Origin: Octopus vulgaris
Lineage: Eukaryota
Reading direction: 5' to 3'
Assembly (NCBI GenBank): GCA_951406725.2
Contig: OX597814.1
Coordinates: forward strand, 57,908,001 to 57,972,000
Length of the DNA stretch: 64,000 nt
The notes under the pieces: generated by a model
What the model was told of the DNA's origin: nothing
Seen by the model: only the letters and a program-made list of their open reading frames with translations
Databases searched by the model: none
Translations under genes and position numbers: made by a program
In this document: positions 1-64,000 of the stretch, piece after piece
How the letters are laid out: the number at the start of each line of letters is the position of its first letter
Position numbering within the stretch: position 1 is the first letter of the stretch

Positions 1-115
1 ATATCGACTCCTGTGTTCAATCGGTGCTTATTTTATCGACCCCGAAAGGATGAAAAGCAAAGGGGACCTCGGCGGAAGACTGATGACTGATGACACACCG
101 CTAAGCATTTCTGCC
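1..115 (-). mobile_element. SINE family A fragment (tRNA-derived; ctttcatcctttcggggtcgataaa-taagtacc core)
   Basis: Reverse complement of the core seen in many copies (ttttatcgaccccgaaaggatgaaa). Confidence 0.75.
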
Positions 116-2231
116 TTCTAATGAACTAAGTATTGTCGACTGAGATCAACGCCATATTCTCGGATTCCGGATTCGCTCCAAAATCAGCTAAGTTTTCCTT
201 TCAAATATTTTTCAAACATTACGGTTTTATTTAAAGAAATTTGAACGATCTTTCTCGCAAACCGAGTAACTACGAACTGGTTTCTTCATTGATTCTGTTT
301 TCTGCTTTTGTGTAATTGACTCATCTTTTAGTGCAATTATTTCTTTGATGTATCTGCAACTTTTGGTTAGTCAGTGCAAGGCATGCTATATTGTATGATA
401 TTTTTTATTGTGCATTGTTGAATTACGTAACTCTTTTCAAATTGTAGTCTTCGGTGTTATGTACAAAACTTCAGATTTGAATATTTTCGACTGAATCTTT
501 TGTCAAATTTCATTAGTAAGTGCATGTCGTTCATTGCATTGTCACTTTCGATTTCAACAATAATGTAACCATTCTCTTCCTACAACTTCTTTCCCTACTC
601 CAACAAATATTATGTGGGCTGTATACATCACACTATGCTGGTTGCAGTCCATCTCATTATAACCATTGAAAATAGTTACTCCAGGAAGGGTCATATATTT
701 CCCCGACGAACTGATAGAATATTTTAAGAGCTTACAGTTATAATGCTTCCATAGACTTTAGAAGTTTATTTAACGAAATATAATGGAAACATAGATAAAT
801 TAAATAAATATGTGATACGAACAAATAGAAAAAGAAAAATAGATATAGACTTCCTATTTTGTAGACAACTTTTTATAAGCTTTCATTTAAAAATGAAATG
901 GTTGAAAATAAAAAAAAAAGGTATGTGTGGTTATTCGAAATGACCAAATGATACTGTTTGATGATATCTAATAAAATAAGAAGTGTATTTACTTTTTATT
1001 CATGTGTCTTGTCTCGACAATATCTTACTTACATGACTGTTTTTAATCGGTGTTCTAGTGATTGTAACACGCGGTATCTGAGTTATATTCGTAGCACTTA
1101 TGTCGGTGAGCTAGCAAAAGTTCTAGCCTACCAGACAAAATGCTTCGCGGCATTTCGCCTGTCTTATGCTCAGAGCTCAAAATTTTACTTTTTTGGGCTT
1201 TCTTCCCTAAAAAACTGCTGTTCCTATATCAAAATTGCATTGTGGTGAACTATGTAATTGTTCGATTATCACACTTCAGTGAAAAATAACATAGCAAACA
1301 CAGACACATTAGATAACGTACTCTTAGATACCTCTATGAGGTCAGAAAAGTCACGGATCGTAAGGCTGTTTTATCAGGGGTGACATCGTGCTTAATAACA
1401 ATAGCCACAACAACAATTGCAACTGATGGTCTTTGTCCAATATTGCAAAGCTTAGAAGTATGACGATCAGAAAGAAAAAAATAACAACAATATTTTTGTG
1501 TACGACAGTACTTCACTGCAATTCGCTTATCCTACAAGTGGAATCTGATCCAATATAATTTATTTCATTGACATAGTCCTTCAGTAAAACAGTTTAGTTG
1601 ACTAGCGAACAGGATGTCTGTTAATTTGATGAACTCATTTCATTCTCAATCTCAAACTAATATTAAATTCTTAAAATTTAGGGAGTGATAGGAGAGGAAC
1701 GACTAAACTACAACTTCTTCAGTAGTTATCACACAATCTAGAGGAGGTTTATTATATTATTCTATTTCTTCTCTACGAGAATAAATGCTGCAGAGAATGC
1801 ATGTCGGAGACATAATGGAATGTTGAAATATTTTCTTGCAGTAATTCAGTTGTGCTTCTACATTTCAGTTTCAAATTCTGTCTTGCCCAGCTTTGTCTTG
1901 TATTCATTATATATTAGTTAATTACATATCACAGAAGTATAGTTCTGCTTTCACTTACTGGTTCCCTCACTGACTGTTTTAATTCTTGCTTTCTGGTTGA
2001 TTGAGCATCTAATGCAGTTCTTAGTTTTACTATGTCTCTGCATAGTTTGATTTAATTATAGTACAAGAAATAACCCCATTAAAGTTATTAATCGAATAGT
2101 TATAGTAGTTTTTTTATATTTCATATTGTGTCTTAAAGAACTCTTTTCTTGTTTTCTAGATAAATAGCAACCCAATTCTTTAAAACCTTGCGCTATCTAT
2201 TTATCTATCAATCTTTCAAATTTTTACACGA

Positions 2232-2408
2232 GGGCAGCCATTTCTGAGGAGGAGTAAGTCCATTACATCGACTCCAGTGTTCAACTTGTATTTATTTTAT
2301 CATCCCTGAGAAGATGAAAGTCAAAGTCCAACCCGGTGATATTTGAACGTAAAGTTGGAAGAAATGCCGCTAAGAATTTTTCTCGGCGCGGTAACGATTC
2401 TGCCAGCT
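2232..2408 (-). mobile_element. SINE family A, degraded
   Basis: Matches the family A head and core on the minus strand. Confidence 0.7.
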
Positions 2409-2609
2409 ATGAACGCAATATATATATATATTGCTTTTATACTGAATGTATGGCTGGGGCCTGTTTTATTGCTGTTTACTTACAGCCTTATTGGAAATGA
2501 TTTCTAATATATACAAAATTATTATTAGAATATTCATTATATCAGCAGAGATAAAAGGAAGATGCATGCAGGAGTGATCGATTGAATAGAATTATACACA
2601 TGGATTCAT

Positions 2610-2972
2610 CCTTCTGGTCAGTAACAAATGAGTACACCTGTGATACAAAGCATGCCCTTTAATACACCTAAGATTGCATTATCCAATGTGTGCCCCATTA
2701 TTTTAGAGATTGTGGGAAATGATTCTTCCAATATGACTACTTGTGGAATAGTATAGACCCATAGGACCGGTTTCCCGGGAATAAATATTCCCATCTGGAC
2801 GGAATGCCGGTCCGTCACAAGGTTACTCATTTTTGCCTGCTACGTTGCAGCTGGATCAATGTGAAATGAAATATTTTGCTCAGAAACACAACGCGTCGCT
2901 TTGCTCGGGTATAGAAACCACAACTTTACGATCATGAATCCATCACCTTAACCACTAAGCCACGTGCCTCCA
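2610..2972 (-). mobile_element. tRNA-headed SINE (family B-like head)
   Basis: Minus strand begins ggaggcacgtggcttagtggttaagg, a tRNA-like A box, followed by a degraded B box. Confidence 0.6.
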
Positions 2973-3069
2973 CTTGCATACAAGTTATGCATTTAACGGT
3001 GCTCTGGCATGGCCACAGCCTTAAGGCTGAACCTTGTAAAAGAATAAAATACTTTGTATATATTAACGC

Positions 3070-3395
3070 AGTGAGCTGGCAGAATCGTTAGGAGGCCGGG
3101 AAAAATGATTAGCAGCATTTCGTCCGTCTTTACGTTCTGAGTTCTTTGTCTTTCATCCTTTCGTGGGGTGGATAAAATAAGTACCAGTTAAACACCGGAG
3201 TCGTTGTAATCGACTTCCCTCTACCCCGAAATTGCTGGCCTGGTGTCAAAATTTGAAGTCAATTTCGCCGAAGCCGACTTACCTTTCATACTTTTGGGGG
3301 TTGATGAATTAAGTACCAGTCAAGTACTGATGTGAGTGTAATCGAGTTTCCCCTTTTCCAAAATTCCAGGCCTTGTGCCTATAGTAGAAAAGATT
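3070..3395 (+). mobile_element. SINE family A, two tandem partial copies
   Basis: gagctggcagaatcgttag head, then the core twice (about 3150 and 3280). Confidence 0.75.
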
Positions 3396-3449
3396 ATTTG
3401 TGTATGGTCTGGCCTTGTGCCAAAATTTGATATACTTATTTGTACATAT

Positions 3450-4005
3450 TAAGGCAGAATCGTTGGCACACCAGGCAAAATGCTTGCTGTCTCCATGTTC
3501 TGAGTTCAAATTCCGCCGGGGTCGCATTTATTTTACATCGACAAACTGGATTGGTTGGAAGCACTCCGTCGGTTACGACGATGAGGGTTCCGGTTGATCC
3601 GAATCAACGGAACAGCCTGCTCGTGAAATTAACGTGTAAGCGGCTGAGCACTTAACGTAGTTCTCGGGGATATTCAGCGTGACACAGAGAGTGACAAGGC
3701 CGGCCCTTTGAAGTACAGGTACAACAGAAACAGGAAGTAAGAGTGAGAGAAAGTTGTGGTGAAAGAGTACAGCAGGGATCACCATCATCCCCTGCCGGAG
3801 CCTCGTGGAGCTTTAGGTGTTTCGCTCAATAAACACTCACAACGCCCGGTCTGGGAATCGAAACCGCGATCCTATGACCGCGAGTCCGCTTCCCTAACCA
3901 CTGGGCCATTGTGCCTCCACACATCGACAAACTATTAGTCAGGTCAATGTAATCAGCTTATCCCATCCCTCAAAAACTGTTGGTCCCGTGCATAAATTTG
4001 GAGTT
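3450..4005 (+). mobile_element. SINE family A copy interrupted by a family B SINE
   Basis: Head at 3452-3534; the family A 3' part resumes after 3933. Confidence 0.65.
3548..3919 (-). mobile_element. Full-length SINE family B with 13-bp target-site duplication
   Basis: tRNA-like head (tggcccagtggttagg...ggtttcgattcc); acatcgacaaact repeated directly at 3535-3547 and 3921-3933. Confidence 0.85.
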
Positions 4006-4607
4006 ATTATTTATACATATTTATTTAAAATAGATTTAATTAAATTATAACTGAAGGTAGCAAGAAATTTAAATGAAGAAAAATCGAAAACAACGAAAGA
4101 GGAAAAATTAATAAGAGTAATAAAAATTCTGTGAAATGTAGAGGATTGCCTCGAGACGAACATTCAGATAATACACTGCAGTAGTTTTCCATAGAGGGCA
4201 AAATGCATTCATCTTGCAGTATTAGGGTCCCTGTATTTACGTCCTCTATAGACTGGCCGTGCAGATCACAAGCCCTGTGGCCTATGTAGCTGTTGAACAC
4301 CATACAGTGTGCCTAGACGTTGGACAAAGAGTTATAATTTTCAATTCTTTTTGATGAGAAGAGTGATATGTGAGGGATTCTACAGGGCGTATGGAACACA
4401 CACTTAAAATACAAAAACTTAACAAAATAAACACAGAATGAAATATAGAACTTGAAATGGTCACTGTTAGCCAACATTTAACATTAAACAAGAGTCATTC
4501 CAAATTTCATCAAGGTGTGGGAATCTATTTGAAGCTATAATCAGTTCATTCAAGTATACCACACTCACAAGACAAGCATCCATCATTCTCAATTTTCCCA
4601 AGCTGTA

Positions 4608-4812
4608 AGGCGGCGAGCTGGCAGAAACGTTAGCACGTCAGGCGAAGTGCTTAGCGGCATTTCGTCTGTCTTAACGTTCTGAGTTCAAATTCCATCGAGG
4701 GCGACTTTGCCTTTTATCCTTTCGGGGTCAATAAATTAAGTACCAGTTGCGTACTGGGTCAATCTAATTGCCCCCCCCCCCAAATTCGGGCCTTGTGTCT
4801 AGTGTAGAAAGA
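4608..4812 (+). mobile_element. SINE family A
   Basis: ggcggcgagctggcagaaacgttagc head, gagttcaaattcc B box, core and 3' end. Confidence 0.85.
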
Positions 4813-7315
4813 ATTTTACTAAGCTGTGGAATTGTATTGGCAGCGACATACACAGAATATCTTCGATCATGCAGACCATATTCATCACAGAAGCACCTAC
4901 GTTCTACAAATTTACTACAGACCAGCATTTCCTTTGCTCTTCTCAGCGTTTTTTTGAAGGGATACTTGGTAACTTTATGAGTTTGTATAGATAAGAAAAT
5001 TCCAGTCTCCAATCATCTCATCAAATATATCTTTAAAATATCGTTAGCAAAATAAATAAATAAATAAAGGTTGTTGTTCTTTGTCCTTTAGCCCCAGATT
5101 AGTCTTGATTACTCAGACCTATGATCAAAGGCAATCTGGCCATAAGCATCCCATCTATTTCCTTTAAGCAGGAAAACTATGACCACATTATCAAGCGTGG
5201 TTTTTAAAGACGATAGACGATAGTGTGATTGTTGAGAGATTTAGCATTTATTTCTAGTAGTTGGCTGACCACGTAAAAGTTCCCGGCAATAACGGTAGTT
5301 TCTGGACACATAGCGCGAAGCACAAAATGCGTTGTGCTTTTAGTTATGTCTTCCTCCGGCGTGACTTGCATTCTGTCGGAAAAGACGAGCAATGGTACAT
5401 GTAGTAGGTACTAGGATTGAATAAATCAGCTATATACATTTAACTCAGTTTGTTATATTTTGTCTAACACAGAAAAAGAGTATTGTTTAGAGTCAACATG
5501 GGCAACCTCTACCTAGTCCATTGACTTGCCACAAATAACAGCTGAATTCCCTTCAAATCACACATTACTGTCAGTGGAAATAATTTAGGGTACACGCATG
5601 AAGGTTGATCTTAGATACACCGGAGAGAGTGCCTTTGATCACAGATCTATGCGATCATTGCAGATCTAGGACTAAATAATGCAATAATTGCTTTAAACAT
5701 GAGTCAAGGCGTGAAATTTTAGTGGGAAGCGTTCATCGATTTAAATCGACTGGTGTTATTAACTCATACGTTTTTTCATCGCCATTGGAAGGATGAAAGG
5801 CAAAGTTAACCTCGGCGCGATTTGAAATTACAGAGTAAACTGTCGGAAAGAGAAGCATTTGTGTTTTTAACGTTTTAACGAGCCTGTCAATCCACTACCC
5901 TGAAATGACAATCATAATATGTCAACGACTGTACTTTCTATTAACTCTGGAGGATTCAACACATAATTACATCACTGTTAGAATGATCACTTGCTTTTAT
6001 TATTGCCATATCTTTCTTTATTCATAAAGACCTTTGTTGCATTTCCTATAATACAATCTAATAATAAGGAGAAATTTTCTCGCAAATCTAATGGCAACTC
6101 CTCTATTTCCACTTCACATTTGACATTAATTATATCAGCTTTATGAATTTCCTCTATATCTTTATGTTTCAACATTTCTCTTCAGCTTTCATTTTTTTCT
6201 TTATCATTTTAAAGTCTAGCAGTATTCATTTCTATATTTTAATTAAATCCTTTTCAAATATATATAATATATAACTAGTATTTGTAAAAGTAGAAGCCGC
6301 TTGAAACCATAAACATTAAGGTAGTATTACCTTTATTTCACCCGCCCCAGCTTGCCCGTTTGTTTTCACCTCTTCACTTTAATATAAAACTTACATTCTA
6401 ATAAAATAATAGCTCCTATGTGCACTTACACATAGGAGGCATTATTGGAATATAAATCGCCTCTAGTACTTGACTAATTTTTATATTATAAATTAATATT
6501 GATTTCTCACATTATCAGAGTCTCAAATGTTGAAGGATTTAATGTTGAATCAATTTTATCGAATCCCTCACTAGATGACTAATATTAGAAAAAGTGGCAA
6601 ACGAAGTTATTCGCTGTGAGATTTGAATCTAAAAACTAAAGATTATAAATTAAAGATCATTAACTAAATACTGACAGGCATTTAATCCACCTCTTTGCAA
6701 TATATCTAGGTTCATTTTAATACTCATACTGTAGGTGGACTCGTACACTTATATCCACATTTATTTCAGGTTCTTTTTAGTTCATATTTTAAAGCATTAA
6801 CAAAGACAAACACACATGTATATTCTTTTATTCTTTTACTTGTTTCAGTCATATGACTGTGGCCATGCTGGAGCACCGCCTTAGGGTTACTTTAATGCGT
6901 ATTTTATTAAATGCCATATCCATTTACGTTAGCTTCATTTATATTATGAGGAACCGGTGTTTCATTCAATCTACAGAACTGGACTTATTATTAAGTTAAT
7001 AATATAGCTGTTTACTGTTTGATGTATCCCTCATATTGACTGGATGTTTTAGGTCATATAACTGTTGTTATTGTTGTCTGACTGACTTGACACTAAATGG
7101 GCTTCTCTCTCTCTTTGTTAGCTGAATGGATTAAAGCGACGTGAAATACAGTGCCTTCTCCAAAGAAACAATGCGCCTCCTGCACCTGGAAATACACACA
7201 CGATCTCATCATCAAAAGCATAGTTGCTTAGGCAATTCAGGCAATGCAAATTATCGAGTGGCCGTATATGAACACGAATAACATACTTTGAAGCTTTTTA
7301 CGGCAGTATGTATAT

Positions 7316-7460
7316 GTGGTCGACTTTCCCTTTCATCCTTTCGGGGTCCATAAATTAAGTACCAGTTACGCACTGGGGTCGATGTAATCGACTTAATACC
7401 TATGTCTGTCCTTGTTTGTCCTCTCTGTGTTTAGCCCCTTGTGGGTAATAAAGAAATTAG
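7316..7460 (+). mobile_element. SINE family A 3' half
   Basis: Core plus tgtcctctctgtgtttagcccc tail, also present at 53540-53600 on the minus strand. Confidence 0.75.
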
Positions 7461-7581
7461 TATGTCTATGTGGAGGCAGCAGAAGTAGCATCTGAATTTT
7501 CGGGTTAATTGACTGTAATATTTACATACCTCATTTTTCATTCTGATTTCAAATTGCACTTTTCTTAATCATTTATGTATA

Positions 7582-7931
7582 CAGTAATCCCTCGCCTATC
7601 GCGATTTATTATTTGAGCTTACAAAGGCGGCTAGCTGGCAGAAACGTTAGCGTGGGGTCGGTAAAATAAGTACCAGTTAAACACTGGGGTTGATGTAATC
7701 AACTTACCCTCTCCCCCCAAATTTCAGGCCTTGTGCCTACAGTAGAAAGGACTATTTAAGCTTACGTTGATTCCTCTGTGGTATTGTTTTGAATTTATGA
7801 TAAAATAAATATATGCAAATTATAAAAATAAAAAAAATAAAAATACAGTACAGTATTGTTTCTACTTCGTGGATTTTCACATATCGCAGGGATTTGGGGG
7901 CATATCGCCCGCGATAGTTGAGGGATTACTA
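7582..7931. mobile_element. Tc1/pogo-type MITE with a nested SINE A fragment (about 7625-7752)
   Basis: Terminal inverted repeats cagtaatccctcgcctatcgcg / cgcgatagttgagggattact in a TA context. Confidence 0.7.
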
Positions 7932-8206
7932 TATTCCTTTGGTCCACGGAAGCAATTTAAGTAATCTTGGATGTTATTATGAGAGCAATCAAACTTTTCG
8001 AGTATGAAGGAGCTACAAGTAGATACAATTATGAAAATATATCTTTTACTGTCACACATTTTTGTCATACATTGAAAGACAAGTTAGCAGAGTTGTTTGA
8101 GAATCTAACAGAATGACTTGATTCTATACTTGAGAGATGAGGAATTATGTATATTATTCACATTATTTACATTTGACGGACATTTGTCTCCATCTTTTTT
8201 GTTGTC

Positions 8207-8252
8207 AACACAATGTTTCAGCTGATATACTCTTCAGCCTTCATCAGGTGTC
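8207..8252 (-). ncRNA. Hammerhead ribozyme motif, family H1 (stem III altered)
   Basis: GACAC-CUGAUGA-A-GGCUGA..UCAGCU-GAAA-CAUU-GUGUU. Confidence 0.65.
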
Positions 8253-8300
8253 CTGGGGCAATTTGGAACCTGGGTTCTCATTCCTAAGGTAATTTTTCGA

Positions 8301-8368
<68 letters not shown>

Positions 8369-8474
8369 TCACCGTCTGGAATAACATCAGGACAGTATCC
8401 AAGAATAATACAACACTTCGCAAATATATACTTCGTGTAAACCACCAATAGAAGAGAATATAACCAAATACAAC

Positions 8475-8780
8475 TCGTATTCCATTCCATGCAGCTGTGG
8501 TAGGTTATACAAAGGCGAAACTTGCCGCCACCTCAAAATAAGGGTAGAGGAATATCCCAAAGCTGTGACATGGGGAGATATTGATGAATCAGGTATAGCT
8601 GATCATGTATGGAAAAATAGAGACCACCTCCCCCTGTCAGATGAAGTTAAAATAGTAGACAGAGAACACCACTGGAAAATACGAAAACTAAAAGAGGCAG
8701 CACATGTGCTGGGACCTCCTAAGCAGACCTAGTGCAGATATGAGTATTATATGGGAACTGGTATTAAGGAAGTATAGGAA
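8475..8780 (+). pseudogene. Penelope-type GIY-YIG endonuclease fragment
   Basis: Manual translation: SYSIPCSCGRLYKGETCRHLKIRVEEY...SGIADHVWKNRDH...VKIVDREHHWKIRKLKEAAH. Confidence 0.85.
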
Positions 8781-8827
8781 AATATTAGATTTATAAACCC
8801 AAAAATTCACTCCATATTTGCCCACTG

Positions 8828-8895
8828 CTATATGGTATAGTGTTTGAGAGCACGAGTACTAACCCCGAGATTGCGAGTTCTATTTCAGGCTGTGA
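8828..8895 (+). promoter_or_regulatory. tRNA-like segment (Pol III A/B boxes) inside the PLE 3' region
   Basis: tggtatagtgtttgag...gagttctatttc; the sister copy at 18567-18588 (-) has the B box GAGTTCGACTCC. Confidence 0.55.
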
Positions 8896-8966
8896 CCTGA
8901 GTAACAATAATAATAACATCAGAAGAAAACCTTAGGAATGGGAATCCGGGTTCGAAATTCCCGCTG

Positions 8967-9012
8967 GACACCTGATGAAGGCTGGAGAGTACATCAGCCG
9001 AAACGATGTGTT
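8967..9012 (+). ncRNA. Hammerhead ribozyme motif, family H1 (cleavage triplet mutated)
   Basis: GACAC-CUGAUGA-A-GGCUG..CAGCC-GAAA-CGAU-GUGUU. Confidence 0.65.
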
Positions 9013-10631
9013 AACAACAAACAAGATGAGACAAACACTATCCGTCAAATGTAAAGAATGACTTGAGTTATAAAGTTCTTTTATTTCCGAGTTCAAATTC
9101 AAACGAAATTAGCCTTTACTCAATCATCGTTCTGGGGTTGATAAGGAAAGTTCTAGTCAAGGACTGCAAATTCTGGGAACCGTTAGGATGCTGGAATATA
9201 TGTTCTCATATTTATTGTTATTTTTTGTATTTTGAGTTAAATTTTCCCCGTGGCCTATTTCGGCGTAGACCTAATCCGTCGCTCGATTTAACAACAATAC
9301 TTAACAGCTTAGATGCTTTATGGATACTTTCCTCCTTCCTTCCATAAGTTAAAGATGTTCATTAGTGGCTGTTCTGCCACTTGTCTAATCGAGTAAATAA
9401 ACATATTTTGCATAGCCCCACTTTTGATTCTTCTTTTTCCAGGCAAGTTAGTTTCAAGTCTCATTACAATCTTACATTCTGTTATTTATTTCTGCATTTT
9501 ATTTTATTTAAGTTTTCCTTTCTGTATGTTTAAATTTCTGTAAAAGTTTGCAATTTGTTTTAATTATCACACGTAAGGAATATAATGGTTATGTTTTAAA
9601 GGCTATTGAAATATTCATTAGCTGTCAGCTTAGTGATTACTAGTCTTAAGGAGATGACAATAGTTGTTCGTTTAGTTTAGTCTGCTCTTCAGTTACACTC
9701 GTGGCGTTATTCTATTCATTTGATTGTCTCCAGATTGAAATACGTCACTTTAGATAAATTGAAAATTGGCTAGTGACTGTCAGTAGTTAAATAAAATAAA
9801 ATGAGTAATAAACCATCGCTATGCTATTTAATTTAGTATTAACGTATTTTATGTAGCTGTATTAAGATCTAATTGGTAAAAATTATGCGGTGAGGATAAA
9901 ACAATATTAGTTGATGATTAACATAATTTTAATTGATCGGGTGTTATTATGACCTTCATGAATGAAACATACGTTTTACTATACATGCCAAAGTACTGAT
10001 GACATAATTACTAAATCGTAAACTGAATCATATTTCTAGAGTACAATGACTCACTAATCGCTCCCTCCACTAGTATAGGGAAATCTATACTTCGTTGATA
10101 AGGTCAGAATACAACTAAAACATACCATAAGTTATCTCGTGTTTGCTGAAATAACCATTATATTATTAGTACATACAAGCGGTGTAGAATTTTAATTAGG
10201 TGGAACGAGAAGGGCGATAAGGTATTGGCCTATTAGCTCACTAATATTGAATTTATATTCACTGGAAGAGTTTAGTAAACTTTCAGAAAAAGAAACCGAA
10301 CTTTAGATGCGTGAATTCAGAACAATAGCATCGCTTAATTCTAGATAACTATGCTACAATTGTAACGAAGGAAGGGATTCAATAGAGTGATCTAACAAAC
10401 AAAGCTGTCTTAGAAATATATTAGAGAGCTGTGCTTCCCTATAGTAATATTTACTGCTAAATAGGCGTAAAAGATTATAATATTTTGTCAGCGCTTGTAC
10501 ATCTACACAAGAAAGAAAATTCTAATTTCATGTTCTGTGACTGATATAGTTATAAGTCAGAATAGTTATAAGCAAAGAAAAAGTGTTTGCTTACAATTAA
10601 CATCTGTTATTAAGCTGTGAGATACTGTGTG

Positions 10632-10762
<131 letters not shown>

Positions 10763-10895
10763 TTATATTATATAGAGGGTACTATTATTCATAGGTACCG
10801 CACGCTAGGAGGGACTCTTGCAGTCAAAACTACTAAAATAAACAAATTGTACCGAATGCAAAACTTCAAAGCAAGTAATTTAAAAACAGAATTTA

Positions 10896-10959
10896 GTTAC
10901 ATATCACCTGTGATTTCGCAATCAATGCAGAATATGCATTCTATGCTCTTCAGTGCAAC
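10896..10959 (-). ncRNA. Type I hammerhead ribozyme, family H2, intact
   Basis: GUUGCA-CUGAAGA-GCA uag AAUGCA uauuc UGCAUU gau UGC-GAAA-UCAC ag GUGA-UA-UGUAAC. All three stems pair; cleavage triplet AUA. Confidence 0.85.
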
Positions 10960-11286
10960 GAACTCAAGACATGTAAGGAAAAAACACAATATAGCATACC
11001 CGACAGCCAACCGTAGAATTCGTCGTAGCATGTACGAATGTTTATCTTTACATATCTATGAAAATGGCGGGCTTATTCGCAATGCATTTCGGTTACAATT
11101 TGCCTATTCGGAACAAAAATTCAGTATTGAACTATTCCAGTGAAAAATATAAATTTAAAATTAAGGATAAAATAAATATTTTCAAAGTGGAAAAATTTAC
11201 AGATTTTTTCTCTTATGAGGTTTTTCACGCTAACTACTGATAATTTCTTATAAAGATTTTATCCTTATTTATATTCTCTCGTAAGC

Positions 11287-11344
11287 TCTACTGAAGACGA
11301 ATAAATCTTTTCTGAGATTAATTCCGAAATTGATTCAATATAGA
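11287..11344 (+). ncRNA. Type I hammerhead ribozyme, family H3, near intact
   Basis: UCUA-CUGAAGA-cGAAUaAAUCUU uucu GAGAUUaAUUCc-GAAA-UUGA u UCAA-UA-UAGA. Confidence 0.75.
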
Positions 11345-11562
11345 AATAACGAAATTTAAATATTCTAGCGGCTAGCTTGTCCGATTTCAGTTCAATTTTT
11401 CTGTAGCGAGTAGATTATATGTGGAAAATCAGCATATTGGCTTTAAAAAAATTTACTTTAGCCCTTTCTTATAAGTTGTTTGTAATTTTAACCGTAAAGG
11501 TATTTTAATATGCTGCCACATTTCTTGATGGAATTCTTTTCTGTAGAGAAAAAACTTCATCC

Positions 11563-11595
<33 letters not shown>

Positions 11596-11642
11596 ACATG
11601 TATATATATATATACATATATATGCATATATATACATATATA

Positions 11643-11699
<57 letters not shown>

Positions 11700-11702
<3 letters not shown>

Positions 11703-12039
11703 CAATATCTCGCAGATGTATGTACACCCCTAAAAAATATACTGCATTTTGTGGCATTATTTCAAGCCAGCCGGCTTTTTTTGCGCCAACTGCATGTACA
11801 TTTTTCTCGCGTATGCGTAGTATCAATCGCAATAACTGATGTACTTGCGCGTACAAATGCACGTTCCCACGGCTTTATCGATCGTATTGTCACCTGGAAT
11901 CTATTTTTGTAATTTTTTGAAGACTTATACACGCCTTGATATCGTCGGTATCTACATATCAAATTTGAGCGCAATCGGATGGAGGATGCCCAAGATCCTA
12001 GAAGATACACAGACAGACAGACAGAACGGATTTTATATA

Positions 12040-12040
<1 letters not shown>
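11700..12040 (-). mobile_element. Probable non-autonomous Helitron/Helentron-like element between (TA)n arrays
   Basis: caaatttgagcgcaatcgg...(acag)n terminal pattern typical of such elements; similar pattern at 49190-49310. Confidence 0.45.
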
Positions 12041-12086
<46 letters not shown>

Positions 12087-12173
12087 AGATCCCACAGCGG
12101 TACCACAACAGGAGAGTAGTCGCATGGCTGACACGAGTAAGAGACTATATATATATATATATATATGAAGGAG

Positions 12174-12217
<44 letters not shown>

Positions 12218-12385
12218 AAGATTAAGTTTATAGAGAAACAAAAAACGAAGACAGGTGTATGAACAACCAGCAGGTGTATTGGTGTAACTCTCGGAAGAAT
12301 GAAAAAGTCTTTTCCGTTTCGAACCTACGCTCAATAGAAAGGAATAAGCGAAACCGTTTCGTGATAGAAAATTCAACAAAAGATG
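12218..12385 (-). mobile_element. PLE-end-like repeat with a degenerate hammerhead (family H5)
   Basis: Homologous to 55065-55250; minus strand reads gagcgtaggttcgaaacgga. Confidence 0.5.
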
Positions 12386-12434
12386 TATTCCATCTGCTAA
12401 GATAAATATTTATTTATCTAAAGGATAGAATACA

Positions 12435-12491
12435 TGTGATACTGATAGTTTCATATGTTGAGAAATATCTCAAACGTATTCATCAGACACA
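12435..12491 (-). ncRNA. Type I hammerhead ribozyme, family H4, intact core
   Basis: UGUGU-CUGAUGA-AUACGUUUGAGA uauu UCUCAACAUAU-GAAA-CU auc AG-UA-UCACA; triplet GUA. Confidence 0.75.
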
Positions 12492-12585
12492 AACCACATA
12501 TAACAAACACGAACTAAAGAAAAATTGAATAAGAGAAGAAACACTATAAAACTGTGAAGGCAGCATATTGTAATGATATGTAGTT

Positions 12586-12640
12586 TGTGCCTGTTGAATA
12601 TGTTTGAGATATTTCTCAACATATGGAACTATTAGTACCA
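12586..12640 (+). ncRNA. Hammerhead family H4, degenerate copy
   Basis: Core reads CUGUUGA and GGAA; stem II retained. Confidence 0.55.
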
Positions 12641-12949
12641 TTTAAATATATGTAATGTATTCTTTAAATAAATAATATATATGTTTATACAACCACGCAT
12701 TCACACACGCTTGTATGCTTACACATATGTTACACAGAAGGAAAGAGCCATGCATGAACTGTTCTATTTATGGGTATAGGCCATCTGGTTGTAAGAATAA
12801 ATAACTACACACATTCTGGTATTTAAAGGCACAATTTACGTGTTTTAACATTTCAAATAACATTATATTTCCTGAAGAGTAAATCCAGGCCTGATACGTT
12901 CATTTTATGCGATGATAATTAGGATAACAGAATAATAGGGAATAAGAGA

Positions 12950-12986
<37 letters not shown>

Positions 12987-12999
12987 TATACGCACGTAT

Positions 13000-13050
<51 letters not shown>

Positions 13051-16000
13051 TATGTATTACAGAGATTCAGTGAATAAAATGGAATCTAACATGTTTTCGT
13101 CAGTCTCATTGTGTACAAAACAATGTAGGTGGAATCTAGCTAATACGTAAATTATCTTCAAATAACAAAAATCACCAAACATTTTAAAGCTATTTGAGAT
13201 AACGTATTTCTGTTGCCTTTTGTTCTCGTTCGGATCGTATTGTTGAAAATTATCTGAGATATAGCTAGTGAACATCCTTCGATATAGACGTAACAGCAAA
13301 TTATGGCAGATTATTGAGGGTGTGGAACATGCATTATGATGTTTTTTATGTATGAAAATGTAAATGGTATCTGTTGTCAAATAACAGAGTCGTTTAATGT
13401 GCACCTAAGATGGTCATCTGTATTGATAGATTCCAGACACATCACATCGTACCATACTGGCTGTTTTGAAGTGAAACTCTTTCTAGTCGATTGTGTATCA
13501 ATTACGGTGTAACTGTTTTCTTCGCCAGTGTACTGTTTTCTTCGCCATAATCTTCTTCCTGTCTATTGACAACTTATTTGCGACAACTTTAGCAATGACC
13601 ACTCCTTCGTGTATGGTACTAACATTTGTTTCTTCTATAATCCTTCGGACACAAGCGTTACTCATACGTTTCATGCCAAATCTGCATTCGCTACAAGAAC
13701 AGAAGCTGCAAAACAACTCCCTACGGATTGTGACAATCTCGTCTCCTTCAATTATCCCTATGGTTCCAATGCCAACAACTTCATTGCCCCTCACTTCTGT
13801 AAACATGAGCAGCTCGCACCTAAAACCTTTGTGTTGACTGTAAATACCAGGTACCACTGTGAACGAGAATGATGAACGTATCCTTAACATTAACAAAGAG
13901 TGCACTTCAGCGTTGGCCTTTCTGTTCCAGGACGAAAGTTATCCATCTACTAACCAGCATCAACTTCTAAAAAAATAACTTTCTAGGTTCCAATGACAGT
14001 CAAAATTCTGAAGGGGAGCTATGTAGGGCACTACCCATGAACTCACAATAGTCGAACTGTAGACAGAGACCTTCATTGCAGGCTAGCTATCGAGCTGCTA
14101 TGCAGAGAAGAGTCTTCCAATTAGGTGGTATACGAGACTGGGTATTTAAATGGCTAACTGGCCGATCATACTCTCTCCCACAGTGCTGATGATTCGAGCA
14201 GAACAAACGACATTTCAAGCACTTTTGTTTCTGATTACTTTTTAAGTATAACTTAACGAAGCTATAGCAGTCCAAACTCAGAACCATATAATGATATCTT
14301 CTCTCTCTGCCTTTTCTTCTACCACGAAATCTTTTGCTTATTGGAGACGGTTATTTTCGTGCCACCATTGCTCTGAAGCTTTCAATTCACTTTTATTTTG
14401 ACCTCAACCCCATAGTATATTCAGCCGCAAGGCCTTATGCAAATCGCAGAGCCCAGTGTTTTCGTCAAAGAACATTGGTGCACTGGCTTTCTTTCTTTAT
14501 ATGTCTTTCTATCGTCCTCAACTTGCCACGGTTCTGAGCGGGGCATGAACGGCGTCAGTTTCAATAGAGTTGCAAAACCAGCAAAGACAGGGTCATAGCT
14601 TCTTCTATGTATTAAAACTGAAGAAGCCAGAATATTAATTGCAAAATAATATCAAGTGATGGATAAAAGAATGGAAAACCTATAAAGTTCGAGTTTAAAC
14701 TAAACATTCTACCACATTAATTTCAAAATAAGAATTTTTAATTGCTTCTTGATTAATTTGGACGTAAGGAAGACGCAGTGTACAAGAACTATGAAACGGT
14801 AATTAATAACAGAATATTCTAAATCTCTAAATTTTATTAGCACGCATATGTTAATATTTCTACCTCAATTTATCTAAGAGAGACATTTTTATATTTATCT
14901 GTCTGAGACATTTTTCTACCAGACATTTATAGAACTGCTTCTATAAACACAGTTATGTATGAATAAGATTTAGTAATCAGTTTTGAATTTTCAATTTGCT
15001 AAAATATCGATTGCCGCTAACGTTTCCTGTTTTTCATGAACAGTGATTTTCATACATTCTGAAGTAATTTAGTTTGGTATGTAATCGTAAAACAACAAAT
15101 ACAGACAAAATGTAATAAAAAATGAGATTAAAATCAGTGCAACCATCATTATCTAAAATATTTAATGTTAAGTCTGGTGGTTATTATCTTCAGTTGTTTC
15201 CCTAACTCACACATAAGCAGCCAAGTGAAGCGTGGGTTGTCAGAGACAAGATAAGACAGGATGAAAGCAGAAATAAAATGCCAAACATTTCAAATTTTGA
15301 AATGTCATATTGAAAACAAAATTTCATTTGACTTTGAATTGAATTACAGCAATCATTAATTTCTTTTGTAAACTTCACCTCACAAAAACATGCTACAAAC
15401 TGAAAGAAAGATAAAAGTTATACATAAAAATGTCATTTTTACTTGCAGAAAACCAATAGTCATACGAATATCAGTAAAATAGACTGGAAATATAGATTAA
15501 CTGAATTCATCCGTTGAAAGATAATCACGCAGTCATGCCTCTGCTTAAAGACTGACTTCTTTAATATCTATTGCATTTTTAAAGCTAGATAGGTTAGGTG
15601 AGATCATTGTGAATATCTTGACAATAAAAGTAAACAATTCTTCAACGAAGCAAAAGGACACAAGCAAATGGCAATAAAATACCCTATAAAGTTAGGTGTT
15701 CTCTTTCAGACTGTTTAAATTAATGCAGATGATGTTCTTCTCGAGCATTTCAGGTTCACTTCGTAGGAAAAGTCTATGTATGAAGTCTCGAGTAAGAATG
15801 CTGTAGTGTAGAGGTGGAAGGACCATGTGATATATTTAACACAGGGTCCGGATGCTGAGATATTGTATGCAACAAGTGACCATAAGAACATAAATTAAAA
15901 AAGATGTGCAGCTAGCTAATTTTAGAACAGCAATTTTTGCAATATTGATAGATACAGATAGCAAACCTCACACTGGTCAACTGATGATTGCTGTGTGCTG

Positions 16001-16399
16001 TTAAAGCAATTACTGTCAATCAATCAAATCACTCTCCTTTATATTATAACCACAATTGTCTTGCCTGCCGTAACTAGATTTAAAAACACAATGGATATAA
16101 AACAGGTCATTCATTTAAGCAAACCTAGTGGTTTTAATTAGGTTTCAACAGCTCAGTTTAATTGCTCTTATTTTCCAATGTTTTAAAATCATGTTACCGG
16201 AATTTTTAATGACTAGTACTCATATTAATAAAAAAATATTGGTTATTTGCGAGTAAAAATCAATCTCGAGTTTATATATTTCTTGTATATATTTCGCATT
16301 TCTATTTCTAGTCATTGAGGTTTAGGCCGTAAAAAAGGAATCTATTTTGGCTGTTATATATAAAGCTTTAAAATATTTAACAAATATTTAATAAATCAG

Positions 16400-17070
16400 C
16401 CCCCTACTATAGTAATGCCTTAACTAACAGCGGTTTCAAAGATAGAATATATTACAACACTTTAACAATTTAAGTAAAAATATGAATCGTATAAAAAAGG
16501 TAAACAATAGACTTAGGAAAATAAATTGATTCACTCCTCCTTCCTCACTTAATGTTAAGACTGACGTAGACAATGAATTCCAGTCTAGTTCAGATAAGCA
16601 TTTTCAGTAAATCATAAATACAGAAAATTTTTAACATATGCCCAATAAAAATATCATATACCTGAAGCTTGTCCACTTGACCGAGCGTGTATGATAAACT
16701 CAGTTATATACGAGGCTCTAGTTACGGTTACGCCCCGAGACAAATCAATCTAAAAGAAGAATTTTATTGGGTTATGGGAGACCTAAATCAAGAGACGTTT
16801 TGCAAACCACCTAACTCCTCCCTCAGCTCATCGATAAAAGTAATATAACTAAGTTGGATAACCACGTATTGAATTTGAAGAGCATAGTGAGGAAACCCAA
16901 GCCATATGTTAATGGATCTAAGAAATGCGACTTTAGCGTAGCTAAAAGATCTCTTAATCTTCTTCGATCCAGCAATTCCAACCACTGATTAATTCGAGAT
17001 CTGAAATTTTTAGCAGGTGTAGACATATGGCCAGGTTTCTTTTATCAAATTTGAGGGTCCCAACTAATCC
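16400..17070 (+). pseudogene. Degraded Penelope-like ORF C-terminus (linker plus GIY-YIG)
   Basis: Pieces YSNALTNSGF, FTPPSSLNVKTDV, CPLDRACMINSVIYEALV..FIGL, KPYVNGSKKC and LINSRSEIFSRCRH are colinear with the 57018-57810 protein. Confidence 0.8.
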
Positions 17071-17568
17071 AGATTGAGTTGCTGTGGCGCAGGCGTTTGA
17101 TATATTTTCTGTAATTTTGCTCTAAATTGTATTTAATGAGCTTTCTGCATTCAGAAAGGAAGAGGCTCTGAGTTCTTCATTTAGTTTCTTTTTTCTCTTA
17201 CCATTTTTTGCACCAACCTATTCAGGGTTTTCCACGTTTCTTTTTTTTCCTTACTGTCCAGCATCCTTGTTTTTAAAAATATTTATATAGCACATAAACA
17301 GATTTTGGAAGATTGCTTAAAGATACGTGGCGTATTTTATAAATATACCTGTTCAATATCATAATAGCATGGAACTATTAGTAGATCCTTCGGTTTTAGG
17401 AAAGTCTTCAGTTATTCTGTTGAGGGCATATATGCCCATTTGTTAGACTATTTTCCTTTGTCATTGCACGGCGATCGCCGTAATCTTTAAACTTATATAA
17501 AAATACCATTATTATTATTTACAGGATTACAAAAATGGCGCTGTATAGAAAACTATCTACACCAAAAG

Positions 17569-17642
<74 letters not shown>

Positions 17643-17711
17643 ACCGCGTGTGTATCGTTGGCGATTTTTTTCCCTCCGTCTTCCCTTCCTTGGAGCTTTT
17701 TTTTCCCTATG

Positions 17712-17745
17712 TTTCTAACGAAGAGCTCCGCTCGAAACGTTGAAT
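17712..17745 (+). ncRNA. Minimal hammerhead-like motif, family H6 (one core mismatch), in a repeat at about 17640-17805
   Basis: CUAACGA-A-GAGC ucc GCUC-GAAA-CGUU. Confidence 0.5.
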
Positions 17746-18360
17746 CTTCCTTCTTTCTTTGCTTTCCTGAGCATCCAATAACACTATACTTGTTCCACGT
17801 CCTCTAGTCATCACATACTTTTGTTTATTGCAATAAAGTTGATTTACAGCTGTTTCCGGTAGTTATTATAGGCAAGATCTTGATAAGTTTACTCAAATGG
17901 TCCATTCATTGAGAGAGATCGAACAACCAAGAAAGTTAATGCCACTTTCGTCATACACACACATACACATGAAATATGATGATGATGATGAAGAGGAGGA
18001 TTGCCTCATCTTGTCAAATGATAGCCGTCTCACATTCAACCTGATTGTTCTAATTTACTTTTATCCTTGAATGTGCGTGGATATTTATTACGACAGAACT
18101 TTGTGGAATACAAAAGAGCTCAAGAATTGAAATGACTGCGACACATCTGTACGTCGATGGATTTCAATGACAAAGCTCGTACAACAATTTTGTATTTCTT
18201 TCGGTCACCCTAGAAGCTTCCAGTGACAAGCATTGTAAGATGAACAGGTACAATTTTGAGTAGAAGTTTTATACAGTTCTATATTTAAGAGATGAGGAAT
18301 TATGTACATTATTTACATTATTTACAATTGACGATATTTGTCCTCATCATATTTGTTGCT

Positions 18361-18406
18361 AACACAACGTTTCGGCCGATATACCCTCCAGCCTTCATCA
18401 GGTGTT
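18361..18406 (-). ncRNA. Minimal type I hammerhead ribozyme, family H1, intact core
   Basis: AACAC-CUGAUGA-A-GGCUG..CGGCC-GAAA-CGUU-GUGUU; palindromic ACGU stem III. Confidence 0.75.
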
Positions 18407-18452
18407 TTGAGGAAATTTCGAACATGGTTTCTCATTCCTAAGGTATATTCGA

Positions 18453-18546
<94 letters not shown>

Positions 18547-18621
18547 AATATCATTCAGGTCCCTGCTTGGAGTCGAACTCGGAATCTCCGATTCAAAGCA
18601 GTGACCTGAATAATAATAATG

Positions 18622-18676
<55 letters not shown>

Positions 18677-18689
18677 TAAAAATAAAAAA

Positions 18690-21600
18690 AAACACCGGGG
18701 ACGTGAGGAACACCGCGGACGTTTAAGATGTGAGAACGATAAAACAGAGTTCCGAAATCTATCCACAAACATCGAAAACAAAGACATCGTATGAAGCCAA
18801 AAATTTACTAACAAAGGATTGGACTATATCCGAGTAAGTAATACTCATTGAAATTATTACTATTTTCGAAACGAAATGATTTTAACTCGATATCATCTCC
18901 ACCTCTAACACAACACATGTAAACATGCGTGATACATTACGATCCATCAACACCAGATCATCCCCGACCCCAAACACCATGTACAAAAAAACTACGAAGA
19001 AATTAAATAACTCCGATATTATTCAACCCAAGAATAACAATCGGGAAGTACGTACTTTAAACTTACAACACAAAATGTACGAAAAACTACACGTGCAAAA
19101 CAATGAGACAACAGAAATGAACGGACCGGTACCCTACGAAAATGACGACCGTCAAAATAATGGGCCGGACGTTGTTCCTCATGTCCTGCAAATAAAACTC
19201 AAAAGACATAAATGGACACGTGAGGAATACATTTCTATCCTACACGCTTACTTCACAGCAGTGCTCTACCCAAAAAATGAAAACACAACAACACATACAT
19301 ATAAAATATGGAAGGAAAATAACATAAATATAGACTTGGATACAGCAATGAACCCTAATAAACTAGCTAACGTACGAAGATACATTCTCAACGCAAAAAA
19401 AATATCAGAAATAGAAATAGAACATCTAAAAGAAAAAATACATCAGGAAAATGTAGATAGAAGCCACACAACAATGCCCAACAATATAAACACTGAAACA
19501 GTAAAACACGAAGACAAACGTAACATTCCCAACAAACACGATGTAAACAAAAAACAACAAACCCAGACCGTAAGGATGCATAATAATACACGACAAACAG
19601 CAAGCCAAAACACGACAAACAAAAATACAAATGAGAACGAAAGCGATACAAATCTAAAACCTAGAAACAACGAAGGGGAGCCTAATGATTATGATAATAT
19701 AAAAAGTAGAATAATCAAAGAACTAAAAACCACAGAGCTCAAAATGGACCACCGACCATACCTCCCAAAAATCAAAATAGACGAAACAACAACACCAATT
19801 ATAAACAGCATATACCTAGCCGTCGCGGAACTAATAGCCACTGAAACAAAAAGCGATATCACTGAGCTAAATGACTTAGTATACGCAGCAGCCACTGCGC
19901 CACAAAAGAAGCTGGATACTCACTCAAACCCATCCAAACAGGAGTACCACCACCCAAACAAACCCTGTGGATAAATAACATCCAAAACAAAATACAAAAA
20001 TTAAGAAAAGATCTGTCGATTCTTAATGAAATCAGTAGACAATCAACGCTACTGAGCAACAAAAAGAAAACAAAAATACTCCGCAAATATAACACCACAG
20101 AAAAAGATTTACCTGAGATAAAAGAAAAGCTGAAGCAAGATATCCTTGCCAAAGCACAAAGGATCCGCCAGTACGAGAAACGCCAGCGCTTCTTTGAACA
20201 AAACAAAAAGTTCAACTCCAACCCCAAAAAGTTGTACCAAGAACTTGGCAAAAATAAAATAGAAATCACTGCAGCACCAACGGCAGAAGAAGTGGAAGAA
20301 TTCTGGAGAGAAATATGGTCGGCGAAAGAACAACCAAAAATAAAAGGAGTATTAAAACAACAAACTCAGCATCTGAGCAACTTTGGACCCCATAACAACT
20401 GAAGAGGTCACCCAGGCACTGCAAAGACTAAGCAACTGGAAGGCACCTGGGCATGACAAGATCCCCAACTTCTGGTTGAAATATCTAACAGGAATGCACA
20501 AAAAGCTGGCTGAAAACTTTAACAACATACTAGCAGAGCCAGAGACAATGCCTGAATGGCTCACGAAGGGGAAAACGATCTTAATTCCCAAATCAAATGA
20601 GACAGCAAAACCAGAAAACTACAGACCAATAACCTGTCTCCCTACAATGTACAAGGCATTTACTGCAGTGATATCGCAAAGGTTGAACAAGCACCTGGAC
20701 GAAAACAACCTGTTTCCAGAAGAGCAGAAAGGATGCCGCAAAGGCTCATATGGCTGTAAAGATCAACTAATGATTAATAAAGCCATAACTGAAGACAGCC
20801 ACAGAAAGAAGAAAGGCCTCAGTATGGCCTGGATCGACTCCAAAAAGGCGTTTGATAGCATCCCCCACACATGGATCCTCGAAACACTAGCCATTAACAA
20901 AGTAGCACCAACAATTATAAAATTCATAGGACACTCTATGAATAAATGGCAAACAGTGCTACAGCTCCAAACAAAAGAGGGACTCATGAAAACCAAAGCC
21001 ACCCTCATTAGAAGAGGAATATTCCAGGGAGACACGCTCTCTCCACTCCTTTTCTACTTGGCACTGTCACCTCTATCTGATATGCTAAATAGAACTGGAT
21101 GCGGATATAAATGTTACGGCAAAACGATCAGCCACCTTTTATATATGGATGACCTAAAACTATACGCTGCAAATGACAAACAGCTGGAAACACTATTAAA
21201 GACAGTTCATGGATTTACCAAAGAAATAGATATGAAATTTGGATTAGAAAAATGTGCCAAAGTAACCCTGAAAAGAGGAAAACTAGTTAAGAGTAGATAA
21301 AACCAATGAAATAAAAGAATTAGACCAAAGCCAAACTTACAAATACTTAGGAATCCATGAATTCGATAAGACACAACACACACAAATGAAAGAGAAAATA
21401 AAAAAAGAATATTATAGACGAGTTAATTCAATACTAAAAACAGAGCTCAATGCTAAAAACAAGATAATATGTGTTAACACTTTAGCTGTCGCAGTTATAA
21501 GTTACAGCTACAATATCCTTAACTGGACACTAAATGAACTGACCAAAATAGATAGGAAAACAAGAAAAATAATGACAGGATCTAGGATGCATCACCCAAA

Positions 21601-22790
21601 ATCTGACATAGAAAGACTATATATACAACGTATAGAAGGTGGTAGAGGCCTTATACAGCTGGAAAACTACTATAAAATAACCAACATAGGACTGCAAAAA
21701 TATCTACTTCAGAAGGAAGGAAAACTTATACAAATAGCCACAAAACACGAGCAAAACAAAAAGCTGTTCTCAGTATTTAAGGAAGCTGACAAATACAAAC
21801 AAGAAATCATACCACCTAATAAATATGAAGAAGAAGGAGAAGATGAAGAAACAACAAAAGCTATAAAGCAAATGAAATCCAAACTAAAACTAGAACAGCA
21901 AAGAACCATGATAAAACGATGGCAAGAAAAGCCCCTTCATGGTAAATACTGGACTAAACTAAACGCAAAAGAAATAGACAAAGAAAAATCCCAGCAATGG
22001 TTGAGAAGCTCAGGACTCAAAGCAGAGACAGAGGGATTTTTTAATTGCAGCACAAGACCAAAGCCTCCCCACCAGAAATTACCAAAAACATGTAATGAAA
22101 AGAAATATAACAAGTAACTGCAGAATATGTGGAGATGGACAAGAAACAATAAATCATATTATCTCTAGCTGCCCAGTCCTGGCTAAGAAGGAATATATTC
22201 ACAGACATGACAGAGTTGGAACCTACATACACTGGAAGCTATGCCAACATTATGGAATAACAACAGAAAAAAGATGGTATAGGCACACACCAGAAAAGGT
22301 CACAGAAAACGAGACAGCAACCATACTCTGGGATATGCCGATACACACAGATAGATAAATTAAGGCCAACAGACTAGATATAGTTGTCAGAGATCATGAA
22401 GAAAAAAATGCTTTCTAATTGATGTATCAATACCGGCTGATGACAACGTGTCTCTAAAAGAAATGGAGAAACTCTCAAAATACAAAGACCTGGAAATAGA
22501 GGTAACCAGAATGTGGAATCTAAAAACAAAAACAATTCCTATCATAGTAGGTGCATTAGGCATGATAAAAAAATATTCAGATAAATACATAACAAAAACA
22601 CCAGGACTTACAAACACATATAACATACAGAAAATTGCACTACTTGGCACTGCACACATTCTACGCAGAACACTTTCCATACAATAACCATCAGAGCATC
22701 ACAACAAATCACAGCACATACCCAAGGCACACAGAGCTGCACTCGGTAGTGAAGTGAAAGCACGCTAAAAAAATAAAACTACTGAATGAT
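18690..22790 (+). mobile_element. R4/Dong-like non-LTR retrotransposon (RT plus C-terminal restriction-like endonuclease), near full length
   Basis: Single long broken ORF, short 3' UTR, (TAA)n on both sides. Confidence 0.9.
18925..22687 (+). pseudogene. Disrupted RT-RLE polyprotein
   Basis: WKAPGHD, YRPITCL, QGDTLSPLLF, YMDD, GGRGL, CRIC..ETINHIISSC, RHD, K..KY. Breaks near 19897, 20330-20380, 21298, 22040, 22356 and 22405. Confidence 0.92.
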
Positions 22791-22797
22791 AATAATG

Positions 22798-22872
<75 letters not shown>

Positions 22873-22934
22873 GCAATTATAATAACATCGAAAAATACCT
22901 TAGGAATGAGAACCGAGGTTCGAAATGTCCCCAA

Positions 22935-22980
22935 GACACCTGCTGAAGCCTGGAGTGTATATCAGCCGAAACGTTGAGTT
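22935..22980 (+). ncRNA. Hammerhead family H1, degenerate copy
   Basis: GACAC-CUGCUGA-A-GCCUG..CAGCC-GAAA-CGUU-GAGUU. Confidence 0.55.
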
Positions 22981-23573
22981 AGCAACAAAGATGGAAACAA
23001 ATATCCGTCAATTGTAAATAATGTAAAAGTTTCATGTCTTTGTCCCAGATGAGCTGCATTCGCCACGGGTATCTCCTTTTTTATTGGAAAATCTGTGTAA
23101 CCCATAGATGGGTGTTTGATGCGGATCAGAATGAGCATCAGAGTAACGATATTTAAGGGGTGATCCCACACTCCTACAACTCTAGAACTCTCGAACTGGA
23201 GCCTCACCACCGGATGCAGTTTATATATATATATATAATGATGAAAGGACTACGTGTTATGGTATCAAAATTTCAAATTAGTTACAACAGTTTCGATAAC
23301 TGGTGGAATTATCACATCAATCAATATGCCGGCATCATACGTAGAAAAATATAGACGTTATATAAAGCTTCTGTAAATCCATGCGATATTGAATGAAAGT
23401 TTTATCTCATCTCGTTTCGATTTATCCCCTGCGATAGATACGTTGCGCTTATAACGGATACATTTCCGTTTTTTTTTTTTAGTTTATATACATTTTGAAA
23501 TTAACTGTCATTCGGATTTTGCATGGAATGTTGACTGAAGTATTCAACTGTATGCCTTCCTCTTACTACTGAC

Positions 23574-23706
23574 ACATACATACATACATGCATACATACA
23601 TAGATACATACATACATACATACATACATACATACATACATACATACATACATACATACATGCATACATACATACATACATACATACATACATACATACA
23701 TACATA
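23574..23706. repeat. (CATA)n microsatellite
   Basis: Seen directly. Confidence 0.95.
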
Positions 23707-25961
23707 AACACATATAGGTAAAAACCACAACAGTACGAGTAAATTTGTGGCAAAGAGGAAACAAACAAATTATGCTAATCGAAAGAATGTGCATGAAAAG
23801 TGTAAAAATATAAAATGAATAAAGGAAACAAAAGTATAGGAAAAACGTGAGGTAAAAGCAGTGAAAAACGCCAGATGCCATAAAAAACGTCACACATACG
23901 CGCGCGTGCATACACACATGCACACAAACGCGCACACAGAAATACACGCCCACACAACCACACAAACACACAAACACATACACACCCTCACTCACTTACA
24001 CACACACACAAGCATATACACACGCACACGCACACGCACACGCACACGCACACGCACACACACTCACTCACATTAATGTTTGTTTTTATGTCGGTTACTA
24101 ATAAAAGCAATTGAACATTAAAAGTTAATAGTTACTCGATATTTTTTGTAGTGTAAATATTTATTATAATTTCACATTTTTATTGTACTTTTATTATTTA
24201 AAAAAATTAGAATATATCATAAATATGGTTTCAACTAAGTTAAGCTACAAATAGAATAGAATGAATTCACCTATAAATATTTAATGCAATATAATCGTCA
24301 AGCTTTACTTTCCCCAAACACACAGGTTAAAATTTTAAAATAGTAATCAAGTAACAACAATAATAAAATATAGTTCCACAACTGTTAACCGACTAATCTT
24401 TCACTCACATTTTTTGTGAATCCCAAAACATTAAAAAGCAAATTTCCATTGTAGTCACTCCATCACCACGATGTGACACACTCCATTACAAAATTTGCCA
24501 CGCTTGACTGAGCTCTGAGCAATATAACACAACTCCAGCTCGAAACAATAAAACCTTATATAATATCTTGCCACTAGCTCTCAACTTTTAAACCATGTTT
24601 ATATTCAACTAAATATATTACTCAGATGGAGATAAACCAAGTTATTATTCCTCATAGCTCTATTTACCACAGAAAAACAACCTACAAGTATAATGGAAGG
24701 AAGGGTTTTATGATAATTTTGGGGTATCTTCTTCTTCCATTATAATTATTATGTTGATTCAAGGAGCTGGAATTACGAAGAATGAAGTTCTCAGGCGGAG
24801 TAAATTCAATAACCGTTCATTCACAGGTGCTTCGTACAAGGGGGTTGCTTCCAGAAACTATCTTCACAGCAGTGCATAGTTAGCCTTCTCTCTCATACAC
24901 GTTAGGTTCAATAACCTCTGGAGACAATGCAAGTGGTATCACAGCGGGGCAAAGGTGCGCTGTGAGCTCCTGGCTTCGAAGTCTTGCTCAACGTCAGCGG
25001 AAGAAGAATAAGAGGGAAAATGTTGTCTTTTCCTTAAATAATGATTGCAGCCGAGATCTCGTTTTTGTCTCGCGTATGGCAATGGTTGACGGCGAGATAT
25101 CGCTGCTTCAAAATGGCGCTGGCTTATTTGTGCCTCGCAACACCAGAGGCAATATAACGACAAGATGAACCCAGATGTACTAACTTTCGACGAAGGTTGG
25201 CTGGCCGAAACTTCGAAATCACTGTTACTCTCCTTTTTGTCAAAGTACAATATACGTATATGTGTGTGTTTGTTTGCTTGTGTGTGTGCTCATGTGACCA
25301 TATCTCATTGATGTAGAAAGAGTGAATATTACCTGAGTTTTGTAGAAAGTCAACAACTGACCTGGGAAGGAGTTTCCGGCATAATGACATAATGTTTTCG
25401 TTACGTTTTACAATAAGTAAGACAGTCATACATAGACAGTCAAATATAGTATCAGTAAAAAAGCCAATAGGAGAACCTCTCTCTCTTTGTGATCATCCGA
25501 TCTGCTATAAGTAGCAGCCAAATTATCCACAGCTAACAACCTGCTGCGTTATGCATTGTTCCTAAAATACCAGCAAGTTCAAAGTTTCGACTCCTTTGCC
25601 TGTAATCTGATCCGTGTCAGGAAAATATCGAGAAAAATTAAAGAGAAAATATACTGCGAGTTTGTTGGACCTGAAAGAAATTGCGGCGAAATTTCCAAAT
25701 CATTCCCTGTAGTCTGAAAATCGGACGGTATTTTCATGATTACAACGAACAGTAGTATCGTAGTAGGCTTGCCTATGAGAGAAGACCATGCTAAACAATA
25801 ATATCGGTAAAACAGAATCAACGACTGTTATATATTATTGATGGATGTTCTTATATATATGTATTATAGAATTTTCTCGTGTGTTCCTTTCTTCATGTTA
25901 CGTGACAATTGTTCATGTTTATCCACTATTTGGAATAGAAAATAATTTGTTGTCTGCTGTA

Positions 25962-26340
25962 AGCTGTGTGGTAAGACGTTTGCACGTCAGCCATATGGTT
26001 TCAGATTCAGTTCTGCCATGTGGTAGCCTGGGAATATTCCTTTTACCATAACCTAGGGCCGATCAAAGCATTGTGATTGGAATTTGTAGACGGAAACTGA
26101 AGGAAGTTCTTTGTATATATGTATAATATTTATGCGTGTATGTGTGTGTGTGCGTGCATGTGATACCCCCACCACGTGACAACAGGGGTTGGTTTGCTTA
26201 AGCTTCTGTAACTTGGCGGTTCCATAAAAAGGGATGATAGAATAAGTAGCAGATTTTTTAGAAAAATAACTACTGGATCGATTTATTTTTGTTACAGCAT
26301 GACTATAGTCCAATGAATGAAATCGATAAAAAATAAAAGA
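25962..26340 (+). mobile_element. SINE family C, degraded
   Basis: gctgtgtggtaag head, gtagacggaaactgaa, internal (TA/TG)n. Confidence 0.75.
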
Positions 26341-26639
26341 TTACATAAAATGTATTAGAATTTACTCCAATATTGTGTGGCATCTCAAGACATATTTCCA
26401 GTCATTGCATTACTTAAAAACAAACCATGCGGTTAGTGGGATCATCAGGTCATCGGCACTGCCTTATGTGTACAGTTAACATAAACCTGCTGTGCCAATG
26501 TAAATTCTAAATAGATTGTCTTGATTTAACCCTAAGTCAAATGGAACTGTGCTAACCTATTGTTAAAATTGGATCTTTTCGATACCAGGTCCATTTCCTG
26601 AAAAATATACACACCGATATAGTCTTTCGTGTGTCACTC

Positions 26640-27260
26640 CGCTGGTAATACAGAAATCAATTATTTTATTTCTCTGATCTGAAGGTGTGACAGGGATGAA
26701 ATTCAGTGAAGGCTTCTAGTTCAGTACGTAAGGAGATGGCGATCTACTGTGTAGAAGTGTGTATGGCTGGTTTAAGAAGTTAAAAAATAGTCGGACAAGC
26801 ATGAAGCATGAAGAGGGAACAGGTTGCCCACCAACCTCCACCAATGAGGGATGATTCAACAAGCTCAAAAGATGCTTCTGGTGAACCAATGAGTGACTGT
26901 CAATGAAGTGTCATGTTATATGCAAATTTGTCATTCTCCAGCATACCAAATCATTACCGACAAACTACGCTCTTGTAAATATTTTGATAAATGTGTGCCA
27001 GTCGCATGGAGATCTATCAACGTTTACTCAGCCGCTATAAGGATGCAGGCGAAGCTGTTTTGACGGGAATAGTCACAAGAAATGAAACACAGGTTCATCA
27101 TTTTGAGCCAGAATACAAAAGGCAGATTATGTAGCAATACATCCGAAACCTCCAGCGAAAAAGAAATTCAAGACTCAATCTTTTGCCGAAAAAGTGATGT
27201 TTACCGTTTGTTTTTTGACGCAGGCATGCGGACCACTAGAAGAAGCGTATCGAGAAGCAA
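26640..27260 (+). pseudogene. Mariner transposase relic
   Basis: WFKKLKNSRTSMKHEEGTGCPPTST (HTH-linker-like) and IVTRNETQVHHFEPEYKRQ (degenerate IVTGDETW motif). Confidence 0.8.
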
Positions 27261-27928
27261 GGACAGTGTGTCGAAAAAAGATATATTTGTTCAACTCCTG
27301 CTTTTGTTTTAATCTATAATAATAAATGGCAAGTTTTTGCTGTTCAGGAATATTAGTAAAAGCTTCTGTATAATCACTGGCAGTTTCATCAATAATTTTT
27401 ATGTTGGACAAATTCAAGGGTTTCTTAAACATTTGAAATCAGATTTTTCTTGCCAGAAAATGTTTTTCATTAGAAGTTTCCGTTACATCTTTCTGCAAGT
27501 TATCAAGCGAACGTTTTGCAGTTTTTGAATTACTATCGTGTTGAGAACTTCGCTTAATTTTCTCTCTATAATCACTCTTTCATACTTTGGCAATATCACT
27601 GATTCATTCTGCAGCATCAAGTTTAGAAGTGTAATCCCTTTAACGGTTCCTTTCCGCACTATTACCCTGTGTTCCACTTGATGGTTTCGTTACAGACTTC
27701 TTTAATCATAGGTAAATTTAACAAAGGCAGCGGTCAACAATTACACACATCAAATAGCTAGGAGAAAAACAGCACAAAGTAAGAACTATCTCATAAGAAA
27801 AAAATCTTATTGTTTTATTTCTATAGAAGTAATAATGGAAATGCCAATGTGATGGGGTTTTTAGCAATGCATACACCAACACTTGCATACATTCATTTAC
27901 ACATTCCCTCCACACATAACACACATAT

Positions 27929-27967
<39 letters not shown>

Positions 27968-28167
27968 CCCAAACAAATACACACATACATGTATGAGACG
28001 CTCCCAAAAGTAGATTATTGAAGATTCATACATTTTTAAGATCTCAGAAAGAAAAGAACAGCAACAACAAGAAAACAAACATAATCACTACCGCTGACAC
28101 TACAACTGTTACTTCCCATTACAACCTTATTAATACAGTAGCTAATAATAATACCGTCGCTAAAACG

Positions 28168-28225
<58 letters not shown>

Positions 28226-28267
28226 CGCTGCCGCCGCCGCCGCTGCTGCTGCTGCTGCTGCTACTAT

Positions 28268-28302
<35 letters not shown>

Positions 28303-28303
28303 T
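28168..28303. repeat. Compound (CTA)n(CCG)n(CTG)n(CTA)n microsatellite
   Basis: Seen directly. Confidence 0.95.
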
Positions 28304-29143
28304 CACTGGCGTTAACTGATACATCTTTCATTCTTATGAGACCGCAAATAAACACATAACACATAGCATGGCCTAAAGAAATTGATTGGAAATACTTTAT
28401 ACGTGTTAACGTTGCAGTCTCTTGCTAGCATTGCTACATATCAAATCCTCTGCAATTAGACGTAATTATACAAGTTATCACAGTCGAAGAATGTTTGCAA
28501 ATTTAGATAGATTCGCGTGCCATTGGGAGATGTATTTGCTCATAGCTTACCTAAACATTTAAATTTCTTTCTCGGAAGAATAGCGTAACTACAGTACTTT
28601 CGTATCCCTACGGCATCCAACCTATCCAAACTTTCGGAAGTTTATTAAATTAATTTTCCTTTCAATGACCAGACTCTCTGTATTTACAGACAGATGAATA
28701 TATTTCCGAGCTTTGCATTTTCTACTGGTATCTGTTACATTATTAGTTCAAGCCACAGAAGAGGACCTTTACGTAGTCGCTTGACATGCTAGAAAAAAAC
28801 AGTTAAGTTATTAACGGAAATACATTTATGATAAAAAAATTATAAATACAAGATGTTCGATAGAAAATATATAAATGGCAAAACATATGGACATAATTTA
28901 TAAAAACTTAAAATCACGTGTTAAGGTCATCTCTATAAATTTTACATAGATATTATAACCAGCACTAAGTTTGTTACGATTATTCGTATCTAAAACGGCA
29001 GATGTAAATAAACAATAAGATCGAAGATGAAAAATGGGTAATGCGCGTGTAAGCCATATTTCGGCAGTTTTTGTTCCTTCATTAAGACCCATCTAACCTA
29101 CTAATCACCCACGAACTCATTGCTTAAATATCAGTGTTGGCTA

Positions 29144-30033
29144 CGAGGAAGTACCTAAAAGTAACCGGAAACGTTATCCGTGGGACAAGCCAATTGTACT
29201 TCAGGTTTCGCCTCAAGAAACCCCTTGATGCGACCATCGGCCATCAGTCTACCGAAATCGTCCACTGAGGTAGTACTGCCACGTGTTGCGTGTTTGTTTT
29301 ACATTGCTTCTCCCCTATTCGTCGAGTTTTGCGATGACTGAAAAGAAGAAACAGCGTGCTTCCGTGAAATTCTGTTTTCTGCTGGGAAAAACGACAGTCG
29401 TAACAGTTGTCATACTTCAAATACCCTGCAAAGCCGCTAACCATGAGCAAAGCACAAGTTTATAAGTGGTGTTCACGCTTTAGGAATGGACATTTGTCGC
29501 TTGGTGACCAATCTCGTTAAGGACGACCGTCGACCGCTCGAACGAATGAAAACGTTACTAAAATTCATGAAATAATGTTGGACCATTGCCAAGCAATTGA
29601 CGAACTTGTTTATGTGGCTGGTGTGTCCTTGAGCCCCTGCCAATAAATTTCGAGTGAAGAATTGCAAATGAAAAGAGTTACAACAAAACTTTTGCAGCGT
29701 TTGCTCACCGACGATCGAAAGCAGCCACGACTGAATGAGTGTCGTGAACTGTAAGATGGGTTGGAAGTTGATACAGACATTTTCTCGAAGGTCATCAATG
29801 GTGAAGAAAGCTGGTACTACGGAATTTGCAGACGTGGACGACATGAAGAAAAGAACAACGGAGGCCTTAAAAGGCATCACTTCGCTAGAGTTCCTGAACT
29901 GCTTCGAACAGTGAAAAATGCGTCTGAACAGATGCATTGCTTCAAATGGAGAATATTTTGAACGCGATAAAAAAGTGTAAACATGTAAATAAAATAATAT
30001 TGCATGATTCTGGTTTCTTTTAGGCACCACTCA
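29144..30033 (+). mobile_element. Internally deleted mariner element with TIRs and TA flanks
   Basis: TIRs cgaggaagtacctaaaagtaaccggaa / ttctggtttcttttaggcaccactca; MTEKKKQRASVKFCFLLGKT, VINGEESWYY, CIASNGEYFE. Confidence 0.88.
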
Positions 30034-33000
30034 TATAATTTCTAAGAATAATCTCTAGAGATGACCTTAACACATGATTTAAGAGCACCGCTAACACAGT
30101 TGTACACGGTGTTGACTTACCAAAACGTTTATTATACTTTGTAGTACATTATGGTTGCCTAACGAAATACCGTGTCACTATAAGTCTTTAATATTTGATA
30201 AAATATTCCAGAATATATTTTCTGGAAAGATTTTGGAATGATCATGACTGGAAAATTTTGGTCATACGTCTACCTGCTCAGAGTTGAACTAGGATAGCCA
30301 GTTGCCTACACTGGCGAAAATGTTGCTTGTTGCCATTAAAAGCAAGGGACGGCAGTCGGGTAAGGACACACTGTGGTAGTGAGAAGAGTAAGATCAATCG
30401 TTCCTGCTACTTCACTGCTATTTTACTGTTTTCATCTCATCCTGCGAAGGAGGGTGGAAAACAAAGTTGACCTCGGCGAGATTTGAACACAACACAAATA
30501 CTAGAATAAACTTTGTCCGATGTAATAAGGATCCTGCAAACTGCCGGTCTGCGATTCATGCAGTAGGGTTGTTGGGCAGTGGATTGTAGAATCTTTACTA
30601 GACATTCATGCGAATTCTTTATGCTGTTGTAAAATACTCTCGAGCAAATATAATACGAGGAAAATTTCTACTGTAGTTGCTTCAGATTGTGAATATATCT
30701 TATTACCTCTTCGTAATTAATTAGAAAGATCACTGCAGTTAGGAGATGATAATTTAGCAATGTTGATTTGTCACAATTGAACCGATGTCTTTCTCTTGAA
30801 ACCGTGCAAACGCAGTTAGGTGTGTCTTAGATATGAATGCGTAACTTCGGTTGGGAAAGCTATCATGAGAAAGAACATTGATATCTTCTGCAAAGGAGTG
30901 TGCCAACCTAGTAATATAGTAAACTTTGAAAACGTTGTCTTAACAAGACAATGAAAATTACACTGACATCAAATTCTTCAGAGGAAAAGTAAGTTTTGAA
31001 TCAAAGCGACCAAAAATATGGTAATTAGCATTTTGTTGGGAACATATGATTAATCAGTGATGAATAATATACAGGAAAAATGTGCATGTATTCTTTAATT
31101 TTTTTCTATAGTGTTTATAATTTGCGGTTAAAGCTTTGTTAAAGAATTTTGGAAAATAGGATAGGTGTGACATCATCCAGTCTTTATGAAGAGAATTGAT
31201 TACAAACTAATAAGATTCAAACTGAACGCTAGAAAATGTAAATGTCAATTCTGAAGAATCCCATGTAACTATTATCTTCCTCGATTATCCTAACAGAGTA
31301 TTTGACACATCTTAACTCAAACGACACGAAAGAATCTGAAATGTTATGTCTCTTTATTCCTATCAAAATTACTAATCTTGTAAAAGTAAGTCACTTAAGA
31401 GAAAGAGCCCATCTGTCGTTTGAGCGTTTGATGGGTTACTGAATTACATGGGCTTTAAAAACGAGCAAATCCTTTAAAAGAGGAACTATACTATTGGTAT
31501 TTAAATACAACGGTCCTTTCCACATCTCTCTACTCAAAGAGTAACCTTTTTGTAGCTTCACCTATTAGGATAGTATTTTCATTAAACTTGCTGAAATTAC
31601 ACTCTGCTGTCTTAAAGAAATTATACATCCTATAAATAAACATGATGGCCCTGTGTTAATGATTGAAGCTCTTTACATTATAGTTTTTTGAATCAAAGCT
31701 GACGTGAAGTTAAACGTAGGCAGCAAAAACAACAACAACAACATTCTCTTTTATACAAACCATCGACCATTAGAGTAGTGTCTGAAACATTATCGCATCC
31801 CTCATCAATACTTCTCACATTTACTCCAATTTTGTGTCGTTAGTTAAGTCTAGGTGACACTTGATCGAGTTCTACTATCAAAGCATTCCAACCATTCGTA
31901 TTTTATTTTTAGGCACGTTTTCAACGTGTCTTATGATTATTAAGACAGTGTTTCTACCAGGTTGAACGAACAAGTATAGGATTCCTTTCCCAACTCTAAT
32001 TTGAAGAATTGAAACATAGTTATCGTTTGTTATACATTTCGGAGAGATGGATCTATTCAACAAATGGTTATTATTTATAACAAATTAACCTAAATTTATT
32101 GTCGTTATCCAACTGTGTTTCCCATAAACAAATAAAGATAAATCTGAAATGTAACTACCAGCTACTATCAATACACTCTAGGTATAATACACACTGTAAT
32201 TAAGTTGGATGCGAAGAATTCTTTGAGGAAGTCTGTACAGCTTTTGTATTACATTTATGTTTGTAGTTTTCCGTTGATTTTCAGTACAATAGAAAACATA
32301 CAAAATACAGTGAAAACAACGTTATTTATTTTACTTTTCTTCCATATATATATATCAATCAGGTGTGAAATGTTTGAACCTGACTGATAACTTGTAACAA
32401 TACAAAATGTGATAATCTGTCATTATTTGGAAGAGATAAAACTAATCTGTTTTATATCTCTTCCACGATAAACACAAAATATGAAAGAGCAAATGAAAAT
32501 AATCTAGAATACATAACAAATGTTAAAATGTAGGAAAATATTTCAGGACAAGTAGCAGAATTATTTTTCATTTATCACTAGCGGAATCAGTAGAAAAGTT
32601 TTGACGCCTTTACTTTGTATTATTTATGTACAGTGTTAGCAGAATTCTTCTACGATGCGAGATCAGCTTATTGATTTCCCGTCTATTTTAACATGATTTA
32701 AATCTTCGGAAGTTGAAATATATTCAATATTAAAAGAGAAAAAGCAAAACTTCCAATGACGTTAGTGATACGCTAACACGTCACTCAAAGAAATTTCATA
32801 TATTCTTTCTATCATTTTCCAGATGATCAAACTTGAAATCATTGTCTGATTTATACCTTTTTATGCTTTATGATTAAACTACAATACATATCAAGAAAAT
32901 GAAATCCCATTTTCATTTTAAATTTTATGGATGGTTAATTCATCTTAAGTTAACATGTATTATTATACAACTAGTTAAACGGAACACAAATGGTGGTTCG

Positions 33001-34959
33001 ATAATTACAAACTTATAATTAATACTTCAGTATTGTTAAATTGTCTTTTCCGGTTTCTGAATAAACAGCATAATTACATTATTTAAAAATAATTCAATGA
33101 ATAATGTATCTTGTTGTTCGAACCCGCCAGCCTGATAATGAAGGGTATTGCATCCTTGATTACCGTTCCTTTTTTGTATACCAGTAAATACATTGCCCAC
33201 TGTAATCTTCATGTAGGAAAAATGGCTAAAATTTGAGGAACGTTTGGTTGCTAATTCTTGTACGTCGATTGACCGTGAAGAGGTTATTAATTAATTTTGA
33301 CTTCTTGTGACGTTGAGCAATGTCCTCCTATTCTAATGCTAAAAACGATATTTTGATCGTAGAGTCCCTAATTGCAAACCTATTAAAAATCTGGAAAGTA
33401 ATAACAAAGTGCATTGTCAGTATTGTTACATTGAAATCAAAAGGCAATGTTTTCAGCTAAACAACCATTTTAATTATACACTATATCATGATAGTGTTTA
33501 TTGCAGATCGTGCATTGCAGGAAAAATCTTTTTGGTTTACATCACTGAATGTATTATGGTAAGACTAATTTTACTGTTTCTATTGATGTGTCAGTAAATA
33601 TTTATGTTCTTTTCAATACTGAATAAGATTCCTTGTTGGTGATAATTCAAAGCCACATAGTGCTAAAATCGATATACTTGAATACCTAGATTCAAGTAGT
33701 TTCTCAAAGAGAAATGTGTTTGGCGAACAATCTGTAATGTGATTACTGATTTTAATGTCTACCATTAATACTAGTTAGGTAGTCGAACAACTGACATTGT
33801 CGGATGACTCAATCAGAAAAATATTCCAACACATGACTATAAGAGAACCAACACAAGGAAATTACATTCTCAGCCTTATTCTGACAGATGTTCCAACAAA
33901 ATAAGTCACAACTCGCACACAAATCAAGAGAGAACCTCTAAATTGACACTCAACTTGCTAATACAGCAGTCAAATCATCGCACGATCACACCCATATCAT
34001 ACTAAATAATGAAGGACACTGGATAACGTAGAGTTATATATAATTTGTCACGAAAACGATGGGCTGCTCACAGCTGGAAAAATTGTTCGCAACTCTGCTT
34101 GATAAGTGCTGACCAGGAGCAAGCAACAACAACCTCCTCCTCCCCCTCCTCCTCCTCATCATCATCATCAATGCCAATTTTATTTCTTTATTTCTTTATC
34201 TCCACCTCGAATAATTTGGATAGCTTCTTTTCAATTTTTAATTTGTTTCCTGCCAAGTTCGACATGTTATTTCTTCCTTCGGAATCAGTGAAACAAGAAT
34301 AAAGTAAAGGTTTATGAAATGTGACCTATATAATCAACAGTTACCCGAATTCTCTCAAAAATTGGGAAGATATTTGGCTTAGTGCCTAATCCTGAAATCT
34401 ATATTACTAATAAAAATCAATATGACTAATGAAAGGCAAGAATAATAAAACGCACAAAATAAGTATAAGTGGGAAAATAATGGAAGGATAAGGGAAATAT
34501 ATGATTTTTAGATGCTTAACATTCGAATTTCAGATCGCGTGGCCAAGTGTTAAAAGTATTGTAGTCGTGATCGCGAGATCGTGGCCTCGCTTTCCACACT
34601 GGGTGGTGCGTTGCCTTCTAGACCAGAACAATTCATTCAACGTTGATCTACTATCACTTCAACATGTGATGTGTGGTACACAGCACAACTAATCAGGCAA
34701 TGTAGTTTTGAATGAGTGAGTGAGCTAAAGTACAACACAGGCATTTCATCACTATAAACATATCATCTGTACAGGCTGTTTAGCAAGGAAGAGCAGGACC
34801 ATCTTTCTCTGACGCGAGTGACTACCATAAATATTTGAATATTAAAATAGAGACTATTACAGATTCCGTGTGTTAATATATAAATATGGAAAAAAAGCCT
34901 TTCACAGATTTTGGTATACTAATCACATTATGTGTATCTCCAATTTCACTTTTAACATC

Positions 34960-35231
34960 TTTCACTTGTTTCACTCACTAGACTGCAGCCATGCATCCTT
35001 GAATCATTACTCGAATTAATTGACCCCATGACTTAATTATATGTTAAGCCTGGTACTTACCCAAAGGGTCTCTTTTGCAGAACCACTAGGTTACGCGGAC
35101 GTAAACACACCAACTCCAGTTGTCAAGAGGTGGAAGGGGACAAACACAGACTCAAAGGCACACGCACACACATACGTAGATACATGCATACATACGTGCA
35201 TACATACATTCATATTCATACACACATTCAT

Positions 35232-35270
<39 letters not shown>

Positions 35271-35420
35271 AATATAACACGGGCTTCTTTCTGTTTCCGT
35301 CTACCAAATCTACTTAGAAGACCTTGGTCGGATCGAGACTACAGAAGCAGACATTTGCCCAAGAACCCCGGAAACAAGTGATTTGGAAGCAATTTTCTTA
35401 ACAAACACATACGCCAGCAG
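34960..35420 (-). mobile_element. SINE family C
   Basis: ttctttctgtttccgtctaccaaatc and other family C segments on the minus strand. Confidence 0.75.
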
Positions 35421-36678
35421 TCGCATTCTACCAAGCTTTGTCGTCGGAAATGTCTTTCTGTGACAGGTTTTTTTTCATGGAATGATTCAAACTGAGCTCT
35501 GTAAGGTGAAAAAATTACCCCAATAACAATTTGAATTTTAAAATGTATTTTTCCATGGTACCCTATGGTATAGAACTATTAAGTATAGAACAATTTAGAG
35601 ATTGCTATTTGCCTGCCTATGAAAGTTTTTTTCAGTTGGTTGATATAAACTTATCTCTTAGGCTAATATAACTCTCCTCAGCTATATGATGGTCTAGTTG
35701 GACCTTTGGTGATATCTTCGACACTTAATTTCATCCTAGATGGATAATCTCCTTGAAACTTTTTGCAAAGAACTTGCAGATAAAAGTGTTACCAGTTGCA
35801 AGCTCTGCATACCGGATGCTAGCAATCTTATGGGATCATCAAGGAGAAAGAGCATGCTGTTTTGGGGTTTTCCCCTCAACGGTACTATTGCACAGCGGGC
35901 CTTCAATTTCACTGAAATGAGGCCCCGCTTGCTAAGTCAAGTGGTTACTAGGATTTGCTCAATATTCTAGCCATCTAAGCAATCTGCAGGGTTTTATCCG
36001 AAAGAAAGTTTCTGTACATGAGATATCAGCAATTTAGATTCATTTGAACACGAGCTAAAGATTTTGTGAGCAATTATAAGCGTAGTGGTTGCCATCAATT
36101 TTGTGTTAATAAGCAATACTCCATCATTACTTTGTTATACTATGTAAATTTCTGCTACTTCATGTTCGCAGCATTAACGATATTTACAACCTTAGTTGTG
36201 TATTTATATATCGGCTCAGCGTTTGTTGTTCCTCGATATGAAGGACAACATAAAACGGCAAATTTCAAATTTAAGTTAATTTCCACATTCAAATATTGCA
36301 TTTGATGTATTCTAAAGATAATTGTAAATTCGTGTCCATAAAATAACTAATTGTATTTTGTAATTGTATTTTCATTTAACTTGAATAATATATATATATA
36401 TATGAAACGTTTATTTTTCTCGGGTATAATATGGTCTTTTTATTTGATCTCACTTTCAGGCTTTACGTAAACATAATTGAAAAACATTGCCAAACAAAAC
36501 ATTTTGTGATGATAAATAATATGCAAGCAATAATGACGATAATAGGTAAAAGAATCCACTTTGAAAATTACACCGATAATAAATATATATGAAATAATTC
36601 CCGTAATGCTTTGCTTGTTAAGTTAATGACTAGACATCATAGGTAAATTTGTGTTGCACTTAAGAGACAAAACATAAA

Positions 36679-36758
<80 letters not shown>

Positions 36759-37679
36759 TGTATATGGGTTGATGTACGGCAAATAGGTACAAATGTTACA
36801 TTTAAGGCTGAAAATACTCAATACCAAACAAGTTAGATAAAAGTTTATTACAAGAATGATTGTGATTTCAGGTTCCGAATCTTTTGAGGCATATTGCAAT
36901 AGTAAAGAGAATACTGGGTTTGTAAGTAATCATACATTATAAATACTGAGTTGATTTAACTAAATGGCATGCATTTAGTAAGTGAATGTCCATGGGATTT
37001 CAAATGCTCTATAAAAGCAAGACGAATTCATTGTTCATAAAGCGAGTTTCCATTGAAATCTTGGGCTATGATTCGTGAATGAGAATTAATGGTTACTTTT
37101 TTACACATTTTTTATTTTTGACTTTAGCCCTGTTTTATTGTCTTCCTGCGCTTATATAGACGTTTGTATGAACCTTCTTTGTGAGCATATGTGTGCGTGC
37201 GAGCATGTATGCGAGTATGTATATATCTTTTGGTGAATGTCTGGGTGAGCATGTGTATGTTTCAAGTGAGGGTAGATGAGATATACATATGGGCGCATGT
37301 ACGTGGGTGTGCGGACGTGCATAAGTATGTATGGATATGCGCGCTTACGCGATTACTATGCAATTTTTACTCCCTTACCTTCATCCCTTCCCTTACTCAA
37401 CGGTCATTTATATAGACACATTTGTCTTAATAACGGTCAATCACACAGTAATTTCCCCTTTGTTTAACTGTCATTTTCATAGCATACTTTTCGATGAGAT
37501 ACCGGCGTGGGTTTCCATCCCGACGTCCGCAAATCAGAGTTTATATCATAGCTACCGAAAAATTGTTACATAATATATTTACAGATAAGTTCTTCGATTT
37601 ACATAATATCAAGGTCTCTTTCATTCTTTGGCTGTCTTGACATTTCTATCAATGTGTACAATATGTCTACAACATGTGT

Positions 37680-37744
<65 letters not shown>

Positions 37745-37879
37745 GTATATATATATGTATATATATACATAAATATACATTTGTATATATATTTATATGC
37801 ATATTTGTATATATGTAAACATAGATATGTACTTTTATATCAATATATGTGTAAGTATATGCATATATGTATATATATG

Positions 37880-39580
37880 TATAAACTTAGATAAACTTAG
37901 ATATGTTTCGACCAAAGATTGGTCCAGGCCATGTCTAACTTAATAGCACCACCTGATAGGATTATTCGAATCCTGTTTAAGTCAAGTTTTGTTTATGGTC
38001 CATTCAAGTAGTGAGTTCTTGTTGGGTGAGTTGTATCCAATTATGGGTGGCTTATCTGGTATTCTTTGAAGGAATCTATCCAGACTCCGTTTAAAGTTGA
38101 TGGGATCCTTTTCCTCTTTGATCTCTTTCGGGACAATGTTAAATAGGGCAGGGCCTGTTGAGGAAAAGAAATTATGTTGCAGTGTACATGTATGCTGTGA
38201 TCTTGAATTCGGCAGGGGACGTATCACCCGTGGTCCCAGTCTTGGATGAACCTTGAAGCTAATGTTCAGGTCGTTTGGGCAAAGTTAGCGGTATATTCTC
38301 CACATCGTACAAATGATGTACCGCTCACGGCGACGCTGGAGAGAGTAAAGTTCCAAGGCTTTAAGGCGATCCCAATAATCGAGAGCAGCCATGCCTTCAA
38401 TTCGTTTAGTGAGTGCCCTCTGGGGTGACTCAATCCTCGAGATGTTTTGTATTGTATGGGGAGACCACAGTGGGCAGCAGTATTCCAGGTGTGGCCGTAC
38501 AAAGGAGGAAAAAAGTGGTATGATGACACATTGTTCTCTGGACCGGAAAGTTCTTAAGATCCAGGATCTCATCCTATGAGCTATATCAACCTTCTTGTTG
38601 ATGTGTGCACTCCAACTGAGATCGTCATCAACAATTACACCCAGGTCTCTGATATTGTTAGAGGCTGTGGGCGGTTTCCCTGAAGGAAGAGAGTATGGCT
38701 GTGTTAGTGAGGAATTTCTTCCAAAATGCATCAGCTCAAATTTTCCCTCGTTCAGTTGCATTTTGTTTCTGTCTGCCCATTGACGCACAGCATATAGATC
38801 AGACTGGAGTTGAGTTCGGCCTGCTTCTTCATTGACGATTTGCTGGAGCTTAGTGTCATCAGCAAATATTTTCACTTTGCAGTAATGTACGACACTGGAA
38901 AGGTCGTTTATGTAAATTATGAAGAGTAGCGGACCCAAGACAGTCCCCAGGGGGACACCGCTGGTGACTTTTGCTGGGCTTGAGTGGACTCCATCAACTA
39001 CAACATGTTGTGTTCTATTCGCCAGGAAATAATTAATCTAATGTAGAACTTTTCCACGGATTCCGACATTTGCCAATTTTGAGAGTAGGATATTATGGTC
39101 TACCCTGTCGAACGCTTTACTGAAGTCAAGATATATGACGTCAGAGTTCTAACCTGTCCCCAAGGCTTTGAGTACATCTTCAATGTGGTGTAAGAGCTGT
39201 GTTAGACAGTCCCTGCCACAGCGAAAGCCATGCTGATTTGCATTTAGGAGTTTGTGGGTCTTCAGGAAGTCAGCTATCCTTGATCTTAACACTCTTTCAA
39301 ACACTTTAATGATGTGGGAGGTGAGTGAGATTGAGCGATAGTTGAGTGCGAGAGATCTGTTTCCCTGTTTGAAAACCGAGATGACTGACTGGGATAGAAA
39401 CTGTTTCGGTATATAACCTGCGTCTAACGAATTTCTCCAGAGGTTGGTCAGAGGGACTGCAAGTTGGTGTCTACATTCCTTCAGGAGACTAGCGGGGAAT
39501 CTATTAGGGCCTACAGCAGAGTAGTATTTGACCTCATTTACTGCTGCTACGATGTCAGTGGCAGTGAAGGTTATGTCTGA
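37880..39580 (-). mobile_element. 5'-truncated CR1/L2-like LINE (RT domain plus 3' tail)
   Basis: NYRSISLTS, QHGFR, LDFSKAFDRV, GVPLGTVLGPLLF, FADD, VRPHLEYC; short tandem tail (atctaagttt) near 37882-37903. Confidence 0.92.
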
Positions 39581-39777
39581 GATTTTATGTATATATATAT
39601 ATATGTGTGTGTGTAAATATATATGCATATATATAAATATATGTATATATATATATATGTGTGTGTATGTATGTATATATATATATATATATACATGTGT
39701 ATAAATATGTGTTTATATATATATATGTGTGTACATATATATATATATGTACATATAAATATATGTACATTCAAATA

Positions 39778-40117
39778 TATACATTATTTACATTATTTAC
39801 AATTGACGGACATTTCTCCTGATCTTTCGTTGGGGTTTTTTAGATCTACACAGAAAAAAGAACCAAGATGAGGACAAATGTCCGTTAATTGTTAAAATTG
39901 TAAATAATGTGCATAATTCTTCATCTCTTAAATATAGAAGTGTATTTTCTAATCGGTACGGAGTCAACATTAGAATTCAATAGAGCCATACAGAAACTCC
40001 ATAAAAATCCAAGCTCATCTTTCAAACCATATAACCGTGATGAGGACAAATATCCGTCAATTGTAAATAAGGTAAATAATGTACATAATTTCTCATCTCT
40101 TAAATATAGAACTGTAA
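39778..40117. mobile_element. H1-family PLE terminal pieces: one inverted, two tandem
   Basis: gatgaggacaaat..ccgt..attgtaaataa..catctcttaaatatagaa at 39867-39940 and 40039-40112; reverse copy at 39778-39825. Confidence 0.75.
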
Positions 40118-40119
40118 TA

Positions 40120-40573
40120 TCAATATATGTACATATAAATGTGTAAATACAAATGTGTACATATATATGTGTGTATATTTGTATATGTGTACATTTATAT
40201 ATGTGCACACACACATATATATATATTTGTACATATATATGTATACATATATATGTGTACATATGTGTGCATATATGTGTATATAGATATGTATATCTAT
40301 GTGTATATATATGTATGTATACGTATATATATGTGTATATACATATATATACATATGCATATATATCTCTATATATATATGTATATATGCATGTATATAT
40401 ATATGTATATGAATATATGAATATATATGTACATATATATGTATATATATATATGTATATATACACGTGTATATGTGTATATATATATATGTATACATAT
40501 ATACGTATACATGTCTATATATATATATATATACATACATACATACATACACACGCACACACAAACACACACA

Positions 40574-40631
<58 letters not shown>

Positions 40632-40632
40632 G
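40120..40632. repeat. Complex (TA/TG/CA)n low-complexity tract
   Basis: Seen directly. Confidence 0.95.
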
Positions 40633-40639
40633 GTATAGA

Positions 40640-41760
40640 CATAGTTATATGTAGCTGGGAGCAGTAGTCCAGTTGGTTGAGTACGAATGTCCCTCAGAAG
40701 ACCATTATAGTTTCCTTCTCATGCTCCATCCAGCTAATCGACTGCAGTTTTTCGCCCACCTGGTGACGTACACTTGGATAGAGGTATCAACACTCCTGTC
40801 GATACCATGGTCGCTCACTGATTTACATTTTAGGATTGTAATCCCACGCGGACTAATGTACCTTGTAAGTTTCATATTCACGTGTGGACACTGGTGGCGT
40901 AGGGCTTGAATTTTTTCAGCATTAAACTGTAGATTATCCTCAGCCCATCTGTAAACTGAATCCAACTCCTGTTGCAGATATGTAACATCGCTGGGGTTCT
41001 GTATTTTCTGCGAGACTTTCGTATATTCTTCCTGGCTAGCAAGAGTGTTACCACGAAAAGCAGTGGTCCCAGGTCATTGCGCCGTGGAATACTGCTCACT
41101 ATTTGTGTTTTCATTTAGATGACACCATTGGCCACCGTTGCCTGACTTCTACCTCTCAGAAAGTCATGTAACCACTATCTAAGATTTCCTACTATTCCGA
41201 GATCACGCAGTCTGTTGCATATCATGATCCACTTTATCAAACATTTTTGCAAATTTAGGTACACTATGTCCACATTTGAGTTATTGAGTAACTGCCTCAA
41301 CACCCAGTAATAGTGTTGTAAAAGCTGCGTCAGACAGCTCCTACATGGTCGAAAGTCATGCTGGGTATTACTCAGCAATTAATTTTCTTCAAGGAATGCG
41401 ATTAGTTTCCCTTTGACTATCCTTTCCGTGACTTTGCTGATGTGTGAAATCAGAGATAGGCCTATAGGTTTTGGCATCTGCTCTGCTTCCCCTTTTATGG
41501 ATTGAGCGTATTTTCCCTCCTTCAACTTGCTTGTTACCCTGCCATTTGCAACAAAGCTCTGGAAGAGAATCTGTACAAGTTTTGCCAGGGCATCCTTACT
41601 CGATTAGAGAAGGATTGCTGGGAAACCATCAGGACCTGCAGTTGGGTTTGCGTCCACCTCATCTATGACTAGTAGTATATCTTCCTCACTAATGTCTTAT
41701 GTATTCCATCATAACTACTTCGCTGGTTATAGGTGAGGCGGCAAAGGAATCCACTGGTTC
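40640..41760 (-). mobile_element. Old CR1/L2-like LINE RT fragment
   Basis: QHDFRPCRSCLTQLL, LGPLLFVV, YRWAEDNLQFNAEK. Confidence 0.85.
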
Positions 41761-41879
41761 GTTCACTTGTCTGTTTTCTAAAAAGCAGAGGTGTTGTCCA
41801 TAAATGCTTATCAATATAGGATTTCATTATAGGGACAACACTCCTGTGAAGCGATCGTAAGATGCTCTAAATTCAAGAC

Positions 41880-42045
41880 TTTGCCTTTGCTTTTCTCTTG
41901 GATAACACTGGTGGCATGGAGAGGGGTGGCCGGTATGCATGGGCGACTGCTGGTCTGCCATAAACAACCTTGCTCGGACTTGTGCCTGGGAGTGTAACTT
42001 TCTAAGTGCAATCCCATGGTCAGTCATGACCAAAGGGGGTCTCAG
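41880..42045 (+). mobile_element. SINE 3' part (same tail as 61350-61520)
   Basis: atgcatgggcgactgctg...ggacttgtgcct...gcaatcccatggtca shared between the two. Confidence 0.7.
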
Positions 42046-42046
42046 C

Positions 42047-42049
<3 letters not shown>

Positions 42050-42099
<50 letters not shown>

Positions 42100-42284
42100 C
42101 ATATTTTATATTATATATAAAAAATATATGCATAATATATGTGAATATTATATATATATATATGTAAAAATATGATATATACATATAATATATATATGTA
42201 TTATATATATAATATATTTATATAATATATATATATAATATACAATATATATATATATATATATAATATATAATATATAATACG

Positions 42285-42315
<31 letters not shown>

Positions 42316-42500
42316 TGTATGTATATTATAGATATGTTTAATATACATATATGTGTATAATATATATATATTTTTAATATGTATAATATATACATTATAA
42401 TATATATATATATATATATGTATAATATATACAATAATTATATATATATGTATAATATATTTAATATATATATAATATACGTAAGTATGTGTGTGTGTAC
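42050..42500. repeat. AT-only low-complexity tract
   Basis: Seen directly. Confidence 0.95.
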
Positions 42501-42761
42501 GTACATATCTGAGGCAGTAGTATTAATCATGTGAGTTATATTCTCAGTCAGTTTTTCCCAGTACACCGGTTGGTGTTGAAACGAACGTAATAATAGAATT
42601 AATCTTAATATTACAAATTCGAAACTTTAACCAACACACGTTCGTGTCAGTCCTGACTAGGAGCAACTCCTATTTGGTTGGTAGAGCTCCAACCAGGATC
42701 CATCGGCCAAATTGGAAAGGCACAATGGAATATTTACCCTTTACTCCCCTTTATCATATAG

Positions 42762-42949
42762 ACGCTGGCGTGTCTGTGTGGTAAGAAGCATTTTTCACAT
42801 CTACATGATTTCGAGTTTAGTCCCACTGCGTGGTACCTTGGCAAATATCTTCTCCTATAGCCTCGGGCCGATCAGAACCTTGTGAATGGATTTGGTAGAT
42901 GGAAACAGAAAGAAGTCCGTCGTATATTTATATTTATATATATAGAAAG

Positions 42950-42985
<36 letters not shown>

Positions 42986-43240
42986 ATAGATAGATATATA
43001 TCTACATATCTATGTGTGTGTCTTTGTGTTTGTGTTTGCTCTCCCACTATCGCTTAACAACCGATGTTGTTTTATTTCCGTCCCCGTAACATAGCGGTTC
43101 GGCATAAGACACCGACAGAGTGAGTACTAGGCTTGCAATGAATAAGTCCTGGGGGTCACTTTCTTCGACTAAAACTCTTTAAGGCGGTGCTCCAGCATGG
43201 CCTGCGTCAAATGATTGAAACTAATAAGAATAAAAGAATA
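42762..43240 (+). mobile_element. SINE family C
   Basis: Head, internal microsatellite, ggcggtgctccagcatgg tail. Confidence 0.85.
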
Positions 43241-43301
43241 TACATATATATATATATAACAAAGTGTAGTTGTAGGGTACCGCACGAGTGGAATTATATA
43301 C

Positions 43302-43364
43302 GAAAGAAGGTTTGAAAATGCAATTTTAAACATATTTTAAAATTGCATTTTCAAACCTTCTTTC
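43302..43364. repeat. Perfect 29-bp inverted repeat with a 5-nt loop
   Basis: gaaagaaggtttgaaaatgcaattttaaa-catat-tttaaaattgcattttcaaaccttctttc. Confidence 0.95.
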
Positions 43365-43366
43365 TA

Positions 43367-43421
<55 letters not shown>

Positions 43422-43534
43422 TATATATATATATACACATATGTAATCGTTATCTAATAATATTATTGACTTTTGTGTTTCTGTCAGCTAAAGCATCATC
43501 AGGTTATATATATATATATATATATATATCTATA

Positions 43535-43760
43535 TCAAACAACAAGGTTACTTGTCCTAAAAATATCTCTTCAATTACACTCAATCATTGCTCTGTTGAT
43601 CTAGTTCTTATATTTACCAAACTTGTGAATATCTCACTCTCTACAGGAATATCCTATAATGTTTAGGATCATAATTCCTTATTACCAAGAAAGACAATAC
43701 ATCTCTACCAATAATCATCCTGTTGCACACACTTCCAATACCTCAAAGCTAATAAAAACC
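43535..43760 (+). pseudogene. Degraded LINE RT N-terminal fragment
   Basis: NKVTCPKNISSITLNHCSVDLVLIFTKLVNISLSTG resembles the KA.GPD.I....LK....L...L..LFN.SL..G region. Confidence 0.55.
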
Positions 43761-43946
43761 TACACTTAACAACTACATTCCTCCAAAATTAAATCTCACT
43801 ATTTAGTAGTTGGGAAGAAGTTTGCTTCCCAAACACATGCTTCCGGTTTCAGTTCAACTTTGTGTCATTTTGGATGTCTTCTACTGTATCTGTGGGCCGA
43901 CCAAATCTTTGTAGATTTTGTAGAAGGAAACTGAAAGAAACCTCTC

Positions 43947-43997
<51 letters not shown>

Positions 43998-44020
43998 TGT
44001 GTGTGTGTGTGTGTGTGTGT

Positions 44021-44341
44021 GAAGGCACGTGGTTTAGTGGTTAGGGTATTCGGCTCACAATTGTAAGGTCGTGAGTTCGATTGCCGGCGACGCATTGTGT
44101 CCTTGAGCAAGACACCTTATTTCACGTTGCTCCAGCCCACTAATCTGGCAAAAATTAGTTGTACCTGTATTTCAAAGGGCAGGCCTTATCACACTTTGTG
44201 TCACGCTGAATCTCCCTGAGAACTACGTTAGGGGTACGCGTGTCTGTGGATTGCTCAGTCACTTGCACGTTAATTTCATGAGCAGGCTGCTCCGTTGATC
44301 GTATCAGCTGGGACCCTCGTCGTCGTAACCGACGGTGTGCT

Positions 44342-44343
<2 letters not shown>
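44021..44343 (+). mobile_element. SINE family B
   Basis: tRNA head, gtgtccttgagcaagacac, tail cgtcgtaaccgacgg shared with 3548-3919. Confidence 0.85.
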
Positions 44344-44379
<36 letters not shown>

Positions 44380-44460
44380 TCCCGGGTTGATTCGGGGTTA
44401 ACCACAGTAAGTAAGGTACTCAATACATAGCAGAGTAAAATTAATTTATTATATAGAAGG

Positions 44461-44511
44461 AGCTTCTACAGGACTAGTACTGTTTCATTCAAGAGAAATC
44501 TTCAGGAAGCT
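44461..44511 (-). ncRNA. Type I hammerhead ribozyme, family H8
   Basis: AGCUUC-CUGAAGA-uUUC ucuu GAAu-GAAA-CAG uacuaguc CUG-UA-GAAGCU; triplet GUA. Confidence 0.8.
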
Positions 44512-44946
44512 ATTTAACAAGAATTGTATTAGCATTTATACATTTAGGCAGGTTTAAAGGAGTGGTGGTGGGGGACTTTTTGGGGGTAGGCATAGCGCAA
44601 AATATCATACTTGGGGGAGTGGTCAAGGAGTCAGTGGTAAGTTAGATGAAAGAATAGATAAATAAAAAAATAAAAAAATAAAAAAATAAAAAATATTGTA
44701 TTTGTATATGTGTGTGTGTATTTGTATGTGTGCGCGTGTGTGTGTATGTATGTGTATGTATACTTGTATATGTATATGCATGAATGTATATATATGTGTG
44801 TGTATATGTGTATTATGTATGTATTTATATAGATATGTAGTTTATATATATATATATGTATGTATATGCATCTGTCCGTGTGTGTGTATGTGTATATATG
44901 TGTATCATTTTTGCGTATGTATATATGTATATGTGTATATGTGTGC

Positions 44947-44984
<38 letters not shown>

Positions 44985-45119
44985 GTGTATATATATCTGT
45001 ATATATATATATATATATATGCATACGTATGTGTATGTACATGTATATATGTATGTGTGTATAGGTATATATGTTTATATATGTGAGTATGTAGTGATAT
45101 AAGTATATGCATGTGTATA

Positions 45120-45150
<31 letters not shown>

Positions 45151-45335
45151 GTATGGGTATGTGTATCAGTGTATATGTATATATGTATGTGTGTGTGTAT
45201 GTATATGTATGTATATGTGTATATATGTATGTGTATATGTGTATATATATATATATATGTGTATATGTGTGTATGTATGTGTATGTGTATGTATGTGTAT
45301 ATATATATATATGTATGTGTATATGTATATATATG

Positions 45336-45370
<35 letters not shown>

Positions 45371-45867
45371 GAGTGCGTGTGTGTATGTATGCATATATGT
45401 ATGTATGCATGTATATGTGTATGTATATATATGTGTGTAAGTGTGTGCATATATGTATATGTAAGTATGTGTGCGCGTATGAGTATGTATGTATGCCTGC
45501 ACACGTGTATATATATATGTGTGTGTGTGTATATATATGGATGCGCGTGCGTGTGTGCACGTGTATGGGTACGCATGTATATGTGTATGTGCGTGTATGT
45601 GTATACGTGTATGTATGTATGTGTGTGCGTAGATTTGTATATGTATGTGTGAGTGTGTATATATATATATATATATATATACATATATATAGATGGGTGT
45701 GTGTATGCGTATAAATGCATGTAAGTATGGATGTATGGATGTATGCATGTATGTATACGTATGTATGTGTGTATGTGTGTATGTATATATATATGTGTGT
45801 ATATATGTTTGTGTATGTATATATATGTGTATGTATGTGTGTGTATATGTATGTGTGTATGTGTATG

Positions 45868-45917
<50 letters not shown>

Positions 45918-46796
45918 GGTATGTATCTGTATGTAGGAGTATATATGTGCGTGTGTGTATGTATATGTGTGTATATATATATATATATGTATATTTATTG
46001 GTGTATATGTATAGACTAGCCTCCTAAAGTGTAGACACGAATCTGTAGGTACGAGTACGTATGTGTATATACGTGAACGTATGTAGATGTTTGTATGTAT
46101 GAATATAACGCGTGCGTACGTGTATGTGTATGAGTGTACGAATGGGTGAATGTACGTGCTAATGAGTGTGCGTGCGGGAATGAGTACTTGCCTTCTAGTA
46201 GACAGACAAATGGACATGCAGCCATTGCCAGGATTCTTAGCTCTAGCGATCAAAGATAACAAAAGTAATAAATGAAGATAAAATTAAAATTAGGGAATGG
46301 GCCTGTATTGGATTGTATATATATATATGTATATGTATATTTGTATGTATGTATGTGTGTATGTGTAGGTATGTATAGGTACACATGTGTATGTGTATGT
46401 GCATGTATATATATGTGTGTATGTATGTATGTACACACATGTATATATATGTATGCGTATATATGTTTATATATATATATATATATGTACATAGGTGTAT
46501 GTGGGTGTATGTATATATAGGTGTAAATATGTGTATATAGGGAACTAGGTGTGTTGTGTGTGCATGAGTGTATGTGCGTATGAAGATATATTTTTATGTG
46601 TATATATGTATGTGTGGTCGTGGGTATATATATATATATATATATATACATGTGTGTATGCGTGCATGCATGGGAGTGAGTGTATGCATATATACGTGTG
46701 TGTACGTGTAGACAGGTATAGGCATGTGCATGTGTATAAATTTGTATATGTGGGCGGGTGTATGTATGTGTGTATGTAGATATGTATGTATGTGTG

Positions 46797-46847
<51 letters not shown>

Positions 46848-47163
46848 GTGTGTGTATATATATGTGTATATATATATGTGTGTGTAGATACGTATACATG
46901 TGTGTATAGGTATAAGTGAGAATCTCCTTATTTACCTATAACTCTATCCCCCTTTTTTATATATATATTTTTTTATATATATTTTTTATTTTTTTATTTT
47001 TTTATTTTTTTATTTATCTATTCTTTCATCTAACTTACCACTGACTCCTTGACCACTCCCCCAAGTATGATATTTTGCGCTATGCCTACCCCCAAAAAGT
47101 CCCCCACCACCACTCCTTTAAACCTGCCTAAATGTATAAATGCTAATACAATTCTTGTTAAAT

Positions 47164-47214
47164 AGCTTCCTGAAGATTTCTCTTGAATGAAACAGTACTA
47201 GTCCTGTAGAAGCT
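47164..47214 (+). ncRNA. Type I hammerhead ribozyme, family H8 (identical inverted copy)
   Basis: agcttc ctgaaga tttctcttgaat gaaa cagtactagtcctg ta gaagct. Confidence 0.8.
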
Positions 47215-47225
47215 CCTTCTATATA

Positions 47226-47276
<51 letters not shown>

Positions 47277-49120
47277 AAAATATATGTGTTTATATCTGTG
47301 TGTGTCTTTATGTATTTATCCATACAACTTCTTGACATTCGGTTTTGGTTTGTATGCGTCACCGCAACTTAGTAGTTCTGTAAAAGAGACCGACAGAATA
47401 AGTGCCAGGTTGAAAAATTAGGTACTGTGGTCGATTTATTCTACTACAAAGTTTTCTCCCAGCACGACCGCATTCCAATGACTAAAACAAGTAAAAAATA
47501 AAATAGAAGCAAATATAACGTAGAAGAAAATGAAAAAAATAGGAAAGAGAAAAAGGCTACCAACCTAGAAATAGACGATAAGTGATAGAATAATGGAAGA
47601 GGAACTGTTAGTAGAAGTTTAAAGTTTTATTGTTTTAATATTAAATAGTTTAACTTTCTTCCATTATGAATCAGTCGTCTATCAGTTAGTAAACGCTTCA
47701 CTTATATAAACAACAAACCACTCTGTAAATTTATATTGCCCGTCAAAGTGTAAGTGACTTATAATTTGGTTATAAGTAAATTCTTTTCTGAAAAGCTTTG
47801 AAAATTTTCCGGATTAGTGCTTCTCATATTAATGTCATTATGCACGCTAGAAATTGTTTAATATTTTACAATAGAGAAATTGCAAAATGGAATTTATGGG
47901 AATAGAATTAATCCTTTCGCCATATTCCCAAGAAAGTATATAAATCTGGAGATTTAATTCCGGATTCTTTGAAAATATGACATGAACCTAATTGGTTGAA
48001 GTCCATATTTCCTAAGATTTAATGTTCCACTAGAATATATACTATTTATTGTGTGTCATACCATGAGTAGTGTAAGACATCAACACCTTAAAGAAAGCTC
48101 AAATCAAAGAAGGAACCATTATTACTTCTTGAAAAGGTAATTAACAGTGACTAATGCAGTTCTAGATATACTTTGACTTACAAAAAATAAAAAGAAAGTA
48201 AGAAAAAGAAGATTGTTCAGGGACGAAATACCGTCGATCGTACGTATTGTCATTCAGATCAGAGTTGTTAAATAAAATTAACAACGACAGCCTACAGATG
48301 GTTTAGTGCTGCATCCTTGATGTACGCTGAATAATTTTTAAACGTTAACATAATCACAGTAAATTTTTCTGCGCCAGAAACTGGTAAATTGGTAAGAGAA
48401 GAAATAATTGCATTTACTAAAAAATTTAATCAAAATGAAAACTGATTAAGATATTATATCCAGCTGTAAATGTACCTTACGAAGATTATACGTACATACC
48501 GACTTTTTCTAAAGTAATCAAAAGTAAACTTTATCAATGAAAACCAACCGAATCTTTGAATGTAATGTTTTTACGAAACATAATATATAAAATCAACGTA
48601 ATAATTCGCTTAAGAATAAATTCGAAGCTGTCATAGGAAGGCTAACTCTAAACGATTTCAATGTTTTTACTTATCTGGAGGAATACATAGAAACAGCAAA
48701 ATTGCTTAAACTTGTATAAACAATATTTTCACCGATGCTAAAGTAAAATTACAACTTTCTGCCGACAGGCTAAAGTTTAACTGGAAATTCAGACAATATT
48801 TTTTTATTCTGACCCTACATAACTACTTGGGTCGATAATATAGTACCAAAAATTAACTACTTGGGCCGATAATATAGTACCAAAAAAGGATCACACTTGC
48901 GACAGCATTTGGGAATTAAAATGTATCCATGCTGCTGTAGTCAAGGTGTTGTCACTATTAAAGTTAACCAGGACTACTGGGTGCAGGAAGCCAACAGGGT
49001 ATAAATAAACACCACATAGCAAGATATCTGTATCTATCAAAGACATATCTTGGAGAGAAGTTTTGAAAAGAGTATTACACACAGGCAAACACACTGACAC
49101 GCACTCGCACGCACGCACAC

Positions 49121-49182
<62 letters not shown>

Positions 49183-49393
49183 ATATATCTACCTTACGAT
49201 GAGAATGTGTGTCTATCTGTCTGTCTGTGTGAATCCCTAAGACTCGAGAACTACACAACCGATTTCATTCAAATTTTCCACATGCCTTACTTAGGGTCCC
49301 TGTTCTGTGTATCAAAAGTGGAACAATAACATCTCTATTGTAATGTCTGATACTTTCACTTTAATAGTTTCAGTATTAATAGTGAAACTATTA

Positions 49394-49448
<55 letters not shown>

Positions 49449-49619
49449 GTGTATATATATATATATATATTTATATTATATATATATATATATTGATGTA
49501 TTTGTATATGTACACATCCATATATACACATATACATGCATACACATATTTATACATATATATATGTGCATACATATACATTCATATATGCACACATACA
49601 CCCCCATATATATATACAC

Positions 49620-49659
<40 letters not shown>

Positions 49660-49666
49660 ATATATA

Positions 49667-50020
49667 GGTGCAGGTGTGGCTGTGTGGTAAGAAACTTGGT
49701 TCCAAAACACATGGTCCTGGGTTCAGTTCCACTTGACAAATGTCTTCGGCTATAGCCTCAGACCAACCAATGACTTGTGAGTGGATAGAAACTGAAAGAT
49801 ATCAATCGTATATACATGTTTATATATAAGTGTATGTGTGTGTTCTTGTCTCTATTTCTCCCTCATCATTGCTTGACAACTGCTGTTGGTTTATTTACAT
49901 CCCCATAACTTACTGGTTTGACAAAAAGAGACTGATAGAATAAGTAGCAAGCTTATCAAAATAAACAAAAAAGTACTGGGGTCGATTCATTCGACAAAAA
50001 TCTTTCAATGTAGTGTCTCA
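49667..50020 (+). mobile_element. SINE family C
   Basis: ggtgcaggtgtggctgtgtggtaag head and body. Confidence 0.8.
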
Positions 50021-50065
50021 TCTTTTGTTTGCCCACTCAATTGTATCTATCAATCTATCTTTCTG

Positions 50066-50107
<42 letters not shown>

Positions 50108-50149
50108 ATACACACACATATATACATGTACATATATGTGCATATTCAT

Positions 50150-50880
50150 ATCTATTATATAAAAGTCAATGTCTTTATGTGTGTTTGTGTGTTACTTATA
50201 GATTTGAAAACTACTGCACCAATCCTAACGAAATTTGGAACACAAAATCCAAGCCTAAGGAGAAGGGTAATCCTGTATGTTTCATACAGTTTCATGGACC
50301 AAAATTACTGAATAGATCCTTATGATATGTGGGACTTTAAATTCAATGCTTAAGGCCGGGTATAATGCAGCTTGTTTGGTTTGAATTTGAGGTGGAAGAC
50401 CCCCTCATGAAAAGTTATAAATTCTCCATGTTGATGAAATTTCAACCATAGGTAATTGACACACATCAAGAAGTATTCCCAAACTTTCCACTCTTCATGA
50501 TGATTCTAAGAGCCCCTGATGATGGCCTTAACTCCCGATTTTTAGTCATTTTTTGATCCAAAACTAGGTCAAATGTACTGAATGAACCTTTATGAAATTC
50601 GGAAATTATATTCTATGCATAAGGACAGATGTAATGCAGTATATGTTTGAAAGTAAGGGGGTATAAATGATGCCATAACCCCATGCAAATTCATATATTC
50701 TTGTTGTTGATGAAATTTTAACAGTAGATATTAGACACAAATGAAGTAATATTTTTTAAATTTCAACTTCTTAGAAGTTAGTTAGACCCCATTAATGGGG
50801 GTTTAACCCCCACAATTTAGTCATTTTCCCTAAGTCAAGACAAATGCAATTGTACTCTTGGAAGCTGTTGGGTCACCCGA
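50150..50880 (+). mobile_element. Probable non-autonomous Helitron-like element with an internal ~270-bp tandem duplication
   Basis: Starts tctattatataaaa; aaactactgcaccaatcctaacgaaatttgg; about 50300-50560 resembles about 50570-50830. Confidence 0.5.
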
Positions 50881-50899
50881 GCATAAAAGATGGAAGTTA

Positions 50900-51745
50900 T
50901 TTGTAATTCAATGGTACAACAGTGCTTTGAGATATACTTAGATTCTGCATTGTGGTGCATAAATTGTCAAGTAAAGGAGAGGCATCTTTGCCTCCACTGA
51001 TTCAGTTGCAAAGTGTTGAGTAAAGTTATTTGGTAGCAGACCTCCTTTGAGTCTTTGTATCATCACTGAGTCAGAGATACCTGCAGCCTACGATACCATG
51101 TTATCCGTTATTTTCAGCAACCTAATACTTTCATGATTATTCTGGCCGTGCCACGGAGGCGAACATTTTGTTATAGTTCTACTGGACACTATTTTCCAAT
51201 TGCCTTCATATTCCACTTGATGCCTTCTGATACTGTTTCCAAGGACCCATCAATACTTAGCACTATCTTCACCTTCTTCATTTCGTGCATAAGCGGGTGG
51301 TATTTATGTATTTTTTCGCCTTCTTTTATGACTATTCGTGGGTCAAATGGGCATGCAACACCAACTATATAGCACATGTGGTGTATCTTGCCGACCACCA
51401 CTAGATCCAATCTGAGTATGCTCTAGCACTTGATCTGCTTGAATTGAGAAATCCCAGAGGATTTTGCTAGTCTCCGACTCCGCCACTCTCTGCGATTTGT
51501 GGTCATACCACATAGCCTTACCTCTCTGTAGCCCTCACTTTTTCTACAGCTTCCAGTATAGGATTTTTGCTACCTCATCATGTCGCCAGAACACGTAGTG
51601 GTTTTGTGAAAGTCTAGGGCATTCGTTTGTGATATAGGCAATGGTTTCATCCATCCTATTACAAATGTGGCACAACGGAGACACTTGCTCACTCCAAAAG
51701 CTTCACTCTCCAGTTCGTGGTCAAAGCTTGGTCTTGCGATATTAG
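50900..51745 (-). mobile_element. 3' fragment of a second RLE-type (R4/Dong-like) non-LTR element
   Basis: CHICNRMDETIAYITNEC, RHDEVAKILYWKL, DLVVV..CYIVGVACPFD..EKIHKY; adjoins a (TAA)n array. Confidence 0.8.
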
Positions 51746-51797
51746 TATAGTGCTCTCGTTCTCATAATAATAATCATAATAATGATAATGACGATAC

Positions 51798-51834
<37 letters not shown>

Positions 51835-51937
51835 GATAATAATAATAATAATAATAATGATAATAATAATAATAATAATAATTAATTATCATTATTATTA
51901 TTATTAGTATTAGTATTAGTATTTGTATTGTTAATCC

Positions 51938-52149
51938 TGAGAGCTAAAAGAATCGTTAATACGCCGGAACAAAGTTATTGGGGTCATTTTGTTCGCCCTT
52001 ATGTTCTTAATTCAAATTCCGTCGGGGTCGAAATTACCTTCCCTCCTTTCGGAGTCGATAATTTAAGTACCAGCTGTGCACTGGGGTCAATGTAATCGAC
52101 TTACCTCACCCCCAAAAAAAATACAGGCCTTGTGCCTATAGTAGAAAGG

Positions 52150-52151
<2 letters not shown>
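51938..52151 (+). mobile_element. SINE family A between (TAA)n arrays
   Basis: Family A core and 3' end. Confidence 0.75.
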
Positions 52152-52228
<77 letters not shown>

Positions 52229-52249
52229 TAATAATAATTATTATTATTA

Positions 52250-52722
52250 TTGAGTGAGAGAGTAGTTCATGCCATCAAAGTGACACTGGGGTAAAATATA
52301 CGAAGCCCAATATACCCATCATGACTACCCGTCTGATAAGGGTACACCAGGCACATGCATCACAACCATATGTGCGCGACATGGTGATCTCATAAACAGC
52401 ACATGACCTTGCAGGTGAGGCCCAGTTAGAATTTTATTCAGGTTGAGTAGCCCATCCCGCTCAAAAGGTCCCTGAATAAGGGTTGTTTAAGGATGTTGAA
52501 CGAAACACCATGTTTCCAGAGGTGAATTATTGAAACCCCAAAGAATCCCTCTCAACACATGGCCATGATGCTCCCCCACTACTTCTGCTCGTGATCAGAG
52601 ATGCACATATCGTCAGCCACTAAGGGACATGCTCAACTGGTTAAGGTCAAACAACTGACAAGCAAATCTGTGGTATTGAGCAGAATATTTGCTGTAGCCC
52701 ATCTTTTATACCAAGACAAAAC
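52250..52722. repeat. Unclassified ~470-bp insert between (TAA)n/(TTA)n arrays
   Basis: Sharply bounded, higher-GC block inside a trinucleotide array; no coding motif seen. Confidence 0.45.
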
Positions 52723-52776
<54 letters not shown>

Positions 52777-53386
52777 TATTATTATTATTATTATTATTGA
52801 GGATGGCAGAATAAAAGAATCATCAAAGTCACTGACTTTTCTGATATTTGTCCCAACTCTTTACGATGCAATGATCATAAGTTAATTACTCGATATACAT
52901 TAAGTTTTAAGAAGGAGAGAGTTTGTTTTCTGACATTTTTCCCTCTGAAAGTTTACGTATATATACTTAGTATTTATATCATGTAATTCAGAATTTTATT
53001 ATATCACAGCGCAACTTGTCTTCTTACCGTTTTGACCATTAACATGCCCATCAGTCCAAACTAAATTATGCATGTGCTATAACTTTGGTTGTGGCTTGTA
53101 TAATTTCCTTCGATTGAACTAAGTAAGAATACGAAATGTATTACTAGAATAATCGATGAACTTTCAATGTTTTGATTAACCTAAGAAACTCGGTTTGCCC
53201 AACATGGTAAATTTTCCAATTTAGTAACGTTAGAATTCTGATAAATATCCTGTGAGTTCAACTCTACACAAAACACACACACACACTCACACACACACAG
53301 ACAGACAAACACACACACACGCGCACACACACATAAACACAAACCCACACGCACGCACGCACACATACTCTTTTCTTCTCTACGCA

Positions 53387-53767
53387 CAAGGCTCGAAATT
53401 TTTGAAGAAAGGGCCAGTCGATTAGATCGACCTCAGTACGCAACTGGTACTTAATTTATCGATCCCGGAAGGATGAAAGGAATAATTGACCTCGGCGAAA
53501 TTTGAACTCAGAACATAAAGAGAGACGAAATACCCATTTCTTTACTACCCACAAGGGGCTAAACACAGAGAGGACAAACAAAGACAGACAAACGGATTAA
53601 TTCGATTATATCGACCCCAGTGCGTAACTGGTACTTATTTAATCGACCCCGAAAGGATGAAAGGCAAAGTCGACCTCGGTGGAATTTGAACTCAGAACGT
53701 AGCGGCAGACGAAATATCGCTAAGCATTTCGCCCGGCGTACAAACGTTTCTGCCAGCTCACCGCCTT
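53387..53767 (-). mobile_element. SINE family A, two overlapping or tandem copies
   Basis: Core present twice (about 53445-53510 and 53625-53700). Confidence 0.85.
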
Positions 53768-54077
53768 ATGCACGCAGACATACTGGCAAACACTGCTTTC
53801 CTTGCATTATGGAAACAGTTGAAGTGAAAACGATATTTTCTAAAAGTCAAAGTGTAATTTTTGTTTAAATAAAATCTTTGCAAAAGACTATCAGGTAGAC
53901 AATGTAGTCCAGAGTGGCTACGTTCTAATTTCCGAAGCTAGTAAAAGAATAAAAGTATAGAAACACAAACACACGCATGTACATACATACATATATATAT
54001 ATATTCATACGTACAAACACACACGCATATATGTGTATATATATATATATATCTATATATATACGTCTATACATATA

Positions 54078-54136
<59 letters not shown>

Positions 54137-54785
54137 GCAATAATAAATCTCTGAACGAGATGTAAACAGTAACTGCACGACAATGTGAGGTATACTAGCC
54201 ATCTCAATATGGCTAACCACTAAGGGTGGGTGTTACTGTAGCTTGTAGCCCCAGGAGATTATCGTCGCCAGCTGGCTTTAGGTACACTTTCTGTGCGCTT
54301 ATGGTATTTGCAAAGGGAGGTCATCCCTTCCTCGTCAACCTAGGTGACACGCACGGACTGCAGTTTCTAGGTATTTGCCTGTCTTCAGCGTACGGTAGTT
54401 ACCGGTTGTCGATGAAGGGAGTCCCAATGCAAATCTTTATATAGTTTTTCCAGTATCTTTTCGTCACTGATCTCGAAAAACTCTATGCAAGCAATAATAA
54501 ATCTCTGAACGAGATGTAAACAGTAACTGCACGACAATGTAAGGTATACTAGCCATCTCAATATGGCTAACCACTAAGGGTGGGTGTTACTGTAGCTTGT
54601 AGCCCCAGGAAATCATCGTTTCCAGCTGGCTTTAGGCACACTTTCTGCGCCCTTTGCAAATACCATAAGGGCACAGAAAGTATGCCTAAAGCCAGCTGGA
54701 GACGATGATCGCCTGGGGCTACAAGCTACAGTAACACCCACCCTTAGTGGTTAGCCATATTGAGATGGCTAGTATACCTTGCATT
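54137..54785 (-). mobile_element. PLE-end relic with partial tandem plus inverted repeat
   Basis: 54137-54300 is repeated directly at 54491-54652 and inverted at 54650-54785; hammerhead in the spacer. Confidence 0.85.
54351..54393 (-). ncRNA. Minimal type I hammerhead ribozyme, family H9
   Basis: GUACG-CUGAAGA-cAGG caaaua CCUa-GAAA-CUGCAG-UC-CGUGC; palindromic ACUGCAGU stem III, triplet GUC. Confidence 0.8.
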
Positions 54786-54832
54786 ATATATATATGTATA
54801 TATATATATATATATATTATACACACACACAC

Positions 54833-54879
<47 letters not shown>

Positions 54880-54889
54880 TATATATGTA

Positions 54890-55032
54890 TAACCTAGATA
54901 GACTTAGGTATGTTTCGACCAAAGATTGGTTCAGGCTATTTCTAACTTACTAGCATCATCTGATAGGATTATCTAAATCCTGTGTAAGTCACATTTTGTT
55001 TACGATCCATTCAAGTAGTGAGTTCTTGTTGG
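54890..55032 (-). mobile_element. 3' terminal fragment of the CR1/L2-like LINE seen at 37880-38030
   Basis: Shared tatgtttcgaccaaagattgg...ctgataggattat...ccattcaagtagtgagttcttgttgg. Confidence 0.85.
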
Positions 55033-55064
55033 CTGATATTTATTGAGAATTTACAAAAAAAAAA

Positions 55065-55250
55065 AAAGCCCCAAAAAAACAATAGACGAAGACGGATGTG
55101 TAAACAACAAACCGATATATTAGTTCAACGCTCGGGAAGTGACAGAATCTTTTACATTTCGAGCCTACGCACTTCGACGGAAAGGGACACAGAATTAATC
55201 AGGGAGTGAGAGAGAAAGAAAACAAAAACGTTTAGTGGCTAGCGATCTAT
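55065..55250 (-). mobile_element. PLE-end-like repeat with a degenerate hammerhead (family H5)
   Basis: Minus strand cgtcgaagtgcgtaggctcgaaatgtaaaag; homologous to 12218-12385. Confidence 0.5.
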
Positions 55251-55381
55251 TCATACATACACACATATATATATATTTATACCGGAGTAAACACATATAT
55301 GTGAAACAAGGTGGAAAAAAAGAGTACCCAAATACCAGTGGTAGAGTAATATGCTTTATTTAAAGCAGCAGAAAATTCAAC

Positions 55382-55429
55382 AAAATCTGTTACTCTGAGT
55401 TTCTCGTTGCCGTTCATCAGACAGTTTTT
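55382..55429 (-). ncRNA. Type I hammerhead ribozyme, family H10 (sense copy)
   Basis: CUGU-CUGAUGA-aCG gcaa CGa-GAAA-CUC a GAG-UA-ACAG; stem I extends (aacaaaa/uuuuguu); triplet GUA. Confidence 0.78.
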
Positions 55430-55577
55430 GTTAGAATGGAACCAATATATCAATTTAATCCAGACTCTTACAAACGCTACACCTTTACAACATAAACTTG
55501 CTTGATTGGCCCTTTAGAAATAACGGTCAATATTCGAGCGATAAATAAAAAATGAGCTCAAAAATATATATATATAT

Positions 55578-55990
55578 GAGTGGCTGTGTGGTAAGTAGCT
55601 TGCTAACCAACCACATGGTTCCGGGTTCAGTCCCACTGCGTGGCATCTTGGGCAAGTGTCTTCTGCTATAGCCCCGGGCCGACCAATGCCTTGTGAGTGG
55701 ATTTGGTAGACGGAAACTGAAAGAAGCCTGTCGTGTATATGTATATATATATAAGTGTGTGTGAATATGTTTGTGTGTCTGTGTTTGTTCCCCTAGCATT
55801 GCTTGACAACCGATGCTGGGGTGTTTACATCCCCGTCACCTAGCGGTTCGGCAAAAGAGACCGATAGAATAAGTACTGGGCTTACAAAGAATAAGTCCCG
55901 GGGTCGAGTTGCTCGACTAAAGGCGGTGCTCCAGCATGGCCGCAGTCAAATGACTGAAACAAGTAAAAAGAAAAAGAAAAAGAAAGAAAG
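55578..55990 (+). mobile_element. SINE family C inserted in the left PLE arm only
   Basis: Near-consensus copy in a (TA)n run; absent from the matching point of the right arm (about 58600-58630). Confidence 0.9.
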
Positions 55991-57017
55991 ATATATATAT
56001 ATATATAAAAATTATGAAAATTATAAAATTCGAGGAAAAACCTTACATTGAGCAAAATACATATTGACGTTAAAGAAGGAAATATAATTAATACATGGAA
56101 ATTAAAATGCATTATAAATATTACACTGCAATACATATTCATATTAAAGTGTACATATATATATCAACATACACAGAAGGATGCGTGCAAACGCCATACA
56201 TATACAGATGTATAAATATAAATCTAAAATATACACACAAATGCATGCACACATATGTATACGCAATCTATCTCGCACGCAAGTTAAATCATGGATACTA
56301 ATGTAGCGTTCCTTATTTACGGAGCAAAGCTTAAGACATAAGTAAGTGAGGGGGACGTAAAGTTGTATGCACCAGTATCATATAGTTAGAGAAAAAAACG
56401 AAAGAAACGAAGAGAGAGAAAAAGAAATGAAGAAGGGGGAAGGAAAAAAGAAAAAGGAGGAGTGAGGAAAAAACGAAATAAGAAAAATTATGTATACAAC
56501 TGTGTAACCACGTTATTGACATTTATATAGAGACAAGTATACAAACACACAAGTTCAAATGGATACATACACATACAGTCGTGTATGTGTGTGCTTAAGC
56601 ACAAACATACGCTCACTTACACATACACAGAGACGCATGCTTACAAATACATATCCATGGCTATACACATATTTACATCAAAATTCTAATTTTTGACAAC
56701 ATTGCTTTTTTAAAATATTGGTGAGTGTAATAATGAAAAATATACGAAAGACATAAAATATAACACCCTATTTTGGATCATCTATAAATTAAAAACCAAA
56801 GTAATCCTATACAATACAATAACATGAAATAAACAAAGCCGAAGGTTTTTCCTAAGGTATATGTAGAAATATAAACAAAATAAACAAAATATATGCATGA
56901 GACTTTGCTATACGGAATGAAATCTGCATAGCGCGAAACAAATCCATCGTCGCGTTTACATACTAGTCCAAGAGTCAAAATCAAAATTTCAAACATCAAA
57001 AATACAAAATATATACT

Positions 57018-57810
57018 CTATCTATATGGTATATTTATATTTGACATTTTAAATTTGGTTGCGTGTCTACATAAGTTCATCAGCTCACTTCTTTGATTCA
57101 AAGAATTATTGTCTTTGAATAAAATATACAGTTTCTCTAATAGTCAAAGATTGCACTTAAAATTATTCCTGTGTGCTCTATGCCTGTATGGTGCCGCTCT
57201 GTCCAGAATGCTCCATGTCACGTTGAAAGGTGGGGTTTCCTTTTCTTTTAGTTCCCAGGCATATTTTGCTAGGCTGGTCCTCTTCCTATTCTCTGGGTAT
57301 CTAAATGAATTTTTATGCGAATAAAATCGTGTTTTAAACGAATTTTCTGAAGCCCCTGTATATGTCTTGTATTCCGATGAGCCTTCTATTTGTACCTTGG
57401 CTCTATAAACTACTCCTTTTACTAGACATTTCCCTTCTAACGGACAGGAGGTTTCATTTTTGCAATTGCATTTCTTAATGGGCTCGGCACCATGTTTAAT
57501 CTCAATCAGATTCCTATTATGCTGGCTAATGTAAGGGGCGAAATTTCTGCAACAAGAATAGCTAACCTTCAGGGTTCTTCTATTAAATACCCTATAGAAT
57601 TTATGGCCCTGCTTAAAATGCTTAGAGACTAATCTCAAAAATTCCTTACCTATATTAGTCTTTACGGCCAAATTGAAAGCCGGGTTGAACCACAAAACTT
57701 TCCTGGTCCTAGTTCTTCGTGCAGCATTATTATCAGCATTAAGCTGGCTGTATTGGATCTTCTCAGAGAATCCACTATTCTTTAATGCGCTATCGTACAG
57801 AGAAATATGA
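57018..57810 (-). pseudogene. Penelope-like ORF C-terminus (linker plus GIY-YIG endonuclease), one in-frame stop
   Basis: WFNPAFNLAVKTNIGKEF..CNC..CPLEGKCL..GVVY..YTG..FKTRF..H..CNL*LLEKLYI..LNQRSELMNLCRH. Confidence 0.92.
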
Positions 57811-58594
57811 AAGAAAAAAATACTTTGATTTTTAATTTATAGATGATCCAAAATAGGGTGTTATATTTTATATGTCTTTCGTATATTTTTCATTATTACA
57901 CTCACCATTTTTTAAAAAGGGCAATGTTGTCAAAAATTAGAATTTTGATGTAAATATGTGTATAGCCATGGATATGTATTTGTAAGCATGCGTCTCTGTG
58001 TATGTGTAAGTGAGCGTATGTTTGTGCTTAAGGCACACACATACACGACTGTATGTGTATGTATCCATTTGAACTTGTGTGTCTATATACTTGTCTCTAT
58101 ATAAATGTCAATAACGTGGTTACACAGCTTGAATACATAATTTTTCTTATTTCGTTTTTTCCCACTCCTCCTTTTTCTTTTTTCCTTCCCCCTTCTTCGT
58201 TTCTTTCGTTTTTTCTCTAACTATATGATACTGGTGCATACAACTTTACGTCCCCCTCACTTACTTATGTCTTAAGCTTTGCTCCGTAAATAAGGAACGC
58301 TACATTAGCATCCATGATTTTAACTTGTGTGCGAGATAGATTGCGTATACATATGTGTGCATGCATTTGTGTGTATATTTTAGATTTATATTTATACATC
58401 TGTATATGTATGGCGTTTGCACGCATCCTTCTGTGTATGTTGATATATATATGTACACTTTAATATGAATATGTATTGCAGTGTAATATTTATAATGCAT
58501 TTTAATTTCCATGTATTAATTATATTTCCTTCTTTAACGTCAATATGTATTTTGTTCAATGTAAGGTTTTTCCTCGAATTTTATAATTTTCATA

Positions 58595-58631
<37 letters not shown>

Positions 58632-58768
58632 TATTTTTGAGCTCATTTTTTATTTATCGCTCGAATATTGACCGTTATTTCTAAAGGGCCAAGCAAGCAA
58701 GTCCATTTTTTAAAGGTGTAGCATTTGTAAGAGTTTGGATTGAATTGATATATCGGTTCCATTCTAAC

Positions 58769-58817
58769 AAAAACTGTCTGATGAACGGCAACGAGAAACT
58801 CAGAGTAACAGATTTTG
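58769..58817 (+). ncRNA. Type I hammerhead ribozyme, family H10 (inverted copy)
   Basis: ctgt ctgatga acggcaacga gaaa ctcagag ta acag. Confidence 0.78.
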
Positions 58818-59454
58818 TTGAATTTTCTGCTGCTTTAAATAAAGTATATATATTTATGTATACATATATACACACATACATGCATATATGTAGACACACA
58901 CTCACACACACATATATGTACGTATGTATATGTATATAAAATTTTAAGACAAATAAATGAAGAAAAACAAATGAGTTGCCAGTGGCATGTATAAGGACAC
59001 TAATAATGAATAAAATCATAATAATTCGGAGTAGGCAACAGTATGTTTATAACGTCAACAGAGAATAAATTCTTACATTGTTGAAGTTGTATTCATCTCC
59101 AAATGAAAAATAAACAGATATCTCGTAACTATTGCGACCGATTCCAAATGAGAAATTCCAGTTGAGAAAATCGCAATAATCTAGAATTCTCAATTTTATT
59201 GAGACAAGGGGATACTGTGGTCACTGGATTTTGCCTGAATGGGCATTATCAACACAGCAGCTATCCAGCATTGATTCCAAAATTCACGAGATTAGAGATG
59301 GATTGGAAGAGAAGTGTACACTTACGGATGAGAGTACACTAACGCATAAGGAGCTAACGGAAATGACTAAGAGAGGCTAATTACAATGCAAGTTTACTTT
59401 TCGGTTAGTTGAAATTATCTTCCCGTTGAGACAGAAAAGTAAACGAATGGCAAA

Positions 59455-59885
59455 GGCGCAGGAGTGGCTGTGTGGTAAATAGCTTGCTTACCAACCACAT
59501 GGTTCCGGGTTCAGTCCCACTGCATGGCACCTTGGGCAAGTGTGTTCTACTATAGCCTCGGGGCGACCAAAGCCTCGTGAGTGGATTTGGTAGACGGAAA
59601 CTGAAAGAAGCCCATCGTATATATGTATATGTATATGTATAAGTATGTTTGTGTGTGTATGTGTGTGTTTGTGTGTGTGTGTGCGTGTCTGTGTCTGTCC
59701 CCCCAACATCGCTTGACAATCGATGCTGGTGTGTTTGTGTCCCCGTAACTTAGCGGTTAGACAAAAAGAGAACGATAGAATAAGTTCTAGGCTTACAAAG
59801 AATAAGTCCTGGGGTCGATTTGCTCGACTAAAAGCGGTGCTCAAGCATGGCCAGAGTCAAAATGACTGAAACAAGTAAAGAGAGA
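59455..59885 (+). mobile_element. SINE family C, full length
   Basis: ggcgcaggagtggctgtgtggtaa head through the gactgaaacaagtaaa tail. Confidence 0.9.
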
Positions 59886-61179
59886 GAATGCTGCGTGGCA
59901 ACTGCAACCAACTCCAAATGAAAACTTGTGTGTCTGTATATACATGCACTGGCACACATCCATACACACATACATTCATAAAGTATTTGTCATCATGATT
60001 TGGAATATAACAATATTCTTACTGGAAGCATACATCTGTAATAAACCTGACAACATATCTATGAGCCTTCATCTAACTACCTAATCTAGATTTTGTTGTA
60101 AATATTTTGCGATCCAGGTAGCACACACTTTGAACAAGAATGACACCAATATCATTAGTTATACCTTTGTACAATTGCACATTATGTGTTTTCGCTCCTG
60201 CTGTTAATGCACGCACAATTGGGTATAAAGCTGATCAATGATTCGTCAAGATTATTGGAGCTGTATGCATATTATTATCTCATGTTGGACTTCCGATATT
60301 TGACCTTTCATAGATGAAAAGAATTGCTTTTGAAAGTGTAATGTATCCATACAAAGTGAGCGCGATACCGTCTATAAGCATTCTACTATACGGAACTTCA
60401 ACTTTCTGCAGTTTTCAGTCATAACGTTTAACTATGTAATGGGTAATTCTAATTTTCCCAAACTACATAAGCTTCTATTCCATAAGAGTTGATTTCATTG
60501 AACAGTTAAATGGCTGTTTCTTGTGATGGCCTGAAATTTCCTGTTTTGGTTTTGTGCTCTGGGTGTTTACAGAGAGCTAATAATTTAAATAAATCAATTC
60601 ACAAGCCCGAACTCACATCTACCTGTCACATCTCAATCCTATTGCAAATTGAAGAGGGGTGCTTCTATACTGAGCCAGGATGTATTTTCCCGGTTTTGTG
60701 CGTCATGTGTAGATTTTAACACTGATATTTAATATAGTCATGTCACGCATCTAGCAATATCTTTTGACGTGTCATCGATACATAATCCTTGTCTCAAATG
60801 AGGTATGTGGTGACGCACACATCATAGATGCAAAACTTGTTGGGCAGTTTCAAGTCGTTGTGTAACTAAATTTATTTCTCCAGCATCCGAAACGCAAGTG
60901 AATTCTTCCCAACACTCTGTAATTTCGGATACATTTCTGATTGTAGAGCTGCGATGATGTACCAAATAATGCACGATACAAAATATAATCACTTCTTTTC
61001 GTTCTATATACAGCTCATCTAGGCTTTCTTCAGGCTTTCTGCAATTCTCTCTCGCTCTCACTCTCTCTGTGCACACACACACACATACACACACACACCC
61101 ACAGACTCACACAGAGACTCACATAGAGACTCACACACAAACACACATACAAACACACACGTTTGTGTGTTTGTGTGTG

Positions 61180-61520
61180 AAACCGCATGGCTCAGTAGTT
61201 AAGGCTTCGGGCTTACAATCATGAGATTGTGTGTTCTATTCATGGACCGGGCTGTGTGTTATGTTCTTGAGCAAGAATTTTTTATTTAATGTTGCTCCAG
61301 TTTACTCAGCTGTGGAAATAAGTTGCGACATCACTGGTGCAAAGCTGTATTGGCCTTTGACAAGCTGTATCGACCTTTGGACAACATTGGTGTTGCGGAG
61401 CGGGGAGGCTGCTATGCATGGGTGACTGCTGCTCTTCCACAAATAGCTTTGCCCGGACTTGTGCCTCGTGGATGAATTTTCAAAGAGCAATCCCATGGTC
61501 ATTCGTGACCAAAGGGTGTC
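61180..61520 (+). mobile_element. tRNA-headed SINE (family B-like head, distinct tail)
   Basis: tggctcagtagttaagg head; tgttcttgagcaaga; tail shared with 41880-42045. Confidence 0.75.
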
Positions 61521-62020
61521 TTAAGTACGTATGTATGTGTCTTTTTTTTTACACACATGTACATTAGTTTTGTGTTCGTTAGTAAGTCATATATTAGATT
61601 GTGTTCGCATTTCTGCACAGTGATAGAGATGATAGATTATACAACATAACGTGGGATTATTTGAAGGTTAAAAGTCATAAGTGTAGATAAAAGAACGTTT
61701 CATAAGCAACTTTAAATAATTTTTCATTAAAATTTGACAACTGACATTTTTTGCCGTATTTGAGATTCTGCAAAATGATCTTACTTCTCTCTATTTGTTT
61801 CCATTATTTGGCATTAGAATAAATTGAATAAATCTTGATTAATGGTATCTTTTCCTAACTGACATGTAATCGATCATTGCAAGGTCAGAGGTAGAAGAAA
61901 TGACGTCATCGCTGTCTTCATATTATTTGATAGTTTCTTATAATTTACGTTGCACCCACGCAGATATATGCATGGATAAATAGACGCACACACACATATA
62001 TATATTTACATAAAATACAT

Positions 62021-62052
<32 letters not shown>

Positions 62053-62075
62053 TATATATATATGTGTGTGTGTAA

Positions 62076-62130
<55 letters not shown>

Positions 62131-62654
62131 AGGACACACGCACAGACATTTGTGTATACATATATATATATATGTATAAGTATCAGTAAATATTCATATG
62201 AATATGTAGATGTAAACTACCCAGGTAGAAAAAGTTTTCCATGGGGAGTTTAAAACCAATAATTGCGTATTGTTGTATTTGCTCTTTGTACAACATAATA
62301 TATTGCTTTCTTTTTTACCTAACTGTTGGGAATAGCTTCGAGATCATAAGCACACACACCCCTCCTGCACACAAACTCACACTCACACCCAGAAACAGTC
62401 AGTTTCATATAGCAATGTGTCTATGTGTGGCTGTTTCTTTTGTCTAATCTAAACATGACTATTTGGCTTCTGTACGTAGAGACTGTGCTTACGTTCCAGT
62501 GTATAGGTTTGTTGTACATATAGCATATTTCCATTTAATGTCATGTATTTTTCTCACTTAGTTGACTGGGCAGGGTTTTTACAAAGGCTTCTTTAGTTAT
62601 GTATTACTAAGAGAAATGAATCTCGTTTTCGGTTATTATAATAAACATAATATA

Positions 62655-63242
62655 GGCAGCGCGTTGGTTGAATCGTAGGCACGCCAGACATAATGCTTAG
62701 CGGCATTTCGTTTGTTTTTATATTCTGAGTTCAAATTCCGTCGGGGCCGACTTTGTCTTTTATCCTTTCGGGGTCGATAAAATAAGTACCAGTCAAGAAC
62801 TAGAATCCATAAAATCGGTTACCCCTCCTATCACAAACTGCTGGCCCTGTGCCGAAATATGAAAATCATTATAAATACAATTATGTGGAGGCAGGTGTCT
62901 TAGTGGTTATAGGTTTTGCATTCAGGATAATAAGATTGTGGTTTTGATTCCTGGACCGAGCGATGCGTGATGTTCTTGAGCACATCACTTCATTTACCGA
63001 TGCTCCAGTTCATTCAGCTGGCAAAAGATAATAATCCTGTATAAGACAGGGAGCTGACAGAGTCACTGGTCTCGCCGGGCAACGCTTAGCAGCATTTTGT
63101 CAGTCTTTACGTTCTGGGTTCAAATTCCACCAAGGTCGACTTTGCTTTCCATCCTTTTTGTGTCGATGAAATAAGTACCAATCAAATTTAATGTAGTTAA
63201 CCCTCTTCTGCAAATTTTCGAGCCTTGTGCGTATAATAGAAA
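62655..63242 (+). mobile_element. SINE cluster: family A (62655-62865), family B-like head (62886-63030), family A (63050-63242)
   Basis: Consensus heads and cores seen directly. Confidence 0.75.
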
Positions 63243-63534
63243 TAATTTTTATAACTACATTTGGATTTAATAGGGAGAAATCTTGAAATGAACACTTAGT
63301 GCTATCCACAAGATGAAATAAAAACAATATAAAACCGTCTCTTTTCAAAAAATTCTTAGTTATAGAAAATTCTTTACTCATTCTGATTGAAATATGTTTT
63401 AGCCAGTCTAATACAAACATTTTTCTAAATATACACCGGAGATATAATGCGAACGGTATGTAAACATATATTCATGCATATATCATATGAAATTATCCAA
63501 AGGTATATTATGATACTCATTTAAAATGTTTGCC

Positions 63535-63708
63535 CAAGGCCAGTAATTTCCGGGGAAGGGATAAAGCAACTGGTACTTATTTCATTGACCCCGAAAGAAT
63601 GAAATGCGAAGTCACCGTTGATAGAATTTGAACTCAGAACGGAAAGAGGAGCGTAATGCCGCTAAGAATTTTGTCCGGTGTGCAAACGATTTTGTCGGTT
63701 CACCGCCT
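63535..63708 (-). mobile_element. SINE family A
   Basis: ggtacttatttcattgaccccgaaag...tttgaactcagaac. Confidence 0.75.
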
Positions 63709-64000
63709 TAGTATATTATGATATTAAAATTCTGTCCGATAAGAATTTTCATAGCAATCGTACATCAAAGAATAGAAATAGCGAAGGTGTACATGGTTTC
63801 ATTATACTCAAGATGCAGTAACTAAATCTGCTTGAAACTTACTCTCTCAAGATTTGCCTTACAAAAATATGCAATATTGTGGAAAATAAAGATGGTCCGG
63901 TCAGCACTTGTTTGATCATTAATGGAATGTATAAAGCAGCAAAAACAACGACAACAGTAACAGCAACAACTGCGACAAAATAGCAACAGCAACGATGACG

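What the first reader, a model, noticed from the sequence alone, without database searches (positions are those of the whole stretch)
8121..9060. Penelope 3' end carrying tRNA-like promoter, (TAA)n and hammerhead: a possible Pol III ribozyme retroelement
Seen: after the GIY-YIG remnant comes a tRNA-like block (A-box-like tggtatagtg at about 8834, B-box-like gagttctatttc at about 8876). The sister copy at 18567-18588 has a clean B box, GAGTTCGACTCC. It is followed by a (TAA)n spacer and the H1 hammerhead. Inference: the ~230-nt tail could be transcribed on its own by Pol III and self-process, giving a SINE-like unit mobilised by Penelope machinery. This would explain the ORF-less copies at 18276-23026 and 39778-40117.
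Basis: partly seen in the sequence, partly recalled or inferred. Interest (0 to 1): 0.75.

Follow-up and report, generated by a model that had tools for sequence, protein, structure and literature searches.

The report
Penelope retrotransposon with tRNA-type promoter
This is a broken copy of a common protein-coding jumping gene whose family begins with a captured tRNA-type promoter and has no four-T run along its whole length, so it was likely read by RNA polymerase III, the enzyme that normally makes small RNAs, and its thousands of short copies are probably by-products rather than a separate SINE.

Summary
The parts are real: GIY-YIG remnant, tRNA-like head, (TAA)n, minimal hammerhead. The head is not a SINE add-on. 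It begins the end repeat (pLTR) of a 2.64-kb Penelope/Poseidon unit and follows the ORF end in 52 of 60 ORF-selected copies (55 of 60 by eye). 5' ends pile up at it: 56 of 78 arms stop within -8..+7 of the tRNA start, and direct template-jump junctions mostly start at G-6. Eight of 12 copies joining the head to the ORF start also begin there. The consensus keeps A/B boxes but not the tRNA stems, and has no T4 run (0 vs 2.9 expected; with weak terminators P=0.002). 79 related ORFs show no such loss. Short and ORF-bearing copies share one consensus, and the hammerhead site is not a 5'-end hot spot. Best reading: Pol III transcribes the element, and RT starting at the first 'tail' site makes the short copies. 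There is no direct RNA evidence, and no intact ORF was seen. 18276-23026 is not ORF-less (a LINE sits in its spacer); 39778-40117 has no head. This scan noted the family before, elsewhere in this genome (e1-8669850, e1-8663237, e1-8663524).

The parts
8122..8382 (-). Inverted arm: last 18 nt of the head, (TAA)n, hammerhead (two core/stem changes), full 'tail'
   Evidence: blastn to family unit 58-260; fold
8381..8796 (+). 5'-truncated 3' end of the Penelope ORF (GIY-YIG region), with stops and a frameshift; stop codon at 8794-8796
   Evidence: 90% to unit 2184-2637; translation; no Pfam hit for the 92-aa piece
8797..8825 (+). 29-nt 3' UTR; its last 17 nt are a degenerate inverted copy of the head start; inferred start site G-6 near 8820
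   Evidence: consensus; junction ends
8826..8899 (+). tRNA-derived head (closest sampled tRNA: Arg-TCG); A box 8833-8843 and B box 8875-8886, both decayed in this copy
8900..8917 (+). (TAA)n spacer, short here
8918..9060 (+). Rest of the pLTR: in-frame ATG at 8938, minimal type I hammerhead 8967-9012 inside the ORF start (U16.1 lost in this copy); ends at the short, tail-less end
18271..18587 (-). Sister insertion, minus arm: 3' half of the head with B box (18569-18580), spacer, intact hammerhead core, tail
18589..23025 (+). Sister insertion, plus arm: head end 18589-18608, (TAA)n split by a LINE (about 18693-22780), hammerhead with A6 changed, short end
39783..40116 (.). Headless fragment: inverted tail piece (39783-39826), unit 185-357 (tail + ORF start, 39855-40035), second tail (40039-40116)

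Best explanation
[quoted passage not shown] Shown: the unit is head - (TAA)n - ATG - minimal hammerhead - tail - RT/GIY-YIG ORF - 29-nt UTR - head again; copies with and without the ORF start at the head; the sense strand lacks T4 runs. Inferred: Pol III starts at G-6 and reads through the ORF into the next repeat. The RT starts at internal 'tail' sites, as shown in vitro for the anole element. Starting at the first tail gives the abundant ~270-nt head-spacer-hammerhead-tail copy; starting at the second tail gives 5'-truncated ORF copies such as this one. A weak TCT3 signal at unit 339-343 may release a ~345-nt RNA that still holds the protein-binding region. How an uncapped RNA was translated is not known.
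For: The head follows the ORF end in 27 of 30 and 25 of 30 ORF-selected loci by score, with partial heads in several misses. Exact 18-mer counts: 5,660 in the head, 999 about 60 nt upstream, 85 at the ORF start, with similar per-base conservation for the first two. Of 90 head-selected arms, 78 reach +7 and 56 of these stop at -8..+7; ends per nt at risk are 0.071 at -8..0, against 0.006-0.008 inside the head and about 0.002 upstream of -20. Direct template-jump junctions that reach the head start begin at -6 in 5 of 10 (one read by eye) and at -4..-6 in 7 of 10. Of 12 copies joining the head to the ORF start, 8 begin at -7..+7, including a full-length one. The consensus A and B boxes are intact while the acceptor, D, anticodon and T stems pair 5/7, 3/4, 3/5 and 3/5. 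T4 runs: 0 in 2,638 nt; 2.9 expected by permuting own codons (P=0.03), 4.5-4.7 under looser nulls (P about 0.005). T4 plus weak terminators: 3 vs 10.1 (P=0.002). Controls: 79 related PLE ORFs have 434 vs 378 T4, and 1,192 vs 1,122 with weak sites; none has an A+B pair within 700 nt downstream. There are no subfamily-diagnostic bases between 90 long and 111 short arms. The tail end lies at +112 from hammerhead stem II, matching the +111-118 RT start of PAc (PMC11167929).
Against: There is no direct evidence of Pol III occupancy or of RNA starts. A first-order Markov null gives only P=0.085 for zero T4. The consensus was compared with single relatives, which favours a cleaner result; decayed single copies give 26 vs 69 and are not independent. 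Two of 12 head-plus-ORF-start copies extend upstream of the head (L543, L601). Short copies are slightly younger (4.1% vs 5.2% non-CpG), have longer spacers (median 40 vs 26, P=0.003) and more often keep both boxes (33 of 97 vs 10 of 75), which fits some separate amplification. No intact ORF was found among the best 150 and 58 protein matches. Pol III RNA is uncapped, so translation needs an unexplained route (general knowledge). The PAc template rules are borrowed from a relative of about 35% identity.
Confidence: 0.58

Rival explanations
1. One reading: Pol III makes only short RNAs from the head, which form a self-propagating SINE-like lineage on Penelope machinery, while the ORF mRNA comes from Pol II.
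For: Short copies outnumber ORF-end copies about 5:1. They are slightly younger, with longer spacers and more intact boxes. Short head-plus-ORF-start units ending at 335-428 exist (L583, L599, L615, L616) and could be non-coding masters.
Against: There are no diagnostic variants. 350 of 352 arms end at or before the tail and so lack the ~60 nt past the tail that PAc needs in a template (PMC11167929). ORF-bearing copies start at the same site. It does not explain the loss of T runs across the ORF.
Confidence: 0.22
2. An ordinary Pol II promoter in the pLTR starts at the same place, and the tRNA piece is a passive relic.
For: Known PLEs have their start site and internal promoter in the pLTR (PMC8557442 passages); a pile-up marks a start site whatever the polymerase; a capped RNA solves translation.
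Against: The start lies 13 nt before the A box, where Pol III would start; the boxes are perfect while the stems are broken; terminator motifs are depleted against 79 relatives.
Confidence: 0.1
3. The pile-up is a processing or structural artefact in a longer RNA: the palindrome around the head start stops or folds back the RT, or RNase P cuts at the tRNA +1.
For: The 3' UTR end is an imperfect inverted copy of the head start; 8 of 9 ends at -7 score as fold-back-like.
Against: Many ends at -6..+7 join flank DNA or a hammerhead-side arm with no fold-back. Direct tandem junctions start at -6 without an inverted arm. 31 ends lie at -7..-2 and only 8 at 0, unlike an RNase P cut, and the T and acceptor stems are broken.
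Confidence: 0.1

Closest known systems
Penelope/Poseidon PLEs, e.g. PAc of Anolis carolinensis (PMC11167929, parts 1-2 of 4 read; PMC8557442, passages)
   Same: Single RT + C-terminal GIY-YIG ORF, pLTR, hammerhead overlapping the ORF start, two RT start sites giving a ~30-nt tail, head-to-head 5'-truncated insertions. An Anolis protein of this group is 35% identical.
   Different: The pLTR begins with a tRNA-derived A/B-box head and a (TAA)n spacer; the sense strand has no T4 run. I saw no Pol III promoter described for a PLE in the passages read.
Minimal type I hammerheads of metazoan PLEs (Cervera & De la Pena 2014, PMC4209133, parts 1-2 of 4 read)
   Same: Conserved core, unpaired base after A9, palindromic 2-nt stem III, thousands of dispersed single motifs.
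   Different: The cleavage triplet ends in U here. The paper reports no cleavage by monomers, which weakens the 'self-processing' idea.
Sm-alpha SINE-like elements of Schistosoma (PMC6765202, passages)
   Same: Pol III-type promoter plus hammerhead in one small unit.
   Different: Sm-alpha is non-coding, tandem and has an active hammerhead; here the unit is the end repeat of a coding element.
TRIMp3: Cassandra, Helenus, Ajax (Kojima 2024, PMC10886601, passages)
   Same: A small-RNA-derived Pol III promoter inside a terminal repeat, with boxes kept and tRNA function lost.
   Different: Those are non-autonomous LTR elements under 1.3 kb; the paper argues that their autonomous partners must use Pol II.
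Non-LTR retrozymes (PMC7761336, passages; bioRxiv 10.64898/2026.07.22.740005, parts 1-2 of 5 and term passages)
   Same: Non-coding, pLTR-derived hammerhead units carried by PLEs.
   Different: Retrozymes are tandem arrays; the preprint has no occurrence of 'tRNA', 'Pol III' or 'promoter'. Most short copies here are single or head-to-head.

Membership tests
Penelope/Poseidon PLE | One ORF with PLE-type RT followed by GIY-YIG endonuclease | tested here: met
   Unit rebuilt from copies; RVT_1 E 2e-10; 39 full-length homologues, 30-55% identical. GIY-YIG was assigned by motif and homology; Pfam gave no hit.
Penelope/Poseidon PLE | pLTR in direct or inverted repeats with a 30-40 nt tail on one end | tested here: met
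   37 of 50 arm pairs have one tail end and one short end; full pLTR-ORF-head copy L332.
Penelope/Poseidon PLE | Hammerhead in the pLTR | tested here: met
   Consensus folds as a minimal type I hammerhead; the peptide it encodes recurs in P0001.
Minimal hammerhead | Self-cleavage (as a dimer or protein-assisted) | not testable with these tools
   Indirect only: 2 of 49 arm starts lie within 4 nt of the cut site; the core is mutated in the 8967 copy.
tRNA-derived SINE | tRNA-derived head with A and B boxes at the 5' end | tested here: met
   49 of 74 identities to a genomic tRNA-Arg(TCG), best of 25 distinct tRNAs sampled, not all isotypes; ends pile at its start.
tRNA-derived SINE | A separate non-autonomous lineage, distinct from the partner's own sequence | tested here: not met
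   The short unit equals the autonomous element's pLTR over its whole length; no diagnostic bases. Small age and spacer differences remain.
tRNA-derived SINE | Pol III transcription | tested here: inconclusive
   Indirect support from start position, boxes and terminator depletion; the RNA runs available could not show starts.
Non-LTR retrozyme | Tandem units bounded by hammerhead cuts, circular RNA | tested here: not met
   Typical copies are single or head-to-head and do not start at the cut site; only a few tandem mini-units were seen. Circular RNA was not tested.

The most novel reading that the evidence does not exclude
An autonomous, protein-coding retrotransposon captured a tRNA gene as its promoter and purged Pol III terminators from a 2.5-kb ORF, so that RNA polymerase III made both its template and its messenger RNA, with a weak terminator just past the RT start site producing a SINE-like short RNA from the same promoter.
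Probability: 0.45. Interest if true: 0.85.

Novelty: new variant of a known kind. Interest (0 to 1): 0.62.

Why it matters
Autonomous retrotransposons are taken to be Pol II (or, for R2, Pol I) transcripts, and Pol III promoters to belong to short non-coding passengers. A Pol III-driven 2.6-kb coding element would be an exception and a natural case of translation from uncapped Pol III RNA. It would also give a simple route to SINE-like families: a tRNA promoter in a pLTR plus RT initiation at the first tail yields thousands of copies that repeat annotation would call SINEs. The promoter claim can be tested with a routine in vitro Pol III assay.

Tried and rejected
RNA evidence: no RNA holder was listed. 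Three 2026 RNA-seq runs laid on two family copies gave near-equal depth in both directions, 55-88% of reads running on into unlike flanks, and no start or end pile-up; this says nothing for or against Pol III. Rfam and ARAGORN gave no useful hit. A search for other Poseidon families in this genome as T-run controls returned only this family (30 of 30 loci), so controls came from 79 metagenome loci and from other ORFs in fetched loci (101 vs 89 T4 in 37 mixed ORFs, many not real genes). Rejected: a one-off SINE insertion; a hammerhead cut defining copy ends; a first spacer-length test biased by blast-selected loci (redone); a first box comparison biased by A-box-selected loci (redone). Identity with the published octopus SINEs OK/OR1/OR2 could not be tested: the original paper was not read and only a passing mention was seen. 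Nine paper searches listed no paper describing a Pol III or tRNA promoter in a PLE; Repbase, subscription journals and all supplements (including the repeat library of PMC13282606) were not seen and could hold this family.

Full report
Positions are window coordinates unless marked 'unit' (family consensus). Offsets such as -6 or +7 count from the first base of the tRNA-like head (0). The genome is 2.8 Gb in 227 contigs, probably an octopus; that label is recalled from repeat types and was not tested.

1. What is at 8121-9060. It is one head-to-head insertion. The minus arm (8382 to 8122) carries the last 18 nt of the head, (TAA)n, a hammerhead and the full tail. The plus arm (8381-9060) carries the 3' end of a Penelope ORF, a 29-nt UTR, the head (8826-8899), a short spacer and a hammerhead (8967-9012), and stops at the short end. 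Both promoter boxes are decayed in this copy and its plus-arm hammerhead has lost U16.1. The sister at 18271-23025 is a similar pair whose plus-arm spacer is split by a 4.1-kb RT-encoding LINE, so it is not ORF-less. Its clean B box is on the minus strand and has no A box. The copy at 39783-40116 has no head and no hammerhead core.

2. The family. Extending copies gave a circularly closed unit of about 2.64 kb: head (1-75), (TAA)n, ATG at unit 109, hammerhead inside the ORF, tail end at unit 263, RT and GIY-YIG ORF, stop at about 2606, 29-nt UTR, head again. Two slips in my consensus near unit 680 and 920 are alignment artefacts and hide no T run. Homologues are full-length PLE proteins, 30-55% identical, and include an Anolis protein at 35%; the best one encodes the same hammerhead peptide near its start. 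The head follows the ORF end in 27 of 30 loci chosen by an upstream 18-mer and in 25 of 30 chosen by the GIY-YIG protein; the three misses of the first set show partial heads. So it is a fixed part of the element. It is closest to a genomic tRNA-Arg(TCG), 49 of 74 identities, among 25 distinct tRNAs sampled. The consensus A and B boxes are intact, while all four tRNA stems are broken.

3. Where copies start. Exact genome-wide counts are 5,660 for a head 18-mer, 999 for an 18-mer about 60 nt upstream and 85 for one at the ORF start. I examined 90 of the first 100 listed head hits, in position order; a few are duplicated loci or two arms of one insertion. 78 reach +7, 56 of these stop at -8..+7, 9 at -9..-20 (mostly fold-backs) and 13 run further. 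Ends per nt at risk are 0.071 at -8..0, 0.031 at +1..+7, 0.006-0.008 deeper in the head and about 0.002 upstream. Hammerhead-selected loci show the same cluster. Where one cDNA jumped directly to another template, the piece that reaches the head start begins at -6 in 5 of 10 cases (one by eye, often after a few A), at -5 and -4 once each, and at -1, +6 and -183 once each. G-6 follows a pyrimidine and lies 13 nt before the A box, as expected of a Pol III start (general knowledge). Of 12 copies that join the head to the ORF start, 8 begin at -7..+7, 2 inside the head and 2 upstream; L332 is a full-length copy that begins at -2.

4. Is the short unit a separate SINE? 90 long and 111 short arms differ at only 4 positions at P<0.01 (two are CpG sites), and no difference is diagnostic. 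In PAc, RT starts at two internal sites, the main one 111-118 nt into the ORF, and the template must extend to +172 (PMC11167929). Here the tail end is at +112 from stem II, and 37 of 50 arm pairs show one tail end and one short end. An RNA that starts at -6 and is primed at its first tail gives exactly the short copy. 350 of 352 arms end at or before the tail, so by analogy they would be poor templates. Against this: short arms are slightly younger (4.1% vs 5.2%), have longer spacers (40 vs 26 nt, P=0.003) and keep both boxes more often (33 of 97 vs 10 of 75, mostly through CpG decay). The hammerhead cut site is not a 5'-end hot spot (2 of 49 starts), in line with PAc, where cleavage is not needed for insertion.

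5. Which polymerase? The sense strand of the unit has no T4 run. Expected counts are 2.9 by permuting the element's own codons (P=0.03), 4.5-4.7 under looser nulls (P about 0.005) and 2.5 under a dinucleotide model (P=0.085). Adding weak terminator types named in PMC3141230 (passages) gives 3 vs 10.1 (P=0.002). In 79 related PLE ORFs from other organisms the totals are 434 vs 378 and 1,192 vs 1,122; the lowest single ratio is 0.53, against 0.30 here, and none has an A+B pair downstream. The first weak site is a TCT3 at unit 339-343. 22 of 74 ORF-start fragments at risk end at unit 328-347 (about 20 after collapsing duplicates; 0.015 per nt vs 0.006-0.007 on either side). That fits a short terminated RNA, but also trimming back to a protein footprint. 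RNA-seq could not decide the question.

6. Mechanism. Shown: anatomy, shared start site, shared consensus, terminator depletion. Inferred: Pol III initiation at G-6; read-through over the ORF into the next repeat; internal RT initiation at the first or second tail; head-to-head joining of two cDNAs. Open: translation of an uncapped RNA, or supply of protein from a Pol II read-through of a master copy. The family is old (4-5% non-CpG divergence) and no intact ORF was seen.

7. Prior knowledge. It is a member of the Penelope/Poseidon group. A Pol III promoter with a hammerhead is known in non-coding Sm-alpha (PMC6765202), and Pol III promoters in terminal repeats are known in non-autonomous TRIMs (PMC10886601). 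Nine searches of the held library listed no PLE with such a promoter; Repbase and supplements were not seen. PMC6962438, PMC13282606 and PMC4758252 were seen as passages only and gave context. Earlier notes of this scan on the same genome reached a similar reading. I first saw one, after the pile-up and before rebuilding the unit and running the T-run tests; it is not independent support.

8. Verdict. A real and unusual variant of a known element. Interest 0.62.

Noticed in passing
window 18693-22780 (+): A near-complete RT LINE with frameshifts, inserted into the (TAA)n spacer; it looks like the R4/Dong clade (clade label and TAA preference recalled; RVT_1 and zf-RVT hits).
   Followed up: partly
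L032, L035, L050, L107, L115, L118, L122, L132, L139, L336 (spacer region): The (TAA)n spacer is a repeated landing site for at least three other LINE families, which separate head from hammerhead.
   Followed up: partly
L610, L612-L614, L618: Tandem mini-units of unit 97-333 and 99-384 (hammerhead + tail + ORF start, no head), retrozyme-like and amplified locally on contig C29 in part.
   Followed up: no
window 8930-8960 and unit 101-135: Just upstream of the hammerhead lies a short hairpin with a second B-box-like motif that also resembles a degenerate hammerhead core; its role is unknown.
   Followed up: no
window 8809-8840 (unit -17..+13): The ORF/head junction is an imperfect palindrome, possibly a fossil fold-back end from the event that captured the tRNA.
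   Followed up: partly
window about 57146-57836 (-): A 230-aa open frame with a motif recalled from Neptune-type Penelope elements; its T4 count is as expected (6 vs 5.7).
   Followed up: no
L377: A related PLE ORF (48% to P0001) has the lowest terminator ratio among relatives (5 vs 9.5); the contig is too short to look for a head.
   Followed up: no
window 7318-7450 and 7640-7750: Copies of another abundant short repeat, seen in many flanks; not analysed.
   Followed up: no

Follow-up and report, generated by a model that had tools for sequence, protein, structure and literature searches.

Metazoan non-LTR retrozymes are described as units of 150-450 bp (Cervera and de la Pena 2020, PMC7229834), and retrozymes have been argued to be non-autonomous derivatives of Penelope elements (Li, Clavereau and Pollet 2026, 10.64898/2026.07.22.740005; PMC7761336). 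Penelope-like insertion itself is reported to involve nicking and extension of both target strands, two internal start sites and AT-rich targets (PMC11167929). Inverted 5'-truncated copies and (TA)n targets are described for such insertions (PMC8557442), as are a head-to-head layout and duplications of 8-10 bp in Penelope copies (PMC3846280). A separate body of work concerns the symmetric viroid-like RNAs, clusters of which are given as 73-83% paired, with hammerheads mainly of type III (10.1101/2022.07.19.500677).

The locus considered here lies in a window of 64,000 nucleotides from Octopus vulgaris (contig OX597814.1, positions 57,908,001 to 57,972,000), a stretch that is AT-rich and contains many microsatellites, and the genome searched comprised 2.8 Gb in 227 contigs. 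The first-pass annotation of this window had reported two hammerheads, H2 and H3, lying back to back and pointing outward in one block bounded by (TA)n arrays, the ends of which are not inverted copies of each other. It had offered two readings of the block, either a head-to-head fusion of two Penelope-like element ends, or one element with a ribozyme on each polarity. Positions, strands, bounding arrays and the comparison of the ends all bear out the description (Table 1), and the first of the two readings fits, with one refinement: from its sequence matches, the block is best read as a complete two-armed insertion of one family, A (10770-11267), abutting a 5'-truncated copy of another, B.

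Table 1. Features of the block and its flanks, in window coordinates
Feature	Position	Strand	Remark
Left target array, a (CA)n run followed by a (TA)n run	10635-10759, bounding repeat 10635-10774		repeat scan
Left copy of 10-bp direct repeat, candidate target-site duplication	10760-10769	+	equals A positions 6-15 antisense
Family A left arm	10770-11173	-	monomer 97-495 and start of next unit
H2, type I hammerhead of family A	10896-10959	-	predicted cut between 10902 and 10901
Family A right arm	11170-11267	+	monomer 11-108, inverted relative to left arm
Family B copy, truncated at its 5' end (about 300 bp of a 485-bp unit)	11264-11562	+	sequence match
Right copy of 10-bp direct repeat	11266-11275	+	once per B monomer, at breakpoint
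H3, type I hammerhead of family B	11287-11344	+	predicted cut after 11340
(TA)n microsatellite, right target array	11563-11702		repeat scan

Three segments make up the block, with about 95 bp of A, inverted, between the two hammerhead-bearing parts. In monomer coordinates it runs from A 495 to 97 antisense, then from A 11 to 108 sense, and then from just before B 1 to about B 297 sense. The middle piece is the A monomer continued, inverted, and the two A arms together cover the 495-nt monomer almost exactly once. The RNA 3' end of the left arm points leftward and lies at the "near" end site of A, and that of the B copy points rightward and lies at the "far" end site of B. The right A arm has a 4-nt microhomology at each end (11170-11173 and 11264-11267) and stops at monomer positions 104-108, 15 nt before the usual far site of A (123). 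The block contains no tandem repeat and no terminal repeat beyond 10 bp, no A or B sequence was found in its left flank, and the only stop-free frames of at least 120 aa that touch it (10601-11143 and 11547-11912) both begin in microsatellites.

A CUGAAGA core, a long stem II and an AUA triplet are found in both ribozymes, as first annotated. H2, which had been called intact, has all the parts of a type I hammerhead, namely a 6-bp stem I, CUGAAGA, the long stem II, GAAA, stem III and the AUA triplet; H3 has a 4-bp stem I, CUGAAGA, the long stem II, GAAA, a 3-bp palindromic stem III and AUA. The C-C mismatch behind the label "near-intact" given to H3 recurs in 15 other copies, and it is therefore a trait of the subfamily and no sign of decay. 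Nor are the motifs a product of chance, since a descriptor scan that averaged 0.1 hammerheads in 30 resampled windows found seven in the real one. The H3 fold is conserved among 12 distinct relatives: 91.5% of its cells are paired, a value reached by none of 500 shuffles, and both sides have changed at 7 of 16 pairs. These figures are inflated by relatedness, and in the underlying alignment two distant rows are shifted by one column near GAAA. One of 16 matches to the loop variant of the window's H3 is exact, and no sister copy has the same variant.

Predicted folding of the isolated ribozymes is less striking. Neither H2 nor H3 folds better than its shuffles (z -1.3 and -1.0), the lowest-energy folds of both are without stem III, and the hammerhead fold lies above the lowest-energy fold by 2.7 (H2) and 5.8 (H3) kcal/mol. 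Rfam returned five matches in the block at E up to 10, none of them a hammerhead, and among the 150 of 210 matches listed for the whole window all were microRNA models, mostly on simple repeats. Together, the weak isolated folds, the energy gaps and the lack of detection by Rfam argue against strong monomeric activity of H2 and H3. For H3, whose palindromic stem III is weak, cleavage would be predicted to depend on dimers.

The family that carries H2 has a 495-bp monomer, seen at the tandem locus L012, and that carrying H3 a monomer of 485-486 bp, seen at the tandem locus L040; a 31-nt H2 probe has 428 matches in the genome and a 29-nt H3 probe 1013. With the whole block as query, 120 matches were obtained from the best 40 of 4222 candidates, and none of the 39 other A candidates scored passes query position 502 of 788. 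The right, B part as query gave 47 matches from the best 40 of 2093 candidates, a set that differs from that of A, and among the candidates scored the B matches begin at query position 490. The two monomers do not align locally (score 23, against 22.8 +/- 3.1 for shuffled sequences). Their global alignment is marginally above shuffles (2/200), H2 and H3 have some stem II letters in common, and the two families may have a remote common origin.

Judged by sequence, A and B qualify as metazoan non-LTR retrozymes, and as two new members of the retrozyme or non-autonomous Penelope kind. Each unit carries a type I hammerhead, the units form short head-to-tail tandems (H2-H2 pairs 435-447 nt apart at L017, L020 and L025), they are free of protein-coding sequence, and their predicted circles are self-paired, with z -3.69 for A and -3.53 for B (40 dinucleotide shuffles, one copy each). 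Consistent with the published descriptions, they are non-coding, low-GC tandem units with one hammerhead each (PMC7229834, PMC7761336, 10.64898/2026.07.22.740005), their monomers are predicted to form well self-paired circles, and Penelope-like elements are abundant in the same genome. Unlike the retrozymes so described, they are 485-495 bp long, slightly above the range of 150-450 bp (PMC7229834), and most copies comprise one or two units in a two-armed arrangement instead of long arrays. No in-line coding sequence was found at A and B loci, and an antisense hammerhead core is absent from both monomers. L029 (745-816) and L030 (2728-2799) contain a further family, which resembles B by about 70-75% in the part upstream of the hammerhead and shows compensatory changes in stems I and II. 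An A variant that would lengthen the microhomology at the A/B junction to 7 nt was rejected; it comes from a subfamily of A that has diverged further (52 matches; 24 loci mapped, 0 with B), and the left arm in the window is without it.

A Penelope-like ORF family of this genome, so labelled on motifs read by eye, numbers 20,797 candidates and includes numerous 727-aa open frames and numerous outward hammerhead pairs; Pfam gave no match for this abundant ORF. Thirty loci of this family, which carries a hammerhead of its own, were without an A or B pseudo-LTR, and no autonomous carrier of A or B was found among them. At L088 (G000:C2:100060001-100070000), a stop-free frame of 1056 aa shows reverse transcriptase and GIY-YIG-like motifs, and two different hammerheads lie 350 bp apart on the same strand upstream of it (L089, 656-1114).

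The arrangement of arms in A and B was examined after the removal of duplicate loci (13 for the layout counts, 19 for the end-site and age counts). Of 29 other A elements, 14 consist of two arms that meet head to head and have their 3' ends on the outside, as do 13 of 30 B-containing elements; one B pair, at L051, points inward. Each family has two fixed sites at which the 3' ends gather, 495 (near) and 123 (far) in A and 213 and 305 in B, at distances past the cut of 127 and 250 nt in A and of 142 and 234 nt in B. One arm ends at each of the two sites in 13/14 two-arm elements of A and 11/13 of B, and the A part of the block alone nearly satisfies this one-near-one-far rule; of the far-site ends of A, 14/21 are at 123. 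Most A 3' ends are TA-flanked, the targets being (TA)n or AT-rich. Because elements insert as outward two-arm copies, outward pairs of identical hammerheads result, for instance at L007, L014, L018 and L035, and in the window at 44467/47170 and 55391/58778. By eye, similar motifs precede the end sites, a CCCT run (near) and ATCCT (far), at A 102-108 and 489-495 and at B ~190-200 and 294-300. These motifs, common to A and B, are possibly a signal for one enzyme.

The block and its families resemble insertions of endonuclease-bearing Penelope-like elements in several respects: they show partial tandems, a 5'-truncated copy that lies inverted and head to head with its neighbour, targets that are (TA)n or AT-rich, two fixed start sites and a possible 10-bp duplication. 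They differ from such elements in having no coding sequence and in end sites 92-123 nt apart, as against a published tail of 30-40 bp. By analogy, we infer that insertion of A and B works in a Penelope-type, twin-primed manner. In the twin priming of LINE-1, two target-strand ends prime on one RNA. The A part of the block is alike in that its direct and inverted segments adjoin each other on the template and meet at a microhomology; unlike LINE-1 twin priming, A and B have no poly(A) end, both starts are at internal fixed sites, and many arms are longer than one unit.

A genome-wide search for H2 and H3 at fixed spacing, the check proposed with the first-pass annotation, found the pair at 340-370 nt once in 2.8 Gb, and a 31-mer from the A/B junction, with up to 2 mismatches allowed, likewise has one match. 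The next-nearest H2/H3 pair is 43 kb apart (35 exact H2 and 92 exact H3 matches, C1-C3). With 428 and 1013 separate matches against one co-occurrence, H2 and H3 usually occur separately, in different families, which is the situation that the annotation had set against the reading as a single element. Their adjacency is most likely the outcome of ordinary nesting of one insertion in another and does not mark a viroid-like unit. Under uniform placement the expected count of this exact outward A/B pair is 0.04; for outward hammerhead pairs within 500 bp of any kind the genome-wide expectation is 35-140 before shared TA targeting, a rough estimate from a uniform model and a small sample (2-4 hammerheads in 200 kb of unselected sequence). 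Furthermore, different hammerhead families cluster in the loci examined, often sharing a TA array or lying within 1.1 kb (L040, L055, L089, L124). Old A or B fragments are also seen in TA arrays with other hammerhead-bearing elements at L040 (995-1095), L055 (637-1250) and L114 (3475-3659). Because head-to-head insertion and shared TA targets bring ribozymes on both strands close together, their presence within a few hundred bases is no sign of viroid-like replication in Penelope-rich genomes, and a false lead is thereby removed.

As to the order of events, nesting is the probable account, with a younger A inserted at the edge of an older, truncated B in a TA microsatellite. Divergence from the nearest copy is 1.0% for A and 4.3% for B, and the rate of window-only differences in B exceeds that of its ten nearest copies (0.7-2.4%). 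Such differences number 3/485 in A and 9/293 in B under the second counting rule (Fisher p 0.013) and 4/485 and 8/293 under the first (p 0.066), in a comparison with copies picked by their likeness to the window. A 10-bp direct repeat flanks the A part, and at L047 a B copy is cut at the 10-mer breakpoint, directly on (TA)n, as predicted for the empty site. Among the contigs listed for four DNA or unlabelled sequencing runs, which were fragmentary and dominated by paralogues, no piece extends across the block. The left 10-mer is A's own sequence too, present at 10/30 terminal A ends, and because A itself contains it, it is no independent proof of duplication. Against nesting, A abuts B without a TA spacer, although TA flanks the majority of A 3' ends; the right arm of A falls short of the site used by most far-site ends; the outer ends of the block (A near, B far) also fit the one-near-one-far rule; a direct mixed join is also found at L048; and the 30 Penelope-like loci yielded no autonomous carrier of A or B.

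In the nested order, B would have come first, as a single 5'-truncated arm inserted between TA runs. A GIY-YIG endonuclease would then have introduced a nick into each strand at the AT-rich boundary of the TA run and B, with a distance of about 10 nt between the two nicks. The top-strand end would have primed reverse transcription at the near site of A, with ~400 nt copied, through H2, so that the A template, at this step, would have been uncut or circular; the bottom-strand end, which is B DNA, would have primed near the far site of A, with ~95 nt copied, and the two cDNAs would have been joined via the 4-nt microhomology. Arms that cover the A monomer almost once are as expected if both primed on one RNA. 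The A copy was probably pasted by a Penelope-like enzyme. Each ribozyme would act in transcripts of its own family only, and the copy in the window, with one hammerhead per strand, is likely a dead end. The locus is nevertheless of modest mechanistic value, in that it may record where a two-armed insertion was primed, together with a target duplication of 10 bp, because one of its flanks is not pure microsatellite and TA arrays normally hide such traces.

Less likely, though deserving of some weight, is one integration event that drew on two RNAs. The right primer would have started at the far site on B RNA, copied ~300 nt, switched to A RNA at the 4-nt microhomology, copied 95 nt more and joined the A-primed left arm, a course that would leave no TA spacer and a 4-nt microhomology at the A/B junction, and outer ends made up of one near and one far site, as observed. 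Joins of this general kind are on its side as well, a third family being joined to B head to head and without a spacer at L048, and ~150 bp of other DNA lying between two A arms at L014. It is harder to reconcile with a B that looks several times older than A at this locus and is without a close sister copy, and the switch would have had to fall both beside the far site of A and on the single 10-mer of B that matches the near site of A. If true, one enzyme would serve several retrozyme families in trans, and families could be fused into DNA with a different hammerhead per strand, possible raw material for ambisense viroid-like RNAs. No paper on joins between two retrozyme families was found in the openly accessible literature.

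The two loci just named have features of their own. At L048 (1310-1797; G000:C13:8345490-8348781), ~93 bp of a third short fold-back family, which is also present in L025 and L011, is joined to a 5'-truncated B, and the join sits between two TA runs. At L014 (1341-1492), the ~150 bp of unrelated DNA begins with a short duplicated stretch and has no match in the other loci examined.

Considerably more doubtful is an account in which A and B were inserted separately, near each other, and the end of the A right arm, a TA spacer and the 5' part of B were lost afterwards in a deletion through the 4-nt microhomology. Such a loss would explain why the right arm is short and why no spacer is present. 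Different hammerhead families are often found in one TA array or within 1.1 kb, as at the four loci listed above, and microhomology-mediated deletions are reported in Penelope copies (PMC3846280), but an extra event is needed and the position of the junction on the 10-bp direct repeat is left unexplained.

The second reading of the first-pass annotation, a single element that carries ribozymes on both polarities and replicates, or did so in the past, by a symmetric rolling circle in the manner of viroid-like RNAs, is scarcely credible: one intact-looking hammerhead per strand does lie within 450 bp, and viroid-like circles whose two polarities carry different ribozymes are known (10.1101/2022.07.19.500677), but the reading fails on each feature that could be tested, as H2 and H3 co-occur once in the genome, each belongs to a tandem family of its own with no antisense core in the monomer, the block has neither a terminal nor a tandem repeat and does not fold as a unit (as a circle, z -1.28 in 25 shuffles and 59% paired, against -3.69 and -3.53 for the monomers), and the insertion layout by itself yields outward pairs in which the two hammerheads are identical. 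With no such repeat and one core per strand, each strand of the block could be cut once only. The segment between the ribozymes has a fold z of -1.37 (40 shuffles). Like the symmetric viroid-like RNAs, as described (10.1101/2022.07.19.500677), the block has ribozymes on both polarities in a span of a few hundred bases, but it is not one of them: it has no unit with both ribozymes, no circular or multimeric form and a single instance, in genomic DNA, its pairing of 59% compares with 73-83%, and its hammerheads are of type I where theirs are mainly of type III. It is also unlike a retrozyme unit, being a junction of two families.

Other mobile-element remains are present in the same window. A different hammerhead family is present at 44444-47231 as two perfectly matching inverted copies of 253 bp, with 2.3 kb of simple repeats between them, and a tandem plus fold-back unit at 54140-54780 has a hammerhead at 54356-54388. 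Two broken copies of a LINE-type reverse transcriptase, identified by RVT_1 matches, are located at 18886-22117 and 38285-39712. Finally, the stretch 55349-58849 is a fold-back of a truncated Penelope-like element, with the end of its ORF at 57147-57836 on the minus strand and outward hammerheads at 55391 and 58778.
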